A stretch of 64,000 bases of DNA from Candidatus Kaiserbacteria bacterium. Lineage in GTDB: Bacteria > Patescibacteriota > Minisyncoccia > Phycocordibacterales > Phycocordibacteraceae. The DNA lies in the NCBI GenBank assembly GCA_026396675.1, contig JAPLWI010000014.1, forward strand, positions 376 through 64,375, in the 5' to 3' direction. Shown one piece after another: positions 1 through 64,000 of this stretch. Under the pieces are notes generated by a model. That model was not told the origin of the DNA. It saw only the letters and a list, made by a program, of their open reading frames with translations, and did no database searches. The position numbers and the translations under genes were made by a program. Each line of letters begins with the position of its first letter. The first letter of the stretch is position 1.

Positions 1-250
1 CTTCTCGTATTCTCTCGCCGGAAGCAGAATGTTTCCATATTTTTTCTGTATGTTCATATCTTGATCCGTCATACACACGAATGCGCAAGAAGTTCCACCC
101 TTTCTCATCGAACTTTTGGATATTGAAAAAATAATCCTCCAAATGCGATGTTCCTTTCTTGATAAATTTTGCTTCCTGTAAATAATTTGCACTTGCTGCA
201 AACTCTTTAGCTGTTATTTCGAGTTTATATTCTGTCTCAATTTTAGTCAT
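1..250 (-). CDS. CYTH-domain (triphosphate tunnel metalloenzyme-like) protein, partial; C-terminus lies beyond the window start
   Basis: ATG at 250..248 (minus). Open frame to position 2 with no stop. N-terminus MTKIETEYKLEI carries the ExExK motif typical of CYTH/CyaB-ThTPase. Absent from the ORF track because it is truncated by the window edge. Confidence 0.4.
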   Translation of the reverse strand, partial: MTKIETEYKLEITAKEFAASANYLQEAKFIKKGTSHLEDYFFNIQKFDEKGWNFLRIRVYDGSRYEHTEKIWKHSASGERIRE

Positions 251-267
251 AGAGATTATATTTCCTG

Positions 268-339
268 CGGGTCCAGCTGGACTCGAACCAGCAACTTCGC
301 TTTTGGAGAGCGACATTTTACCATTGAAACTATAGACCC
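268..339 (-). tRNA. trnW: tRNA-Trp (anticodon CCA)
   Basis: Cloverleaf read by eye: acceptor GGGTCTA/TGGACCC, D-loop with GG, anticodon stem TCGCT/AGCGA with loop CTCCAAA, T-loop TTCGAGT. No encoded CCA. Confidence 0.75.
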
Positions 340-348
340 ATCTTTGAA

Positions 349-1062
349 CTAGGTTACCATATTTTCGAGAAAGGCGCGGGCAATAGCCGATATCTTTCTT
401 GAAAGAACCACGTCATGGTATCTGACATGAATGCAGCCATTGTAATTAGGTTTAGTTGACTTACCTGTGTGCGGTTTCCAGAAAGTGTTTTGGAATTGCT
501 GTTCTTGGATTCCAGTAACTTCAGACCAAAAAGTTCTTTGCCTACTTTCATCATGATATTCGTGCAAATGCATTTTAACTCGAAAGCGTTTCTCATCGAG
601 TTGCGGTATTGCTTGGCGCAATAACGCCATAAATCCGCATATGGTGAGCGGTTCGGCATTTGTGAAGGTAAACTCACTATCATTCTTTGATTTTGATCCT
701 TCACACCAATACATCAAAGAACACATAATAAGCGCCATTTCATTATCAATCGTGGTTTTTGACATCGACAATTCTGACTCCTGCTTTACATTTGCAAGTT
801 TTGTGCGGGTTAATTTTCTCTTTGCCTCATTGGCCATTTCGCGAGCCCTCACTTTTCGTGCCTGAATTAATGCACGAGCCCTTTCAGGAAGGACAATGTC
901 TTGTGTCCATAAGGATACAGATGATTTCGATACCTTTAGTTTTTTAGCGATTGCTGGAAGAGTTTTCCCCGATTTCCGCATCAGTATCGCTTGGGAATGT
1001 TCAAATGATTTGGTCTGCATACAACGGTTATAATAACATTGAAACAAGTTCGTATTCTCCAA
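349..1062 (-). CDS. HTH-domain hypothetical protein (possible DNA-binding or mobile-element-related); true start may be the internal Met (MQTKSF, about 1020)
   Basis: N-terminal helix-turn-helix-like segment SGKTLPAIAKKLKVSKSSVSLW. No other recognisable catalytic motif. Divergent from the pilin-SLT gene. Confidence 0.45.
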   Translation of the reverse strand: MENTNLFQCYYNRCMQTKSFEHSQAILMRKSGKTLPAIAKKLKVSKSSVSLWTQDIVLPERARALIQARKVRAREMANEAKRKLTRTKLANVKQESELSMSKTTIDNEMALIMCSLMYWCEGSKSKNDSEFTFTNAEPLTICGFMALLRQAIPQLDEKRFRVKMHLHEYHDESRQRTFWSEVTGIQEQQFQNTFWKPHTGKSTKPNYNGCIHVRYHDVVLSRKISAIARAFLENMVT

Positions 1063-1112
1063 ATAGTGGGGAAAACAGTCCTGAACGCAGTGAAGGGCGG
1101 TATGATGAAATC

Positions 1113-1967
1113 ATGATTCCGTTCTTCGGTCCCATTATTCCTGCCGCTTATAATGTGTGCCCGGCCAGTTGGGGATTGCTTATCACAGTTATAAACAACA
1201 TCATCAGTTTGCTCATTACGCTCGGACTCGTTCTCGTCGCGCCAATTATGATTGCGTATTCCGGCTATCTTTATGTAGTGAGTCCAGTTGATCCAGCGGG
1301 GAAGAGTAAGGCGAGAGGAATTCTTCTCCACACTATCATCGGTATCATTGTGATGTTTGCTGGCTGGCTCATCGTGGATGCAGTGATGGCGGTAATCTAT
1401 AATCCAAGCGCTGTCGGCGGAACTTGGTCATCACTTATTACTTCGGGCGGTATTGACCCCTGTCTCAAACAAGCGGCTTCGCTCATAAATCTTAACCAAA
1501 CAAATTTGAGTGTGTCAGGCATAAGTGCGAATGGCAGTGCAGTATACATAAGCGGGAAGTCAGGCGCCCTATGTGGAAATACGGCTTGCAGTCCAGCATC
1601 TCTCCAAGCAGCTGGTCTTGCCCCAGCGCAGGCCAATGCAATGTCATGCATCGCAATGACCGAGAGCACCGGAAACACAAATACTCCTAGTAGCTCAACT
1701 GGTGCATGCGGGACTTTTCAAATAACGCGTGGAAATTGGAACACAGCGAGTTTTCACCAATCTCCTTGTAGTACAGCCACTCCTTGCAACGATCCAACCT
1801 GCAACTTACAAACCGCACAGATTATGTTCTCCAAATCCGGATATCAGCCGTGGACAGGAATATGTAAAAATGTAAATGGATGCGGAGTTGTTGCCTACGG
1901 GCAACCGTGGAATGCAGGAGCGCGAGCATGTGTAAATCAATATGATCCAGGGAATTTAAAGGATTGA
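1113..1967 (+). CDS. Pilin-like (VirB2/TrbC-type hydrophobic hairpin) protein fused to a C-terminal lytic transglycosylase (SLT-like) domain
   Basis: ORF-track frame 951..1967. ATG at 1113 chosen to avoid overlap with the divergent gene. Two long hydrophobic helices (LLITVINNIISLLITLGLVLVAPIMIAY and HTIIGIIVMFAGWLIVDAVMAVIY). C-terminal SLT motifs: MTES (catalytic E-S), GTFQI (GLMQ-like) and AYGQPWNAGA (AYNAG-like). Confidence 0.5.
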   Translation: MIPFFGPIIPAAYNVCPASWGLLITVINNIISLLITLGLVLVAPIMIAYSGYLYVVSPVDPAGKSKARGILLHTIIGIIVMFAGWLIVDAVMAVIYNPSAVGGTWSSLITSGGIDPCLKQAASLINLNQTNLSVSGISANGSAVYISGKSGALCGNTACSPASLQAAGLAPAQANAMSCIAMTESTGNTNTPSSSTGACGTFQITRGNWNTASFHQSPCSTATPCNDPTCNLQTAQIMFSKSGYQPWTGICKNVNGCGVVAYGQPWNAGARACVNQYDPGNLKD

Positions 1968-1977
1968 TAATATTTTT

Positions 1978-2553
1978 ATGAAAAAACTTCTTATCATCTT
2001 GCTCGCTCTAGCACTTCTGGGATTTATTGCTTTTTGGGTATTTGTTGGTTTTGGTTCTAAGCAAACCATAACCGGTTCTAATGGTGGGAACGTCACTCTT
2101 CCTTTAAGCGGCAATGTACCAACATCTACTTCAGGCAGTTCGATGCAAGATAAAACATCTTTCACAGTAGCTGGCTCTGGAGGAGTCACTATACCAACAC
2201 GCGATTTCCTTCGTGACTCAACCGCAGGAGAATATCCGAACCGTGGCTATTATTACCTTGGTTATCATACATCTGGGGATGGCGTTGTTGACCCAACAGC
2301 AACAAACGATCCTCCATATCTTATCGAATACATAAAAAGTGAACAGTATTTCATTATCGAATTATTGAAGGAACCTATAGGCACAACACGTTTAATCGCA
2401 GAGCAGTATCTTATGGCGCATCTAGGAATCTCACAGGATCAAATGTGCCAGCTTAACTATTCGGTGAGCGTTCCGAATCGTGTCAATTCGCAATATGCCA
2501 GTAAAAATCTCGGATTCAGCTTCTGTCTTGGTGCGACGAAGTTACCAAATTAA
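1978..2553 (+). CDS. Secreted or membrane-anchored hypothetical protein
   Basis: N-terminal signal/TM segment MKKLLIILLALALLGFIAFWVFVGF, then a Ser/Thr/Gly-rich region. Lies 10 nt downstream of the pilin-SLT gene. Confidence 0.45.
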   Translation: MKKLLIILLALALLGFIAFWVFVGFGSKQTITGSNGGNVTLPLSGNVPTSTSGSSMQDKTSFTVAGSGGVTIPTRDFLRDSTAGEYPNRGYYYLGYHTSGDGVVDPTATNDPPYLIEYIKSEQYFIIELLKEPIGTTRLIAEQYLMAHLGISQDQMCQLNYSVSVPNRVNSQYASKNLGFSFCLGATKLPN

Positions 2554-3424
2554 GTTTGCGGAGCCACGCTTTTTGGCGGCGCGCATACTGCCAGAGCTTT
2601 GCCGAAAGCGTGTGTAGTAAAAGTGTCAAACACTCGGTGTTTGACACTTTGTTCTTGTTGAGGAATTCGCCAATGATTTTGTATTCAAGACCGAGTTCGT
2701 TAATTCGTTCGTCGCCATATTTTTCGCGTATGGTGCGGACTTCTTCAATAAGCCCGCGATCAAAGGCACTCGCAAGCCGTGCATCAATTCGTGCTCGTAG
2801 CTCTTCTTTTGGCGGATCAATAACAATCCACTTCGAGCAGTAGCGAGATTCCGAGCCAAACGAGGGACGAACAGGGACTTTTCCTTTTGTATCAATAATT
2901 TCTAACGCGCGGATGAGTCGGCGACGATTTTGTGGGTCGAGTTCAGAGGCGCGGCGCGCGTCCGCAGAACGGACGCGCGTGGACAATTCTTCTGTTGAAA
3001 GTTTTTCAAGTTCAGCACGAAATGCTGGATTCACGTCAATTTCGGGAATGGGACGCAGAAGTGCGTCAAAATAAAAATGCGTTCCACCGACAAGAATCGG
3101 TAGTTTCCCACGTTTCGAAATATCTTCAATTAAACGTGCCGCATCTGTAACGAAATCACCAGCAGAATAGATCTCATTCACATCGTGGATATCAATAAGA
3201 TGATGTGGCACCCCGCACATTTCTTCGGTTGTTATCTTTTCCGTACCAATATCGAGACCACGATACACTTGCCGCGAGTCCACAGAAATTATTTCTCCAA
3301 TGAAGGGTTTCGGAAATCCTTCACCTGATGAAGGATTTCCGAAACCCTTCAAAGCGATCTCAACCGCCAGCGCAGATTTACCCGAGGCAGTCGGCCCCAC
3401 GATGCAAAGAATATGTGTCGCCAT
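2516..3424 (-). CDS. miaA: tRNA dimethylallyltransferase MiaA
   Basis: P-loop CIVGPTASGKS plus SVDSRQVYRGLDIGT motifs. Start reset to MATHIL (3424) because the longer ORF (to 3469) would run into tRNA-Leu. Carries an in-frame palindromic insertion (GFGNPSSGEGFPKP). Confidence 0.85.
   Translation of the reverse strand: MATHILCIVGPTASGKSALAVEIALKGFGNPSSGEGFPKPFIGEIISVDSRQVYRGLDIGTEKITTEEMCGVPHHLIDIHDVNEIYSAGDFVTDAARLIEDISKRGKLPILVGGTHFYFDALLRPIPEIDVNPAFRAELEKLSTEELSTRVRSADARRASELDPQNRRRLIRALEIIDTKGKVPVRPSFGSESRYCSKWIVIDPPKEELRARIDARLASAFDRGLIEEVRTIREKYGDERINELGLEYKIIGEFLNKNKVSNTECLTLLLHTLSAKLWQYARRQKAWLRKLNLVTSSHQDRS
3305..3347. repeat. Palindromic in-frame insertion element, copy A (diverged), inside miaA
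   Basis: GGGTTTCGGAAATCCTTCACCTGATGAAGGATTTCCGAAACCC. About 84% identical to copy B. Encodes GFGNPSSGEGFPKP in the miaA frame. Confidence 0.7.
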
Positions 3425-3428
3425 ACTG

Positions 3429-3510
3429 TGCTGAAGGTGGGAGTCGAACCCACAACCCTTGCGGGACACGATTTTGAGTCGTGCGCGTATACCAATTCCG
3501 CCACTTCAGC
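3429..3510 (-). tRNA. trnL: tRNA-Leu (anticodon CAA), type II with long variable arm
   Basis: Acceptor GCTGAAG/CTTCAGC, anticodon stem CACGA/TCGTG with loop CTCAAAA, long variable arm, T-loop TTCGACT. No encoded CCA. Confidence 0.75.
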
Positions 3511-3567
3511 GCTACAATGCACAATACCATTTCACTACATTATTTTCATCATGGTAAAATTACTTCT

Positions 3568-4548
3568 ATGAATGATGATGCGGGCTATGTACCGACCAAG
3601 TACGATTCGATTTTTTGGATTGATGTCGAGCGCATACAGCCAAATCCATATCAACCGCGGCGCGAGTTCAGTGAAGAAGGTCTTACATCGCTCGCTGAGA
3701 GCATTCGCCAATATGGAGTGCTACAGCCGCTCGTCGTAAGCCGCACTGATGTAGAAAAGCCAGAAGGCGGTCTCGAGAGTTTGTATGAACTCATCGCTGG
3801 TGAACGACGTCTGCGCGCTTCTCGTCTCGCCGGTCTCAAACAAGTGCCAGTCGTGATTCGACATGGCGATAACAACCTCACGAAGCTAGAACTCGCCATC
3901 ATCGAAAATCTTCAGCGGGAAGACCTCAATGCTATTGACCGCGCGAAAGCGCTCAGAAAACTCATCGAGGACTTCGGTATTTCACACGCCGAATGCGCCG
4001 CGAAAATCGGTAAGAGTCGCGAATATGTGTCTAACTCACTTCGTCTTCTTTCTTTACCGGAACACATGCAGAATGCTGTTGTTGGGAAGGAAATAAGCGA
4101 AGGTCATGCGCGTGCGCTTCTCGCTCTCCACGATCGTCCAGAAGAACTCGAAACACTTTTTAAAGAAATCGTCTTAAAGAAATTGCCAGTTCGCGCAGTT
4201 GAACGCATCGCGCGCTCTATCGCGCAGGAGCGCGTGCGCAAATATCATCGTAAAACGCCTGAGATGGTAGAACTTGAAAAAACGCTTACAGAGACGCTTG
4301 GTACGCGAGTCATCATCGAAACCAATAATGCTGAAGAGGGTGGTCGCCTGCTTATTGATTTTTTCTCTCCAGACGATCTATCGGCACTCGCTGCGTCACT
4401 CGCGGCGCACCCGATTTCTGAATCGGGTGCGCCGTCCTCCGAAGCTTCAGCGAAGGAGGACCAATTACTACCTGACCCCGTTCCGCCAGCAGCACCAGAA
4501 GAGTCCGATGACGATGAATTATATTCAGTAAGTGGTTTTACGATTTAA
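3568..4548 (+). CDS. parB: Chromosome partitioning protein ParB/Spo0J
   Basis: ParB box IAGERRLRASRLAG. HTH region. Start set at MNDDAGY to clear tRNA-Leu. Confidence 0.85.
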   Translation: MNDDAGYVPTKYDSIFWIDVERIQPNPYQPRREFSEEGLTSLAESIRQYGVLQPLVVSRTDVEKPEGGLESLYELIAGERRLRASRLAGLKQVPVVIRHGDNNLTKLELAIIENLQREDLNAIDRAKALRKLIEDFGISHAECAAKIGKSREYVSNSLRLLSLPEHMQNAVVGKEISEGHARALLALHDRPEELETLFKEIVLKKLPVRAVERIARSIAQERVRKYHRKTPEMVELEKTLTETLGTRVIIETNNAEEGGRLLIDFFSPDDLSALAASLAAHPISESGAPSSEASAKEDQLLPDPVPPAAPEESDDDELYSVSGFTI

Positions 4549-6133
4549 TTTTCAGAGGTTTCTTTTTCTTTTTTTGTAATCTCGCTGGTTCGCTCATACC
4601 AAGCGCGGCGCGGATATGCCTCCGCGCGAGTGAGGTACGTGCAATTTCAAGCCACTTCGACGAAGGATGTGCGGCATCGCGTCGTATAATTTCAACAACC
4701 TCGCCATTATTTAATTGTGTATCAAACGAAACAAGTTTTCCGTTTACCTTCGCGCCTTGAATGTGATTCCCAAGATCGCTATGTATCGCATAAGCGAAAT
4801 CAATTGGCGTTGATGCTGCGGGTAAATCAACAACATCACCTATTGGGGTAAAGACGAACACGCGATGCGAGAAAAAATCCTCCCTCAAACCCTCTACGAA
4901 TTCTTCAGATCCAGCAACTTCCGCATGCGCTTCAGCGAGCTCGGCGAGCCACAACGGAACTTTTACAGGATCTTTTGTTCCATTTTCTTTTCCGGAAACC
5001 TTCATGAGTGATGGGATGAGCGAGCGAACCCAAGAAAAAGAAAGCGACGAGAACCGATTTTTTTGAACGTCTTTTCCAAGTTTTTCAATTCCTTTACCGA
5101 GTTGTTTATAGGACATGTGTGACGCGATGCCGAATTGTGCACGGCGATGCATTTCTTCAGTGCGAATCTGAATTTCAACAATGCCCGCTTCAGGTGTCAC
5201 AACCGTCGTGTGCAGCGATTGATAGCCGTTCGGTTTAGGGAAGGCGATATAATCCTTAAACTCGCCTGGCAATGGTCGATACATCGCATGCACGACGCCA
5301 AGTGTGGTGTAACAATCCTCAATTTCCGGCACAATAATACGGAGCGCGGCAATGTCGTGAATGAGCGTTATGTCATCATGTTTCCTTTTAAGTTTTTGAT
5401 GCAAGCTCCACAGACCTTTCATGCGAATGTCAGTGCGGAATGTCACGAGATCTTTCTTCGCTAATTCTCGTTTCAATTCTTTTTGTACTTTTGCGAGACC
5501 GTCTTCGGTCTCTTTCGTCTTCAATTTAAGCATTTCGGCGGTATGTCGTGCAGCATCAGGATCTACGAATGGAAATGAAGAGTCCTCTAGATTGCGTTTC
5601 ATCCTTCCCATACCGAGTCGGTCGGCAATGGGAGCATAAATTTCTAGTGTTTCGAGCGCGATACGACGACGTTTCGGTTCAGACACATATTCAAGCGTCT
5701 GCACATTGTGTTTTCTATCTGCAAGCTTCACGATGAGCACGCGAATATCACTAGCCGTCGCAACAAGTAGCCGACGAAGCGATTCGGCATGGCGTTCGGC
5801 GCCTCTATATTTATGTTTACCGAGTTTCGTTACGCCATCAACAATGAAGAGCACTTCCTTCCCGAATTCCTTTTCAATTTCTTCGCGCGTGGTACAACCG
5901 TCTTCAACTGCATCATGGAGAAGTCCTGCAACAATCGTCGTTGCATCCATTCCGTATTCAGCGAGGATTTTTGCCGTTGCCGCCGGATGAATAAAATATG
6001 GTTCACCCGAATAACGCATTTTATTCTCATGCGCTTTCTTGGAGAACTCGTATGCCTTCTCGATAAGCGCAATGTCCTCGGATGAAGGGTTCTTCATCTC
6101 GCCGATAATCTCCTTAACGGTCGTCAGCGCCAT
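4538..6133 (-). CDS. rel: Bifunctional (p)ppGpp synthetase/hydrolase, RelA/SpoT family (short form)
   Basis: HD domain (LLHDAVEDG), RelA/SpoT synthetase region and TGS domain. 531 aa, so the ACT domain is probably absent. Confidence 0.85.
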   Translation of the reverse strand: MALTTVKEIIGEMKNPSSEDIALIEKAYEFSKKAHENKMRYSGEPYFIHPAATAKILAEYGMDATTIVAGLLHDAVEDGCTTREEIEKEFGKEVLFIVDGVTKLGKHKYRGAERHAESLRRLLVATASDIRVLIVKLADRKHNVQTLEYVSEPKRRRIALETLEIYAPIADRLGMGRMKRNLEDSSFPFVDPDAARHTAEMLKLKTKETEDGLAKVQKELKRELAKKDLVTFRTDIRMKGLWSLHQKLKRKHDDITLIHDIAALRIIVPEIEDCYTTLGVVHAMYRPLPGEFKDYIAFPKPNGYQSLHTTVVTPEAGIVEIQIRTEEMHRRAQFGIASHMSYKQLGKGIEKLGKDVQKNRFSSLSFSWVRSLIPSLMKVSGKENGTKDPVKVPLWLAELAEAHAEVAGSEEFVEGLREDFFSHRVFVFTPIGDVVDLPAASTPIDFAYAIHSDLGNHIQGAKVNGKLVSFDTQLNNGEVVEIIRRDAAHPSSKWLEIARTSLARRHIRAALGMSEPARLQKKKKKPLKIKS

Positions 6134-6178
6134 AGGAGCACACTATACACCCTAGTAGAAATAATTTCTAATTTTCAT

Positions 6179-8572
6179 CTATTTCAAATACTCTGCTGCT
6201 TCGGCGGGAGTGAGAAAATCGGCGGAGACGGAAGTGGGAAGATAAATACGGCGCAGGCCTTTTTTCAAAAATAGCCCTTGTTTAGATTTATAGAGCGAGA
6301 GCATTTTGCCGGTACGCGGATGTTTACCAATTTCTTTTACGAGCTCAACGCCTTTCGTTTGTTTTTTTGGCTCGGCGAGAAGAGCGAGCGCTTCATCAAG
6401 CGTGATGGTGTATGGATCTTTCCCGCTTGCAACTTTTATGGAACGAAACTCGCCATCACTGCCGACATACGGACCGAAACGACCGGTTGATGCGAATACC
6501 GGCTTGCTAGTTGAAGGATGCATTCCTAATTCGCGTGGTAGCGAAAGATATTTAAGAGCGTCGGCAAGTGTTACTTGTGCGATATCGATACCTTTTGGAA
6601 TGCTCGCGCGCTTCGCCGCCATTCGCGGTCTGCCGCGTTTGGCGGCGCCCCGCGGAGCCTTGGCGGAGTGGGGTTCTTTTTTTGGCACCTTCTCACCTTC
6701 GCTCGTCGGCATCTCAACATACGGTCCGAATCTTCCTGTCTTTACATAAATCGGTACGCCGGTTTCAGGGTGATTTCCGATTGGTTCGTCACCTTTTAAT
6801 TCAGTACCTTCTTCGGTTCGTGCACCGAGACATTTTGGATAATGTTTGCAACTCATGAAAACGCCGCCGCGACCAAGTTTGAATTCCATTGGGCCTTCGC
6901 AAATTGGGCATGGGAATTCAGGAGAAGTATCACCGAGGGAAGTCGCTTTTGGCAATTTATCTTTCGCATGCACCGCTTTCTCAAACGGACCGTAGAATGC
7001 CGAAAGTGTTTCCGTATACCCGCGCTCACCGCGCGCGATTTCATCTAGTTCATTTTCCATTTCCGCAGTAAAAGTATCACTTACATATTCGGGGAAGTGT
7101 TCCTCAAGCCACCCAGAAACGACCATACCGGTCGCTGTCGGTTTCAATGCACGAACAATCTTTTCGACATAACCACGATCCTGAATCGTTTTCATAATCG
7201 AGGCATATGTAGAAGGACGCCCGATGCCGCGCTTTTCAAGTTCTTTAATAAGACCGGCTTCGGTGTAACGATTTGGCGGTTCAGTTTGTTTTTCTTCTGC
7301 ACCGAGCGATAGAAGCGTTAGCGGATCACCGACAGAAAGTTTCGGCAATTCTATATCTTCACTGCGTGCTTTCGTATCGAGAGCAAGCCATCCGGGGAAG
7401 AGGAGTCGTGAACCAGTTGCAGAAAAAAGAGGAATATCGCGGTCGGCTTTTGCAGTAATGCTTGTACGCATAATTCGCGCGGAAGCCATTTGCGAAGCGA
7501 GCGCACGTGTGCGAATTAATTCATACAATCGTTCTTCGTCCGGTGTTGAACCGGCATGCGCGTGGCTAGAATCAGTTGGGCGAATCGCCTCATGTGCTTC
7601 TTGCGCATTTTTGCTCGTAGTTTTATATGCACGCACATGAAGATATTCTTTGCCAAATTCTTTTTCAACGATACCCGCCATTTTTGCGACGGCTTCTTTA
7701 GCGAGATTCACCGAGTCGGTACGCATATAAGTAATGTGTCCTGCCTCATAGAGTTTTTGCGCGGCGCGCATTGTTCGCGAAGGAGCGAAACCGAGTCGTG
7801 TTGAGGCGACTTGTTGCAATGTTGATGTGGTAAACGGTGGACGAGGATTACGATCCTCGGCTTTTTCTGTAACATCAGCCACATTCCATCTCGCGCTTCT
7901 TCCGATTTGCACAATCCGGTCTGCTTCTTCTTTTGTCTTCGGTTGCTCGCTACAAGTCGCCGCTATATCGCCGGATTTTGATTTGAAGAGCGCAGAAAGC
8001 ACGAAATAAATTTCTGGCACGAACGCCTTAATTTCTCGTTCGCGTTCAGCTAGGATGCGAAGTGCAGGTGATTGCACGCGCCCGGCCGACAACCCGTACC
8101 GCACTTTTTTCCAAATAAGACCGGAAAGATCGTAGCCGACAATGCGATCCAATACGCGCCGCGCTTCTTGCGCGCGGCGCAAATCCTCGTCAATCGCACG
8201 AGGGTGTGCAAGGGCATCTTCAATAGCATCCTTCGTGATTTCGTGAAAGACGACCCGTTTCGATTTTTTCAAATTCGCGACTTCCTTAATGTGCCAAGCG
8301 ATTGCCTCGCCTTCGCGGTCTGGGTCAGTTGCTAGATAAATTTCATCTGCTTTTGTCGCCGCGTGTTTTATTTTTTCAATCACTTCGTGCTTGCCGGCTG
8401 AAACGACATAGCGCGGAATAAAGCCGCCTTCAATATCGACGGCGTCTTTATTTGATTTCGGCAAATCGCGCACATGTCCGACCGAAGCAAGAACGGTATA
8501 GTCCTTGCCCAGGTAATGCCCTATAGTGCGCGCCTTGGTTGGCGACTCAACGATAAGTAATTTGTGGGTCAC
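6179..8572 (-). CDS. topA: DNA topoisomerase I
   Basis: Toprim N-terminus MTHKLLIVESPTKARTI. C-terminal zinc ribbons (CPICEGPMEF...C, SCKHYPKC). 797 aa. Confidence 0.95.
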   Translation of the reverse strand: MTHKLLIVESPTKARTIGHYLGKDYTVLASVGHVRDLPKSNKDAVDIEGGFIPRYVVSAGKHEVIEKIKHAATKADEIYLATDPDREGEAIAWHIKEVANLKKSKRVVFHEITKDAIEDALAHPRAIDEDLRRAQEARRVLDRIVGYDLSGLIWKKVRYGLSAGRVQSPALRILAEREREIKAFVPEIYFVLSALFKSKSGDIAATCSEQPKTKEEADRIVQIGRSARWNVADVTEKAEDRNPRPPFTTSTLQQVASTRLGFAPSRTMRAAQKLYEAGHITYMRTDSVNLAKEAVAKMAGIVEKEFGKEYLHVRAYKTTSKNAQEAHEAIRPTDSSHAHAGSTPDEERLYELIRTRALASQMASARIMRTSITAKADRDIPLFSATGSRLLFPGWLALDTKARSEDIELPKLSVGDPLTLLSLGAEEKQTEPPNRYTEAGLIKELEKRGIGRPSTYASIMKTIQDRGYVEKIVRALKPTATGMVVSGWLEEHFPEYVSDTFTAEMENELDEIARGERGYTETLSAFYGPFEKAVHAKDKLPKATSLGDTSPEFPCPICEGPMEFKLGRGGVFMSCKHYPKCLGARTEEGTELKGDEPIGNHPETGVPIYVKTGRFGPYVEMPTSEGEKVPKKEPHSAKAPRGAAKRGRPRMAAKRASIPKGIDIAQVTLADALKYLSLPRELGMHPSTSKPVFASTGRFGPYVGSDGEFRSIKVASGKDPYTITLDEALALLAEPKKQTKGVELVKEIGKHPRTGKMLSLYKSKQGLFLKKGLRRIYLPTSVSADFLTPAEAAEYLK

Positions 8573-8611
8573 GTTATTAACTCATAGCGCGTATACCTAT
8601 ATATGGTCAAG

Positions 8612-8746
8612 CCCGCACACCTAGTTTGCCATCATTGTTTTTGTGCTAGGAATGATTATTTCTATCTTAAAAACTATCATGGTAGGTCCTGTGGAAAACT
8701 ATTTTTTAAAACAACGTAAAGCACAATGGCAAACTAGGTGTGCGGG
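8612..8746. repeat. 21-bp perfect inverted repeat pair (CCCGCACACCTAGTTTGCCAT / ATGGCAAACTAGGTGTGCGGG) about 93 bp apart. The left arm lies just upstream of the topA start and the right arm ends next to the EEP stop.
   Basis: Arms at 8612..8632 and 8726..8746, with an AT-rich loop between. Each arm is flanked by GGTCAAG. The element abuts both gene ends (topA start at 8572, EEP stop at 8747). Confidence 0.6.
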
Positions 8747-9550
8747 TCAAGTGAGTTCAGCGAATATCGGGTGATGATCGGAACCGTAACGATCAGAAAT
8801 AACTTCTGTATTTTTAATTGAAAATGAGTTCGAAACGAGAATATGATCAAGTTGACTTCGCGAAAGCGGATGGGTGATTCTGCCGGAGAGTGCATTCGTC
8901 AACTCGTATTCTACAAAATGTTTTTCAATAACAGTACGCTCACGATGATGAAAAAAAACATCGCTGAAGCGGCCGCCGAGAAGCCAATTGATTGGCGTAA
9001 TATGCAGTTTTTCTAGAATATTAAAATCACCGCAGACGATAGTCGGTAATTGTGGGTCTTTTTGAAGCATTGCATATTTAAACTCTTCTTTACGAATGTT
9101 CGGGTGCATTAGTGGTAGGTGGAGATTAAAAACACGTACACAGCCATACCCTGGTATATTAGTGTCGACACAAAGTGCGTGACGGTTTCCTAATCCTTTC
9201 ACCCAGATTTGTAAATCTTGAAGGCCATACATTATTCGTGCAACGAAACGACTACGCAACGGTAATGTGGGTTCATAGTGTTTCAACGGTATGGCGTTTG
9301 ATCGAATTATTGGATATTTAGAAAGGGTTGCGTTAAAAATAGTCGTATGTTTACCGCGAGAAATTAAATTGCTTTCGGACGCATATGTTAAGTGATGTAG
9401 CGACGTCTTCAGCCGTTCTAGAAATTCTTTAGAAACTTCCTGCAGACAAAAAATATCAAAATCGCTCTGTTCGATAAATTCAAATGCGCGATCAAGATCG
9501 CGGTTACTATATAGCATATTCCAAGAGTAGATTTTCATATTCTGTGCCAT
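8747..9550 (-). CDS. Endonuclease/exonuclease/phosphatase (EEP) family protein
   Basis: YSWNM, DIFCLQEV, GDFNIL and SDHHPI motifs characteristic of the EEP fold. Confidence 0.7.
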   Translation of the reverse strand: MAQNMKIYSWNMLYSNRDLDRAFEFIEQSDFDIFCLQEVSKEFLERLKTSLHHLTYASESNLISRGKHTTIFNATLSKYPIIRSNAIPLKHYEPTLPLRSRFVARIMYGLQDLQIWVKGLGNRHALCVDTNIPGYGCVRVFNLHLPLMHPNIRKEEFKYAMLQKDPQLPTIVCGDFNILEKLHITPINWLLGGRFSDVFFHHRERTVIEKHFVEYELTNALSGRITHPLSRSQLDHILVSNSFSIKNTEVISDRYGSDHHPIFAELT

Positions 9551-10389
9551 GCGCCGAATTCTTCGCGGACGAGTCCACGCAGTTCGAGCGCGACGAGTGC
9601 TGTTAGTGCCTCACCGGCTCCAGCATCACTTTCTCGTAAGATCTCATCGCGTGTTTTTGGCTCTTCAAGCATATTCCAAATCACGAGTTCAGCATTTTCT
9701 AAGTCAGTCGGTGCCGCTGTCGTGCCTATTTCGCGCGGCGGAATGTGAAGCGCCTCAAGAATGTGAAGCGGTTCGCAGACGAGCGCGGCGCCAAGACGGA
9801 CGAAGAGGTGCGGACCGAAGGAGTGCGGATCGCCAATACGATGGGGAATACAGAGCAGGTCGCGATTATATTCACTCGCGAGGCGCGCAGTGATCAGCGT
9901 GCCGGATTTCTCACCTGCCTCAATAACCAGTACCGCATCTGCGAGCCCTACCATCAGGCGATTACGTTCGGGGAAGTAGTGTATATGTGAGGCCTGGTCA
10001 GGCGCATATTCAGAAATGAATCCGCCGCCTTTTTCTAAAATTTCTTTTGCGAATGCGCGATTGCTTCTCGGATACAAAACATCGTCACCGAGGCCGGAGC
10101 CCGGCACGACGAGTGTATGAAGCCCAGCATCAAGCGCCGCCTTATGTGCGCAAGTATCAACTCCGAGTGCGAGTCCGCTCACAATAGATATCGGATAACC
10201 AGCGAGACCAGAAATAAGTTTTTGACACGCCTCCTGTCCGTAGCGCGTCATCGCTCGGCTCCCGACAACCGTTAAAAATTTCGTTCCTGCTGGCGGCAAC
10301 GTACCGCGCGCCCACAGCTTCTTCGGCTGTTGCGGTATTTCCAATAATTGTTTCGGCCACTCCTTTTTCGGCAGTTCTCGAATTTCCAT
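9535..10389 (-). CDS. dprA: DNA processing protein DprA (Smf)
   Basis: Rossmann-like DprA core (LTVVGSRAMTRYG, GLALGVDTCAHKAAL, VLVIEAGEKSGTLITAR). Confidence 0.85.
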   Translation of the reverse strand: MEIRELPKKEWPKQLLEIPQQPKKLWARGTLPPAGTKFLTVVGSRAMTRYGQEACQKLISGLAGYPISIVSGLALGVDTCAHKAALDAGLHTLVVPGSGLGDDVLYPRSNRAFAKEILEKGGGFISEYAPDQASHIHYFPERNRLMVGLADAVLVIEAGEKSGTLITARLASEYNRDLLCIPHRIGDPHSFGPHLFVRLGAALVCEPLHILEALHIPPREIGTTAAPTDLENAELVIWNMLEEPKTRDEILRESDAGAGEALTALVALELRGLVREEFGAWHRI

Positions 10390-10419
10390 TTATGTATTAT
10401 AAAGCAAAAATTTTAGGTA

Positions 10420-10447
10420 TTGACTTTTGGTGAAGTTAGGTATAAAT
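10420..10447 (+). promoter_or_regulatory. Sigma70-like promoter (TTGACT, 15-16 nt spacer, TATAAAT) for the small ORF upstream of serS
   Basis: Consensus-like -35 and -10 hexamers. A GGAGG RBS 7 nt before the ATG at 10485. Confidence 0.35.
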
Positions 10448-10484
10448 TGCGTGCAGAAGTTATTTCAAGAACATGGAGGTTTGA

Positions 10485-10739
10485 ATGGTTATTAAAAAAG
10501 AAATTCCTATCAAGTGTAAAGGACGAAATCTTTTTCGTGCAGAAGTCCTTGCAGAAGCACAGAATATAGATGTAATTATTCTTGCCTCCAAAGGAGGGGA
10601 TAGTATCTCCATCAGCGTCAAATGTCCTCACAGTGTTGGAAACCCCAATCAGATGTGTGCTGCCTCGTTGCCTTTGAATAAAAAAATAGGTACGAGCATT
10701 CCGTGTGCATTTTGTCTCGATCTTTGCCCATCATATTAA
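10485..10739 (+). CDS. Small Cys-rich hypothetical protein (84 aa); an alternative reading is a leader/attenuator peptide of serS
   Basis: Promoter, strong RBS (GGAGG) and a downstream terminator. Several Cys residues (CKGR, CPHS, CAAS, CAFCLDLC). Confidence 0.35.
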   Translation: MVIKKEIPIKCKGRNLFRAEVLAEAQNIDVIILASKGGDSISISVKCPHSVGNPNQMCAASLPLNKKIGTSIPCAFCLDLCPSY

Positions 10740-10741
10740 AT

Positions 10742-10798
10742 CGCCCGCCGCAGAAGCTGCCAACCGGCACACTTCTCGGTGGGCGGTTTCTGTTTTTA
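10742..10798 (+). terminator. Rho-independent terminator-like hairpin directly upstream of serS
   Basis: CGCCCGCC...GGTGGGCGG stem followed by TTTCTGTTTTT. The 3' half GGGCGGTTTCTGTTTTTATACA recurs at 23141-23186 (minus) and, less exactly, at 39664-39686. Confidence 0.45.
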
Positions 10799-10836
10799 TA
10801 CACAAAATGACATGGCGGGTGATATACTAAACCGGT

Positions 10837-12105
10837 ATGCTCGACATTAAATTTATTCGGGAGAACGCTGACATCGTGAAAGCGGGCGCGGTAAAGAAAC
10901 ATATTGAAGTAGATATTGATAAACTGCTTGCAGTTGATGATGAACGCAAACGAATTCGTCAAGAACTTGACGCGAAACGCGCGGAGCAGATTCGCAGAAG
11001 TAATGAAATGCCGCGCATGAAAGATTTAGAACGCGAGAAATTGCTTGATGCTATGCAACAGCTAAAAGCTGGTATGGCTGAAGAAGAAGAGCGATTAAAG
11101 AAAGTGATGATTGAGTGGCAGCAGTTGATGCTCACCGTGCCGAACATCCCAGACATGTCTGTGCCAGACGGCGAGAGCGACGCCGATAATCTGGAAGTTA
11201 AGAAATATGGCACTGCAACAGAATTTTCATTCACGCCGAAAAACCATGTTGATCTGACGGAAGCGCTTGATATTGCTGATTTCCAGCGCGGTTCGAAAGT
11301 CGCCGGATTCCGCGGCTATTTCTTAAAGGGCGACGGAGTACTGCTCGCGAATGCCGTGTGGCAATTAGCGCTTAAACATTTTTCTGCAAAAGAAATGACT
11401 CTTATGAGCGTGCCGTCCCTCGTGCGCCGCGAATCATTTATGGGTACCGGCTACTTACCGCAGGGCGAAGAAGATCTGTATAAAACGCAAGACGGTGAAT
11501 TTCTCGCCGGCACCGCTGAAGTTGCGACGATGGGATATCACATGAACGAAACGCTTGACGCAGATACATTCCCAATAAAATTTCTTTCGTTCTCGCCGTG
11601 CTTTCGTCGCGAGGCCGGTGCTCACGGGAAGGATGTCTGCGGTCTCATTCGCGTGCACGAATTTTTCAAATGGGAGCAAGTCATTCTCTGTAAGGCGGAA
11701 CACGACGAGTCAGTTCGTCTGCACGAGTGGATAAATCGCAACACAGAAGAATTTGTTGAGCTTCTGAAGATTCCATATCACACGGTCGCGAATTGCGGTG
11801 GCGATCTCGGTCTAGGACAAGTTAAGAAATATGATATTGAGCTCTGGGTTCCGGGAGAAAATAAATATCGCGAAATAAGTTCGGCATCATATTTCCACGA
11901 TTTCCAAACGCGTCGGCTTAATATCCGCTACCGCGATAATGAAGGGAATATGCGTTTTCCCCATTCCCTTAATTCCACGGCCATTCCAACGCCGCGGATA
12001 CTAGTTTCTATAATTGAGAATTATCAACAAGCGGACGGTACGATTAAAGTGCCCGACGCTCTCGTGCCGTATGTCGGGAAGAATTTCATCGGCGGAGCGA
12101 AGTAG
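10837..12105 (+). CDS. serS: Seryl-tRNA synthetase
   Basis: N-terminal coiled-coil arm. Class-II core motifs (FRREAG, GLIRVHEF, SNCGGDLG). Confidence 0.95.
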   Translation: MLDIKFIRENADIVKAGAVKKHIEVDIDKLLAVDDERKRIRQELDAKRAEQIRRSNEMPRMKDLEREKLLDAMQQLKAGMAEEEERLKKVMIEWQQLMLTVPNIPDMSVPDGESDADNLEVKKYGTATEFSFTPKNHVDLTEALDIADFQRGSKVAGFRGYFLKGDGVLLANAVWQLALKHFSAKEMTLMSVPSLVRRESFMGTGYLPQGEEDLYKTQDGEFLAGTAEVATMGYHMNETLDADTFPIKFLSFSPCFRREAGAHGKDVCGLIRVHEFFKWEQVILCKAEHDESVRLHEWINRNTEEFVELLKIPYHTVANCGGDLGLGQVKKYDIELWVPGENKYREISSASYFHDFQTRRLNIRYRDNEGNMRFPHSLNSTAIPTPRILVSIIENYQQADGTIKVPDALVPYVGKNFIGGAK

Positions 12106-12907
12106 CTTGCCCGGTAAGGGCACAGGGCTCGCTGCGCGACGACGCCGAAGGCGTCGTCGCTGGGTTATCGCATTTGCCATACTACTCTTGTTCATGCTTG
12201 CTGCGGCTGTGTACGGTCTCCAACAAAATGCCGTGCGTATTTCTGAAGTAAAGATATTCGGTTCAGGGCAATCACTCTCGACTGCAGTTCTTGCAGAGAT
12301 GCAAGGAAAATATTTCGGCATCGTGCCGCGCAATTCCATATTCTTTTTCCCCGCCTCAAAAATTCGCGCCAATCTACTTAAAGAAAATATAGATCTGGTC
12401 GCTGTTTCAATCTTTCGAAATGGACTTACTGGGCTTTCGATTAAAGTGGACTATCGCGTTCCAATTGCGCGTTGGTGCGGTTCGACACCGGACATCACGA
12501 GGTTGAACCTCGTGTCAGATTGTTACCTTTTTGACACAAAAGGATTTATTTTTGGTACAACCAGTGCGATGTCTCCCATAAATTCTTTTTTCGTGTACGA
12601 ATCAGTACCGCAGGCGGATTCTCCAATCGGTTTAACACTTCCAAATGCGGAAAAACTTCCTGCCGCTTTTAATTTCGCACGGCAACTCCAATCGTTCGGC
12701 TCGCCGGTTTCTTCAATCGTTTTCCGTGCGGATGAAGTTGACGATTATATCGCAAGCGGTACGCGCGTCACCTATCTGCTCGGCGATGAACAAAATGCGT
12801 TTACCGCTCTTATTTCTGCGCGCGACGATCTAAATCTCTCTGACGGTTCGATTCAATACGTTGACCTGCGATTCAATGGGAAGGTGTATCTAAAAAAGAA
12901 AGAATGA
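12071..12907 (+). CDS. ftsQ: Cell division protein FtsQ/DivIB-like (POTRA domain)
   Basis: Arg-rich cytoplasmic tail, single TM segment, and a POTRA-like region ending YRVPIARW (compare E. coli FtsQ YVPIARW). The start is uncertain: ATG at 12071 overlaps serS by 35 nt, and an in-frame TTG sits at 12107. Confidence 0.6.
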   Translation: MSGRISSAERSSLPGKGTGLAARRRRRRRRWVIAFAILLLFMLAAAVYGLQQNAVRISEVKIFGSGQSLSTAVLAEMQGKYFGIVPRNSIFFFPASKIRANLLKENIDLVAVSIFRNGLTGLSIKVDYRVPIARWCGSTPDITRLNLVSDCYLFDTKGFIFGTTSAMSPINSFFVYESVPQADSPIGLTLPNAEKLPAAFNFARQLQSFGSPVSSIVFRADEVDDYIASGTRVTYLLGDEQNAFTALISARDDLNLSDGSIQYVDLRFNGKVYLKKKE

Positions 12908-13902
12908 CATCATTTTGGAATCAATTGCCGAAACCATTTTTTGCGATGGCGCCGATGAAAGATGTGACCGACGTAGCATTCCGCACCGTCGTTGCTCGGC
13001 GCGGGAAACCAGATGTGTTTTGGACAGAATTTGTGTCGGCAGATGGTCTTTCCCATGCTGTGCCTTCGCTTTTACGAGATTTACAATTCAATAAAGAAGA
13101 ACACCCTATCGTTGCGCAGATATTCTCTAGCAAGCCGGAGATGATTGCATACGCGACGAAACTAGTTGCGCAGTTGGGATTTGACGGAGTTGACCTCAAT
13201 ATGGGATGTCCAGACCGTGCAATTGAGAAGCAGGGCGCGGGTGCCGCGCTGATGAAAAATCCTAAACTCGCTGTTGAAATCATCAGAGCGGCAAAAGAGG
13301 CAAGCGATTTACCAGTGTCGGTTAAAACGCGTGTTGGCTACAGTAAAGAGTCACTAGACGAGTGGTTGCCAATTCTTCTTGAAGCAGAACCAGCCGCGAT
13401 TACGATTCACCTGCGTACACGAAAAGAATTGTCGCTCGTTCCAGCCGATTGGGAATTGATGAAAAAGGCAGTAGCAATCCGTAATCGCATCAATCCGAAC
13501 GTGTTACTCATCGGCAATGGCGATGTTGGAAGTTTAGAAGAAGGGAGGCGGCTTGCCGCAGAGACCGGATGCGATGGAATAATGATTGGTCGCGCAGTAT
13601 TCGGCAATCCGTGGGTATTCGAGCGCATTTCAGGACTTCGTAAATCCTCCTCTGAATTTGGATTTACGAAGTCCCAACATTCCGAACATGGGCTAGATGA
13701 AAAATTAGAAGCGCTTCTCGAACTCGCCCAAGAATTTGAAAAAATAACTCCGCCCAAAAACTTTTCAATTCTCAAAAAACACATCAAAGCATTCGTCACC
13801 GGTTTCTCCGGCGCCGCCGAACTGCGTGCGAAATTGATGATGGCGAATAACGCTACTGAACTGAAGGGATTGATAGAAATGGAAAAGGGCGCTCATCAAT
13901 AA
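12904..13902 (+). CDS. dus: tRNA-dihydrouridine synthase (Dus family)
   Basis: TIM-barrel Dus motifs (MAPMKDVTDVAFR, DLNMGCPDRAIEKQGAGAALM). Confidence 0.8.
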   Translation: MTSFWNQLPKPFFAMAPMKDVTDVAFRTVVARRGKPDVFWTEFVSADGLSHAVPSLLRDLQFNKEEHPIVAQIFSSKPEMIAYATKLVAQLGFDGVDLNMGCPDRAIEKQGAGAALMKNPKLAVEIIRAAKEASDLPVSVKTRVGYSKESLDEWLPILLEAEPAAITIHLRTRKELSLVPADWELMKKAVAIRNRINPNVLLIGNGDVGSLEEGRRLAAETGCDGIMIGRAVFGNPWVFERISGLRKSSSEFGFTKSQHSEHGLDEKLEALLELAQEFEKITPPKNFSILKKHIKAFVTGFSGAAELRAKLMMANNATELKGLIEMEKGAHQ

Positions 13903-13925
13903 GCGCCCCTTATTCGCATACTCGG

Positions 13926-14216
13926 CTACAAGACGATCTCTACTGTGTCGGCCTCAACGAGAGCAAAGAAAAGTTCTTCTTTTAATATTCTGTGGGCGAT
14001 TCTTACTTCTTCCTCATCACATCCTCGCAGGATGATGCCTGGTCTCTCACCGAGATGGTGCGGCTTAATGCCGCTCAAGAAAGGCAGGTCTGGAAAATAA
14101 AAGAATCTTGGCACGATTCCGACTCCAGTGAGATGCATCTCTACTTGTTTGCTCTCATCCTCAGGAAATTTTCCTCCAACAACAAGAACGATTATCATGT
14201 TTATCACCTCCTCCAA
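13926..14216 (-). CDS. Hypothetical small protein
   Basis: 96-aa ORF in the dus-dnaX gap. No confidently recognised domain. Confidence 0.3.
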   Translation of the reverse strand: MEEVINMIIVLVVGGKFPEDESKQVEMHLTGVGIVPRFFYFPDLPFLSGIKPHHLGERPGIILRGCDEEEVRIAHRILKEELFFALVEADTVEIVL

Positions 14217-14304
14217 AGATTCAAATCTGTCGGCATGATTACATATTGAATAGCATTTGTCAAATTAACTACCTTCTACAACCTGTACACTGTATACTTT
14301 CACC

Positions 14305-15399
14305 ATGGCGCATCAGTCACTCTACCGAATACACAGGCCAGCGACATTCGCGGAGGTGGTAGGGCAGGAGCAGGTAACAAAGCCGCTAGAAGAAGCGGTG
14401 AAGACAAACAAGATCGGACACGCATATCTCTTTGCCGGCACGCGAGGGTTAGGGAAGACCAGTGTCGCGCGCATTTTCGCGAGTGCAATCGGTTGTACCG
14501 AACGCGATTTATATGAAGTTGACGCCGCGAGCAATAACAGCGTTGAGGATATCCGTGTGCTCACGGAAGGTGTTTATACATTGCCATTTCAATCGCCCTA
14601 CAAAGTTTACATCCTTGATGAAGTGCACATGCTCTCTAAGTCAGCGTGGAATGCATTTCTTAAAACGCTTGAAGAGCCGCCCGCGCACGCAGTCTTCATC
14701 CTCGCGACAACTGAATTGGAAAAAGTTCCGGAAACAGTTCAATCGCGTTGTCAGGTTTTTGAATTCAAGAAGCCGACGCGAGCCGTGCTCGCTAAGATGA
14801 CCGCGGCGGTCGCGAAGAAAGAAGGGTACACGCTCGCGCCAGACGCAGCCGACCTCGTCGCGATGCTAGCTGAAGGTTCATATCGCGATGCGCTGTCTGT
14901 TTTGCAGAAAGTACTTTCTGTTTCTGAAGATTGCAGTCATAAACAAAATTATGAAACCCACAAAAAAGGTGGAGAAGGGTCAGGAGTTTATCCAAGAAAA
15001 AGCGAGTTGACGCGAGAAGACGTGGAGAACATGACAGGAGCTCCGCGCCGCGAACAAGTGTATTCACTCATTTCTGCACTAGCAGAAGGCGACAGAGGAG
15101 CTTCTTTAACAGCGATTGAAAAAACTGCACAATCAAGCGCCGACATGAAGCTCTTTTTGGAACTTGTGCTTGAAGCTCTGCGCGCGACGCTTCTTATTCG
15201 CTACGCGCCCGACCTCCGCGCCTCGCTCCTCGCAGAGCTGGGCGCGGACGAATTCGCCGCGCTTGAAAAATTTGCCGCAGGCAGAGGCATCACGCACACA
15301 ACAATGCTTGCATTCCTTACCGCCGCCGAACGCATCCGCTATGCGCCAATTCCTGCACTTCCGCTTGAACTTGCGGTCTTGGAACTCTTTCCTGAATAA
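14305..15399 (+). CDS. dnaX: DNA polymerase III subunit gamma/tau (short form)
   Basis: AAA+ clamp-loader motifs (HAYLFAGTRGLGKTSVARI, YKVYILDEVHML, SRCQVF). Confidence 0.9.
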   Translation: MAHQSLYRIHRPATFAEVVGQEQVTKPLEEAVKTNKIGHAYLFAGTRGLGKTSVARIFASAIGCTERDLYEVDAASNNSVEDIRVLTEGVYTLPFQSPYKVYILDEVHMLSKSAWNAFLKTLEEPPAHAVFILATTELEKVPETVQSRCQVFEFKKPTRAVLAKMTAAVAKKEGYTLAPDAADLVAMLAEGSYRDALSVLQKVLSVSEDCSHKQNYETHKKGGEGSGVYPRKSELTREDVENMTGAPRREQVYSLISALAEGDRGASLTAIEKTAQSSADMKLFLELVLEALRATLLIRYAPDLRASLLAELGADEFAALEKFAAGRGITHTTMLAFLTAAERIRYAPIPALPLELAVLELFPE

Positions 15400-15425
15400 A
15401 AACAACTGTGGTATTGTTCTCTCAT

Positions 15426-15498
15426 TGGGGAGTGGTGTAATTGGTAACACGCCTGCCTTTGGAGCAGGAGACTCTAGGATCGTCCCCTAGCTCCCCAG
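15426..15498 (+). tRNA. Candidate tRNA-Gln (anticodon TTG) with an atypical T-loop
   Basis: Acceptor TGGGGAG/CTCCCCA, D-loop AATTGGTA, anticodon stem CCTGC/GCAGG with loop CTTTGGA (U33 present). T-stem CTAGG/CCTAG but T-loop ATCGTCC (A54/U58 rather than the usual T54/A58). Confidence 0.45.
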
Positions 15499-15590
15499 CA
15501 ACTGAGCAAGAGCGAAGGCGCACTGAGCTCAGCAGAGCGAATGTGCTAACTTGAGATAGGTTCGGATTCCGAGTACCATATATCTCACAT

Positions 15591-16172
15591 ATGATTGGAA
15601 AATTATTCAAAGCCCATGGAGTGTTCTGGGAACCACAGAACACCATGTACGGGGAAACGTTCCTGGGCGATAATCCTTTCTGCTCAAACGAAACGTGCAG
15701 GTCGCTCTTGACTCAAGCCAACTTAGGATCTGACAAAACAGGACATTACATATACGGATGGCTTTGCACGAATTGTGGCAAAGAGTACCCGTGTCCTGGA
15801 AATGATTACCAAGAATTGGCAAGGAAGGTGAATCGAATATACGAAGGCTACAAAAGGTTGAATTATCAGGTTTATTCATTAGACCTCCCACCAACCAAAG
15901 TTAAGGAGGATGCGGAGGATGAGAACTATTGGGTTCAGGCAAGAATAAGTGAAAAGAACGGAAAGAGAATGGCAGTTGTGTATTTTGGTGAGAGAGTGAA
16001 GGGGAAGCAAACCCAAGAAGACTATGTTCAGGTATTTTTGGATTTCGAGGACGAACAGCTCCGTTTTGACAAAACAAACAAGAATCCAATGAAGTTATTA
16101 GGCAAACTAACTGCTGAGTTCCCAGAATCGAGCGTCACTTTGGAGTCTAAGAAGTCCAAGAAAAACGACTAG
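15591..16172 (+). CDS. Hypothetical protein with a zinc-ribbon-like CxxC...CxxC motif
   Basis: CSNETC and CTNCGKEYPC motifs. Lower-GC region downstream of the candidate tRNA. Confidence 0.45.
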   Translation: MIGKLFKAHGVFWEPQNTMYGETFLGDNPFCSNETCRSLLTQANLGSDKTGHYIYGWLCTNCGKEYPCPGNDYQELARKVNRIYEGYKRLNYQVYSLDLPPTKVKEDAEDENYWVQARISEKNGKRMAVVYFGERVKGKQTQEDYVQVFLDFEDEQLRFDKTNKNPMKLLGKLTAEFPESSVTLESKKSKKND

Positions 16173-16286
16173 TCCGAGGTGCGTCACCTTGAATCTGAGG
16201 AAATCGCTGGGAAACCTTTGTGGTGCCTCACGGTACAATGTTCGAAATCGAGGAGGCCAGCCACGTAATCGGGTTATACTAATCTG

Positions 16287-16526
16287 ATGAACAAATCATT
16301 TATAGAAATTCTTGGATGGTACGGGATGGCGGCTATCGTCCTCGCGTACGCACTCGTGAGTTTCTCTTTTCTCGCGACCAATTCGATATGGTACCAACTG
16401 TTGAATGGCACAGGAGCCGTTGGAATAGTCGTTGTTTCTTTAGATAAAAAGGCCTACCAGCCCGGCGTGCTGAATATTATCTGGGCGTTGATTGCCGTAA
16501 TTGCGATCTTCAACATTTTGCGTTAA
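16287..16526 (+). CDS. Small membrane protein (2 TM)
   Basis: 79 aa with two hydrophobic helices. Confidence 0.35.
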   Translation: MNKSFIEILGWYGMAAIVLAYALVSFSFLATNSIWYQLLNGTGAVGIVVVSLDKKAYQPGVLNIIWALIAVIAIFNILR

Positions 16527-16731
16527 GCCCGTAAGGTGTCACCTCGCGCAGGTTGTAGAGCATCATTGAAAACCAGATTAGAAAAGAGCCGAGGCCTACG
16601 ATAAAGAAAGTGGCGGCAATTTGAAAATAAATTTGTGCGGGTGGGCCGCCTATCCAGATGAACGTAAGGATTAAACTAGCACATCCGACAAGACAGACGA
16701 GGAATACGCGAAAAATTGCTTTTTCAATCAT
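16510..16731 (-). CDS. Small membrane protein (2 TM), convergent with the previous one
   Basis: ORF trimmed to the internal Met (MIEKAIF) to avoid overlapping the hydrolase gene. Two hydrophobic helices. Confidence 0.3.
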   Translation of the reverse strand: MIEKAIFRVFLVCLVGCASLILTFIWIGGPPAQIYFQIAATFFIVGLGSFLIWFSMMLYNLREVTPYGLNAKC

Positions 16732-16785
16732 ATAAGTAAGAACAGCATTTCCCCGAAGGAGGTTACTGGATACTTGCGTTAGGCA

Positions 16786-17373
16786 TTGTATAATCACCCA
16801 ATGAGGAAGCGAATTATTATTGTTCACGGATGGGACGAGTCGCTCAGTGATTGTGATTGGGAAGGGTGGGCTACAGAAGCGTTCCGTGCGAAAGGATACG
16901 AAGTGATTACTCCAGAAATGCCCGATACAGAGAATCCAGTTATTGAAAAATGGGTGAATCATTTAAAATCAGTTACAGGAGCGGTAGATAAAGACACTTA
17001 TTTCATCGGGCACAGCATCGGTTGCCAGACGATTATGCGTTTTCTTGAAACGGTTGATACGAAAGTCGGTGGGGCGATATTTGTCGCCGGATGGTTTAAT
17101 TTAAAAAATCTAGAAAGCAAAGAAGAGGAAGAAGTAGCAAAACCGTGGATTGAAACGCCGATTGATTTTGCAAAAGTAAAAAAGAATCTTGTTCATTCTG
17201 TCGCCGTTCTCGGAGACAACGATCCATTCGTCCCATACAAAGAGACGAAAAATGACTTTGAAACGCGACTTGGTTCTGAAGTTATTACCATTTCTGGCGC
17301 TGGGCACTTCACTTCTGACGATGGTTTTAAGTCATTCCCGCAATTAATTGAGATTTTTGAGGGTCATTTTTGA
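16786..17373 (+). CDS. Alpha/beta serine hydrolase (RBBP9/YdeN-like)
   Basis: IIVHGW and the GHSIG nucleophile-elbow motif. About 190 aa, typical of the small serine hydrolase family. Confidence 0.65.
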   Translation: MYNHPMRKRIIIVHGWDESLSDCDWEGWATEAFRAKGYEVITPEMPDTENPVIEKWVNHLKSVTGAVDKDTYFIGHSIGCQTIMRFLETVDTKVGGAIFVAGWFNLKNLESKEEEEVAKPWIETPIDFAKVKKNLVHSVAVLGDNDPFVPYKETKNDFETRLGSEVITISGAGHFTSDDGFKSFPQLIEIFEGHF

Positions 17374-18542
17374 GGGTGTATACTAAAGCCATTACTCACC
17401 AATTTAGCGTTGATATGAAAAAAGTATTAGGGTGCGCGTTTCTGGTGTCCGTTCTTGCAATACCGTTGGTTTCGTCTGCAGCAGATTTTCGTTTTGGAAA
17501 ACAGACCTCAATTGAAGCGAATGAGACGGTAGCCACAAACGCCTACCTCGGGGGAGGTAGTGTGGTAAGTGCCGGACCGGTCTCTGGCGATGTACTCGCC
17601 GGTGGCGGCAACGTGTTCGTAAATGGCGCCGTCGGAGGAGATGTTTTCGCCGGTGGCGGTAATGTTATCGTGCTTTCAAATGTCGTTGGTGATGTGCGCG
17701 TCGGCGGAGGCACTGTCATCACGCAAGGCAAAATCGGCGGAGATCTTATTGCTGGCGGCGGGCAGGTAACCGTCGGCGGTCCTGGTATTGGAGGCGATGC
17801 GGCAATCGGAGGAGGATCGGTTCGTATTGACGCCCCAATCGCAGGGAACGCTCGGATTGCCGGCAACGATGTGTACCTAAATGCGCCAATTAAAGGCGAT
17901 ATTTTTGTTCAAGCGAATACATTAACGCTTGGGAAGTCGGCAGTTATTTCTGGCAATTTAAGCTACAAGGCATCTAAGGAACTGGTGAAAGAAGATGGGG
18001 CGATTGTAAATGGACACATAAGTTTTGAACCGCGCGTAGAGCAGAAAGCCACCGCCGTTGGCATCGCCGCAATAATTTCTATTTGGGTTCTCATGAAATT
18101 CTTAGCGCTCTTTGTATGTGCGTTGATTGTTGGGCTCACATTCAAGCGCTACAGCAAGGCGGTCATCAAAAAAGCAGCTGAGCGTCCGTGGTTTGAGATT
18201 GGGAAAGGTCTCGTAGCGTTTATCGTGTTCCCAGTAGCCTCGATACTTTGCCTCGTAACGCTCGTGGGTATTCCGTTCGGTATTCTTGGGCTGTTCGGTT
18301 TTGCGGTCACGCTCATCTTCATGTGGATTATGATGCCAATTGTTGTAGGAAGCGTGATCTATCGTTACTTCACAAAAAGAGAATTGGAAGTATCTTGGAA
18401 AACGGTGCTTCTGGGTGCGTTCGTGTGCATCGTTCTTGGAATTATTCCATTCATCGGATGGTTTATGTTGTTGCTAATCTCTTTGCTTTCTCTTGGTGCC
18501 ATTGTCACGGTTGAGTGGGAGATATGGAAGGAGTGGAGATAG
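17370..18542 (+). CDS. Bactofilin-like repeat (polymer-forming cytoskeletal DUF583-type) protein with signal peptide and C-terminal multi-TM anchor
   Basis: At least 8 tandem units of the GG-x-V-x-V-x-G-x-VGGDV pattern (GGNVFVNGAVGGDVFAGGGNVIV...). N-terminal signal peptide (probable start MKKVLG at 17415). Four C-terminal TM helices. Confidence 0.6.
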   Translation: MRVYTKAITHQFSVDMKKVLGCAFLVSVLAIPLVSSAADFRFGKQTSIEANETVATNAYLGGGSVVSAGPVSGDVLAGGGNVFVNGAVGGDVFAGGGNVIVLSNVVGDVRVGGGTVITQGKIGGDLIAGGGQVTVGGPGIGGDAAIGGGSVRIDAPIAGNARIAGNDVYLNAPIKGDIFVQANTLTLGKSAVISGNLSYKASKELVKEDGAIVNGHISFEPRVEQKATAVGIAAIISIWVLMKFLALFVCALIVGLTFKRYSKAVIKKAAERPWFEIGKGLVAFIVFPVASILCLVTLVGIPFGILGLFGFAVTLIFMWIMMPIVVGSVIYRYFTKRELEVSWKTVLLGAFVCIVLGIIPFIGWFMLLLISLLSLGAIVTVEWEIWKEWR

Positions 18543-18630
18543 AAATACTCACCGCAAAAGCGAGCGAAAGAAATTTTTAGCGCGGTAGTGCGTATTGTAT
18601 AGTGAGAGCCATTATTGCTTAATAATCATT

Positions 18631-18933
18631 ATGGAAAACAATAAAGATTCGGATTGCAAGTGTTCGTTCCACGGAATATGCCACGGGATTCACAGTCATC
18701 ACTGGATGCATCTCGTTATCAAGATTTTCATCGCACTCTTCATCTTCTGGTGCGGTGTTCAGTTCGGAGAATTGCGGACGACTATACACGGCGGCTACGG
18801 TAATCATCGAATGATGGGTTCGTACGAGCAGTCCAGAAATATGATGTATTATGGCGGCGGTCCTGTGATGATGACTGGTCAGTCCACCGTTCCTCAAAAG
18901 TCAGCATCAACAGCGACCACAACGAAAAAATAA
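18631..18933 (+). CDS. Small His/Cys/Met-rich membrane protein (possible metal-binding)
   Basis: CKCSFHGICHGIHSHHWMH cluster, one TM helix, then a Met-rich tail (HRMMGSY, NMMYYGGGPVMM). Confidence 0.35.
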   Translation: MENNKDSDCKCSFHGICHGIHSHHWMHLVIKIFIALFIFWCGVQFGELRTTIHGGYGNHRMMGSYEQSRNMMYYGGGPVMMTGQSTVPQKSASTATTTKK

Positions 18934-18934
18934 T

Positions 18935-19951
18935 TTATTTCCCCCGCCCGAAATATTTCTTTAGAAGCACGACATGTTCGGCGTATGTGTTGGAGCAGTG
19001 AAATTGTCCGGCATTGTCATGAAAATAGAAGAGACATGTAGTGCTCTTCGGATTTAGTGCAGCCAACACTGCGGCGACAGACGGATTCGCAATCGGTGTA
19101 GGCGGCAGTCCGGAGTGAATATATGTATTATATGGCGACTTGCGTGAAATATCGGCTGGGGTCGCCTTTGGCCACCAACTGCCGGTCGTTCGACCGTTTG
19201 CTTTTGCATATTGGACGGTGGCATCTATCTGAAGATTCATGTTAGCGAATAGACGGTTCCAGATAATACCAGATATAAGACGCATATCATCAGGTCCGCT
19301 GGCCTCGCGTTCGAGAAGCGAGGCAATAGTAAGAGCATCATTGAGCGGCACTATTTGAGCGGTTGTCGTTCCATAACGCGAAAGAATATCTTCAGCAAAA
19401 CGTTGGTTTACCATGTCTTGTGCAACAGCTGGCGTTGTTCCTTTTTCAACAACATACACGCCCGGCGAGAACGAACCCTCGGGCAATGGTAGCACCGCAT
19501 ATTTATCAGCGACCATGAACTGTTTTTTTTGCGTGCTGTTCCATGCGAGCGCGTTTCCGAACGCACTCGCCGCTTGCTCCTTCCGCATCCCCGGCGTGAT
19601 GGTTATGATGCGATTACTTGCTCCTGCAACTCCGGCAATGCTCTGATACCATGACGCTTCGCTGACGGTTGTTGCAATCCATTCAAATACGCTTCGTAAT
19701 GCACCCCCTGTATTTTCTACAGCCGCTTGTAGCGGAGGACGAGCGGTTTCAAAAATAGCATTCACCTGGGCATTTTCAACTATGATTTTATTCTTCGGAT
19801 CAACGGTAACTGGGAACTGGCCCAGTGTCATCGTGGCGGCCTGTTCATGTTGGATAGTGAGAACAAGAATTGTGGGAAGCGAAAGCACCGCCACTCCAAA
19901 TAAAACAATAAACACCAACACGACGACAAGTCGTTTGCCTTTCCAACGCAT
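18935..19951 (-). CDS. mltG: Endolytic murein transglycosylase MltG (YceG family)
   Basis: N-terminal TM helix. YceG signature region GLPPTPIANPSVAAVLAALNP. Confidence 0.85.
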   Translation of the reverse strand: MRWKGKRLVVVLVFIVLFGVAVLSLPTILVLTIQHEQAATMTLGQFPVTVDPKNKIIVENAQVNAIFETARPPLQAAVENTGGALRSVFEWIATTVSEASWYQSIAGVAGASNRIITITPGMRKEQAASAFGNALAWNSTQKKQFMVADKYAVLPLPEGSFSPGVYVVEKGTTPAVAQDMVNQRFAEDILSRYGTTTAQIVPLNDALTIASLLEREASGPDDMRLISGIIWNRLFANMNLQIDATVQYAKANGRTTGSWWPKATPADISRKSPYNTYIHSGLPPTPIANPSVAAVLAALNPKSTTCLFYFHDNAGQFHCSNTYAEHVVLLKKYFGRGK

Positions 19952-20039
19952 AATTATAGTATAACAAAAATATCGCCGGCTGTCTTATGGTATCGTTACA
20001 GAGGATTTGTTCTTAAATAAAAGAAAAAAGGAGGGCAAT

Positions 20040-21110
20040 ATGAAATTGCCAGGATTGAAGTTTAAAAATGTCAACTTGGGCAATTGTATTGTCCAAGGCG
20101 GAATGGGCGTCGGTGTTTCTCTTGCTACGCTCGCAGGAGCGGTTGCGGGAGAGGGAGGCCTTGGAATCATTTCAAGTGCAGGCCTCGACGAGATCGTATC
20201 GAAGAGAGATGGGAAGAACGTTGGTACTTACGAAGCGGTTAGAATTGAAATCGAGAAGGCAAAAAGTTTGAGCGGTGGTCGTGGCGCAATCGGCATTAAT
20301 GCGATGGTCGCAATTGTCCGCGACTATGAAGATACTATCCGTGCCGCAATTGACGCCGGAGCTGACGCGATTATTTCTGGCGGGGGTCTTCCACTCGGAC
20401 TCTCTGGTATTAAAAATCCAGGACACACGGCGCTTATTCCTATTGTCTCTAGTGCACGAGCATTGGAACTTATCATTAAGCGCTGGGAACGAGACGGTTA
20501 TCGACCGGACGCAGTTGTGTTAGAGGGACCTCTCGCGGGAGGACACCTCGGATTCAAGTACGAGGAGATAAATAATCCGGCTTCCGAGCTGGAAAATCTT
20601 TTATCAGAGGTTTTAGAAGTCGCTCACAAATACGGTGGCATTCCTGTTGTTGCCGCAGGTGGTGTCTTCACTCACGAAGACATCGAAAAGTTTCTCTCAA
20701 TGGGTGCAAGAGGGGTGCAAATAGGCACCAGATTTCTTGCAACGAAAGAGAGTTCGGCAACGGACGCATACAAACAGGCAGTAATTTCTGCAACAGAGGA
20801 CGACATCTTAGTCGTCTCATTCCCCGACAGAAATCCTGCTTCGCCCTGCGGACTTCCGCTTCGAATTCTCACGAGTTCACCTGCGTGCACTGCGGAGCGC
20901 ATGCCATGTTGTAGCAGAGGATTTTTGCTTCGAAATGGTGTTTGTAAAGCAAAGGACGACAATAGGTATCTCTGTGTTTGTAGTGCGTTAATGAGTTCAG
21001 CAGGATATGCTCCAGAAGAACCACCACTCTACACGGTTGGCCAAAATGCATATCGTGTAGACAAAATTGTTCCAGTAGAGGAGCTTATGAAAGAGCTCCT
21101 CGGCGAATAA
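20040..21110 (+). CDS. NAD(P)H-dependent flavin oxidoreductase, nitronate monooxygenase/FabK-like
   Basis: AGGAGG RBS before the ATG at 20040. NMO motifs (IVQGGMGVGVS, GGHLGF). Cys-rich C-terminus. The 3' end overlaps the convergent NUDIX-REC gene by about 80 nt. Confidence 0.75.
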   Translation: MKLPGLKFKNVNLGNCIVQGGMGVGVSLATLAGAVAGEGGLGIISSAGLDEIVSKRDGKNVGTYEAVRIEIEKAKSLSGGRGAIGINAMVAIVRDYEDTIRAAIDAGADAIISGGGLPLGLSGIKNPGHTALIPIVSSARALELIIKRWERDGYRPDAVVLEGPLAGGHLGFKYEEINNPASELENLLSEVLEVAHKYGGIPVVAAGGVFTHEDIEKFLSMGARGVQIGTRFLATKESSATDAYKQAVISATEDDILVVSFPDRNPASPCGLPLRILTSSPACTAERMPCCSRGFLLRNGVCKAKDDNRYLCVCSALMSSAGYAPEEPPLYTVGQNAYRVDKIVPVEELMKELLGE

Positions 21111-22090
21111 CAAGACCGTTTCTTCTTCATTTCACGATGACGGAGCAACGGTCTTTTACTCCCCTGTATCGCCTGGATAATTTCTACAGCTGAAACAGGT
21201 TTACCAAAAAAGATTACCCCCTCCTTTTCTTCTTCAGGTACATTTTTTCCACTTAGTAATACAATTCGTGTACTCGCATTGAGATGCGGTTTCGCTTTCC
21301 TGATGAATTCGGCGCCATCAATTCCTGGCATTTCATAGTCGGTAACCAGCGCGTTAATTTCCACAACCGAATTCTTTAGCCATTCTAAGGCCTTTTCCGG
21401 ATTAGAAAATGCATATACCAGATACCCGAAAAACTTGAAGTTTTCGCTAAACGTTCCCAATATTTCGCGATGATCCTCAACGAAAAGAATTGTTTTTTGT
21501 TCGTGATCTGTCTTTTTTTTCTTCGGAATTGACTCAGAACTTACCATTTGAAGTATATTTGCGCTCTTTCCAAAACTCCATATCAAAGCGCTCATAACCT
21601 CTCTGCTGATTTGTCGAGATTGAGCCAAATTTACCACCACCTGGAAATGGTGAAGACATTCCGACATGAAAGATCTATCCGTTTTCTTCTCAAGAAAGTC
21701 AATGGCTTTTTGAGCAACCCGAGTCAGTTTCAATTTTTTAGCTTCATCGAAACTGAACCACTTCACTTCCAGAATCCCTTCTTTCAATAGCGGGGCAGGG
21801 GGGTTTTCTCCGTAGTGATATCCGACGAAGATATCAAAAAGATAGAGCTGACCACTCCTTTGCTCATCGCAACTGAAAATCAATTGTTGCTCGAAAACTC
21901 CTTCGAGCTTTGATTCCTCTCGTATTTCTCTGGCAATAGTTTTTTCTCTCCCTTTGTCAGATGATTCAATATGGCCGCCAAGTAATCCCCAGAATAGGCC
22001 CTTTTTGCCTAAGAGTATTTGCCCATAGACATTTAACAGAGCTGCCAACGCCACATGGTGCGTTTTCCCTTTACTCATTTTCCTCACCAC
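21029..22090 (-). CDS. NUDIX hydrolase domain fused to a response-regulator receiver (REC) domain
   Basis: Nudix box GGHIESSDKGREKTIAREIREESKLEG at the N-terminus. A REC domain in the C-terminal third (ILFVEDH, LVTDYEMPGIDG, VLLSGK). Confidence 0.7.
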   Translation of the reverse strand: MVRKMSKGKTHHVALAALLNVYGQILLGKKGLFWGLLGGHIESSDKGREKTIAREIREESKLEGVFEQQLIFSCDEQRSGQLYLFDIFVGYHYGENPPAPLLKEGILEVKWFSFDEAKKLKLTRVAQKAIDFLEKKTDRSFMSECLHHFQVVVNLAQSRQISREVMSALIWSFGKSANILQMVSSESIPKKKKTDHEQKTILFVEDHREILGTFSENFKFFGYLVYAFSNPEKALEWLKNSVVEINALVTDYEMPGIDGAEFIRKAKPHLNASTRIVLLSGKNVPEEEKEGVIFFGKPVSAVEIIQAIQGSKRPLLRHREMKKKRSCYSPRSSFISSSTGTILSTRYAFWPTV

Positions 22091-22182
22091 CTTTCTTTAT
22101 TTTTTGATGTCAAAAATCTACTAACTGACCACCACTATACACTATTGCGGATTAAAGTAAATGTATGGTATAATTTCCAGCA

Positions 22183-22392
22183 ATGCAGAAGAAAGAGACA
22201 ATCTATGGCGCAGAGAAACTTGCTAAATTTTTCGGAGTTACGAAGCAGACAGTGAGAGGATGGTGCAAGAAAGGCAAGTTGCCTGCGTTTAAAATAGGGA
22301 AGGAATGGAAAATCAGAGTAATGGATCTTCAAAAAATGATTGACCAGGAAGTCCGCATCAACAAAGACGAAAAATCCTCACGATTGTTTTAA
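22183..22392 (+). CDS. Excisionase/MerR-like HTH DNA-binding protein (Xis family)
   Basis: 69 aa. LAKFFGVTKQTVRGWCKKGKLPAFKIGKEWKI is typical of the excisionase-family HTH. Promoter TTGCGG-17 nt-TATAAT just upstream. Confidence 0.6.
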   Translation: MQKKETIYGAEKLAKFFGVTKQTVRGWCKKGKLPAFKIGKEWKIRVMDLQKMIDQEVRINKDEKSSRLF

Positions 22393-22399
22393 TCACTTG

Positions 22400-22813
22400 C
22401 TACACCGCACTACATTTCTGGCAGAGGCATCCATTCGGCCTGATGTGCATATCAAAATATTCAGTGTCGTAATCGTATGTTAATTCTTCTCCAACTTTGA
22501 TATTTCTTTTCGCAAAAACATAAATCCTTCGGTTACGTATGTCTATTTCGCAATTCGGCGCACAAGAATGGTTTATGTACCGCGCTTTATTTTCTTTAAT
22601 ATTTCCATCTATCATCGTGTTTTTACCTGTCCAAAAGAGATATTTTCCTTTATTTGCTTTTTGCTCTGATTCTGAGACCGGCCGTCCTGTGTATTCAATA
22701 ATGCATACGCCTCTCGGTATAGTTTCTTCAGAAAACATACCAAGTCCGGTACTCGAACGCCCGATGCGCAAAGCATATTTTTTTGGCTTAAAAACCTTTC
22801 GGATCTTTTCCAT
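22400..22813 (-). CDS. SET-domain protein (putative protein-lysine N-methyltransferase)
   Basis: Canonical SET motifs NHSCAPNC and ELTYDY, plus a Cys-rich post-SET region (CLCQKC). Confidence 0.8.
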   Translation of the reverse strand: MEKIRKVFKPKKYALRIGRSSTGLGMFSEETIPRGVCIIEYTGRPVSESEQKANKGKYLFWTGKNTMIDGNIKENKARYINHSCAPNCEIDIRNRRIYVFAKRNIKVGEELTYDYDTEYFDMHIRPNGCLCQKCSAV

Positions 22814-22829
22814 TTCGTTTCGCCGTGAT

Positions 22830-23081
22830 TTATGAAACCTTGCAACGAGAGGGAAGCCAATTCATCACCACTTTCCGATGCTGGTCAAGCGACCACGAAT
22901 CGTTGTGTTTAAAAAGTGTTACATGCGCTACTTTGAACTCTCGCAAGAGCGCTAAAGAGGCGCGCGGAAACTCCGAAGGGAGGCCTTCGTTATAGGACTT
23001 CAAGAATTCCGAAAGAGATAGCGATTTCTCGCTTCGTATTCGGTCAACATCAGGGAATCTCATTGCTTTCAATAATACCAC
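22830..23081 (-). CDS. Hypothetical protein
   Basis: 83-aa ORF immediately upstream of the SET gene on the same strand. Confidence 0.3.
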   Translation of the reverse strand: MVLLKAMRFPDVDRIRSEKSLSLSEFLKSYNEGLPSEFPRASLALLREFKVAHVTLFKHNDSWSLDQHRKVVMNWLPSRCKVS

Positions 23082-23169
23082 GAACTACTCATTAAATCAA
23101 TTTTACCTTTCTGCTGGATAGAAGATGCCTGCCCGTCCGCAGCTTCTGAGCGAAGGAGGGTTCGAACTG

Positions 23170-23224
23170 CTGTATAAAAACAGAAACCGCCCAATCAAAG
23201 CCAGACGGCTCCGATTAGGCGGCT
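23170..23224 (-). terminator. Rho-independent terminator for the gene at 23223..23564
   Basis: Minus-strand hairpin GCCGCCTAATC...GATTGGGCGG followed by TTTCTGTTTTTATACAG. Its 3' half is identical over 22 nt to the serS-upstream terminator. Confidence 0.5.
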
Positions 23225-23564
23225 AACTCTTTGTTCGTCGGGTGACTTCATATCCAAGTCGGCGGACGAGTTTGACTAAATGCTCTTCTGCTTTGGACCA
23301 AATTGGAAGCGAGAATTTTTTCTGTGGATTTCTCTCAACACGATACGCAGTGTTTCCTTCAACGATAACTATTCCGATGTCATTTTCGTGAATACCGCTA
23401 AGAACCACCTCAATTGCGTTTGTAAAATGTCCACTCGCAATGATATGGTCATCAGTGTGTGGGTACATTCTTATCGCATCGCCAATTTTCGCCCCAAGTT
23501 CTGCATCCTTTTCTATATCAGACAAACCATCGTGCCGCACCAACAAAACGCTTAAATGTCCCAT
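23223..23564 (-). CDS. Hypothetical protein
   Basis: 113 aa. No confident family assignment (weak resemblance to histidine-phosphatase/SixA-like N-terminus LLVRHDG). Confidence 0.35.
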   Translation of the reverse strand: MGHLSVLLVRHDGLSDIEKDAELGAKIGDAIRMYPHTDDHIIASGHFTNAIEVVLSGIHENDIGIVIVEGNTAYRVERNPQKKFSLPIWSKAEEHLVKLVRRLGYEVTRRTKS

Positions 23565-23652
23565 TGCTTACCTCCTCAGAGTAAATGAAATGATCTCCAA
23601 AAGATCAATCTGCTTCTTATATATTACAAAGTATAAATACTGTCAAGCTCGG

Positions 23653-23724
23653 CTCCGGAGACAGGATTCGAACCTGTGACCTTACGATTAACAGTCGTTT
23701 GCTCTACCGCTGAGCTACTCCGGA
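23653..23724 (-). tRNA. trnN: tRNA-Asn (anticodon GTT)
   Basis: Acceptor TCCGGAG/CTCCGGA, D-loop AGCGGTA, anticodon loop CTGTTAA, T-arm ACAGG-TTCGAAT-CCTGT. Confidence 0.8.
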
Positions 23725-23775
23725 ATATACGCATTCTAACTGAAAAATGATTTGCCGCAATGGTACAGTACAACG

Positions 23776-23994
23776 ATGTATCTGAAAGTATTCGTCACGC
23801 CGAGCGCCAAGCACGAAAAGATAGGGGAGAAAGACGAGGCCCTTACAATTTCAGTGAGAGAGCCGGCGACAGGGAATCGTGCAAATCTGCGTGTGCGCGA
23901 GATTATTGCAAAACGACTCGGGAAACGACTTGGAGAAGTGCGCATTCTGACAGGGCACCACTCGCGCTCTAAAATGATAAGTATTACTGACTGA
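23776..23994 (+). CDS. DUF167/YggU family protein
   Basis: MYLKVFVTPSAKHEKI...EPATGNRANLRVREIIAKRLG matches the conserved YggU pattern. Confidence 0.55.
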   Translation: MYLKVFVTPSAKHEKIGEKDEALTISVREPATGNRANLRVREIIAKRLGKRLGEVRILTGHHSRSKMISITD

Positions 23995-24814
23995 CTTTGT
24001 AATCCATCTCGTGTTTGCCTTCAGGGATTACGCGCTCAATAACAAACTCCCCATTCTTTAGTGATGCTTTTGTTATCTTGATTCGTTTATTATTCTCGAA
24101 GAAATAAGTACCGATGCCGTCAGCATACGCGCGATATTTCCTCCAGTTCTCTTCATCTGAGGCATCGAGCGACAATAGTCCGTCTTCTTTTTTAATTTTC
24201 TTTGTGTGGGAAGCAAGCGAATTATCTTGTGGCACGGGTTCAACGTCACCCGATAAATATTTGTTGAGAGTGTCGACGAGCAGTTGTGCACCCATCTCGA
24301 TAAGTCGCGGGCGCAGTTCGCGTGCTGTCTCGGCTTGTGCAATTGGTGTTTCTTTTTGTGCGACAATGTCTCCTGCATCAACCTCGCGCGCCATCTTTTG
24401 GACGGTGACACCAGTCGTCAGATCGCCGGCTAAAAGGGCTGATTCAAGTGGCGTTGCGCCGCGGTATTTTGGCAGGAGCGAATAATGAATATTCAATACG
24501 CCCTTCGGAAATAACTCGATAAGTTCTTCAGGAAATATTTTTCCGTAGGCAACGACGACAGCATAATCGCACTTTTTTGCTCGGATTGTTGTAATTATTT
24601 CGGTGTCAAATGTTTCGGGAGTGAAGACCGAAATGCCATGTGCGAGCGCTAGCGTTTTCACTTCGGACGGCATAACGGCGAGACCACGACCCTTTGGAGC
24701 ATCTGGGGAAGTAACAACAATCGCGGGGATGAAATCATGTGCAATGAGAACTGCAAGCGTCTCGCTCGCGACAAATGGAGTACCGAAAAAGGCGAATGAA
24801 GAAGAGCTATTCAT
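23984..24814 (-). CDS. fmt: Methionyl-tRNA formyltransferase
   Basis: NIHYSLLPKYRGATPLESALLAGD formyltransferase motif. N-terminal FFGTP. Confidence 0.9.
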   Translation of the reverse strand: MNSSSSFAFFGTPFVASETLAVLIAHDFIPAIVVTSPDAPKGRGLAVMPSEVKTLALAHGISVFTPETFDTEIITTIRAKKCDYAVVVAYGKIFPEELIELFPKGVLNIHYSLLPKYRGATPLESALLAGDLTTGVTVQKMAREVDAGDIVAQKETPIAQAETARELRPRLIEMGAQLLVDTLNKYLSGDVEPVPQDNSLASHTKKIKKEDGLLSLDASDEENWRKYRAYADGIGTYFFENNKRIKITKASLKNGEFVIERVIPEGKHEMDYKVSQ

Positions 24815-25374
24815 TGTTGTTGATGGAGATATACCGCGTGGTCTGTAAAAAGAATACCGTTCAGATGGTCCATTTCATGTTCAAAAATTTGCGCCATGAG
24901 ACCGCCGGCACCGCGAGTGAATCGTGTTCCATCAAGATGACGCGCGGAAATAGTAACGCGCTCGTGTCGGCTTGTCGTGCCATAAACGCCGTGAATCGAG
25001 AGACATCCCTCATCTTCTTCTGCGCGTTTACGAGATGTCTTTATAATTTCTGGATTGATATACAACTCGACTTTCGGTACCGGTGCTGGAAGTGCTTCAT
25101 CCTCCGCAACTTCAGGCAGCGGGACGGTTCGATCTTTTCTCACGATAAAAAGACGATACGAAACACCAACTTGCGGCGCGGCTAGTGCAACACCTTCGGG
25201 GTGTTTATCCAGTTCTTCGGCCATATCATCAATGAGGCGCGCGAGTTCATCCGAGCCGAAAAGTTCCTCTGGTACGGGCTTTGCCACCTCACGCAGCACC
25301 TTTGCGCCTGCCCGGCCAGGGCCATCTTGCACGATTTCTTTCATATTGCCTAGTATAGCTCGTCGGCAAAACAA
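24811..25374 (-). CDS. def: Peptide deformylase
   Basis: EGCLSI and FEHEMDHLNG metal-binding motifs. In the conserved fmt-def arrangement. Confidence 0.9.
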   Translation of the reverse strand: MFCRRAILGNMKEIVQDGPGRAGAKVLREVAKPVPEELFGSDELARLIDDMAEELDKHPEGVALAAPQVGVSYRLFIVRKDRTVPLPEVAEDEALPAPVPKVELYINPEIIKTSRKRAEEDEGCLSIHGVYGTTSRHERVTISARHLDGTRFTRGAGGLMAQIFEHEMDHLNGILFTDHAVYLHQQQ

Positions 25375-25387
25375 AATAAAGATAGTG

Positions 25388-25672
25388 CTAATGTTTCTTT
25401 GGGTCTAGTTCCCACCAGAATTTTTTGCCAAAATTTTGTGCCTGACTGCACACACTTTTTAAATAATATAAATCCTGCGTCGGTATTTTTTCTAGAACCG
25501 TGCCAAGATGCGCCATCGTCATAGGTGCGAGACCATCATTCTTACGAGAATAATTCAGATGCCGAAGAAAGAAACGCATCAACTCACCGCGTTCGGTTTG
25601 ACGTTTCCGTCCCTTCGGCGCTTCTGCCGCCTTTTTTTCGATATCGGGAAGGATTTCACCAATGGATTTCAT
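25388..25672 (-). CDS. Hypothetical protein
   Basis: ORF trimmed to the internal Met (MKSIGEI) to resolve overlap with the GIY-YIG gene. Basic, no recognised domain. Confidence 0.3.
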   Translation of the reverse strand: MKSIGEILPDIEKKAAEAPKGRKRQTERGELMRFFLRHLNYSRKNDGLAPMTMAHLGTVLEKIPTQDLYYLKSVCSQAQNFGKKFWWELDPKKH

Positions 25673-25956
25673 CCCGTTAGAGATAGGAAACGCTTCATTC
25701 TGTTTTTCAAATATCGTTTCCCCATTCCCGTTTTTAGATATTTCTCTCGTGCTGCGGCGTCGTTTATATTGAGGCATGCTTCGTAATATATTAACTCATA
25801 CGGACGATGCTGTTTTGTCCACCCGCTTTGACCTTTCTGATGCTGGCTGAAGCGTTTCCGTAAATCGTTCGTGACTCCCGTGTACCAATAATCGCTTGAA
25901 AGGCTTCTGATGACGTACACATAACACATTTTGGTATCTCTAACGGGATTCATCAA
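25669..25956 (-). CDS. GIY-YIG nuclease domain protein (small, YhbQ-like)
   Basis: YVYVIRS...DYWYTGVTNDLRKRFSQH matches the GIY-YIG catalytic core. Confidence 0.6.
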   Translation of the reverse strand: MMNPVRDTKMCYVYVIRSLSSDYWYTGVTNDLRKRFSQHQKGQSGWTKQHRPYELIYYEACLNINDAAAREKYLKTGMGKRYLKNRMKRFLSLTG

Positions 25957-27299
25957 TTCGTATGGGCCTCAATAGAGGCACCGAGATGTTGGAGACGGAG
26001 CACGATATCTTCATAGCCGCGATTGATACTATATACATTTCGTAAGACCGAACGACCTTTCGCGGCTAGCATCGCGACTAAAATAATAGTCGCTGGCCTG
26101 AGTGCAGGCGGACAAATAACCTCGGCCGCCTTAAGTATTGTAGGACCTTCAATCGAAATGCGGTGCGGGTCATGCAATATCGTTGTCGCACCAAGACGGT
26201 CGAGCTCGGTATAGTAAATAGCGCGCTTTTCATATACCCAGTCGTGAATAAGCGTCATTCCCTTCGCTTGCGTAGCAATAACTGCAAAGAATGGAAGATT
26301 ATCTATATTAAGTCCCGGGTACGGACGTGCATGAATTTTTTCTGGGAAGGCGACGAGTCCGCCAGCCGGCGGATGACTTATTGAAATGTCAACTAATTTT
26401 GTAATGCCGTTCTCCGATGGTCGGGCATTTGAAAGAGTAAATTTCAAACCCATTTTCCCGAGGAGCAACAGTTCAACTTCGAGAAACTCGATCGGCGCGT
26501 CCGCGACCGTGACGGCGGAGCCGGTCACAATCGCGGACGCGATGAAAAACATCGCATCGGTCGGATCTTGGGCTACGCTGTACGAGACATCTTTGTTGAT
26601 ATATTTAACGCCGTGAACAGATAGTGTTGTAGAACCGATGCCTTCAATCGAAACGCCAAGCGCTTGTAAAAATCCGCATACTTCTTGCACCTGATAATTC
26701 GCCGAAGCATATTTAATCACCGAAATACCTGGAATACATGCGGCAGCGAGAAGTGCGTTAATCGTTGCGGTATCGCTTGATTCATAAAGAACAATTTCTG
26801 CCGGATGAAGTGTCGCATGAGTGATACGATAATTTTCAGAATGCGTTTCTATCGCAACGCCGAATTTTTCAAGTGCCATCCCGTGTGGTCGTATACTTCG
26901 AAGACCGAGAGTGCATCCTCCTGACTGCGGAAGATCAAAGGAATTAAAATAATGAATAAGAGGACCGACGAACATAAGAATACTACGCGTCTTCATCGCT
27001 GAAGCGCGATCAATTGTATCGAGAGAAATTTTTTCCGGTGGAATTATAACGACATCGTGATTAACCCACTCAACCTCAACGTCAATTGAACGCAACACCT
27101 CAATCAGGCGATTCACCTCTTCAATTTTTGGAACATTCCGAAGTGTCGTTCGTCCGCGGTTAAGAAGGGAAGCTGCGAGAAGCGCGACAACACCATTCTT
27201 TGACCTACTGGTAACAACGGTCCCTGACAGCTTCTTCCCGCCATCGACGACGAAGTTTAATCCTTCTTGCATAAGAAATAGTGTATCATTACCCTGCAA
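25953..27299 (-). CDS. murA: UDP-N-acetylglucosamine 1-carboxyvinyltransferase
   Basis: EPSP-synthase-fold MurA motifs (KLSGTVVTSRSKNG, LRNVPKIEEV). Confidence 0.9.
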   Translation of the reverse strand: MQGNDTLFLMQEGLNFVVDGGKKLSGTVVTSRSKNGVVALLAASLLNRGRTTLRNVPKIEEVNRLIEVLRSIDVEVEWVNHDVVIIPPEKISLDTIDRASAMKTRSILMFVGPLIHYFNSFDLPQSGGCTLGLRSIRPHGMALEKFGVAIETHSENYRITHATLHPAEIVLYESSDTATINALLAAACIPGISVIKYASANYQVQEVCGFLQALGVSIEGIGSTTLSVHGVKYINKDVSYSVAQDPTDAMFFIASAIVTGSAVTVADAPIEFLEVELLLLGKMGLKFTLSNARPSENGITKLVDISISHPPAGGLVAFPEKIHARPYPGLNIDNLPFFAVIATQAKGMTLIHDWVYEKRAIYYTELDRLGATTILHDPHRISIEGPTILKAAEVICPPALRPATIILVAMLAAKGRSVLRNVYSINRGYEDIVLRLQHLGASIEAHTN

Positions 27300-27302
27300 A
27301 CT

Positions 27303-28328
27303 ATGTCTTTCTTTTCTCCAAAACTCGGCATTGACCTAGGGACAACAAATATCCTTGTGTTCGTGCCCGGCAAGGGTGTTGTAATAAATGAGCCGTCAGT
27401 TGTTGCGGTAAGCAAAACGCGCGGTGCCCATGGCGGCAATAAGATCCTAGCCATCGGTGCGGAGGCGAAGAAAATGATTGGCCGTACTCCAGACGATATC
27501 ATCGCATATCGTCCGATGAAAGACGGTGTTATCGCTGACTATCGTATTACCGAAGCGATGCTCCATTATTTTATGAAGAAAGCGCTCGGTCATAATCCTT
27601 TTAAGCCAACAGTACTTATTTCAGTTCCAGCCGGCGTTACTTCAACAGAGAAGCGCGCTGTCATCGAAGCGGCGCTGAAGGCCGGCGCGAAAAATGCGTT
27701 CGTTGTGAAAGAACCGATACTTGCCGCAATCGGTGCAGGCATTCCTATTCACGAACCAATGGGGCGTATGGTTGCTGATATCGGTGGCGGTACAATTGAT
27801 GTAGCGGTGATATCTCTCGGTGGTATCGTTGCTTCAACATCAGTAAAGTGCGCGGGTGATCGTCTTGATCGCGCGGTCATTGATCACATAAAAAAACAGC
27901 ATAATCTTGCTATCGGTGACAAGACCGCAGAGGAATTAAAAATAAGAATCGGCGCGGCCGTGCCGATGAATGAAGAACTTTCAATGCCAGTCAAAGGACG
28001 AGATCTTTTATCCGGTCTTCCACGTACTGTTGATCTCTCGACAAATGATATGGTACAGGCAATGACGCGCGAATTGCGCGAAATGACACAAGCGATTCGC
28101 AAAGTGTTACAAGATACGCCGCCAGAACTTGCTGCCGACATTATTGATAACGGCATCATTCTCACAGGCGGCTCCTCACAGCTGCGTCAGATGACAGAGC
28201 TAGTGCATCGCCGTACTGGCGTTATCGCGAAACTTGCGCAAGACCCATATTATTGCGTTGCGCGCGGCACCGGCATCGCACTGAAGCATTTGGATACCTA
28301 TCAGAAAAGAATTTTAGCGAAACAATGA
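27303..28328 (+). CDS. mreB: Rod shape-determining protein MreB (paralog 1)
   Basis: Actin-fold motifs (LGIDLGTTN, DIGGGT, GGSSQL). Confidence 0.9.
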   Translation: MSFFSPKLGIDLGTTNILVFVPGKGVVINEPSVVAVSKTRGAHGGNKILAIGAEAKKMIGRTPDDIIAYRPMKDGVIADYRITEAMLHYFMKKALGHNPFKPTVLISVPAGVTSTEKRAVIEAALKAGAKNAFVVKEPILAAIGAGIPIHEPMGRMVADIGGGTIDVAVISLGGIVASTSVKCAGDRLDRAVIDHIKKQHNLAIGDKTAEELKIRIGAAVPMNEELSMPVKGRDLLSGLPRTVDLSTNDMVQAMTRELREMTQAIRKVLQDTPPELAADIIDNGIILTGGSSQLRQMTELVHRRTGVIAKLAQDPYYCVARGTGIALKHLDTYQKRILAKQ

Positions 28329-29092
28329 TAACATCCCTCGACAAAACTCGGAACCTTCGGCATCATGCGTTTGTAATAGAGGCAGAAGCGGAGGAGGGGA
28401 TTGAAGTAGCGCAGAGGTGGGCGAGTGAAGAGCTCGGAATTAGTGCAAAAAATAATCCTGACATTGTCGTGTTGCGTTACGGGCTTTTCTCGGTTGCCGA
28501 CGCCCGACGTGTCCTAGAGACCGCCGCAAGCGCGCCATTCGCTGGCGAGAATAAAGTACTTATCATCGCTGCGAGCCGCGCATATCACGAGGCGCAGAAT
28601 GCACTCCTAAAACTTTTTGAAGAACCACCGCGGAACACATTTATTTTTTTCATATTACCATCGCTTGGTGGGCTACTGCCGACCTTACGTTCGCGCGTTC
28701 AAATTTTTGATGTTAAGGGTTTCGGAAACCCATCATCAGATGATGGGTTTCCGAAACCCATCATTTCAGAAGCAGCGATGGAGTTTATGAAGGCGAGCAA
28801 AGAAAAACGCAGTGCGATAATTAAGAAGCTCACAAGCGGGAGAGACGAAGAAGAAAAACGCGAACTGCGCGATGAGGCGATCGCGATTCTGAACGGCGTT
28901 GAAGCGATTGCATATAAAAAATACGGGTCTACGAGACCCGTAATTTCTGAACTTCTGTCGGACATTCAGATTCTGCGCGGGTATCTCTATGACCGTTCGG
29001 CGCCTGTGAAAATGATTCTCGAACATCTTTCACTCGTTATTCCCGCCTCGCCGAAGACGGCGAGTCGAGGCGGGCTAAAGGATTTGCTATAA
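28325..29092 (+). CDS. holB: DNA polymerase III delta-prime subunit
   Basis: Start overlaps the mreB stop (ATGA). KLFEEPP and TLRSRVQ clamp-loader motifs. Carries the in-frame palindromic insertion GFGNPSSDDGFPKP. Confidence 0.75.
   Translation: MITSLDKTRNLRHHAFVIEAEAEEGIEVAQRWASEELGISAKNNPDIVVLRYGLFSVADARRVLETAASAPFAGENKVLIIAASRAYHEAQNALLKLFEEPPRNTFIFFILPSLGGLLPTLRSRVQIFDVKGFGNPSSDDGFPKPIISEAAMEFMKASKEKRSAIIKKLTSGRDEEEKRELRDEAIAILNGVEAIAYKKYGSTRPVISELLSDIQILRGYLYDRSAPVKMILEHLSLVIPASPKTASRGGLKDLL
28717..28759. repeat. Palindromic in-frame insertion element, copy B, inside holB
   Basis: GGGTTTCGGAAACCCATCATC-A-GATGATGGGTTTCCGAAACCC. Perfect 21-bp arms around a 1-nt centre. Confidence 0.8.
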
Positions 29093-29099
29093 TTTACGC

Positions 29100-29651
29100 A
29101 TGGCATACGATTTTTCAAAATTAAAAGCGAATATTAAAGAGACCGAAGAATGGCTCGCACGTGAACTTTCAAGCGTTAGAACTGGCAGAGCAGCCCCTAC
29201 GCTTCTCGACGCAGTGAGAGCAGAGGCCTATGACACGTATACGCCGCTTCGAGAACTCGCGTCTGTGTCAGTTGAGGACGCACGCACATTGCGCATTATT
29301 CCGTGGGACATGTCGTTGATAAAAAAAATTGAGAAGGCGATTACCGAAGCGAATCTGGGAGTCGGTCTTTCAACTGACGATCAAGGATTGCGTGTTTCGT
29401 TTCCTGAATTGACTAGTGAACGGCGCACACAACTTTCAAAAATAGCGGGCGATAAGACAGAGCAGGCGAAAGTAACTTTACGCTCACATCGTACCGACGC
29501 ACTCAAAGCACTTGAAGTCGCGGAAAAGGAAGGCGGCATGGGGAAAGATGAAATTACGCGCCTGAAGGCCGAAGTTCAGAAATATATTGATGCAGGGAGC
29601 ACCACGCTCGTTGAGACACTTAAGAGAAAAGAGTCAGAAATAGCCCAGTGA
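29100..29651 (+). CDS. frr: Ribosome recycling factor
   Basis: RRF conserved regions (RTGRAAPTLLD, RIIPWDMS). Confidence 0.9.
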   Translation: MAYDFSKLKANIKETEEWLARELSSVRTGRAAPTLLDAVRAEAYDTYTPLRELASVSVEDARTLRIIPWDMSLIKKIEKAITEANLGVGLSTDDQGLRVSFPELTSERRTQLSKIAGDKTEQAKVTLRSHRTDALKALEVAEKEGGMGKDEITRLKAEVQKYIDAGSTTLVETLKRKESEIAQ

Positions 29652-30784
29652 TGAGCATTTTGATTTTTATCGTTAGCATTGTCGTGCTTATCGTGGTGCA
29701 CGAGTTTGGGCATTTTGTTGCGGCGAAACTTTCGAAGATGCGCGTAGATGAATTCGGTCTCGGTTATCCGCCGCGTGCTGCAGTTGTCGGGAAGATAGGC
29801 AGGACAATACTTTCGCTTAACTGGCTACCTCTTGGCGGCTTCGTGAAAATTTTTGGGGAGGACCCCTCGACTGAACTCGGAGCAGGTGGAGCCGAAAGCG
29901 ACATCCCGAGCAAAGCGAGGGACTCATTTTCTTCGAAAACTCGTTTGGCACAAGCGATTGTACTTATTGCAGGCATCGCAATGAATCTACTCTTCGCGTT
30001 TGTTCTCATTACTAGTGCGCTTATCGCGGGAACACCACGCGCACTTTCAGAAAATGAAATCGTTGGAGCTCGTAACACAGAACTCGCGATAGCGAGCGTT
30101 CTCCCTGGCACGCCAGCTGCGCGTGCCGGACTTATACCTGGCGACATTATTCTTTCTGCAGAAGACGGGCACTATGCATTTTCAGGAGCGAACCCTGTTG
30201 AATTCACAAAATTCGTTACCAATGGAAAAGGAAACGCGACAATTGCGCTCTCGGTGCGACACGAGAGAGGGAAGGAGGAGACGTTATTTGTGCGGCCAGT
30301 AACTGGCGTTGTCACTTCGGATCCATCACGCCCAGCTTTAGGTGTTGAAGTTGCCACAATTGGCGTTATGCCGCTCTCGTTATTTCAAGCGATACCGGAA
30401 GGAGCATCGCTTACTTGGAGTGCAATTAAACTAACTGCAACTGGTCTTTTGCATTTTTTCTCCAGCATTTTTACCTTATCAGCTGATTTTTCGCAGGTTG
30501 CGGGTCCAGTCGGTATTGTGGGCATCGTTGGCGCTGAAGCGGCGCATGGCTTCGGCAATTTGTTTTCGATTATGGCGATCATTTCCATCAATCTTGCACT
30601 CATTAATCTTATTCCTATTCCAGCGCTTGATGGAGGCCGACTTCTCTTCGTCATTATTGAAAGCATTATTCGCCGTCCGATTAAAGCGAGTATTGCACGT
30701 TCAGTCAATTCCATCGGTTTCATTTTCCTTATTCTTCTGATGTTGGTCGTCACCGCGCACGACATCTTCCGCATCGTCGGCTAG
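29648..30784 (+). CDS. rseP: RIP metalloprotease RseP (site-2 protease, M50 family)
   Basis: HEFGHF zinc motif, central PDZ domain, LDGG motif, multiple TM helices. Confidence 0.85.
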   Translation: MMSILIFIVSIVVLIVVHEFGHFVAAKLSKMRVDEFGLGYPPRAAVVGKIGRTILSLNWLPLGGFVKIFGEDPSTELGAGGAESDIPSKARDSFSSKTRLAQAIVLIAGIAMNLLFAFVLITSALIAGTPRALSENEIVGARNTELAIASVLPGTPAARAGLIPGDIILSAEDGHYAFSGANPVEFTKFVTNGKGNATIALSVRHERGKEETLFVRPVTGVVTSDPSRPALGVEVATIGVMPLSLFQAIPEGASLTWSAIKLTATGLLHFFSSIFTLSADFSQVAGPVGIVGIVGAEAAHGFGNLFSIMAIISINLALINLIPIPALDGGRLLFVIIESIIRRPIKASIARSVNSIGFIFLILLMLVVTAHDIFRIVG

Positions 30785-30800
30785 CCATTTTGCCTAGGGT

Positions 30801-32096
30801 GTGCTGGTGGCGTATACTTTCCTTATGAGGCAATCACAGCTTTTCACCAAAACCCGGCGGGAGGCGCCAGCGGACGAAGTTGCTAAAAATGCACAACTAC
30901 TTGTGCGAGCCGGTTACATTCATAAAGAAATGGCAGGTGTGTATTCATATTTACCACTTGGCCTACGTACGTTGAACAATATTGTCAAAATCATTCGCGA
31001 AGAAATGAACGCCATCGGCGGGCAGGAACTCGTGATGACGGCACTCCAAGATAAAGAACTTTGGAGTCGCACCGATCGTTGGGACGATGAAAAAGTTGAT
31101 AATTGGTTCAAGACATCGTTTAAGAGTGGTGGCGAAACAGGACTCGGCATCACGCACGAAGAACCATTGACGCGTATTATGACCGAACACATTTCCTCCT
31201 ATCGTGATCTACCGGTCTATGCGTATCAATTCCAAACCAAGTTCCGTAATGAACTTCGCGCGAAGTCCGGTATTATGCGCGGGAAAGAATTTTTGATGAA
31301 GGATCTCTATTCTTTTTCTAAAGATGAAGCGGAACATAAAGCATTTTACGAAAAGGCGCGCGAAGCATATGTGAAAATATTTAATCGCGTTGGCTTAGGC
31401 GATCAAACATATGTCACTTTCGCATCAGGAGGCATTTTCAGTGAATTTTCCGAAGAATTTCAAACGGTGTCGGACGCTGGAGAAGATACTATTTATGTAG
31501 ATGAAAGCAAGAAAATTGCCATAAACAAAGAAATTTGCACTGATGAGGTAATTGCGAAATTAGGGTTGAAGAGAGAAAAGCTAATTGAAAAAAAAGCCAT
31601 TGAGGTCGGCAACATCTTCAATCTCGGCACGCGATTCTCCGAACCGCTCGGTCTTTCGTACACTGACGAAACCGGTGTTCATAAGCCGGTCGTGATGGGC
31701 AGTTATGGCCTTGGCCCGACGCGACTTATGGGTACTATCGTAGAACTTATGGCAGATAATAAAGGCCTTGTATGGCCTGAATCAGTCGCGCCATTTTCTG
31801 TGCATCTCGTGTCCCTTGGGAAAGAGGGCGACCCGTCTCGCCGAGGCGGAGCCGAGGCGGATGAGATTTCTAAGACAGCGGACACGCTTTATGACGACCT
31901 TGTAAAAGCAGGAGTTGAAGTTCTGTATGATGATCGCGACAATTCCGTCGGACAGAAATTTGCGGAGAGCGATTTGCTTGGTATTCCGAAACGCATCGTA
32001 GTCGGTAAAAAATCGGTCGAGACGGGCATTTTTGAAGTTGTTGATCGCGCGACTGGAAATGTAGTGGAAACACCGCGCGCAGAGCTTTTTGCATAG
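30801..32096 (+). CDS. proS: Prolyl-tRNA synthetase (compact form lacking the editing insertion)
   Basis: Class-II ProRS motifs (YSYLPLG, FRNELRAKSGIMRGKEF) and a C-terminal anticodon-binding domain. Probable start at MRQSQLF (about 30825). Confidence 0.9.
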   Translation: MLVAYTFLMRQSQLFTKTRREAPADEVAKNAQLLVRAGYIHKEMAGVYSYLPLGLRTLNNIVKIIREEMNAIGGQELVMTALQDKELWSRTDRWDDEKVDNWFKTSFKSGGETGLGITHEEPLTRIMTEHISSYRDLPVYAYQFQTKFRNELRAKSGIMRGKEFLMKDLYSFSKDEAEHKAFYEKAREAYVKIFNRVGLGDQTYVTFASGGIFSEFSEEFQTVSDAGEDTIYVDESKKIAINKEICTDEVIAKLGLKREKLIEKKAIEVGNIFNLGTRFSEPLGLSYTDETGVHKPVVMGSYGLGPTRLMGTIVELMADNKGLVWPESVAPFSVHLVSLGKEGDPSRRGGAEADEISKTADTLYDDLVKAGVEVLYDDRDNSVGQKFAESDLLGIPKRIVVGKKSVETGIFEVVDRATGNVVETPRAELFA

Positions 32097-32101
32097 AGCG
32101 T

Positions 32102-33154
32102 ATGGCGAAGTTTTCCAGAAATTTGTTTTTCAGTCCCGATATTGCGATTGATCTCGGAACTACAAACACTCTAGTGTATGTGCGCGGTCGCGGTGTTGTA
32201 CTTACTGAACCATCAGTAGTTGCGATTAATGACAAAACCCATCAGGTCGTTGCGGTGGGGAAGGAAGCTAAAACAATGCTCGGCAAAACTCCCTCGCACA
32301 TCCGCACGGTGCGGCCGCTTTCGCATGGCGTTATCTCCGATTTCGAAGTAACTGAGGAACTTCTCACTTATTTAATCAACAAAGCTGGGAACGGTCATTT
32401 GCGATTTTTCGGATCGCGCGTGGTTATCGGCGTGCCGACCGGCGTTACAAATGTTCAAAGCCGCGCGGTGCGTGACGCGGTAAAAAATGCCGGTGCCCGC
32501 GAGGCAATCATCCTTGAGGAACCGGTAGCAGGCGCTATAGGCGCAAAACTGCCGGTTGCTGAAGCGGTCGGCACGATGGTGCTAGACATAGGCGGCGGTA
32601 CATGTGACATATCTGTTATTGCGCTCAATGGCGTTGTTGCCTCACGGAGTTCGCATGTCGCGGGAGATCGTTTCAACGAGAATATTATTGATTTCGTACG
32701 CGGCGAATTCAAACTCGGAATTGGCGAGCGAACAGCCGAAGATGTAAAGATAGCTATAGGCGCAGTAATGCCACTTTCCGAAACGCTCTCGCGAAGCGTT
32801 CGTGGTCGCGACTATGCGACAGGACTCCCACGAGAAGTGACACTGACAGATGCACACATCCGCGAAGCACTCATTCCTTCACTGGACGCTCTTATGGACA
32901 CGATGAAAGAAGTTATTGAGGCAACGCCGTCAGAACTTCTTTCGGATGTTCTAGAACACGGCGTCACAGTGTTCGGGGGAGGTGCTCTTCTGCGCGGCTT
33001 ACCGCAAGTGTTAGCGAAGATGCTGGGTGTGCCAGTCAGAGTCGCTCAGGATCCTCTCACGGCAGTCGTACGTGGTGCCGGAATTGTGACAGAACATCCA
33101 GCGCCATATTCTGACTTTTTTATCGATGAAGAAGACATTCTTAGCGAAGCATAG
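32102..33154 (+). CDS. mreB: Rod shape-determining protein MreB (paralog 2), heading the mreBCD-PBP2 cluster
   Basis: Actin-fold motifs (IAIDLGTTN, DIGGGT, GGGALL). Confidence 0.9.
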   Translation: MAKFSRNLFFSPDIAIDLGTTNTLVYVRGRGVVLTEPSVVAINDKTHQVVAVGKEAKTMLGKTPSHIRTVRPLSHGVISDFEVTEELLTYLINKAGNGHLRFFGSRVVIGVPTGVTNVQSRAVRDAVKNAGAREAIILEEPVAGAIGAKLPVAEAVGTMVLDIGGGTCDISVIALNGVVASRSSHVAGDRFNENIIDFVRGEFKLGIGERTAEDVKIAIGAVMPLSETLSRSVRGRDYATGLPREVTLTDAHIREALIPSLDALMDTMKEVIEATPSELLSDVLEHGVTVFGGGALLRGLPQVLAKMLGVPVRVAQDPLTAVVRGAGIVTEHPAPYSDFFIDEEDILSEA

Positions 33155-33962
33155 ATCATTTTTCTCCCGCGAGAATTTTTCGTGGGGAGCGTACGCACTT
33201 TCATTCGCTCTTTTCGTTTTATTTCTGCGTCTTATTACCCCGAATTTTTTCCTACAATTGTTCGCACCAATATTCCATGCTTCAGATACGCTAGCGACAG
33301 AGAGTCATTCTCTCATGTCTGGTTTTAAAAATACCGAAATGCTTGCCGCAAGAAATGAACAACTCATGCAAGAGAATAATGTTCTCGCAATCGAAAATAA
33401 AACGCTAAATAAAAAAATAGCAGACATTTCAGCGCTAACCAATTCTTCAGCAACAGGAAAAAATACTTTTGAAATTCTTTCAGGCGTTGTCTCTCGTCCG
33501 CCGGAAAGTCCTTACGACACGCTTGTAATCGCTGCCGGTAAAAATGATGGTGTAACACTCGGTATGGAGGCATTTGGAGTGGGCAATGTTCCGCTTGGCG
33601 TGGTCTCGTCGGTTCTCGCCAACTTTTCTCGAGTGACGCTTTTTTCGGCTCCTGGCACTGCGACTGATGGCTGGATTGAGCACTCGAATACAATTATACC
33701 GATTACTATCCTTGGCGCCGGCGCCGGTGTCATTAGTGCCACAATTACGCGTTCAGCGGGTATTGCGGTAGGAGATACGATATTTGTTCCTGGTCCGGGG
33801 ATGCTTCCGATTGGGAAAGTTGCGCGCGTTGACAGCAATTCTTTTTCTCCTTCAGTCACTTTACGTATCACACCCGCGATAAATCTTTTTTCAACGGTGT
33901 GGATAGGATTGCGCGATACCGGCAAAACACTGTTCGTATCTGCGACTTCAACACTGCCATGA
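33126..33962 (+). CDS. mreC: Rod shape-determining protein MreC
   Basis: N-terminal TM helix, coiled coil, beta-rich C-terminal domain (GDTIFVPGPGMLPIGKV). Sits between mreB and mreD. Confidence 0.7.
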   Translation: MKKTFLAKHRSFFSRENFSWGAYALSFALFVLFLRLITPNFFLQLFAPIFHASDTLATESHSLMSGFKNTEMLAARNEQLMQENNVLAIENKTLNKKIADISALTNSSATGKNTFEILSGVVSRPPESPYDTLVIAAGKNDGVTLGMEAFGVGNVPLGVVSSVLANFSRVTLFSAPGTATDGWIEHSNTIIPITILGAGAGVISATITRSAGIAVGDTIFVPGPGMLPIGKVARVDSNSFSPSVTLRITPAINLFSTVWIGLRDTGKTLFVSATSTLP

Positions 33963-34213
33963 TGCGTGGAATATTAACCATTCTTGTTTTTATTTCCGTT
34001 ATATTTTTCCCATGGCCGCTTACTGCAGTGTTTGTGCTCGTCGCTTCATTTTTTATTCCGTTTCTGCCGTTTGCTATAGGAATTTTTGCCGATACGCTTT
34101 ATTACACGTCAAAAACGGAATGGCTGCCGCTTCTAACGTTGTACGGAATGCTTACAACCTGTCTCGCACTCTTCGTGTGCAGTCGGCTTCGGGCTAGTAG
34201 TATGAGCAGATGA
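33959..34213 (+). CDS. mreD: Rod shape-determining protein MreD-like small membrane protein
   Basis: ATG overlaps the mreC stop (ATGA). Three hydrophobic helices. Position between mreC and PBP2. Confidence 0.5.
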   Translation: MMRGILTILVFISVIFFPWPLTAVFVLVASFFIPFLPFAIGIFADTLYYTSKTEWLPLLTLYGMLTTCLALFVCSRLRASSMSR

Positions 34214-35877
34214 AGTGGCGTAAGAAAAGGAGGCGAGATCCAGAGATAGCTCCAGATGAAATATTTCTTGATGCATCAAATGTTCCTGCATTTGACCGAG
34301 CAAGGTTTGAGGGACGGCTTGAAAAACCACTTTCTCAAAAAACATTTATTTCACTTGCAATTACACTCGGCGCACTTTTCCTCATACTTATCATCCGTAT
34401 CTGGGATCTTCAGGTCATAAACGGCGCTATTTTTGCCGCTGAAAGCGCGCATAATAGTTTAGAAGTTGCAACATTATTCGCCCCACGTGGAATTATTACT
34501 GATTTCCGCGGCATTATGCTCGCCGAAAATATCTCGAAAACGGATGGCAGTGTCGGACGCAAATACTCGCTTCCTTCTTTAGGTCAGATTATCGGTTATG
34601 TTTCATACCCAAAAAAAGATTCAAAAGGAATCTATTATGACACAAGCGAAACTGGTATCGCTGGTCTTGAAGCCGAATACAATTCACTCCTCGCTGGGAA
34701 GAATGGTCAATTGCTTACTGAAAAAGATGTGCTAGGAAATATTCGTTCCGAAGGCATCATCGTTCCCGCAAAAGAAGGAGGAACTCTGCGGCTCTCAATT
34801 GACGCAAATCTCGAACAGCTTTTTGCGCGCGCAATTGCGGATACCGCAAGTAGTAATAATTTCATTGCCGGCGCCGGTGTAATTCTGGATGTGCATACGG
34901 GCGCGGTACGCGCCATCGTTTCTTATCCGTCGTATGACCCGAATGTCATGGCGAACGGCGGCCCGTCGGACCGCATCGCCTCATATAACACGAATGCAGG
35001 GCATCCATTTCTTGATCATGCAGTGCAAGGTGTCTATACTCCTGGTTCCATTGTGAAGCCATTCGTCGCTTCTGGAGCGCTCACCGACGGCCTTATTACT
35101 CCGAACACTACCATTGAAGATCCAGGATTTCTATCATTGCCAGACCCGTATCATCCGGGGAAGAAATTTATTTATAAAGGATGGAAAGCGCTTGGCGCTG
35201 TTGATGTGCGGAAAGCAATCGCATGGTCTTCTGATATTTTCTTCTATACCGTCGGCGGCGGTTTCGGTTCTCAGAAAGGTCTTGGAATCGATCGTCTCGG
35301 TTATTGGTACCAACAATTCGGTCTCGGGAGCCAAACCGGTATCGATTTGCCTGGAGAAGCGAGCGGACTCATCCCGACCCCTGCATGGAAAAAGACGACA
35401 TTCAACGAGCCATGGTATCTTGGCGACACTTATTTTACCGCGATAGGACAGTATTCAGTGCAAGTAACGCCGATACAAATGGCGCGCGCGACTGCTGCCG
35501 TTGCAAACGGCGGCACGCTTCTAGTGCCGACATTGCTTGCTGACGCAACTCCGGTATCTACCATTGTGCCAGTTTCTCCTACAGCACTCGCAGTCGTGCG
35601 CGAAGGCATGCGCAAAGGTGTGACTGAAGCACTCGCCAGTGCGATTAATTTTCCTTATGTGGCGGTAGCGGCGAAAACAGGTACCGCACAAACTGGCGTA
35701 CACAACCAATATGACAATTCGTGGGTTGAAGGATTTTTCCCGTACGATAATCCACAGTATGCGTTCGCCGTCGTTCTTGAACGCGGGCCACAGGGCACGG
35801 GCGAGCAGGCGGTGAATGTGATGCAACAACTTTTTGAATCGTTGCACGCCGAGAATTCTCCGTATGTTGGGCAATGA
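34210..35877 (+). CDS. mrdA: Penicillin-binding protein 2 (elongasome transpeptidase)
   Basis: N-terminal TM helix. SxxK (GSIVKP) and KTGTA motifs. Confidence 0.85.
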   Translation: MKWRKKRRRDPEIAPDEIFLDASNVPAFDRARFEGRLEKPLSQKTFISLAITLGALFLILIIRIWDLQVINGAIFAAESAHNSLEVATLFAPRGIITDFRGIMLAENISKTDGSVGRKYSLPSLGQIIGYVSYPKKDSKGIYYDTSETGIAGLEAEYNSLLAGKNGQLLTEKDVLGNIRSEGIIVPAKEGGTLRLSIDANLEQLFARAIADTASSNNFIAGAGVILDVHTGAVRAIVSYPSYDPNVMANGGPSDRIASYNTNAGHPFLDHAVQGVYTPGSIVKPFVASGALTDGLITPNTTIEDPGFLSLPDPYHPGKKFIYKGWKALGAVDVRKAIAWSSDIFFYTVGGGFGSQKGLGIDRLGYWYQQFGLGSQTGIDLPGEASGLIPTPAWKKTTFNEPWYLGDTYFTAIGQYSVQVTPIQMARATAAVANGGTLLVPTLLADATPVSTIVPVSPTALAVVREGMRKGVTEALASAINFPYVAVAAKTGTAQTGVHNQYDNSWVEGFFPYDNPQYAFAVVLERGPQGTGEQAVNVMQQLFESLHAENSPYVGQ

Positions 35878-35946
35878 ATAACACCCGACGGTGTGACGAA
35901 GCGTCACTTGCGCAATGACAGCAGTCAAGTACAATGCACGCACACT

Positions 35947-36420
35947 ATGAATGAAATACAAGAAAGCGTCGTCTCACAGGAAAAATTTGATGAGATAATA
36001 AAAGAATTGGAGCACTTGAAGACAGTGCGTCGCACTGAGATTGCCAAGAATCTCGAATATGCGCGGTCACTCGGTGACCTCTCTGAAAACGCCGAATACC
36101 AAGAAGCACGCGACCTACAAGCCGCTACCGAAGAACGCATCAAGAAACTTGAAGAGTTAGTTAAAAATACGAAGATTCTTACCGATGGGAAAAAGAAAGA
36201 CGAAGTCAGTTTCGGTTCAAAGGTTTCAATTAAGAAAGAGGGGGGTGCTGAAATCCACGAATACACAATCGTCGGCAGTGAAGAAGCCGATATGCGCGTA
36301 AAGAAACTTTCGCATGTATCGCCACTCGGCGCCGCCATGATGGGGAAGAAAAAGGGCGATACTTTTACATTTGATACTCCGATTGGTAAACAGACCTACA
36401 CAATAGAAAAAGTGGCGTAA
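35947..36420 (+). CDS. greA: Transcription elongation factor GreA
   Basis: N-terminal coiled coil (ARSLGDLSENAEYQEARD) and a C-terminal FKBP-like domain. Confidence 0.85.
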   Translation: MNEIQESVVSQEKFDEIIKELEHLKTVRRTEIAKNLEYARSLGDLSENAEYQEARDLQAATEERIKKLEELVKNTKILTDGKKKDEVSFGSKVSIKKEGGAEIHEYTIVGSEEADMRVKKLSHVSPLGAAMMGKKKGDTFTFDTPIGKQTYTIEKVA

Positions 36421-36427
36421 ATAAAAA

Positions 36428-36451
36428 GGCGGAACCGAAGTCCCGCCTTTT
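36428..36451 (+). terminator. Rho-independent terminator after greA
   Basis: GGCGGAAC-CGAA-GTCCCGCC hairpin followed by TTTT. Near-identical to the hairpin at 37370-37393. Confidence 0.55.
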
Positions 36452-36719
36452 ATCTGCCGCCTCTAAGGGCTATTTCTCTTAACCAGTAGTGTTGTGACAT
36501 ACAACACAGAAGACCCGCGACTGCACAACTCAGTTTCTGCCGACAAGATAGTATGATCCGAAGGAAGTCTTTTTGTTGCCTCGTCTACTTTCTCTTGTTG
36601 TTTTTCGATGTCGCCAATGCCACCAACCAAAACAACATATCTCTTTTTCATTTTCCGCCTCTCTTTTATCCGTATTTAACTACGTACTATCTGCCGATAA
36701 TTTACCTGACGCCGTGCAT

Positions 36720-36758
36720 TTGTCAACCGATTGACGATGTGTATACGCGCGTATATAC
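36720..36758 (+). promoter_or_regulatory. mazEF promoter with an overlapping palindromic operator
   Basis: -35 TTGTCA, 16 nt, -10 TATACG. A 14-bp perfect palindrome TATACGCGCGTATA overlaps the -10 (candidate autoregulatory site). Confidence 0.4.
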
Positions 36759-36766
36759 TTTTACCT

Positions 36767-37018
36767 ATGAATACAACAACAATCCAGAAGTGGGGAAACA
36801 GTTATGCCGTGCGCCTTCCAAAAGCGACGATGCGCAAATTCAATCTGCAAGCCGGTCATTCTGTAGAGATTCGTGAAGCGCCGCAGAACCGTGCATTTTC
36901 TATTATTCCTGTTCATAACCGCGCAATATCTCTTACAGAAATGATCGCTCGCATTACGAAGAGAAATTCGCATCATTCCGCTGATTGGGGCGTCGCAATA
37001 GGGAAGGAAGTATGGTAG
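36767..37018 (+). CDS. mazE: Antitoxin MazE (SpoVT/AbrB-type)
   Basis: IQKWGNSYAVRLPK swapped-hairpin motif. Overlaps the mazF start. Confidence 0.7.
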   Translation: MNTTTIQKWGNSYAVRLPKATMRKFNLQAGHSVEIREAPQNRAFSIIPVHNRAISLTEMIARITKRNSHHSADWGVAIGKEVW

Positions 37019-37356
37019 CCAAGCGCGTATATGTTCCCAATCGGGGAGATGTTGTGTGGCTCGACTTTAATTCAGTTCGCGGACACGAACAGAGCGGCAG
37101 ACGCCCAGCACTAATCATCTCTTCAGAAAAATACAATGCGAAATCAGGACTCGCGCTCGTTTGTCCGATTACTTCTCACATAAAGGGATATCCATTTGAA
37201 GTCGGTTTTAAAATAAAATCTGTACAAGGCGTCATACTCGTCGACCAGATTCGCGGTATTGATTGGAAAGAACGCAATGCAGAGAAAATAGGCGGTGTTT
37301 CAGAATCGGTAATCGCAGAGGCGCAGGACTATGTGAAGAAATTGGTATTAGAATAA
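37012..37356 (+). CDS. mazF: Toxin MazF/PemK (mRNA interferase)
   Basis: RGDVVWLDF...GHEQSGRRPALIIS...LALVCPITS is the canonical PemK/MazF fold signature. Confidence 0.8.
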   Translation: MVAKRVYVPNRGDVVWLDFNSVRGHEQSGRRPALIISSEKYNAKSGLALVCPITSHIKGYPFEVGFKIKSVQGVILVDQIRGIDWKERNAEKIGGVSESVIAEAQDYVKKLVLE

Positions 37357-37369
37357 GTGCAAATAAAAA

Positions 37370-37393
37370 GGCAGAACCGAAGTTCCGCCTTTT
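37370..37393. terminator. Bidirectional terminator after mazF, a near-duplicate of the greA terminator
   Basis: GGCAGAAC-CGAA-GTTCCGCC followed by TTTT. Preceded by AAAAA on the other strand. Confidence 0.55.
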
Positions 37394-37402
37394 GAACATA
37401 CC

Positions 37403-37906
37403 TTAATCTTCATCCAGCATCTTGGCCTCGTTCCAGATATTTTTCGCAAAGACGACGGCCTTTGCGATGCCGAACGACATTGCACACGCCACGAGAACAA
37501 AGAACACATACTCAATGAGAACCACATAATTCTCACCGTATGCGAACATTCCCGTGAACGCTCCTACGAATACGCATGCAATTCCACCGGCGAACGACCC
37601 TGTTAATGTGTATGCAGGCATACCTACTAAACCACCTGCGAATGCGCCAGCAAATGCTCCTGCAAACATACCTGCTAATCCACCGGCAGACATGACTACT
37701 AAAATGTCCATACTCACTTTCGAAACCAAAGTGCCTATAGTCACGCCTGCGAACATCGCGAGGTAAAATACCATAACCTTTTTGGTTCCCGCTCCCGACA
37801 ATGAGTTCATTATGCTTACTATCAGAATCAGCAAAGTCGGTACCCAGAGTCCAAAAATCGCGAGCCAGTAACTATCTTGAAAGAACAATGTAAACAATGT
37901 TTTCAT
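37403..37906 (-). CDS. Membrane protein with glycine-zipper repeats
   Basis: Four hydrophobic helices. GAFAGAFAGG and GxxxG repeats. Confidence 0.45.
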   Translation of the reverse strand: MKTLFTLFFQDSYWLAIFGLWVPTLLILIVSIMNSLSGAGTKKVMVFYLAMFAGVTIGTLVSKVSMDILVVMSAGGLAGMFAGAFAGAFAGGLVGMPAYTLTGSFAGGIACVFVGAFTGMFAYGENYVVLIEYVFFVLVACAMSFGIAKAVVFAKNIWNEAKMLDED

Positions 37907-38009
37907 ATCCCCGCTCCTTTTTCGTTATTTTACTTCTAACTTTCTGTCGCCAATGTACAGGACAGAATATATTTGTCAAGCTAAATAATTTGCATGATAC
38001 AATAATCCT

Positions 38010-39575
38010 ATGCTTTGGGCCGATCGCATAGCGAGCGAGATACGAAACACATGCAAACCGCGCAACGGTAAAACGTTTCTTGTTCGCGACGAAAAGACGC
38101 TCTCCGGTAGAGTGCATGTGGGGTCAATGCGTAGTGTTGCCGTTCACGGCCTTGTCTCGGAAGTTCTCGTCGAATATGGAATTGCGAATAAGTTCCAATT
38201 TGAACTTAACGACTTTGATGATTTCGATTCGATACCGAGCTATCTTGACATCGAAAAATATACAGAACATTTAGGAAAACCGCTCTACGCAGTACCAAGC
38301 CCAGAAGCGGGTTTTGCAAATTACGCAGAATATTTTGGCGCTGAATTTATTGAAGTGCACAAGAAAGCCGGCTTCACACCGAACTACTATCGCGCGACTG
38401 AACTCTATCGGTCAGGAAAGATGGATTCGTTCATTAAGATTGCGCTGGAACGGGCGAGCGACATTCGCCGTATTTTGAAAGATGTCTCAGGATCAGAAAA
38501 AGACGAGAAATGGCTCCCGATTTCTGTTGTATGCGAGAATTGTTCAAAACTTAAAACAACACGAGCATATGACTTCGACGGGGAAACGATCGGCTATACC
38601 TGTGATCAAACTCCGTATGGATCTATCGCGTGCGGTCACACAGGCCGCGTTGCGCCATGGGGAGGAGCAGGGAAACTATTTTGGAAAGTTGATTGGGCGG
38701 CTAAGTGGGTCGCGCAGGGCGTCGACATCGAAGGTGGTGGTAAAGATCATTCGACCAAAGGCGGTTCGCGCGATGTTGCGAATCACATCTGTCGTGAAAT
38801 TTTCAATACCGAACCGCCATTTGACATCCCGTATGAATTCTTTTTGGTCGGCGGGAAGAAAATGTCTTCATCAAAAGGCCATGGAAGTTCGGCGAAGGAT
38901 ATGTGTGATCTCTTTCCGCCACAGATTTTTCGCCTTGCACTTATCGGGAAGGATATTCGCGAACAGATTGATATAGATCCATCTGGCGAATCTGTGCCGC
39001 GCCTTTTTGATTGGTATGACGAACTTGGAACTGGCGTGCGCGAAGGGAAGGCAGACGATTACTCGCGTCTATTTGCACTCTGTGAACTTCCAGAAAATCG
39101 CGCTGCGTTCATAGCTCCATGGCAGATGCGATTTCGCGAGGTGGCGTTCATTGTGCAGATGCCGCATCTATCACTTATTGATGAGGCGACACGGGCGAAG
39201 GGAACTGAATTGACTGAAGACGAGGAAGCGGCACTCCAGGAGCGCGCGAAGTATGCGAAATTCTGGCTCACAACATACGCGCCGGAAGAATTTAAATACG
39301 AATTGCAAAAAGAAATGCCGGAGGTTGAACTTTCAGGCGTACAAAAGAAAGCGCTCGCTTCGCTCGCTGATTTTGTGCAAGGAGAGGAACGCTCTGGCGA
39401 AGAAATTCATGCGCGCCTTCACGAAATGAAAACCGAAATTCCTATACAGCCGAAAGAATTATTCCAAGCGCTGTACCGAATCTTCCTCAATCGCGATTCA
39501 GGTCCGAAAGCTGGTTGGTTCCTCGCCGGCCTCCCACGCGATTTTGTCCTCGGGCGTTTAAAAACGATAAATTAA
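38010..39575 (+). CDS. lysK: Lysyl-tRNA synthetase, class I (LysK type)
   Basis: HIGH-like HVGSMR and KMSSSKG (class-I KMSKS) motifs. Zn-binding Cys cluster. Length and architecture fit archaeal-type LysRS-I. Confidence 0.75.
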   Translation: MLWADRIASEIRNTCKPRNGKTFLVRDEKTLSGRVHVGSMRSVAVHGLVSEVLVEYGIANKFQFELNDFDDFDSIPSYLDIEKYTEHLGKPLYAVPSPEAGFANYAEYFGAEFIEVHKKAGFTPNYYRATELYRSGKMDSFIKIALERASDIRRILKDVSGSEKDEKWLPISVVCENCSKLKTTRAYDFDGETIGYTCDQTPYGSIACGHTGRVAPWGGAGKLFWKVDWAAKWVAQGVDIEGGGKDHSTKGGSRDVANHICREIFNTEPPFDIPYEFFLVGGKKMSSSKGHGSSAKDMCDLFPPQIFRLALIGKDIREQIDIDPSGESVPRLFDWYDELGTGVREGKADDYSRLFALCELPENRAAFIAPWQMRFREVAFIVQMPHLSLIDEATRAKGTELTEDEEAALQERAKYAKFWLTTYAPEEFKYELQKEMPEVELSGVQKKALASLADFVQGEERSGEEIHARLHEMKTEIPIQPKELFQALYRIFLNRDSGPKAGWFLAGLPRDFVLGRLKTIN

Positions 39576-39644
39576 GGGCGTTTTGAGATATGCACAGTAT
39601 CATTGCAAACCTACTTGACGCGTGTATAATGAAAGAGTTCGTTC

Positions 39645-39682
39645 GGAAACCGCCACGCTTGAGGGCGGTTTCCCTCGTTTTA
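39645..39682. terminator. Bidirectional terminator between lysK and the NYN gene
   Basis: GGAAACCGCC-loop-GGCGGTTTCC, a perfect 10-bp stem, followed by CTCGTTTTATACAG. Confidence 0.55.
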
Positions 39683-40351
39683 TACAGTATTTTGTAGCTT
39701 TTCTATGCTTTTGCGCCAATCGTTTATATCTATAAAAGAAGCACGATTCTTCCCAGAAGCAATCTCATCTGTAATCAAGTCTTGCAATCGTGTTGAAAAC
39801 TTTTTCTCCCCGTTCTTGTCGCGTCTAGTGTTAGATACAATGCAGACATGTACACTATGTTCCATAGCGTGTCTTATCAGTGCTTCAAAGTCGCCATCGC
39901 CAGAAAAAATAAGAAACTCGGTCGCACCGTCTATACACTGCATTGCGTCTACTGTCAGGTCAACATCGCAATTTGATTTTATTGCACCAGGAGAAGTTAC
40001 TATAAGCTTCCCATCGATTCCGCATGCAGAGCAAGTATAAGAATGTTCGCGCACCTTATCTTTTTGAGGAAAAGAAGTTCTGATACGTGCTTCGTATCCT
40101 TGTTTTGTATGTTTTGCTGTTAGTCCGACAACGTCCCATTCTCGAACCCCAGTATATATAAATACTTTTTCGCACATCCAAGATCGTCCCTCGGCTCTCT
40201 TTGCGCGAAGATGTTGAGAAAGTTTTTCCCAATCAATAGCAAAACCAAGAAGATCTTTGGTAGTCCTATCAAGATTGTTTCTGTCAACAAAAGCGAAAAT
40301 TTTACTTGGTTTTGGTTCAATCTCATTTTCCATTTCCATTAAATTTAGCAT
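39680..40351 (-). CDS. NYN-domain (LabA-like PIN-fold RNase) protein with zinc ribbon
   Basis: IFAFVDRNNL, DVDLTVDAMQ, FLIFSGDGDF and VCIVSN acidic-residue pattern of NYN/DUF88. CSACG ribbon. Confidence 0.6.
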   Translation of the reverse strand: MLNLMEMENEIEPKPSKIFAFVDRNNLDRTTKDLLGFAIDWEKLSQHLRAKRAEGRSWMCEKVFIYTGVREWDVVGLTAKHTKQGYEARIRTSFPQKDKVREHSYTCSACGIDGKLIVTSPGAIKSNCDVDLTVDAMQCIDGATEFLIFSGDGDFEALIRHAMEHSVHVCIVSNTRRDKNGEKKFSTRLQDLITDEIASGKNRASFIDINDWRKSIEKLQNTV

Positions 40352-40394
40352 AATTACACCACATTTTCAAGTTTGTTTTCCACACCTATTGTCA

Positions 40395-40475
40395 CCACGG
40401 TCCATGTGGATAACTTCCCACGGGAAGATGGGGTAGTGGTATATAATGGTCAACAGTGGGAAGAAGTAGAAAGCA
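40395..40475 (+). promoter_or_regulatory. Putative dcw promoter and MraZ operator region
   Basis: TATATAAT -10-like box at about 40437. Repeated GTGG(G/T) motifs (GTGGATA, GTGGTAT, GTGGGAAG, GTGGTGG) resemble MraZ-binding repeats. Confidence 0.35.
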
Positions 40476-40517
40476 GGAGTGGTGGCTTGCTTTCTTCTTT
40501 CGCTCACTCCTATTCAC

Positions 40518-40946
40518 ATGTTCCTTGGAGAATACCTACATACTTTTGATTCGAAGAATAGGATTTCACTTCCGTCAAAATTTCGGAAGGGTCTAGGCCG
40601 TGTCGTCGTGGTGACGCGCGGCCTTGATCATTGTTTATATATCTATGCGCGCAAAGAATGGGAAAAAGAGGCGGAATCGTATGTCGTCGGGGCGAGCGGT
40701 AACGCAGCACAACGCGGCCTCGCACGCCTTTTCCTCGCCGGCTCATCAGAGGTCGAGGTAGACCGGACCGGTCGCGTGCTTATCCCCGAAAATCTGAAAT
40801 CATTTGCATCGATTAAAGAGAAGGCAGTTATCACCGGTGTTGCTGATCGAGTCGAAATCTGGGAAGAAAATGCGTGGAAGAAATATACGGCTGAAATCGA
40901 AAAGGAAGCAGAAACATTCGCTGAGAAGGTCGGCGACGCTCGTTAA
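40518..40946 (+). CDS. mraZ: Transcriptional regulator MraZ
   Basis: Duplicated MraZ motif (DSKNRISLP...; DRTGRVLIP). First gene of the dcw cluster. Confidence 0.85.
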   Translation: MFLGEYLHTFDSKNRISLPSKFRKGLGRVVVVTRGLDHCLYIYARKEWEKEAESYVVGASGNAAQRGLARLFLAGSSEVEVDRTGRVLIPENLKSFASIKEKAVITGVADRVEIWEENAWKKYTAEIEKEAETFAEKVGDAR

Positions 40947-40948
40947 TT

Positions 40949-41845
40949 ATGGAAGCCCGTCACGACAGCATCTTAATGAATGAAGTGCTTGAGGCACTCA
41001 ATATACATCCGAGCGATACCGTTGTAGATGCCACGATCGGCGGTGCGGGGCATTTTGCAGCACTGCTCGCCGCACTCGGAGAGGGCGGCATTATTATCGG
41101 TATTGATGCAGATCCTGCTGCAGTTGAACGCGGACGCGAAGTGTATGCTCTTGATCGTCGACCTGATCGCCCAATCGCGTATCTTGTAAACGATAATTTT
41201 CGCAATCTCACGCGTATTCTTGAACGGCTCGGCATCGGACAAGTTGATAAAATTCTTTTTGATTTCGGTTGGAGCGGGTATCAGATTGCATCACCGCGAG
41301 GTTTTTCCTTTCAAAATGATGAACCGCTTCTTATGAATTATTCAGAGACAGGAGAAACTGCGTCCGATATTGTTAACACTTCTTCGGAAGAGGATTTAGT
41401 TGCTCTCATCTTCACATTCGGGGAAGAGCGTTTCGCGCGTGGCATCGCGCGCGCGATTATCGCTGCTCGTTCCAAAGAGAGAATCCTCACTACAGGAGCG
41501 CTCGTTGCCGCGATTAAAGCAGGAACGCCGCGCTGGTATCAGAATAGAAAAATTCATCCAGCGACCAAGACCTTCCAAGCGCTTCGCATAGCTGTTAATG
41601 ATGAAATAGGCGCTCTGCGCGAAGGGCTCGCCGCTGCGCTGCAATCGCTCGCACCTGGAGGCCGTATCGCGATTATTTCTTTCCACAGTATTGAAGATCG
41701 CGTTGTAAAAAATCTCTTACGCGATGCGATGCAATCGGGGTTTGGATCGCTCGTTCCGAAAAAGCCAATAGTGCCGATGCGCGCAGAGATTATTAAAAAT
41801 CGCCGAGCGCGGAGTGCAAAGCTCCGCATTTTTTATGCCCAGTAG
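40949..41845 (+). CDS. rsmH: 16S rRNA (cytosine1402-N4)-methyltransferase RsmH
   Basis: SAM motif DATIGGAGH and FQALRIAVNDE signature. Confidence 0.9.
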   Translation: MEARHDSILMNEVLEALNIHPSDTVVDATIGGAGHFAALLAALGEGGIIIGIDADPAAVERGREVYALDRRPDRPIAYLVNDNFRNLTRILERLGIGQVDKILFDFGWSGYQIASPRGFSFQNDEPLLMNYSETGETASDIVNTSSEEDLVALIFTFGEERFARGIARAIIAARSKERILTTGALVAAIKAGTPRWYQNRKIHPATKTFQALRIAVNDEIGALREGLAAALQSLAPGGRIAIISFHSIEDRVVKNLLRDAMQSGFGSLVPKKPIVPMRAEIIKNRRARSAKLRIFYAQ

Positions 41846-41852
41846 CACAACT

Positions 41853-42212
41853 ATGGACAAGAACTTTCATCACACATCGTACGCAACAACACCTAGAAAA
41901 CGGGTTGTGCTACTGGGTATGCATAATTTCTTTTCTCTTTTCTCTTTCTCACTGCCGAAAATTTGTTTCGGCACGATTACTGGTCTCGTTGTCATCTACA
42001 TCGGCCTTATTGCTGTAGTGATGAGTTACGCAACGCTCACAATTGAATTTTCTCAATCAGTTAGAAATGATGAAGCGAAAGTCGCAACGCTTGAATCGCG
42101 CTATCTCAAAATAGTGGAGCACACCACAGCAATTGATTACGCTGCGGCCGGATATGCGCTTCCTATCGCGAAAATATTCGTGCCAGCAAAAAGCGTAACG
42201 GCACTCCGTTAA
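41853..42212 (+). CDS. ftsL: FtsL-like cell division protein (single TM plus coiled coil)
   Basis: Position between rsmH and ftsI. One TM helix followed by a short coiled coil. The start is uncertain. Confidence 0.4.
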   Translation: MDKNFHHTSYATTPRKRVVLLGMHNFFSLFSFSLPKICFGTITGLVVIYIGLIAVVMSYATLTIEFSQSVRNDEAKVATLESRYLKIVEHTTAIDYAAAGYALPIAKIFVPAKSVTALR

Positions 42213-42217
42213 TTTGC

Positions 42218-43942
42218 ATGCGCGCACAGTTTCGTAATCGGATTCGCCTCGTTCTCGCTTGTGTTGTTTTCGTCGCTCTGCTAATTGTTGTTCGTCTTTA
42301 TTTTGTTCAAATCGTGCATGAACAGGATTATTCGCAAAAAGCAGATCGACAATTCGCTTCAGGCGGAAGCGGCCTCTTTGACCGCGGTTCCATTTATTTT
42401 ACTCGTAAGGACGGCGCACTTATTTCAGCGGCAACACTCCAAACTGGTTTCCTTGTCGCGCTGAATCCACAAACGCTTACAAACCCTGAGGCCGCTTACT
42501 TGGCGATAAGTTCCGTTGCTTCTTCATCGATTGACCATAATACATTTCTTGCCGCTGCTGCAAAGAAAAGTCAAATTTATATTGAAGTCGCGCATCGTCT
42601 TTCTGGAACCGATGGGCAAACACTTTCTGCGATGAATATCCCTGGTGTGCAGGTACTGCGCGAGCGATGGCGGTATTATCCTGGAGCAACGCTTGCTTCA
42701 CAATCAATCGGCATTGTGTCATACGGTTCGGGGGACACTCTCGCTGGCCGAACCGGTCTTGAGGCGATGTACGACACAACACTCACGCGTTCGGGTGATG
42801 CTTTATACAAGAATTTTTTCGCAGAGATTTTTTCAAATGTAGGGAATCTTCTTGTTTCTGTTAATGACGCGCGTGAGGGCGATGTGGTAACTACCATAGA
42901 GCCGGAAGTGCAAACGCGACTTGAAAACGATCTTGCGAAAGTGAACCAACGGTATTCAAGTAAAGAATCAGGAGGCATTATTATGGATCCAGCTACAGGA
43001 GCGATTCTCGCACTCGCGAGCTATCCGGCTTACGATGGTAATAATTTACAGAGTGTCGACCCGACAGTGTTAGGAAATCCGCTCGTAGAACATGTGCATG
43101 AATTCGGTTCCATCATGAAGCCGATTACGATGACTTCTGCTCTTGACGCTGGTGTCATCACACCAGAAACGACATATACAGATACCGGCTGCATTACCGT
43201 GAACAAAGCAACCATTTGTAATTGGGATATGAAAGCCCGCGGCGTTATTCCAATGCGTCAGATCATCATGCAATCGCTCAATGTTGGGGCATCATGGGTG
43301 GCGACACAATTGGGACAGGAAAAGTTCCATGATTACTTCACAAAACTCTTCGGGCAAAGGACGGGCATTGATATACCAAATGAGGGAGTCGCTCTCCTCG
43401 ATAATATTAATAAGTCGCAACAGATTAATTATGATACTGCGGCTTTCGGACAGGGCATCGCGGTAACTCCAATTCAGATGATTCGCGCACTTGGCGCAAT
43501 CGCTAATGGCGGGGTGATGGTACAACCACATCTTGTGAGTGCAATTCATCTCGATTCTGGTATTACCAGATCTCTTGATTGGAATCAGAACATTCAAGTA
43601 TTTTCCGTAACGGCTGCTCGCGAGACGACGGATATGATGACGGCGCTTGTTGATGAAAAACTCGAAAATGGTAAAGCGAAGATTCCTACCACATCGGTAG
43701 CGGCAAAAACAGGTACCGCACAACTCGTAGATGGGCATGGCGGTTACGACAAAAATCGTTTTTTCCACTCATTTACCGGTTTTTTCCCTTCTTACAACCC
43801 GCGGTTTATCATTCTCCTCTACACGAATGATCCGCAGGGTGTTCAATATGCATCAGAGACGCTCGATGCAACCTTCCTTGACCTCGTGCACTTTCTCATT
43901 GACTATTACGCAGTACCGCCTGATAGAGGCATTACACAATGA
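42218..43942 (+). CDS. ftsI: Peptidoglycan D,D-transpeptidase FtsI (PBP3)
   Basis: N-terminal TM helix. SxxK (GSIMKP) and KTGTA motifs. Confidence 0.85.
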   Translation: MRAQFRNRIRLVLACVVFVALLIVVRLYFVQIVHEQDYSQKADRQFASGGSGLFDRGSIYFTRKDGALISAATLQTGFLVALNPQTLTNPEAAYLAISSVASSSIDHNTFLAAAAKKSQIYIEVAHRLSGTDGQTLSAMNIPGVQVLRERWRYYPGATLASQSIGIVSYGSGDTLAGRTGLEAMYDTTLTRSGDALYKNFFAEIFSNVGNLLVSVNDAREGDVVTTIEPEVQTRLENDLAKVNQRYSSKESGGIIMDPATGAILALASYPAYDGNNLQSVDPTVLGNPLVEHVHEFGSIMKPITMTSALDAGVITPETTYTDTGCITVNKATICNWDMKARGVIPMRQIIMQSLNVGASWVATQLGQEKFHDYFTKLFGQRTGIDIPNEGVALLDNINKSQQINYDTAAFGQGIAVTPIQMIRALGAIANGGVMVQPHLVSAIHLDSGITRSLDWNQNIQVFSVTAARETTDMMTALVDEKLENGKAKIPTTSVAAKTGTAQLVDGHGGYDKNRFFHSFTGFFPSYNPRFIILLYTNDPQGVQYASETLDATFLDLVHFLIDYYAVPPDRGITQ

Positions 43943-45231
43943 AAAACATCTTCAAATCGCTGGTCGCCTTTAAACTCTCTCTTATTGCACGGGTCGTGAT
44001 ACGCCGGTATAGGCCACAGATTGTACTGGTAACCGGTTCGGTTGGTAAAACATCTACTAAAGATGCCGTGGCGGCTGTGCTCAGGACGCGTTTTTTCGTT
44101 CGTAAAAGTGAAAAAAGTTTCAATAGCGAATTTGGTGTCCCTTTCACAATTCTTGGGGTAGAGAATCCGTGGTGTAATCCGTTCGCATGGTTTGGAGTCG
44201 CCAAAAGTACGCTCGCACTTTTATTCCTGCCGAACCATTATCCAAATATGTTGGTACTCGAAGTTGGCGCTGATCGACCGGGAGACCTTTCTCGCATACT
44301 GCGTTTTGCGGCACCGAATGCTGTTGTAGTAACGCGGCTACCTGAAATACCAGTACATGTCGAAGCATATGCTTCGCCAGAGGCAGTGCGGGAAGAAGAA
44401 TTTTCTCCAGCGTACGCGCTTTCTGCTGGCGCTCCACTTATTATTTCCGCTGATGACTTATACGCGCTTGATAATGCGATGCGCACTCCGGCACGTGTTA
44501 TTTCTTATGGAAAAGCCGGTAGCGCAACGATACGCATACATGATATTGGATTTTATGAGGAAAAAGGAAACATTGCCGGTATGAGTGCTAAAGTGACGAC
44601 GGCAGATGGAACAGGAAAAATCATCGTAAAACACTCAATCGGCGTCACCCAACTTCTCCCCGTCGCGGCCGCTCTCGCGGTCGCGCAGGCGTTTGACATA
44701 TCGCTTTCTGAAGCGCTTTCTGCGCTTAATGACTATGAACCGCCCCCCGGTCGTGGCCGACTTCTTAACGGAATACACGGTTCAACTATCATTGACGATT
44801 CATATAATTCTTCGCCTGCGGCAGTTGAAGAAGCACTTGCCACGCTAAAAACATTTCCACGAATAGGACACCATGCTTGCGCCAGTAGGCGCATTGCAGT
44901 TCTGGGCGATATGCTAGAACTCGGTCGTTATTCGGTAGCAGAACACGAGCGCATTGCGAAACTTGCTGGCGAATCGGCCGATGTCATTGTTACAGTAGGT
45001 ATCCGCGCCCGCGCATTCGCTACAACTTCTTCTTGCGCTGAGATTTTGTCATTTAACAACTCATACGAGGCCGCGTCTGTGCTCGCCGCGTTCATTCGCG
45101 AGGGTGATATCGTTCTTGTTAAGGGCTCGCAATCAATTCGCACAGAGCGCATCGTAGAGGCGCTCCTCGCCGATTCTGCCGATGCATCAAAACTTGTCCG
45201 TCAAGAAAAAAAGTGGAAAGAAAAAATATAA
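43939..45231 (+). CDS. murF: UDP-N-acetylmuramoyl-tripeptide--D-alanyl-D-alanine ligase
   Basis: Mur ligase P-loop TGSVGKTSTKD and the MurF-type DDSYNSSPAA motif. Confidence 0.8.
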   Translation: MKNIFKSLVAFKLSLIARVVIRRYRPQIVLVTGSVGKTSTKDAVAAVLRTRFFVRKSEKSFNSEFGVPFTILGVENPWCNPFAWFGVAKSTLALLFLPNHYPNMLVLEVGADRPGDLSRILRFAAPNAVVVTRLPEIPVHVEAYASPEAVREEEFSPAYALSAGAPLIISADDLYALDNAMRTPARVISYGKAGSATIRIHDIGFYEEKGNIAGMSAKVTTADGTGKIIVKHSIGVTQLLPVAAALAVAQAFDISLSEALSALNDYEPPPGRGRLLNGIHGSTIIDDSYNSSPAAVEEALATLKTFPRIGHHACASRRIAVLGDMLELGRYSVAEHERIAKLAGESADVIVTVGIRARAFATTSSCAEILSFNNSYEAASVLAAFIREGDIVLVKGSQSIRTERIVEALLADSADASKLVRQEKKWKEKI

Positions 45232-45283
45232 AAACAACGAATCTGATAAAAAGTATAGTTATTGTCCATCACCATCTATTTTG

Positions 45284-45355
45284 TGACCCTACAGAGAATC
45301 GGACTCTGATTCCATCCTTGAGAAGGATGTGTCCTAACCGTTAGACGATAGGGCC
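45284..45355 (-). tRNA. trnE: tRNA-Glu (anticodon CTC)
   Basis: Acceptor GGCCCTA/TAGGGTC, Glu-type D-arm GTCTAACGGTTAGGAC, anticodon stem CATCC/GGATG with loop TTCTCAA, T-stem CAGAG/CTCTG (T-loop TCCGATT). Confidence 0.55.
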
Positions 45356-45367
45356 TCGCTGAACAAT

Positions 45368-45637
45368 TTATAACAGAGAATTTGGGTCTTCGCCATCCGG
45401 AGTAACGATATCTCGATTCGCCTGGTGATCCATTTCTGCACATTCTTTGTCAATTTCTTTTTCTCGTAGTATTTTTTTCTTTTCTTCCTCTCCTTTTTCT
45501 TTTTCATTGTGTTCTAGAGCCAATCGCCGTTGTTCGGCCGCCTTTTGCGCTCCTTTCTGACCCATTTTGCTTAGGGTCTTATAATCGTGCCCAAGTATTT
45601 TTTCCTGAACTTTTTTCGGTATTCTATAAAATTCCAT
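45368..45637 (-). CDS. Hypothetical charged small protein
   Basis: 89 aa, Lys/Glu-rich, no recognised domain. Confidence 0.3.
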   Translation of the reverse strand: MEFYRIPKKVQEKILGHDYKTLSKMGQKGAQKAAEQRRLALEHNEKEKGEEEKKKILREKEIDKECAEMDHQANRDIVTPDGEDPNSLL

Positions 45638-45646
45638 AGATAATTA

Positions 45647-46102
45647 TTATTGAAGTAAATTATCCACCACCGCTTTTACATCGCCACCATCGGCCCTACC
45701 TTTTAACTCTTTCATCAGCGCGCCAGTAAATTTACCAGCATCGGCTTTTGATGAGATGTTTAATTCCACCATTTTTGCTTTTGCAATCTTCTCAATTTCT
45801 TCACGGCTCATCATTGCGGGGAGATAGGTCTCGATTATAGCGAGCTCGGCTTTTTCCGGTTCTGCGAGGTCGTTGCGCGATGCCTTTTCAAATTGCTCAA
45901 TAGAGTCCTTGCGCTGACTCGCGGCACGCTTTAAGACCGTGACGGCCTCTTCATCCGTGAGAAGCTCGTCGGGTTTGCGTTTCTTGGCGACGACTTCATT
46001 AGTCATCGCGGTAACGAGCGACCGTAGTGTCCGCAACCGGACTTCGTCATGCGCCCGCAGGGCGTCAGGAATTGATTGTTTTAATGTTTCGTGGATAGTC
46101 AT
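45647..46102 (-). CDS. GatB/YqeY domain protein
   Basis: YqeY-family conserved regions (LKQSIPDALRAHDEVRLRTLRSL...AELAIIETYLP). Confidence 0.8.
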   Translation of the reverse strand: MTIHETLKQSIPDALRAHDEVRLRTLRSLVTAMTNEVVAKKRKPDELLTDEEAVTVLKRAASQRKDSIEQFEKASRNDLAEPEKAELAIIETYLPAMMSREEIEKIAKAKMVELNISSKADAGKFTGALMKELKGRADGGDVKAVVDNLLQ

Positions 46103-46163
46103 ATTTAGATTCTATCATACGTAATGATTGTTCCTTTTCATAGATTCCTGTACAGTTTTGAGA

Positions 46164-46475
46164 ATGAATGAACCCTCAGAGCAACTGAAGAAATTCATAA
46201 AGGACTCCCAATGGATTTTTGCGAAAACATATGCAACGACGTGGCCGCACGAGTATCTTGTGCAGGAACAAGTGGACAATGATTTATTTTTGGATCTAGC
46301 ACAGCACATTGATATGTTCGGCTACGAATCTCATTTTTATAAAACTAAACAGATGTACTATGACTATAATGGACACAGCTATTGGCATATGGGCAACATA
46401 ATCAATCGCTGTCTTGAAGCAGATACATATCACAGAAGAGAGAAAGATGACCGGTTGCCTAACATTAAAAAATAA
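46164..46475 (+). CDS. Hypothetical protein (low-GC islet)
   Basis: ORF within an AT-rich segment. Trp/Tyr/His-rich. No recognised domain. Confidence 0.3.
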   Translation: MNEPSEQLKKFIKDSQWIFAKTYATTWPHEYLVQEQVDNDLFLDLAQHIDMFGYESHFYKTKQMYYDYNGHSYWHMGNIINRCLEADTYHRREKDDRLPNIKK

Positions 46476-46479
46476 TTTT

Positions 46480-46809
46480 ATGACAAACAAATATGGGCTT
46501 CCCGAGGAAGAATTGAAGAAGATTAGAGCTAGAGATACGAAGTGTGTTTATTGTCACAAGGCAATGATTAATCCTAGCTCCGGTTGCTCGAAGTGCAATT
46601 GGGCTACCATAGAACATCTAAACCATCTATCGCCGTGGGATAATCCAGACACAGTTGCTTATTGTTGCGGGAGTTGCAATTCAAGCAGAGGAAAAAAGAA
46701 ATTGCCAGATTGGTTTAAGACACCGTATTGTGTGCAGAAAAACATAAACGAAAAGACGGTAGCAAAACCAGTTAAGAAATACATCAGGAAAATTGAAGGG
46801 CCATTGTGA
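46480..46809 (+). CDS. HNH endonuclease-like protein
   Basis: CVYCHK...CSKC...IEHLNHL...CCGSCNSSRG. A Cys4 zinc plus His-Asn-His arrangement typical of HNH nucleases. Confidence 0.5.
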   Translation: MTNKYGLPEEELKKIRARDTKCVYCHKAMINPSSGCSKCNWATIEHLNHLSPWDNPDTVAYCCGSCNSSRGKKKLPDWFKTPYCVQKNINEKTVAKPVKKYIRKIEGPL

Positions 46810-47045
46810 TTATAACCAGTGCATGATATCATTGCTCTAGAATCTGCACCTTGGCTAATCCAATTCTTTTACGAGAAACAAGATGCCTAAGTCCGCATCT
46901 CTCAGTGCTAGAGATGATAAATGGATGGTGACACGAAATCCGTAAAACACATTTGGAGTAGCAACCACCACTTTTAAAAAGTGGGGCTTGTTGCGTTGCA
47001 AAAGCTGCGGGTTCAAAGAGTTATTAATTAACCCGTTACTCTCTT

Positions 47046-48107
47046 ATGTCAGTACTCACTATAGGTATTCTAGTTATCGTTCTTCTCATTATTCAGGGCA
47101 TCGGTCTCTATTTCATCCTTCTTCGTCGGCGAGAAGCGCCGCAGGAAAGCGGGGGAATGATTCTTCTCCAACAGCAATTGCAAAATCTTGAAAAGACGCT
47201 TGATGCTCGCGTTTCTGAATCGTCGCGCGCGATGCAGGAGAATTCTCATCGGCAGTTTTCAGAATCGTCGCGACTCATTAAGGAAATCACCACAGAACTC
47301 ACGTCAGTAAAAGAGATTGGTAGGCAGACGCAGACATACGCCGAACAACTTCAATCGCTTCAGGACCTGCTGAAGAATCCAAAACAGCGCGGCATTCTCG
47401 GCGAGTATTATTTGGAGACGGTATTGCGAAATGTGATGTCACCGGACGATTATCGAATCCAATACGCTTTCAAAAATGGCGAAATAGTAGACGCAGTCAT
47501 AGTCATTAATAAAAAGCTGGTTCCCGTTGATTCAAAATTCTCGCTTGATAATTACAACCGTTTCGTGAGTACGCAAGTGGGAACGCCGGAACGTGCAGCC
47601 GCGGAGAAGGCCTTCGTAAACGATCTGAAACTACGCATTACCGAGACCGCGAAATATATCCGACCAGAAGAAGACACAATGGATTTCGCATTTATGTTCA
47701 TCCCGTCTGAAGGTATCTATTATGATCTCCTGACCAACCAAATTGGAGGCAGTGCCGAAGAAGAGAATCTGATCCAGCGCGCGGCGAGCAAGTATAAAGT
47801 CATTATTGTTTCGCCGACATCGTTCCTCGCATATCTCCAAACAGTGATGCAGGGATTAAAAGCCCTTCAGATAGAAAAGAAAGCAGTTGATATACAGAAG
47901 CGGGTTGGAGAGCTCGGGAAGCATATCGGCGCGTATGAAGAATTTTATAAAAAGCTCGGTACTTCGCTCGGCACTTCAATAAGCCATTACAACGCGGGTT
48001 ATAAAGAACTCGGAAAGATAGATAAAGATGTGTACCGTATCGCGGAAAGTAAAATCGGTATCGAGCCGGAACTTCTAGATAAGCCAATGGAGGGTATTGA
48101 CAATTAG
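47046..48107 (+). CDS. rmuC: DNA recombination protein RmuC
   Basis: N-terminal TM helix, long coiled coil, and the RmuC C-terminal nuclease-like domain (FMFIPSEGIYYDL). Confidence 0.85.
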   Translation: MSVLTIGILVIVLLIIQGIGLYFILLRRREAPQESGGMILLQQQLQNLEKTLDARVSESSRAMQENSHRQFSESSRLIKEITTELTSVKEIGRQTQTYAEQLQSLQDLLKNPKQRGILGEYYLETVLRNVMSPDDYRIQYAFKNGEIVDAVIVINKKLVPVDSKFSLDNYNRFVSTQVGTPERAAAEKAFVNDLKLRITETAKYIRPEEDTMDFAFMFIPSEGIYYDLLTNQIGGSAEEENLIQRAASKYKVIIVSPTSFLAYLQTVMQGLKALQIEKKAVDIQKRVGELGKHIGAYEEFYKKLGTSLGTSISHYNAGYKELGKIDKDVYRIAESKIGIEPELLDKPMEGIDN

Positions 48108-48161
48108 ACGCATATATGATATCCTCCTTTTAGATAGGAGTACAAAAATTTTGGAGGTGCA

Positions 48162-48359
48162 GTGATGAAAAAGATGAATATTGTTAGTTTGTTTGCAGTA
48201 TTGGCTGTAACGGTGTCGTTGCTCCTGGGATGCAATAAATCCGGCTCTTTGCCTCAAAATCGGATTGACTTGCAAGAGTCGAATCAAAAGAGCGAGACAT
48301 TGATCCGAGAGCTTGATGTCTCAACACAGGAGCTGCAGAAAGCAGAAGCCGCGCATTAA
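48162..48359 (+). CDS. Small lipoprotein
   Basis: GGAGGT RBS. Signal peptide with lipobox LLLGC. 65 aa. Confidence 0.45.
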   Translation: MMKKMNIVSLFAVLAVTVSLLLGCNKSGSLPQNRIDLQESNQKSETLIRELDVSTQELQKAEAAH

Positions 48360-48407
48360 AATTGCGCGGCTTGTCTTTTATATAGAACAATGCTAGATTA
48401 AGACCAC

Positions 48408-48725
48408 ATGGAAGTGGCCGTAATCAAGACCGGTGGGAAGCAGTATGTCGTCTCTAAGGGCGACACAATTGCGATTGAGAAACTCCCGGGGGATTTGAAA
48501 AAAGGTGACACGATTGTTTTTGACGAGGTGCTCCTCGTTGACAACGGCTCGGACACGACCATCGGCGCGCCGACAATTAAGGGCGCGGAGGTCAAGGGCA
48601 CCGTTGTTCTCGCCGGAAAAGCAAAGAAAATTGAGGTGGTGAAGTATAAGCCGAAAAGCCGCTACTACAAGCGCAATGGCCACCGCCAACCGGTCCTCAA
48701 AGTAAAAATCGACAGTATTAGCTAA
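48408..48725 (+). CDS. rplU: 50S ribosomal protein L21
   Basis: MEVAVIKTGGKQYVV...KYKPKSRYYKRNGHRQ matches bL21. Confidence 0.95.
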   Translation: MEVAVIKTGGKQYVVSKGDTIAIEKLPGDLKKGDTIVFDEVLLVDNGSDTTIGAPTIKGAEVKGTVVLAGKAKKIEVVKYKPKSRYYKRNGHRQPVLKVKIDSIS

Positions 48726-48736
48726 CTTATATCTAC

Positions 48737-50047
48737 ATGCAAATAGGGCGTTGGAATCACCAGTCTACTGGTTCGTCCGGTAGTCATTCAAAATATTCAA
48801 AAAACCCGCGGAGCGGAAGTTTTCATAATACTCGTCCAACAGGGAATCGATTTCCCGCGAGTCGTTCATACGGACGTCCACCTTCGCAAAATAAATTCCC
48901 ACCTCGGCGAGGTAAAAGTTTCGGTTCTTTCGGCAACACCGAAGCCGAAATTTCGAAGTTTATGAACAGAGCAGTCGTTACGACCGAAGAACCGGTCTTC
49001 GTTCCTGAACACACATTTTCCGATTTTGACATCAATGAACATTTGAAGAAAAATATTCTTGCACGGAAATACGAATCACCAACGCCTATTCAGGACAAAA
49101 TTATTCCGCACGTCTTACTCGGTCAGGATGTTGTAGGACTCGCAGAGACGGGAACCGGCAAGACCGCTGCGTTTCTTATTCCGCTAATTGATAAGGTGAT
49201 GAAGCAAAAGGGCGAACGCATTTTAATCATGGCACCGACTCGAGAACTCGCGGTGCAGACCGAAAAAGAGCTCGCCGGTTTTGCACGTGGCCTCGGCTTC
49301 CGCGGAATGGTCGCGGTAGGAGGTACTAATATCGGTCCGCAAATATCAGCGCTTCGACACACCCCAGCGTTTGTTATCGGAACTCCCGGACGGCTGAAGG
49401 ACTTGATGGAACGAAAGGCACTCGATCTTTCTGGCTTCGGCACGGTTGTTCTGGATGAAGCGGATCGCATGCTAGACATGGGATTCATTGATGACATGCG
49501 TTTTATTTTAGGGAAGATGCAGAAAGAGCGACACATGCTGTTTTTCTCTGCAACGATATCCAAAGATATTGAACGACTTATCGGTGACTTCCTCTCGAGT
49601 CCTGTTGTTATTTCAGTAAAAACGCGAGACACAGCTCGAAACATTGATCAAGATGTCATCCGCATTCCGCGTGGGAAGGATAAATTTGAGGTGCTTGCAG
49701 AACTTTTTAAAGATCGTAATTTCGACAAAGTGCTCATCTTCGGTCGCACAAAGTATGGTGTTGAAAAACTCGCGAAAGATTTATCGCGACGCCATATTCA
49801 CGCCGAATCAATCCACGGGAACAAAACGTTTAACGCTCGTATACGGGCACTAGAGGCCTTTAAAACAGGAAAGGTGACAGCGCTCGTCGCAACCGATGTT
49901 GCCGCGCGCGGACTTGATATCCCAGCGGTCTCGCATGTAATCAACTACGACCTCCCGTCAACCTACGAGGATTACATCCATCGTGTTGGTCGCACCGGTC
50001 GCGCAGACCTAAAGGGTAAAGCCCTCACTTTCGTCCAAGGCCGCTAA
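48737..50047 (+). CDS. DEAD-box ATP-dependent RNA helicase with an N-terminal low-complexity extension
   Basis: Q motif, TGTGKTAAF (motif I), DEAD, SAT and HRVGRTGRA. About 80 aa of Ser/Arg/Gly/Pro-rich N-terminus. Confidence 0.9.
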   Translation: MQIGRWNHQSTGSSGSHSKYSKNPRSGSFHNTRPTGNRFPASRSYGRPPSQNKFPPRRGKSFGSFGNTEAEISKFMNRAVVTTEEPVFVPEHTFSDFDINEHLKKNILARKYESPTPIQDKIIPHVLLGQDVVGLAETGTGKTAAFLIPLIDKVMKQKGERILIMAPTRELAVQTEKELAGFARGLGFRGMVAVGGTNIGPQISALRHTPAFVIGTPGRLKDLMERKALDLSGFGTVVLDEADRMLDMGFIDDMRFILGKMQKERHMLFFSATISKDIERLIGDFLSSPVVISVKTRDTARNIDQDVIRIPRGKDKFEVLAELFKDRNFDKVLIFGRTKYGVEKLAKDLSRRHIHAESIHGNKTFNARIRALEAFKTGKVTALVATDVAARGLDIPAVSHVINYDLPSTYEDYIHRVGRTGRADLKGKALTFVQGR

Positions 50048-50646
50048 AATTCTTTGCGATTCGTGAGGGCGGCGCGGAGGGTTTCGGCGTCGGAATATTC
50101 AAGTTCGCTGCCGGTCGCGAGGCCGCGGCCGAGTTCCGAAATTTTTACATTATCACGCCATGGCGCGAGCAATTTTCGCACATGGTCACTCGTATGTTCG
50201 CCTTCACTCGTTGCCGACAGTGCGAGAACAATTTCTTTCAATCCGTTCTTTAGGCGTTTTTCAATTATTTTCAATAACTCTTTTTCTCGAATAGCGCCTT
50301 TACCAGAGAGCGTTAATACACCGCCGAGGACAAAATATCGTCCACGATACGAACTGGCGCGTTCCACCGCGGCGAGATCCTGATCTCTTTCAACTAGCAT
50401 CAATTGTGAATCATCGCGCGTTTTATCGGAGCAGTAATTGCAGAATGCTGTTGTTCCACCATTATGAAAACGCAAACATTCGGGACATTGCCGAACGTTT
50501 TTGCCTAGTGACGCAATAAGTTCTGCGAGTTTTGCTCGCTCAGCTGCAGAAACAGCGAGAAGGTAAAAAACAAATCGCTTACCTTGCCGGGGACCAATCC
50601 CTGGGAAGCGGGCTAGTGCAGTTGCGAGTTCGTCAATGTGGTCCAT
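50044..50646 (-). CDS. recR: Recombination protein RecR
   Basis: HhH motif (LARFPGIGPRQGKR), C4 zinc finger (CPECLRFHNGGTTAFCNYC), Toprim domain. Confidence 0.9.
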   Translation of the reverse strand: MDHIDELATALARFPGIGPRQGKRFVFYLLAVSAAERAKLAELIASLGKNVRQCPECLRFHNGGTTAFCNYCSDKTRDDSQLMLVERDQDLAAVERASSYRGRYFVLGGVLTLSGKGAIREKELLKIIEKRLKNGLKEIVLALSATSEGEHTSDHVRKLLAPWRDNVKISELGRGLATGSELEYSDAETLRAALTNRKEF

Positions 50647-52019
50647 TAAAGTTCCGCGGCAAGTTCGCCATATCCAGCAGTATCAATCGGCTGAAAAGTC
50701 GCTCGCTTTTCGTCGAAGTAGAGTTCGGTTTTTCCAGTCGGACCATTGCGGTGCTTCTCAATAAGAATTTCTGCGATGTTCGGGCGATCGCTTTCAGGAT
50801 TGCGTTTATCTTCACGGTGAATGAACATCACCACGTCCGCATCTTGTTCAATCGAACCAGAGTCGCGCAAGTCGGAGAGACGCGGTTTCCCGCCGCGCTG
50901 TTCAACCGCACGCGAAAGTTGCGAGAGTGCGATAACCGGTACTTTAAGTTCACGCGCAAGCGACTTCAATGAGCGGGAAATTTCAGTTACTTGTTGAACG
51001 AGCGAATCAGATGTTTTTGTTGAGGTTGGAGCCATTAATTGGAGATAATCAACGATAATAAGCCCGATTCCATGTTCACGTTTTAGCCGCCGCGCGACGG
51101 CGCGCATCGCAAGAATATTGTTGCCCGGCTTGTCATCAATGAAAATGGGGGCTTTTGAAAGTGACTCAAGCGCGTCGCGAATACGATTGAAATCCTCTTT
51201 TTCTTTTACTTGGCCTGTTCGTAGTTTCCACGAATTGACGAACGACTCCGCAGCGAGCATACGATCGATAAGTTGTTCCGAGCTCATTTCAAGCGAAAAA
51301 ATACCAACAGGAACATTGTGACGTACCGCCGCATTCCGCGCGATATCGAGCGCGAGCGATGTTTTGCCCATCGAAGGTCGTGCGGCGATGATAACGAGGT
51401 CAGATGGATGAAAGCCCGAGAGAAGGATGTCGAGATCGTGGAAGCCAGATGGTACACCGCGAATGCCACCTTCTTTTTTAGAAAGGGCCTCAATACGATC
51501 CCATGCCTCGTGAATCTTATCGCCAATTGCGATGAATTTATGTGCAGATGATGTGTCACCAATAGCATAGATATTTTTCTCGGCCTCATCGAGCACTTCC
51601 ATCGTGTCGCGTGCCTCATCATATGCGGCCTCAGTTATGTTGTATGCGGCATCAATGAGAGATCGCATAACGGACTTACGCGAGACAAGTTCCGCATAAT
51701 GAGAAAAATTACCCGGAGCTGGCGCCGAACCAGCGAGTTCAGCTAAATAACTTCGTCCACCTGCATGTTCAAGCGTTCCTTGGTCTTGCATTCTCTGTGA
51801 GAGAGAAAGAAGATCAATCGGCTCACCGCGCTGTGCGAGCTCGCTCATCACACCAAAAATTTGCCGATGTTTCTCCGCATAAAATGAATGCGGGTTAATT
51901 AAATCTGAGACATCGTGAATTGCATCAGGCCTAAGAAGCAAGGCGCCAAGAAGAGCGCGCTCGGACTCGAGTGATTGTGGTGGAACGCGATCGGTAGCCA
52001 TTATCGCCAATTGTATCAA
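50646..52019 (-). CDS. dnaB: Replicative DNA helicase DnaB
   Basis: Walker A ARPSMGKTSLAL, DnaB N-terminal domain, arginine finger region. Confidence 0.9.
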   Translation of the reverse strand: MIQLAIMATDRVPPQSLESERALLGALLLRPDAIHDVSDLINPHSFYAEKHRQIFGVMSELAQRGEPIDLLSLSQRMQDQGTLEHAGGRSYLAELAGSAPAPGNFSHYAELVSRKSVMRSLIDAAYNITEAAYDEARDTMEVLDEAEKNIYAIGDTSSAHKFIAIGDKIHEAWDRIEALSKKEGGIRGVPSGFHDLDILLSGFHPSDLVIIAARPSMGKTSLALDIARNAAVRHNVPVGIFSLEMSSEQLIDRMLAAESFVNSWKLRTGQVKEKEDFNRIRDALESLSKAPIFIDDKPGNNILAMRAVARRLKREHGIGLIIVDYLQLMAPTSTKTSDSLVQQVTEISRSLKSLARELKVPVIALSQLSRAVEQRGGKPRLSDLRDSGSIEQDADVVMFIHREDKRNPESDRPNIAEILIEKHRNGPTGKTELYFDEKRATFQPIDTAGYGELAAEL

Positions 52020-53506
52020 AGAGTCGTCCGAGTCAACACTGGCCCATTCAGACCGTCATCCACATGATATCCACTGCGCTCAATGTCGCCACGTAGGCGG
52101 TCTGCCTCTTTAAAATCCTTGGAAATACGCGCCGCTTCGCGGTGCGCGAGCATTTCTTTAATTTCCATTGGTATATCGGCTTCTTCCACTGTACCCACTT
52201 GTGGTGGGGAAAGAAGCGAGAGCCCAAGATGGGCATCGGCATCTTCAATGAGAAGCATTTTTTCTTCCGGCGTGTATTCTTCGCTTTTAAGAGAATCCCA
52301 AAGAATGCCGAGCGCCTGCGGAGTCCCCAGATCATCTCGTATCGCGGCGAGAAAACGATTATGCGCTTCAGATGATTCGCATTTTAATTTTGATTCTTTC
52401 GCAATTTCATTTGAAATTTTCCAGAGCCGATCGAGTGCGTTTCCGGCACTTGCGAGTGCGTCAAAAGAAAAGGAGAGGGGAGTGCGATATTGCGCCTGTA
52501 GGAAAAAATATCGTAACGAGAGAGGATGAAATCCTTTCGCAACAATATCCGAGAGATACACTGTATTGCCAAGCGACTTTGATGTCTTCTCTCCGTTCAT
52601 AGTGAGAAATGCACTGTGCATCCAGTAATGAACGAATGTTCTGCCACTCGCCGCCTCTGATTGTGCGATTTCGTTGTTGTGATGCACAGCGATGTGATCT
52701 TCGCCACCGGTGTGAATATCAATTTCTTGTCCGAGCATGGAGCGCGCCATAGCAGAACACTCAATATGCCAGCCGGGATTGCCGCGGCCCCATGGGCTAT
52801 TCCATTGTTGTAGATCGTTCGGTTTCGCATTTCTCCAGAGTACAAAATCAGCGGAATGTCGTTTCCCTTTGACGACTTCAACGCGTGCGCCTGCTTCCAT
52901 ACGTACTCCGGAAAGTCCTCCGAGTTTCCCGTAGCCAGGGAATTTTTGTGTATCAAAATAAAGACCATCGGCGAGACGGTATGCAAAACCCTTTTCTTCA
53001 AGCGTTTTGGCGAGCGCGATCTGCTCTTGTATGTAATCAGTTGCACGCGGGAAGCGAATATCATCCGTATCTACATTTAATTCACGCAAGTCATCAATAA
53101 AAAGTTTCGTATAGCGTTCCGCAATTGCTAGAGGCGTTGTATTTTCGCGCGAAGCGCCTAGCGCCATTTTATCGACGCCTTCATCACCATCGCCAACTAG
53201 ATGGCTTACATCGGTAATGTTAATGACGCGTTGGACGTGATAGCCAGCTTCGTGAAGGACGCGGACGAGAATGTCCGAAAAAACATATGCGCGCAAATTG
53301 CCTATATGCGCTCGATCATAAACGGTCGGTCCGCAGGAATAAAGAAGTACAATTCTAGGTTTCTGTGATACGAAAAGTTCTTTGTTGCCCGAAAGCGTGT
53401 TTGAGAGAAACACTTGCGGTAAACGATGATGCTCGGTGCCGTTCCGTTTTTTAAATAAATTTGAAAACCAATTCATATGATTAGAAAATCCAGCGTTTCC
53501 TTGCAA
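52016..53506 (-). CDS. cysS: Cysteinyl-tRNA synthetase
   Basis: CGPTVYDRAHIGNLR (HIGH) and KTSKS (KMSKS) motifs. Start position within the ORF is uncertain. Confidence 0.9.
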   Translation of the reverse strand: MQGNAGFSNHMNWFSNLFKKRNGTEHHRLPQVFLSNTLSGNKELFVSQKPRIVLLYSCGPTVYDRAHIGNLRAYVFSDILVRVLHEAGYHVQRVINITDVSHLVGDGDEGVDKMALGASRENTTPLAIAERYTKLFIDDLRELNVDTDDIRFPRATDYIQEQIALAKTLEEKGFAYRLADGLYFDTQKFPGYGKLGGLSGVRMEAGARVEVVKGKRHSADFVLWRNAKPNDLQQWNSPWGRGNPGWHIECSAMARSMLGQEIDIHTGGEDHIAVHHNNEIAQSEAASGRTFVHYWMHSAFLTMNGEKTSKSLGNTVYLSDIVAKGFHPLSLRYFFLQAQYRTPLSFSFDALASAGNALDRLWKISNEIAKESKLKCESSEAHNRFLAAIRDDLGTPQALGILWDSLKSEEYTPEEKMLLIEDADAHLGLSLLSPPQVGTVEEADIPMEIKEMLAHREAARISKDFKEADRLRGDIERSGYHVDDGLNGPVLTRTTL

Positions 53507-54401
53507 GAAAGAATGTTATCAGCATACCAATCGCGAACATGCTACCAGTGATAATCCAAAAAGCGTTCGGGTTCTGCTCAAGCGGCGTACCGAGCACTCT
53601 CATGCCGAACACAAATGTAATGAGCTCAAGAGGGAGAAAGATGAATGTAATAACAGTAAGTGTTTTCATAATTTCATTTTGACGTGCCTCAAGGAGTGCG
53701 GTGTTGGTTTCGCGCATCTCGGTCGCGACTGCGCGATGTGTCTTCACTAACCGCATAACCTGTGCACGTTCCGCAAGAATGCGTTCCGACCTTTCACCAA
53801 AAGAAACATCAAAGAAATCACGGAGCGTATGTGCCTTCAAGAAGCGGCTCAGCGGTTCTTCTTGGTTTGCGAGCTCGGCTTCCAGATGCAAGAACGCACG
53901 ACTGATATTTGAAATAGCACGCACAGTCTTGCGTTCACGACCATCGAACATATCTCGCTCTATGTGCTCCAAATAATCAGTAATATGATTTGTATGATCG
54001 CGTACTGAAGAGTAAAGATGAGCAAAGAGAACCTCAAGCAGAACATCGGTAGTGATTGACTCATGTCCGGTGACAAGATTCCGCGTTTCAAAAAGTTTTT
54101 TCAGGTGATGCAATGGAGCGATAACTTCATACCGCACCGTCACTATGAAATGCTGTCCGACGATGAAATCAATCTCTTGATTCTCTGTATCACCGTCCTC
54201 AGCACCTTGCGTTGGAAAGTGCAGTTCAAGAAGCGCATGACTATCACCGTCTATAACAAGTGGTATTGGGGTAGGGGAGAGCATCTCTTTTTCGATTCTC
54301 TCGCTAATCGAGAACTCCTTTACGATTTCTCGTACTTCCTCCTCGGTCGGCCGTTCGAGGTCAACCCACACGCCATCTTGATACTCATAGCGAAATATCA
54401 T
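53481..54401 (-). CDS. corA: CorA-family divalent cation transporter (GMR variant of the GMN motif)
   Basis: Cytoplasmic alpha/beta domain plus two C-terminal TM helices with FGMRV at the position of the YGMNF loop. Confidence 0.75.
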   Translation of the reverse strand: MIFRYEYQDGVWVDLERPTEEEVREIVKEFSISERIEKEMLSPTPIPLVIDGDSHALLELHFPTQGAEDGDTENQEIDFIVGQHFIVTVRYEVIAPLHHLKKLFETRNLVTGHESITTDVLLEVLFAHLYSSVRDHTNHITDYLEHIERDMFDGRERKTVRAISNISRAFLHLEAELANQEEPLSRFLKAHTLRDFFDVSFGERSERILAERAQVMRLVKTHRAVATEMRETNTALLEARQNEIMKTLTVITFIFLPLELITFVFGMRVLGTPLEQNPNAFWIITGSMFAIGMLITFFLARKRWIF

Positions 54402-55719
54402 GAATCTAGAATACCATACTCGACAGTACGATGATGCATCGCATGATATACTCTGCGAGATGGAGATTTTTGGAAATAATAACCGCAGGCGCAGGATTGT
54501 GACACGAGGCGTTTCGTTCGCGCTGGTCGCCGCAATTGCGTTCAGCGCCGGTATTTTTGTCGGTAACAGCGGTTCAGTTGCCGCTGTCGTTTCTCACATC
54601 CCACTCATTGGAGACGGCCTTGATGCTACTCCGGACCAAAGCGCGGACCTCACTGATTTTTGGAAGGCATGGAACGCGCTTGATGCTAACTATGTTGCTA
54701 CTCACGCCTCGTCGACACTTCCATCAACCAAAGACCGTATATTCGGTGCCATTTCCGGTCTCGCTACCTCATATGGCGATCCGTATACCGTGTTCTTTCC
54801 ACCGAAAGAAGCGAAGGCCTTTGCCGACAGCATTTCAGGGAGTTTTGCTGGCGTTGGTATGGAAATTGACATAAAGAATGGGGTTCTGACCGTTATCGCG
54901 CCCCTGAAAGGAACTCCTGCAGAGAAAGCCGGAATTAAAGTGGGCGATCAAATTATTACCATCGACGGGAAGTCAACCGACGGCCTCGCAGTTGATGAAG
55001 CAGTGAGCAAGATTCGCGGATCAGTAGGCACGACTGTCAACCTCACCATTATTCGCAGTGGCAAAGCGCTTGATGTCAAGATTGTCCGCGATACGATTCA
55101 AGTGCCTGAAACCGATGATGGGTTTGATGCAACGAGTGGTGTGTATCACATTGCTCTTTATGAATTCACTTCAAATTCCGCAAATCTTTTTGATGATGCA
55201 TTTTCGCGATTTAAAGTGTCTGGTTCGAAAAAACTCATCATCGATCTGCGCGGCGACCCTGGCGGTTACCTTGATTCGGCAGTTGATATCGCGAGCCATT
55301 TTCTCCAGAAGGGCGCGACGGTAGTGACCGAGGATTCTGATGGGAAAGCGGATAGCATCGTGCATACGAGTATTGGCTACAACGATCTGCCAGCAGGAAC
55401 GAAAGTCGTGGTTCTTATCGACGGTGGTTCTGCTTCGGCATCAGAGATTTTCGCGGGCGCTTTACAAGATACACACACGGCAACCCTCATCGGCACAAAG
55501 TCATTTGGTAAGGGCTCTGTGCAATCACTAACGGATCTTGACGGAGGGTCACTTAAAATTACCATTGCGCGCTGGATAACACCTGCTGGACACTGGATTA
55601 TGGGCAATGGCATCACTCCAGATATCACGGTGCCGTATGCAGCCGAAGGTGCAACCACCACTCCTAAAGTAGATCCACAAATGGCGCGCGCCGTGCAGTT
55701 CCTTACAAAAGGGAAGTAG
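54400..55719 (+). CDS. ctpA: Carboxyl-terminal processing protease (S41 family) with PDZ domain
   Basis: PDZ (GIKVGDQIITIDG), DLRGDPGG and the catalytic region VVLIDGGSASASEIFAG. Confidence 0.85.
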   Translation: MNLEYHTRQYDDASHDILCEMEIFGNNNRRRRIVTRGVSFALVAAIAFSAGIFVGNSGSVAAVVSHIPLIGDGLDATPDQSADLTDFWKAWNALDANYVATHASSTLPSTKDRIFGAISGLATSYGDPYTVFFPPKEAKAFADSISGSFAGVGMEIDIKNGVLTVIAPLKGTPAEKAGIKVGDQIITIDGKSTDGLAVDEAVSKIRGSVGTTVNLTIIRSGKALDVKIVRDTIQVPETDDGFDATSGVYHIALYEFTSNSANLFDDAFSRFKVSGSKKLIIDLRGDPGGYLDSAVDIASHFLQKGATVVTEDSDGKADSIVHTSIGYNDLPAGTKVVVLIDGGSASASEIFAGALQDTHTATLIGTKSFGKGSVQSLTDLDGGSLKITIARWITPAGHWIMGNGITPDITVPYAAEGATTTPKVDPQMARAVQFLTKGK

Positions 55720-55810
55720 ACATACTGTAAATCGTGTGATAAGATGATTTCAGAATAGTTTGACACGAAAGTGTCTTTTAAAATCCTAAAGAAAAGGAAG
55801 GAGTGGTACG

Positions 55811-56383
55811 ATGAAGAAAAGAATCCGTTATGGAAACGAGGTGCTGAAGTCGATTAAAGCTGGACTTCCAGGACTCTACAAACAGCACGTTAAGGGAAGG
55901 ACGGTTCAGTTCATTGAAGAACACAGGCCAACTAGATCCGATGATTGCTTAAATGGAAGAAAGGTCGGCCGTGTCAGAAAGGATCTCAAGTTGTTGTGGG
56001 CATTAGGCGAATTGTTCCGTAGACAGTATTCAGATTTTGTTGCTTCTTCTCATCGCGAAGTGAAGAAAGAGGAGATTCAAGACCCACAAAAAGTGTACGT
56101 AGAAATGCAGTACATGGCGATCTTTTCTTTGCACATTTTGTGTAACGCGCTGTTTTGGTCGGAAATCTTTGCTCGCTTTTGTGCGCTTCCCAAGAGCAGC
56201 TTCATTTCCACACAAACCGACTGGTCTATCCTCAATGTTGCGGACGAAGATATGCCAAAAGATTGGACGGAAGAACAAAAACCAGAACGTACAGCGGGTA
56301 AGTTGCTTACTCTCATTGTATTACAGATAGATATAATCAATTTCGCTGCATACGCGAATAGAGTAGTAGAAGAAAAAAGATGA
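55811..56383 (+). CDS. Hypothetical protein (inserted between imperfect direct repeats of the ctp 3' end)
   Basis: Strong RBS AAGGAAGGAG. 190 aa, no recognised domain. Followed by a terminator. Confidence 0.4.
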   Translation: MKKRIRYGNEVLKSIKAGLPGLYKQHVKGRTVQFIEEHRPTRSDDCLNGRKVGRVRKDLKLLWALGELFRRQYSDFVASSHREVKKEEIQDPQKVYVEMQYMAIFSLHILCNALFWSEIFARFCALPKSSFISTQTDWSILNVADEDMPKDWTEEQKPERTAGKLLTLIVLQIDIINFAAYANRVVEEKR

Positions 56384-56395
56384 GAAGTACCAGAA

Positions 56396-56424
56396 GGCAC
56401 CATGACACGGTGCCTTTGTTTTTT
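56396..56424 (+). terminator. Rho-independent terminator
   Basis: GGCACC-ATGACAC-GGTGCC hairpin followed by TTTGTTTTTT. Confidence 0.55.
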
Positions 56425-56550
56425 GCCTTGCGGGAGCGCGTGCCGTGCAGTTTCTCACGACAGGGAAGTAGAACTTGACGAGAAAGTTATTATCTGTTAA
56501 TAATAATACTGGACATTGTACATAAAATCTTTAGGAAAAGGAGGCATACT

Positions 56551-57018
56551 ATGGGTTTAAAGTTGGTTGTTGTTGTACGGCACGGAGAGGATCAAAAAAA
56601 TTCACTGACTCAGCGCGGTGAAGAACAGGTCTCAAAACTCGCAGAAGCGATAAAGACGAGGATTAACGGTTTCAGTAAAATAGCGATCCTTACCTCGCCT
56701 GTGAGACGCGCTACACAGACATCCAAAATTATTGGGCAAAAGATTGGCGTCAATCCTACCGAATGCAAAGAGTTGTGGTGGGATAAAAGCGAAGATGGCA
56801 AAATGCAAATGGAGGCGATCTGTGAAGCTGCAGGGAACTCCGATGTCGTCGTGGCAATCACGCATTTCGAGGCACATATAGGCATCGTAAGCGCCTTTCA
56901 CGAGAAGTTTTTCGGGGAAGAATTGTGGTGCCGGCGAGTCAGAGAGGGCCAAGGGATAGCTCTTTCGTTGTCAAGACCCGGCGCAGTTGATTACTTGCCG
57001 CGACCGCGCGAATTGTAG
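56551..57018 (+). CDS. Histidine phosphatase family protein (SixA/phosphoglycerate mutase-like)
   Basis: VVVRHGE (RHG catalytic motif) and LTQRGEEQ. About 155 aa, SixA-like size. Confidence 0.55.
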   Translation: MGLKLVVVVRHGEDQKNSLTQRGEEQVSKLAEAIKTRINGFSKIAILTSPVRRATQTSKIIGQKIGVNPTECKELWWDKSEDGKMQMEAICEAAGNSDVVVAITHFEAHIGIVSAFHEKFFGEELWCRRVREGQGIALSLSRPGAVDYLPRPREL

Positions 57019-57024
57019 ACAAAG

Positions 57025-57050
57025 GGCCGTCATTTTTTGACGGCCTTTTT
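57025..57050 (+). terminator. Rho-independent terminator
   Basis: GGCCGTCA-TTTTT-TGACGGCC, a perfect 8-bp stem, then TTTTTAATTTTT. Confidence 0.6.
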
Positions 57051-57100
57051 AATTTTTAGCCAGATTTGCGGAAATGTTCTAAACAAGATAAGATGGTTTT

Positions 57101-57544
57101 ATGAAAGTTATTTTACTGAAAGACGTGAAGGGAATCGGGCATGCACACGAGGCGATTGATACATCTGATGGTTACGCATTAAATTTTCTCATACCGAAAA
57201 AACTCGCGATTTCTGCAACTCCTGCTGCTCAACAGGAAGCCGAACTGCGCCGCAAACAGGCAATAAATCGCGCTGAACTTGACGCGAAACTTCTCGCACA
57301 AAATATCGCCGCGCTTGCCGAAGCGCGCATTGTGATTAGAGCGAAGGCAAATGAGAAAAGTCATCTATATGATGGAGTAGGGGAGCCCGAAATTAGCAAG
57401 GCCGTAAAAGAACAAGCGCGCATCGATGTACCAGAAGACGCAATAAAACTAGAAAAACCGATTAAAGAACTCGGCACTTTTGATATCCCAGTCGCTGCAG
57501 CTGGAGCATTTGGAAAATTCTCCATCACCATCGAGGCGGAGTGA
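57101..57544 (+). CDS. rplI: 50S ribosomal protein L9
   Basis: [13 protein letters not shown]...[10 protein letters not shown] matches the bL9 N-domain. Confidence 0.9.
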
Positions 57545-57641
57545 GGTGTTTCCTTACGGAGTAAGGTGACACCTCGCTCCGCGAGGAATCACCTCACGAC
57601 ATAAATAAGGAGACACCTCGTTCCACGAGGAGTCACCTTAT
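57541..57641. repeat. Tandem hairpin-containing repeats in the rplI-rpmA convergent intergenic region
   Basis: Two roughly 33-nt units, GGTGACACCTCGCTCCGCGAGGAATCACCTCAC and GGAGACACCTCGTTCCACGAGGAGTCACCTTAT, each with a CCTCG..CGAGG hairpin, plus an outer GAGGTGT/ACACCTC stem. Confidence 0.55.
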
Positions 57642-57644
57642 TTT

Positions 57645-57917
57645 CTAAACAACATCAACAACTTTTTTGGCGATAACGTGACCAGTAAAATTTGTCTTGC
57701 GTCGTGTGCGAAAAGCAACTTTGCCAGCGGCAATTGAGAACAATGTGTGATCGCGGCCGACACGTACATTCCTTCCTGCTTCAATCTTTGTGCCGCGCTG
57801 GCGGACGATAATCATACCTGGGCGAACTGTTGCGCCGTCAGCGAGCTTAACCCCGAGATATTTCGGGTTTGAATCGTTTAGGTTTTTCACCGATCCTCCA
57901 GCTTTTGTATGTGCCAT
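57645..57917 (-). CDS. rpmA: 50S ribosomal protein L27
   Basis: MAHTKAGGS...RQRGTK...G.NVG matches bL27. Confidence 0.95.
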
Positions 57918-57936
57918 AGTGGTATAGTTTTACCTG

Positions 57937-58317
57937 ATGACTATAGCAGAAGCTCGTGAGAAATGCAAAGGTTTTATGACGCGTATTCCGCGCGATGTTC
58001 TCATTATCGCGGTGCTTATCCTCGCCTCATTGGCGAGCTTTGGACTGGGATATTTAGCCGCCCCAATGCCGGAAGTTGCCTGTGCATTGAGTCAGCCAGT
58101 TGGGGCAGGGAATACGGAAGCTCTCAACGGAGAAGCAACATCGGCCCATTCGACAAGCTCAGGGCAAGCAGTAGGGAAGTATGTGGCATCAAAAAATGGC
58201 ACGAAATACTATCTAACATCATGCGCGGGAGCGAATAAGATTTCAGATGCGAATAAAGTGTGGTTTGCATCTGCAATTGAAGCAAAAGCGGCTGGCTATA
58301 CGCCAGCCGCTGTCTGA
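57937..58317 (+). CDS. Hypothetical membrane-anchored protein
   Basis: One TM helix. C-terminal KYH-like segment (NGTKYYLTSC...VWFASAIEAKAAGYTPA). Confidence 0.35.
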   Translation: MTIAEAREKCKGFMTRIPRDVLIIAVLILASLASFGLGYLAAPMPEVACALSQPVGAGNTEALNGEATSAHSTSSGQAVGKYVASKNGTKYYLTSCAGANKISDANKVWFASAIEAKAAGYTPAAV

Positions 58318-58900
58318 GTTTATCGAGGGCTTTGATATTATCAGCCGATATGGTCTCGCAGTTTCTTTTTTTGGTAGCGCCCGCACATCGTTTGAAAGTG
58401 ATGTTTATAAACATGCGGAAGAACTCGCCGCTCGTTTGGCGAAAAAAGGTTTTTCAGTAATTACCGGAGGCAGTTCTGGTGTTATGCAGGCCGCGAACAA
58501 AGGCGCGTTTGAATCAGGTGGTGTTTCGGTTGGATTAAATATTAATTTACCAGATACACAGGCCTTTAATCCGTACCTCACCGAACAGTTCGGATTCGAC
58601 CACTTCTTTGTGCGGAAGGTAATGCTCACATACGCTTCCGAGGTTTATGTTTATTTTCCTGGAGGATTTGGAACACTCAATGAATTTTTTGAAATTGTAA
58701 CACTTGTGCAAACCAAGAAGATTCGGAAAGTACCCCTCATCCTCTTCGGTAGGGAATACTGGGGACCCCTGCTCTCTTTCATTGAAAAAGTTCTATATGA
58801 AAAACATACGGCAATAAATAAAGAAGATATGAATTTGTATAAGTTAGTTGATTCGGTTGATGAAGCATACGAGTACATTATCGCGAACGTCTCTTGTTAA
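58247..58900 (+). CDS. LOG family protein (TIGR00730 Rossmann-fold nucleotide-binding / cytokinin riboside 5'-monophosphate phosphoribohydrolase-like)
   Basis: SVITGGSSGVMQAANKGA and PGGFGTLNE motifs. The ORF start overlaps the upstream gene by about 70 nt, and no internal ATG is available after 58317. Confidence 0.75.
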   Translation: MRIKCGLHLQLKQKRLAIRQPLSEFIEGFDIISRYGLAVSFFGSARTSFESDVYKHAEELAARLAKKGFSVITGGSSGVMQAANKGAFESGGVSVGLNINLPDTQAFNPYLTEQFGFDHFFVRKVMLTYASEVYVYFPGGFGTLNEFFEIVTLVQTKKIRKVPLILFGREYWGPLLSFIEKVLYEKHTAINKEDMNLYKLVDSVDEAYEYIIANVSC

Positions 58901-58916
58901 TAGGGAGTAGCTAGTT

Positions 58917-59036
58917 TAGGCGAGATCTGCCTAACGATAAACGTCGCACAATATATCTTTTACGACACCATGGTGTCGTAAAAGATAGGCAACATTTTGC
59001 AACAGCAGAAAGCACTGTCGCAAGAATGTTGCCTCC
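58917..59036. repeat. Cluster of three strong hairpins between LOG (+) and M23 peptidase (-)
   Basis: TTAGGC-GAGATC-TGCCTAA. A perfect 15-bp stem TCTTTTACGACACCA/TGGTGTCGTAAAAGA. AGGCAACATT...AATGTTGCCT, a 10-bp stem with a 28-nt loop. Confidence 0.55.
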
Positions 59037-59041
59037 CTGCC

Positions 59042-60370
59042 CTATAGATACGATAACGGATTCAAATATGCAGTTAACGTTGCCACCGGCATCGTTGCAT
59101 TTGCACATCCAGTGGATGCCCCACGGAATTGTTTAAGAGTCATAATTTCGGTACCTTCAGATGCATAAACGCCATAATGCAGATGCGGCCCAGTCGCATA
59201 GCCAGTCATACCCGAGAGGCCGATTATTTGTCCAACACTCACCTGCTGCCCTTTCCCAACATCGATGTTAGAGAGGTGAGCGTAAAGTGTGCTAATGCCG
59301 TTATTGTGTTTGATCATTACCCATTTGCCATAAGAATAACAACCTTTCACCAGATCTGTATTGCCAGTTGCCAAGATAGTACCACCACGCGATGCATATA
59401 TCGGCGTACCGATTGGCGCGGCGACATCAATTCCAGGATGTCCTCCGCTGTTGTACACTTGCGGATTTGCGGTTGCGAACGGAGTTGTACCGAAGTATTG
59501 AGAAATGCAAAAAAGATTTCCAAACGTACTTTTTCTTTGTGAACAATTAAACATGAACGCTGCGCTGAATGGCCAGGTAAGAACGCCTGATCCAACTTTA
59601 GGTAAAAGACCTGGATGTACGATTAAGTTCAATTGGCCCTGAAGGTCGGAAAGTTCTTGTTCAAATGATTTCTCCGCCGCCTTCTTCTGCGCGATTAACT
59701 TCTGATAACTTGATTCTTGATTTTTCGTATCTGAAAGAAGTTTCTGTTGCGCCGTCTTACTAGCATCCACAGATCGTTTCTGTAGAGTCAAATCATTTTT
59801 AAGCGATATAAGTTGCGTCTTTGCAGCAGTTACGGCATCACGGTCGATAGTTAATACTGTACGAACAGTTCGAAGATTGTCAATATTGTTTGAGAGTGCT
59901 CGATTAAACTGTATCGCCTTGTCAGTTTCTTGCCACGCCTCGCCAAGTGAGTCCGAAGAAATAAGTTCCGTGATGAGCGGTGTCTGTTCATTTTCGGCAA
60001 TACTCCGGAGTGCTTTTGAAATCGCGTCTTGGTTCTCAATAATAGATGTTTCTTTATTGCCAATAGAAAGGGTAAGTTGTTGTATTTGTAAATTTGCCGA
60101 AGCAATCTTATTTTGAGTTACTTGAATCTGTGTTGCTAATTGTTTTTGAGAAAGGGTAAGCGAACTGATTGTTGACTGGAGTGTATTTTTTTTCGTTCCA
60201 AGCGCATTAAGTTGATCTTGAAACGCAGCGATGTCCGCCTTAAGTGAGTCAAGTTGTCGATTATTTGCTTCAATTTTCGATTGAATATCTGATGCCGCAT
60301 CGGCATACGCAAATCTCGGTACGCCGAGAACGATACATACAAAGAATATAAAAAGCCCAATATGCTTCAT
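59042..60370 (-). CDS. M23 family peptidase with an N-terminal coiled-coil (EnvC-like) region
   Basis: Signal peptide, long coiled coil, and the LytM-type active site HPGIDVAAPIGTPIYA...GPHLHYGV. Confidence 0.85.
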   Translation of the reverse strand: MKHIGLFIFFVCIVLGVPRFAYADAASDIQSKIEANNRQLDSLKADIAAFQDQLNALGTKKNTLQSTISSLTLSQKQLATQIQVTQNKIASANLQIQQLTLSIGNKETSIIENQDAISKALRSIAENEQTPLITELISSDSLGEAWQETDKAIQFNRALSNNIDNLRTVRTVLTIDRDAVTAAKTQLISLKNDLTLQKRSVDASKTAQQKLLSDTKNQESSYQKLIAQKKAAEKSFEQELSDLQGQLNLIVHPGLLPKVGSGVLTWPFSAAFMFNCSQRKSTFGNLFCISQYFGTTPFATANPQVYNSGGHPGIDVAAPIGTPIYASRGGTILATGNTDLVKGCYSYGKWVMIKHNNGISTLYAHLSNIDVGKGQQVSVGQIIGLSGMTGYATGPHLHYGVYASEGTEIMTLKQFRGASTGCANATMPVATLTAYLNPLSYL

Positions 60371-61728
60371 TAAGATAGTATAGCAATTGCCTTTCGTATT
60401 CGCGAAATCGTTTCTTCTTTACCGAGAATTGAAATGAGCGTGAATGGATCAGGCGAACGGTCTTGTCCGGAAAGAGCGTAACGAAGAGGCCAAAGCATGG
60501 CTCCCCTACCACCCTTTCCTTTTTCCTCTTCGGCGTCGGCGAGCGGCATAAGCGCGTTCTTGACTATCTCAGCTGATAAATCGTTAGGAAGGGCTTCTAT
60601 GGCCCCAGAAAGGCCTTCTAAGGCCGTTTTAGTCATATTTGGGCAATCATTCAGCTCCTTGGCGATGAGCTTATTCGGGTCAAGTGCGGGTTCATTAAAC
60701 AGACATGAAAGTTCGTTTGAAAGCATATCTTGTGCTTCTTGAAATGTCTTCGCGCGTTCCTTCAGAAGCGGCACGGCTTTCTTCAGAATTTCTGAATTGA
60801 GGGACTTCGTAAATCCATCATCTGATGATGGATTTACGAAGTCCAAACATGCAAGGAATTTTTCATCAGAAAGTTGCCGCATCCAATGCTGATTGACTGA
60901 AAGAAGTTTCGTTTCATCAAAGATGGCGCTTCCCTTCTGCACGCGCGAAAGATCAAATGCTTCAATAAGTTCTTTTTGCGAAAGATATTCACGATCATCA
61001 CCGGGATTCCAGCCGAGGAAAGAAAGATAATTGAGCATCGCTTCAGGCAAAAATCCTAGATCGCGGTATTCAGTCAATGCCTTTGCACCAGTGCGTTTTG
61101 AGAGCTTTGTGCGATCACTGCCGAGAATGAGCGGTAAATGCGCATACATTGGCGTAGTAAAACCGAGTGCACGCTGAATAAGAATTTGGCGTGGAGTATT
61201 TGAAATATGATCCTCTCCGCGAATAACATGTGTTACATTTTCATCCGCATCATCAACGACAACCGCGAAGTGAAACACCGCCTCATCAAAAGATCGCGCG
61301 ATGACAAAATCGCCGAGGTCGCTTACATCCATCGTTATATTGCCGCGAATAATATCCGTAAAAGAAACTGCACCACCAGGATTTCTGAAACGGATGACCT
61401 CTTCCCTATCGCCTGGATTTTTTGGCGTCTCTTTAGAAATATACGCACTATCATCTGCAACAAGTTTTTCAAGAAGCTCGCGATAACGTATTTTGTGTTC
61501 GCTCTGGCGATACTGTTGATCAGCGGCAAGATTAAGCCACGCAAGCGCCTCTTTAATATTTGATTCATATTCAGGTTTTGATCTTGCAGAATCAGTATCC
61601 TCTATGCGCAAAATAAATGAGCCACCGGAATGTCTCGCGAAAAGATATGCGAATACAGCTGTTCTGTAATTTCCGGCATGCAAGAGGCCAGTTGGTGAAG
61701 GTGCGAAACGGGTAACAAAATTGCTCAT
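60370..61728 (-). CDS. gltX: Glutamyl-tRNA synthetase
   Basis: FAPSPTGLLHAGNYRTA (HIGH) and KLSKR (KMSKS). Carries the in-frame palindromic insertion (DFVNPSSDDGFTKS). Confidence 0.9.
   Translation of the reverse strand: MSNFVTRFAPSPTGLLHAGNYRTAVFAYLFARHSGGSFILRIEDTDSARSKPEYESNIKEALAWLNLAADQQYRQSEHKIRYRELLEKLVADDSAYISKETPKNPGDREEVIRFRNPGGAVSFTDIIRGNITMDVSDLGDFVIARSFDEAVFHFAVVVDDADENVTHVIRGEDHISNTPRQILIQRALGFTTPMYAHLPLILGSDRTKLSKRTGAKALTEYRDLGFLPEAMLNYLSFLGWNPGDDREYLSQKELIEAFDLSRVQKGSAIFDETKLLSVNQHWMRQLSDEKFLACLDFVNPSSDDGFTKSLNSEILKKAVPLLKERAKTFQEAQDMLSNELSCLFNEPALDPNKLIAKELNDCPNMTKTALEGLSGAIEALPNDLSAEIVKNALMPLADAEEEKGKGGRGAMLWPLRYALSGQDRSPDPFTLISILGKEETISRIRKAIAILS
60802..60844. repeat. Palindromic in-frame insertion element, copy C, inside gltX
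   Basis: GGACTTCGTAAATCCATCATC-T-GATGATGGATTTACGAAGTCC. Identical to copy D. Confidence 0.8.
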
Positions 61729-62864
61729 GATTCGTGCGAAAGCGCAATTTCCAATACTCCGCGCGCGAGTACGCGCGCGGCATCTGGATCTGTAAATCCC
61801 TCAGCAGAAGCGCCCATACTCTTCATGAGTTTTGGATCATTAATAATGCGATGAATCTCGGAAATAAGGAGATGCGGTGTGAGATTTTCTTCTTCAATAA
61901 CGGCCGTAGCTCCCGTCTTTGCATAAGCATATGCATTACTGCGCTGGTCATGACTCACTGATTCTGGAATCGGGATGAGAATAGATGGCTTCTTCCAAAG
62001 GCCAATCTCTGCAATGCTGTTTGCTCCAGCTCGCGAAACGACGATATCCGCAACACCAGCCGCTCTCTGCAAAGCCATTTCTGAAAGATAATTAACAGGA
62101 TGATACCGACTCATATGTTGGTTCTTCGCGAGCACAACTTGCGCGACCGCTTCTACGTTCTTGAAATTAGCTTGTCCTGTTTGGTGAATGACATTTGCGA
62201 AAGAAACAAGATCCGGCAACGACGAAAGTATTGATTCATTTATGCGCGTCGAGCCCTGTGAGCCGCCGAGAATGAGAACGGCCGGTATGTCTTTTTCTAG
62301 TTCTAGATATTGTCGTGCGCCTTCGCTTTCAATTCGCATAAGCGCTTTACGAATCGGTATTCCAGTTCGCGCGATTTTATTTCTTATTTTTTTGGGAAAA
62401 TATTCAGCCGCACTTTCAAATGAAATAGCAATTTTTGTAGCAAATTTTGCAGCGAGTAAATTCGCACGACCCGGTTTAGCATCTGACTCATGGACAATAA
62501 TCGGAATACGAAGGAATCGTGCAGCAAGTACAACTGGCACGCTCCCATAACCGCCCTTAGAAACTACAACATCCGGATACAAGCGAAAGAGGACTATGAG
62601 CGCATACACTGTTCCGAAAAAAGTGACGAACGAATCGGTGACATTCCAAAATGAAAAATAACGGCGTATCTTCCCTGCCGGTATGCGTATAAACGATATT
62701 CTATTTTCAAACAGCGCTTTTTCGTCAAAAGGATTAGGCGCTAGATAATAGAGTTTTGGTGCTATGAGTCGCTCCTCGCGAACTAGGTCTTCAAGTGCCT
62801 CAGCAATCGCAATAATCGGGTAGAAATGTCCTCCGCTCCCTGCGCTCGTAAATGCGATAGTCAT
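61725..62864 (-). CDS. murG: Undecaprenyldiphospho-muramoylpentapeptide beta-N-acetylglucosaminyltransferase MurG
   Basis: IAFTSAGSGGHFYP and GGSQGS motifs. The start is set at MTIAF (62864). The longer ORF start (62912) is an ATGATG created by the centre of palindrome copy D. Confidence 0.9.
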   Translation of the reverse strand: MTIAFTSAGSGGHFYPIIAIAEALEDLVREERLIAPKLYYLAPNPFDEKALFENRISFIRIPAGKIRRYFSFWNVTDSFVTFFGTVYALIVLFRLYPDVVVSKGGYGSVPVVLAARFLRIPIIVHESDAKPGRANLLAAKFATKIAISFESAAEYFPKKIRNKIARTGIPIRKALMRIESEGARQYLELEKDIPAVLILGGSQGSTRINESILSSLPDLVSFANVIHQTGQANFKNVEAVAQVVLAKNQHMSRYHPVNYLSEMALQRAAGVADIVVSRAGANSIAEIGLWKKPSILIPIPESVSHDQRSNAYAYAKTGATAVIEEENLTPHLLISEIHRIINDPKLMKSMGASAEGFTDPDAARVLARGVLEIALSHES

Positions 62865-62892
62865 GATGTGAGTATTATACAGCAAGATGTTG

Positions 62893-62935
62893 GGACTTCG
62901 TAAATCCATCATCTGATGATGGATTTACGAAGTCC
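62893..62935. repeat. Palindromic element, copy D, intergenic between ftsW and murG
   Basis: Identical 43-nt palindrome to copy C. Lies between the ftsW stop (62944) and the murG start. Confidence 0.8.
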
Positions 62936-62943
62936 ATCACATT

Positions 62944-64000
62944 TCAGGTCTTGCGGTATGCCGCGACGTTGAGGATACAACCGCACATAAGGAGAACAGC
63001 CATGAGAGCGGTTCCTCCATGAGAAATAAAAGGCAATGGAAGTCCAGTTAGCGGAATAATACCGAGCATCGCGCAGATATTGCAAAATGCCTGCAAGATG
63101 ATGATGAAGGAGAATCCGAGAGCTACGAGTCCGCCAAAAAGGTCGCGCGAATTCCCCGCTATCACTATTCCGCGCGATGAAAGCGCGACAAAGAGCGCGA
63201 GAAGCATTGCCGCACCAACAAATCCTGTCTCTTCTGCAAAGACCGCAAATACAGAATCACCATCTGGCTCAGGTAAATAATTGAATTTTTCCACACTTTG
63301 GCCGAGCCCTCTGCCAAGAAGCCCACCAGAACCAATAGCAATTAATGATTGTTGTATTTGATATCCGCTACTTAAAGAATTCGCCGAAGGATTGAGAAAT
63401 GTCTTAACTCGCTCTAGCGCGTATGGTCGTACGAAAATAATCGTACTGAGCGCAATAATTGCGATAAGTGCGAGAATACAGAAATCGCGCCATGGAGCTC
63501 CAGCGACAAAATACATTACTGCTCCGGTCACGATTATAAGGATTGCCGTTGAGGTATTCGGTTGCGCCAAAAGAAGTACGCTGGGAATTAAGAGGATAGC
63601 TATGAATGGCAGTAGCCCTTTTTTCGGGCTCGCAAGTTGTCGTGCGTGTGGCGCGAGCCACCAAGCGAGTACCAGCACAAAGCCGATTTTAAGAAATTCT
63701 GACGGCTGTACGGTGGTGAAATGAAGATTAATCCAACGCGTTGCGCCTCCAGCATGGAATCCAATACCTGGGACAAAAACGAGTGCAGTAAAAATAAGTG
63801 TTGCGATGAACACGAACGGTGCAGATTTTTTCAACCATGCGAGCGGAACAGCGCGTGCAGTCAAGAGCGCCACAAGCCCAAGCCCAAGCCCGAGTCCCGC
63901 CTGAAGTAAGATATCTTTCGATACAGAACTACTTTCGCGAGCGAGGAGACCGAGCGCCGCAGAAGAAAATATTGCAAGACCGACGAATACGATTCCAAGC
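62944..64000 (-). CDS. ftsW: Peptidoglycan glycosyltransferase FtsW/RodA (SEDS family), 5' end beyond the window
   Basis: Multi-TM SEDS protein. The reading frame stays open upstream of the GTG at 63873 through to the window edge (no stop in 63874..64000). Confidence 0.85.
   Translation of the reverse strand, partial: LGIVFVGLAIFSSAALGLLARESSSVSKDILLQAGLGLGLGLVALLTARAVPLAWLKKSAPFVFIATLIFTALVFVPGIGFHAGGATRWINLHFTTVQPSEFLKIGFVLVLAWWLAPHARQLASPKKGLLPFIAILLIPSVLLLAQPNTSTAILIIVTGAVMYFVAGAPWRDFCILALIAIIALSTIIFVRPYALERVKTFLNPSANSLSSGYQIQQSLIAIGSGGLLGRGLGQSVEKFNYLPEPDGDSVFAVFAEETGFVGAAMLLALFVALSSRGIVIAGNSRDLFGGLVALGFSFIIILQAFCNICAMLGIIPLTGLPLPFISHGGTALMAVLLMCGCILNVAAYRKT

Follow-up and report, generated by a model that had tools for sequence, protein, structure and literature searches.

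The 64-kb stretch of Candidatus Kaiserbacteria (CPR/Patescibacteria) DNA analysed here, which we refer to as the window, contains a block of small genes directly 3′ of a tRNA-Asn gene, and the question raised by this locus is whether the block is the remnant of a genomic island. The original prediction proposed that it might be, reading an excisionase-like HTH gene, a SET-domain gene and two ORFs (ORF83 and ORF113) as the possible remains of an island that had inserted into the 3′ end of tRNA-Asn and whose integrase had since been lost. Each feature that it listed is indeed found where it was placed: the 3′ end of the tRNA (23651..23724, − strand) does face the block, and the two ORFs that were called unannotatable, at 22830-23081 and 23223-23564 on the − strand, have no significant Pfam match. 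We consider, however, that the stretch is probably ordinary Candidatus Kaiserbacteria chromosome with a variable zone extending from tRNA-Asn to YceG, in which SET, ORF77 (the curated form of ORF83) and HTH69 are residents, and that it is not an integrated element.

The interval between tRNA-Asn and YceG

The tRNA-Asn(GTT) gene (ARAGORN; Rfam 71.9 bits), which was the only feature returned by an Rfam scan of positions 20000-26000 at E ≤ 1, is a conserved backbone gene that lies beside DUF167 in relatives and occupies the corresponding position in the related loci L011, L105, L102, L107, L115, L122, L125 and L145. On this side of the interval the backbone consists of DUF167/YggU (23752-23994, +) and methionyl-tRNA formyltransferase (fmt; 23984-24814, −), which are conserved in L011, L095, L105 and many ORF77 loci. 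The far side is made up of YceG/MltG (18935-19951, −), an NMO-family oxidoreductase (20007-21110, +) and a NUDIX plus receiver-domain protein (21029-22078, −). In this assembly the NUDIX-receiver gene has lost its true stop codon. At position 21160 there is a 68-nt deletion, and at 22868 a contig break that recurs. Every relative examined has a different gene order between tRNA-Asn and YceG, and the cargo that follows tRNA-Asn is unrelated from one relative to the next; it comprises a 625-aa secreted-type protein, permeases, a NUDIX protein and membrane proteins, with no integrase among it.

Five relatives carry SET within a single chromosomal backbone, MurA-def-fmt-DUF167-tRNA-Asn ... ORF77-YceG. 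The most compact arrangement is that of L105, where DUF167, tRNA-Asn, SET, ORF77 and YceG all fall within 3.7 kb and SET follows tRNA-Asn directly, with no other cargo between them. In L011, 3 kb of other genes separate tRNA-Asn from SET; L095 has fmt, DUF167, HNH, a weak DUF218-like ORF, SET and ORF77; the P0022 contig has def, fmt ... SET ... DUF167 ... YceG; and L014 has SET, a response regulator, a 127-aa ORF and YceG. Synteny is thus only partly preserved, in that the backbone, SET, ORF77 and HTH69 are all found conserved among relatives, though the genes are rearranged and many relatives have no SET in the interval. Nor does the block behave as a presence/absence unit, as these three genes recur singly. 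The interval between tRNA-Asn and YceG is a plasticity (gene-shuffling) zone, not an island. Under the arrangement that we propose, a conserved backbone (MurA, def, fmt, DUF167, tRNA-Asn ... ORF77, YceG/MltG) would bracket a zone that varies between genomes, with SET, ORF77 and a small HTH_17 protein as its recurrent residents. As a reproducible feature of Kaiserbacteria, this zone could mark strain-level variation.

An island that decayed after insertion at tRNA-Asn would account for the position of the block directly 3′ of the tRNA, for an HTH protein that passes the excisionase-family model TIGR01764, for gene content that varies among relatives after tRNA-Asn, for an orphan gene (ORF113) with phage-family ancestry and for a somewhat low G+C content across the NUDIX-receiver gene, HTH69 and SET. 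The compositional signal is greatest for SET, a short gene with a G+C of 0.39 against a mean of 0.475 for the long ORFs of the window (z = −3.1; GC3 z = −1.8), but it is weak evidence because the protein is short and rich in lysine, isoleucine and asparagine; the values for the other short genes are z = −2.8 (GC3 z = +1.4) for HTH69 and z = −1.6 (GC3 z = −1.5) for ORF113. Against an island stands the absence of both an integrase and a partial tRNA repeat. As the original prediction had noted, no integrase or recombinase is found by Pfam among all genes from YceG (18935) to def (25374). The partial copy of the tRNA 3′ end that would delimit an island is also lacking, as the 24-nt 3′ end of tRNA-Asn matches only itself across the window with up to 3 mismatches, no 11-mer in common with the tRNA constitutes a plausible att site, and a repeat scan of 18000-26000 gave noise-level families only. 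Moreover, the same backbone harbours SET, ORF77 and HTH69 in relatives as well, with no cargo between tRNA-Asn and SET in L105, and the conservation of SET and ORF77 equals that of most housekeeping genes around them. Identity to L011 is 79% for SET compared with 66% for fmt, 62% for def and 66% for MurA, and identity to L105 is 70% for SET compared with 65% for fmt, 64% for YceG and 78% for MurA; in these two loci SET is thus conserved to about the same degree as most of the flanking housekeeping genes, or to a greater one. Finally, the one segment where relatives show no DNA homology is 23104-23650, which contains ORF113. A decayed island is for these reasons highly improbable as an explanation of the whole block, and for SET, ORF77 and HTH69 it is largely refuted. 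What survives of it is a hypervariable interval 3′ of tRNA-Asn and, within that interval, a strain-specific and distantly phage-related ORF113. On a practical level this corrects a guess made at the level of annotation, in that a tRNA gene beside a Xis-like HTH and a “eukaryote-like” enzyme does not here add up to an island.

Several candidate att sequences were considered and rejected. The 15-nt end of tRNA-Asn has, with up to 3 mismatches, one unrelated match at 35318, which is at chance level. The anticodon arm of the tRNA and the start of YceG agree at 15/19 nt (family D16), which was judged to be noise among 55 similar families. Within 23082-23222, GGGTTCGAAC (~23160-23169, +) and the 8-mer CGGCTCCG (~23206-23213) resemble the T-loop and acceptor end of tRNA-Asn, but they occur in the wrong order, form no T-arm and lie within or beside the terminator of ORF113.

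ORF113, ORF77 and HTH69

ORF113 (23223..23564, −) is an orphan, strain-specific gene. It is preceded by a strong Shine-Dalgarno sequence, GAGGAGG, and its stop codon is followed at once by a strong intrinsic terminator (23185..23224, −) with an 18-bp stem and a T-run. It has no significant Pfam match and no counterpart in relatives, and a search of 5.8 billion clustered proteins found only the protein itself. Neither L095 nor L011 shows DNA homology to segment 23104-23650; the homology of these loci extends from ORF77 as far as 23103 and 23102, respectively, and then ends. Remote relatives do exist (21 in 1.8 billion representatives). ORF113 itself matches phrog_7147 weakly, although over its full length (E 0.015), and the same family is matched by 13/19 of the relatives detected with HMMER (best E 6e-22), so that its putative membership of PHROG 7147 would be a case of transitive homology in which the match of the protein itself is weak and those of its relatives are strong. 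One family member, P0255, has matches among the hypothetical proteins of phages of Mycobacterium and Brucella. A tblastn search with ORF113 against 50,697 phage records gave no match, and the ORF113 alignment is too divergent to yield search patterns for viral contigs. Of the whole block, ORF113 alone has the look of a recent acquisition and of a phage-derived arrival. We suggest that in this lineage, and in no other, a single-gene cassette of phage-family origin, with its own ribosome-binding site and terminator, came to lie immediately 3′ of tRNA-Asn.

ORF77 (22830..23063, −) belongs to a conserved, clade-specific family of 77-aa proteins. Its start at ATG 23063 agrees with the NCBI call and with all homologs; the mechanically called ORF83 runs on to GTG 23081. 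No Pfam or NCBIfam match was found for the protein, and none of its 119 homologs (58-89% identity) has a Pfam domain; where named, these are all from Kaiserbacteria, Paceibacterota, Minisyncoccota or an unclassified “bacterium”. Their alignment contains 22 invariant columns, and relatives are encoded in 255 metagenome loci. The AF2 model consists of four helices (pLDDT 70) without a fold match in the PDB. A promoter-like site, TTGATT-17-TATTAT with TG (23072..23100, −; consensus scan), ends 8 nt before the ATG; it may be of leaderless type, and its DNA is conserved along with the gene in relatives. ORF77 is on the same strand as SET and lies 16 nt upstream of it, which makes co-transcription of the two genes probable, in this genome presumably from the leaderless-type promoter. 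SET and ORF77 adjoin each other in this genome as well as in L095 and L105, the order being reversed in L095. A functional SET-ORF77 pair was rejected as a general rule, as SET is found within 6 kb in only 6/80 ORF77-centred loci and YceG/MltG is the commoner neighbour, lying directly downstream of ORF77 in 16/62 loci with room for it, more frequently than any other gene.

HTH69 (22183..22392, +), a 69-aa protein of the HTH_17/excisionase family, is convergent with SET across a gap of 7 nt. Its designation as an excisionase-family HTH is borne out by PF12728 (HTH_17; E 1.6e-13, 51.1 bits, cutoff 27) and by TIGR01764 (“excisionase family DNA-binding protein”; 30.9 bits, cutoff 28.8). Its PHROG matches are mixed (HTH DNA-binding, excisionase and small terminase), a scan of viral contigs gave one weak match at 35% identity, and PADLOC models gave weak HTH matches to mad1 only. 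The near-consensus promoter attributed to this gene is correct in one half: there is a perfect extended −10 element, TGGTATAAT (22166..22174, +), 8 nt before the ATG, but the −35 is partial, a TTG at 22145-22147 with an 18-nt spacer to the −10. The site was not called by a consensus promoter scan, its −35 matching at fewer than 4/6 positions. As the −10 is only 8 nt from the start codon, the mRNA is likely to be leaderless or nearly so. No integrase occurs near HTH69 here or among the ORFs listed around its homologs in the metagenome contigs L102 and L106, and the most likely role of HTH69 would be that of a stand-alone regulator of transcription, as opposed to a functional excisionase.

A more specific role, in which HTH69 is dedicated to the divergent NUDIX-receiver gene or to the convergent ORF77-SET pair and the block forms a small regulatory module, is possible but doubtful. 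HTH_17 proteins include MerR-like and BldC-like regulators, and the 88%-identical homologs of HTH69 continue to adjoin ORF77 despite rearrangement, in convergent orientation in L102 and divergent in L106. However, these two contigs are the only related ones that carry HTH69, and both are close relatives (ORF77 80-84% identical), so that shared ancestry explains the linkage; in all other loci HTH69 is not beside SET or ORF77, and the repeat scan of 18000-26000 revealed no operator-like repeat.

The SET protein and its predicted role

SET (22400..22813, −) encodes a predicted minimal protein lysine methyltransferase of 137 aa with a post-SET cysteine cluster. All of the motifs named in the original prediction (NHSCAPNC, ELTYDY and the post-SET cysteines) are present, and the profile search that it called for gives 85.1 bits against PF00856 (gathering cutoff 22.4; E 5.5e-24), covering profile positions 1-104 of 105. 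An alignment of 28 homologs has 42 invariant columns, including GxG, NHSCxPNCE, ELxYDY and C129/C131/C134; among the invariant residues are G23, G25, N81-H82-S83-C84, P86-N87, E110-L111 and Y113-D114-Y115. C84, C129, C131 and C134, with a post-SET spacing of CxCx2C, are invariant in the same 28 homologs and form a predicted zinc site. The best PDB sequence matches are the SET domains of MLL3/KMT2C and MLL1 (E 4e-17), and the GxG, NHSCxPN and ELxYDY motifs align with those of MLL3 and MLL4. Although the AF2 model is of moderate confidence (mean pLDDT 67, pTM 0.61), Foldseek matches it to the SET domains of MLL3, MLL1, EZH2 and G9a with E 1e-9 to 1e-7, probability 1.00 and query TM-scores of 0.55-0.66. 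PADLOC defence-system models gave no match for SET, ORF77 or ORF113. We propose that SET is a cytoplasmic, S-adenosylmethionine-dependent protein lysine methyltransferase with a minimal core closest to the MLL/SET1 type, whose cysteine cluster would bind zinc.

SET has 829 homologs. Identity is 60-81% in the best 120, each of which is ~137 aa long; those with a named source come from Kaiserbacteria, Adlerbacteria, Paceibacterota or Minisyncoccia. On this evidence SET is a strongly conserved lineage gene. Conservation of its position applies only to closer relatives, because just 6/80 ORF77 loci have it nearby and none of the backbone genes is present at the more distant SET loci; the taxon labels of several related loci (e.g. 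“Saccharibacteria”, “Bdellovibrionales”) derive from automated MAG records and may be wrong. When the ORFs within 3 kb of SET were clustered across 80 loci, the only neighbour family to recur across taxa was SWIB, and that in a minority of loci. In L021, L059, L060 and L061 the gene immediately upstream of the SET homolog, on the same strand, encodes a SWIB-domain protein; three more loci have a SWIB gene within 10 kb, and the 64-kb window has none.

Control of a target protein by methylation, an idea already contained in the original prediction, seems a sensible reading, and SET most likely methylates an endogenous protein. High conservation of SET suggests one fixed endogenous substrate, and the SWIB genes directly upstream of SET homologs in several CPR-type loci suggest that this target is possibly DNA-associated; our best guess, by inference only, is an abundant basic DNA-associated protein. 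In bacteria, co-occurrence of SWIB and SET has been reported for Chlamydiae, as has binding of a small SWIB protein to DNA across the genome (PMC6426960). A SET protein of M. mazei methylates the chromatin protein MC1-alpha in vitro (PMC3980110), and SET homologs encoded by loci of its order, the Methanosarcinales (L068, L070), share 42-43% identity with the protein described here. It is conceivable, if unlikely, that the small SET enzyme of many CPR (Paceibacteria-type) genomes, with SWIB adjoining in some loci, constitutes a native bacterial “chromatin-modification” system, in which case SET would methylate an abundant nucleoid-associated protein and so tune genome compaction or transcription in tiny cells. 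The occasional operon-like SET-SWIB pairing provides a testable candidate partner or substrate.

Delivery of SET into a host cell, where it would modify host nucleoid or histone proteins, is a less likely alternative to native chromatin modification. In its full form this alternative holds that an episymbiotic CPR cell secretes SET as an effector that methylates the chromatin or nucleoid proteins of its host in the manner of Chlamydia NUE or Legionella RomA/LegAS4, and the original prediction had likewise pointed to effectors of host-associated bacteria. CPR bacteria are widely held to be host-dependent (PMC12577380), and some of the bacterial SET proteins that have been characterised are effectors (PMC3980110, PMC2904774). 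In NCBIfam, SET indeed matches the AnkI/LegAS4 effector model NF043024 best, but at 35.8 bits against a cutoff of 550 and covering the SET core only. SET is moreover a bare 137-aa domain with a basic, non-hydrophobic N-terminus and without a signal peptide, ankyrin repeats, a nuclear localisation signal or any extra domain, and Pfam identified no secretion-system genes nearby. The 60-81% identity among the best 120 of 829 homologs fits a fixed internal substrate better than an effector engaged in an arms race, and homologs are present also in Pelagibacteraceae and Hyphomonadaceae, which are free-living groups. A secreted effector is on this balance very improbable indeed, and we favour an endogenous substrate. 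No paper linking SET domains with Parcubacteria, Patescibacteria or Kaiserbacteria was found in the literature searched. Across a large CPR group this minimal SET methyltransferase ranks among the better-conserved small proteins, and it offers a cheap and tractable target for learning the role of protein methylation in ultra-small bacteria.

Comparison with known systems

The locus resembles tRNA-associated islands in its position directly 3′ of a tRNA gene, its excisionase-family HTH and its variable content among relatives. Such islands combine an integrase, Xis and att repeats; here integrase and att repeat are both absent, most of the “cargo” consists of conserved lineage residents, and only the 0.55-kb ORF113 cassette behaves like an insertion. 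The ORF113 family is of the same length (~105-118 aa) as PHROG 7147, which includes proteins of Mycobacterium phages Boomer and Seagreen and Brucella phage R/C, and aligns with it over its full length. The phage proteins, like ORF113, have no assigned function, but ORF113 stands alone in a chromosome and not in a prophage.

Eukaryotic MLL/KMT2-SET1 enzymes are the best matches of SET both by sequence (E 4e-17) and by fold (Foldseek E 9e-10, ~33-36% identity), and the SET-N, SET-C and post-SET parts are all present in the Kaiserbacteria protein, with the YDY tyrosines conserved. The canonical post-SET spacing of MLL1 is CxCx4C, with which the HMMER alignment of SET to MLL3 agrees for that protein, whereas the spacing here is the shorter CxCx2C. 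The SET-I insert is also much shorter, and the bacterium has neither the WRAD partners nor a histone H3 substrate; we do not claim membership of the KMT2 family for SET. With the secreted SET effectors (Chlamydia NUE/cpnSET, Legionella RomA/LegAS4, Burkholderia BtSET and Bacillus anthracis BaSET) the catalytic core is held in common, but the Kaiserbacteria protein differs from them in having no secretion signal, nuclear localisation signal or ankyrin repeats and in being conserved like a housekeeping gene. There is also a likeness to the minimal prokaryotic SET-domain lysine methyltransferases. MC1, the chromatin protein methylated by the M. mazei enzyme in vitro, is an archaeal protein, and the predicted Kaiserbacteria enzyme comes from a different lineage, the CPR bacteria. 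Like these methyltransferases, however, it is a single-domain protein of similar size without accessory domains, it has the same NHSCxPN and YDY motifs, and its substrate is likely to be endogenous and non-histone.

Gene content and expression signals beside tRNA-Asn

All five features of the original prediction are present between 22183 and 23724: a helix-turn-helix gene, a SET-domain gene, two hypothetical genes and tRNA-Asn(GTT) (23651-23724, minus strand). The helix-turn-helix gene, HTH69 (22183-22392, plus strand), encodes a 69-aa protein that matches PF12728 (HTH_17, E 1.6e-13) and lies narrowly above the cutoff of the excisionase-family domain model TIGR01764 (30.9 versus 28.8 bits). 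Given that no integrase accompanies it, the excisionase label is a family name only, and the simplest reading of HTH69 is a small transcription factor of a very common type, HTH_17. The SET gene (22400-22813, minus strand) encodes 137 aa and passed the proposed profile search against PF00856 with 85 bits (cutoff 22.4). The first hypothetical gene, ORF77 (locus tag NTU85_02615; open reading frame 22830-23081, minus strand), has its best start at the ATG at 23063, giving a 77-aa product in agreement with the NCBI annotation and all homologs, while the second, ORF113 (NTU85_02620; 23223-23564, minus strand), encodes 113 aa, with a strong intrinsic terminator (23224-23185) downstream. Neither has a match in Pfam or NCBIfam, and ORF77 has no fold match in the PDB.

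The near-consensus promoter predicted for HTH69 holds for its perfect extended -10 element (TGGTATAAT, 22166-22174, plus strand), which lies 8 nt from the ATG, but not for its -35, which is weak. ORF77 has a promoter of similar layout (23100-23072, minus strand), with a TG-extended -10 (TGGTATTAT) that also ends 8 nt before the ATG. With the -10 elements this close to the ATG and no Shine-Dalgarno sequence in either start region (22166-22185 and 23061-23100), both mRNAs are predicted to be leaderless or nearly so; ORF113, unlike these two genes, has a strong GAGGAGG ribosome-binding site.

The same locus was found, at 99.2-100% identity, in ten Logan contigs, each from a different sequencing run. 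Four of them, from four runs, all stop exactly at 22868, inside the 3′ part of ORF77, which suggests a co-occurring variant diverging there; the six others read past this position to the tRNA. Six Logan contigs of the same organism, recovered from different runs, carry 68 nt at 21160 that the window does not have. This segment contains the stop codon of the NUDIX-receiver gene (21029-22078, minus strand) and a bidirectional terminator hairpin (AAAACCTCGACATTGTAACCGATGCCGAGGTTTT), and as a result this gene runs 35 codons further and overlaps the NMO gene (20007-21110, plus strand) by 82 nt. The loss probably reflects either an assembly artefact or population variation at a short ATACAGGGGA repeat.

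A plasticity zone between tRNA-Asn and YceG

The block had been read as a possible island remnant lacking an integrase. Its lack of an integrase was borne out, none being encoded between YceG and def. The partial tRNA-Asn 3′ repeat proposed as a boundary marker was not found either: the tRNA 3′ end has no second copy in the 64-kb window with up to three mismatches allowed, and a general repeat scan returned only noise.

Gene orders in relatives are given here with SET set on the plus strand and (-) marking the opposite strand. The window reads MurA, GIY-YIG, ORF129, def, fmt, DUF167(-), tRNA-Asn, ORF113, ORF77, SET, HTH69(-), NUDIX-receiver, NMO(-), YceG. On a 693-kb contig (L105; SET 70% identical) the order is MurA, ORF129, def, fmt, DUF167(-), tRNA-Asn, SET, a 77-aa ORF, ORF77, YceG, with 435 nt from tRNA to SET. 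In L011 (79%) it is def, fmt, 120 aa(-), DUF167(-), tRNA-Asn, 3 kb of other genes, SET, lactate permease, histidine kinase, NUDIX, SdpI, ORF77. The closest SET-bearing relative, L095 (81%), has def, fmt, 121 aa(-), DUF167(-), an HNH-endonuclease-like ORF, an ORF weakly resembling DUF218, SET, ORF77, PAP2. SET also lies between def-fmt and YceG on the P0022 contig (71%) and about 1.3 kb from YceG in an Adlerbacteria locus (L014; 68%), and HTH69 homologs of 88% identity adjoin ORF77 in two loci (L102 and L106). Within the same loci SET is conserved at least as well as fmt, def and YceG, with MurA exceeding it in L105. Synteny of SET, proposed as a check, thus holds for closer relatives, where the gene occupies the same neighbourhood, but not beyond them: of 80 ORF77 loci only six have SET at most 6 kb away, and more distant SET loci share no backbone genes.

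The slot after tRNA-Asn carries different cargo in each relative and an integrase in none. We conclude that a conserved backbone encloses a plasticity zone, from tRNA-Asn to YceG, of which SET, ORF77 and HTH69 are recurrent residents, and that an island is not supported, with the single exception of the ORF113 cassette.

ORF113 is the one gene of the block that looks acquired. In an index of 5.8 billion proteins it matched only itself, and a search of 1.8 billion representatives yielded 21 weak relatives. PHROG 7147 is matched by 13 of 19 aligned family members (best E 6e-22) and only weakly, at E 0.015 though over its full length, by ORF113 itself; one member is 31-35% identical to hypothetical proteins of Mycobacterium and Brucella phages. 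DNA homology with L095 or L011 extends over SET, over ORF77 and its promoter as far as 23103, and over the side with DUF167 and the tRNA, and is absent from both across 23104-23650. Together with its own terminator and strong Shine-Dalgarno sequence, these observations point to a lineage-specific 0.55-kb insertion directly 3′ of tRNA-Asn with phage-family ancestry. ORF113 relatives also stand singly in CPR-type (Candidate Phyla Radiation) chromosomes. The ORF113 terminator is followed by CAGCAGTTCGAACCCTCCTTC (23146-23175, minus strand), and that of its closest homolog by CAAACAAGTTCGAACATCCTCTACC (L096:470-500); the motif GTTCGAAC-CCTC is common to the downstream regions of both cassettes, in these two cases only.

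The ORF77 family comprises 119 clustered proteins (58-89% identity) and 255 metagenome loci, is restricted to Kaiserbacteria and Paceibacterota, and has an invariant WSLDQHRK motif. Its commonest neighbour is YceG/MltG, which follows it immediately and in the same orientation in 16 of the 62 loci with room and is present at any position in 36 of 80 loci (L101-L180); this most frequent position hints at a cell-wall-related role.

ARAGORN found no tRNA-Asn after DUF167 in L095 (L095:1560-2200); the slot instead holds a weak HNH-endonuclease-like ORF (107 aa; PF01844 20.1 bits, just under the cutoff of 21.4), indicating that the backbone is rearranged there. In the window, a stand-alone small GIY-YIG nuclease-domain ORF (25669-25956; PF01541, E 3e-16) shares 109 nt with the conserved ORF129 (25388-25777), and homologs of both adjoin the SET gene in L036.

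The SET-domain protein and its possible SWIB link

The SET protein is one of the small prokaryotic SET proteins, a family already known, and is identical to an NCBI entry from Candidatus Kaiserbacteria, on a 76.8-kb contig, that is already annotated as "SET domain-containing protein-lysine N-methyltransferase". Among solved structures, the SET domains of MLL3/KMT2C, MLL4 and MLL1 are closest in sequence (E ∼4e-17), and an AlphaFold2 model of moderate quality (28 homologs as input, pLDDT 67) matched those of MLL3, MLL1, EZH2 and G9a in the PDB with Foldseek probability 1.00. The 42 invariant columns of the 28-sequence alignment include GxG, NHSCxPNCE, ELxYDY, EYF and cysteines C84, C129, C131 and C134, so that all residue classes defining an active SET enzyme and its post-SET zinc site are present. 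The post-SET spacing is CxCx2C; that of MLL1 is CxCx4C. The N-terminus is basic and non-hydrophobic, there are no extra domains, and the sole NCBIfam match is the Legionella effector AnkI/LegAS4 model (35.8 bits versus a cutoff of 550). Sequence and modelled fold together show every feature expected of an active SAM-dependent lysine methyltransferase, and purifying selection on the protein is strong.

A word-indexed search returned 829 homologs, the best 120 of which are 60-81% identical, 123-226 aa long (mostly 134-150) and, where the source is named, from Kaiserbacteria, Adlerbacteria, Paceibacterota or Minisyncoccia. Sampling one genome per species gave at least 595 loci, with many CPR groups among the matches listed. 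Others among the matches listed are from Hyphomonadaceae (45-53% identity), records labelled Bdellovibrionales (∼45%), Methanosarcinales (43%), Woesearchaeota, Verrucomicrobia, Pelagibacteraceae and further taxa. No paper in the literature searched connects SET domains to Parcubacteria, Patescibacteria or Kaiserbacteria; the only one to mention both "SET domain" and "Candidate Phyla Radiation" deals with Death-like and TRADD-N domains of bacteria, and both terms are missing from its title and abstract.

The enzyme probably acts inside the cell on one conserved substrate, and in this genome it is probably co-transcribed with ORF77, the two genes being 16 nt apart with no terminator called between them. 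Four loci have a SWIB/MDM2-domain gene (PF02201, E 1e-31) immediately 5′ of the SET homolog and in the same orientation (L021:3241-3909, L059:8494-9309, L060:575-2327 and L061:4226-5056), with a gap of only 36 nt in L021 (Paceibacterota), and three others (L016, L033 and L057) have one within 10 kb; none was found within the 64-kb window. The main value of this locus lies in a strongly conserved CPR SET enzyme and this possible SWIB link. Published work on Chlamydiae describes SWIB and SET occurring together and a small SWIB protein that binds DNA genome-wide (PMC6426960), and Go1-SET of Methanosarcina mazei, another small SET enzyme of this family, uses the chromatin protein MC1-alpha as a substrate in vitro (PMC3980110). 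From these indirect clues, the SWIB neighbours and the two published systems, we favour, with modest confidence, a DNA-associated endogenous protein as the substrate.
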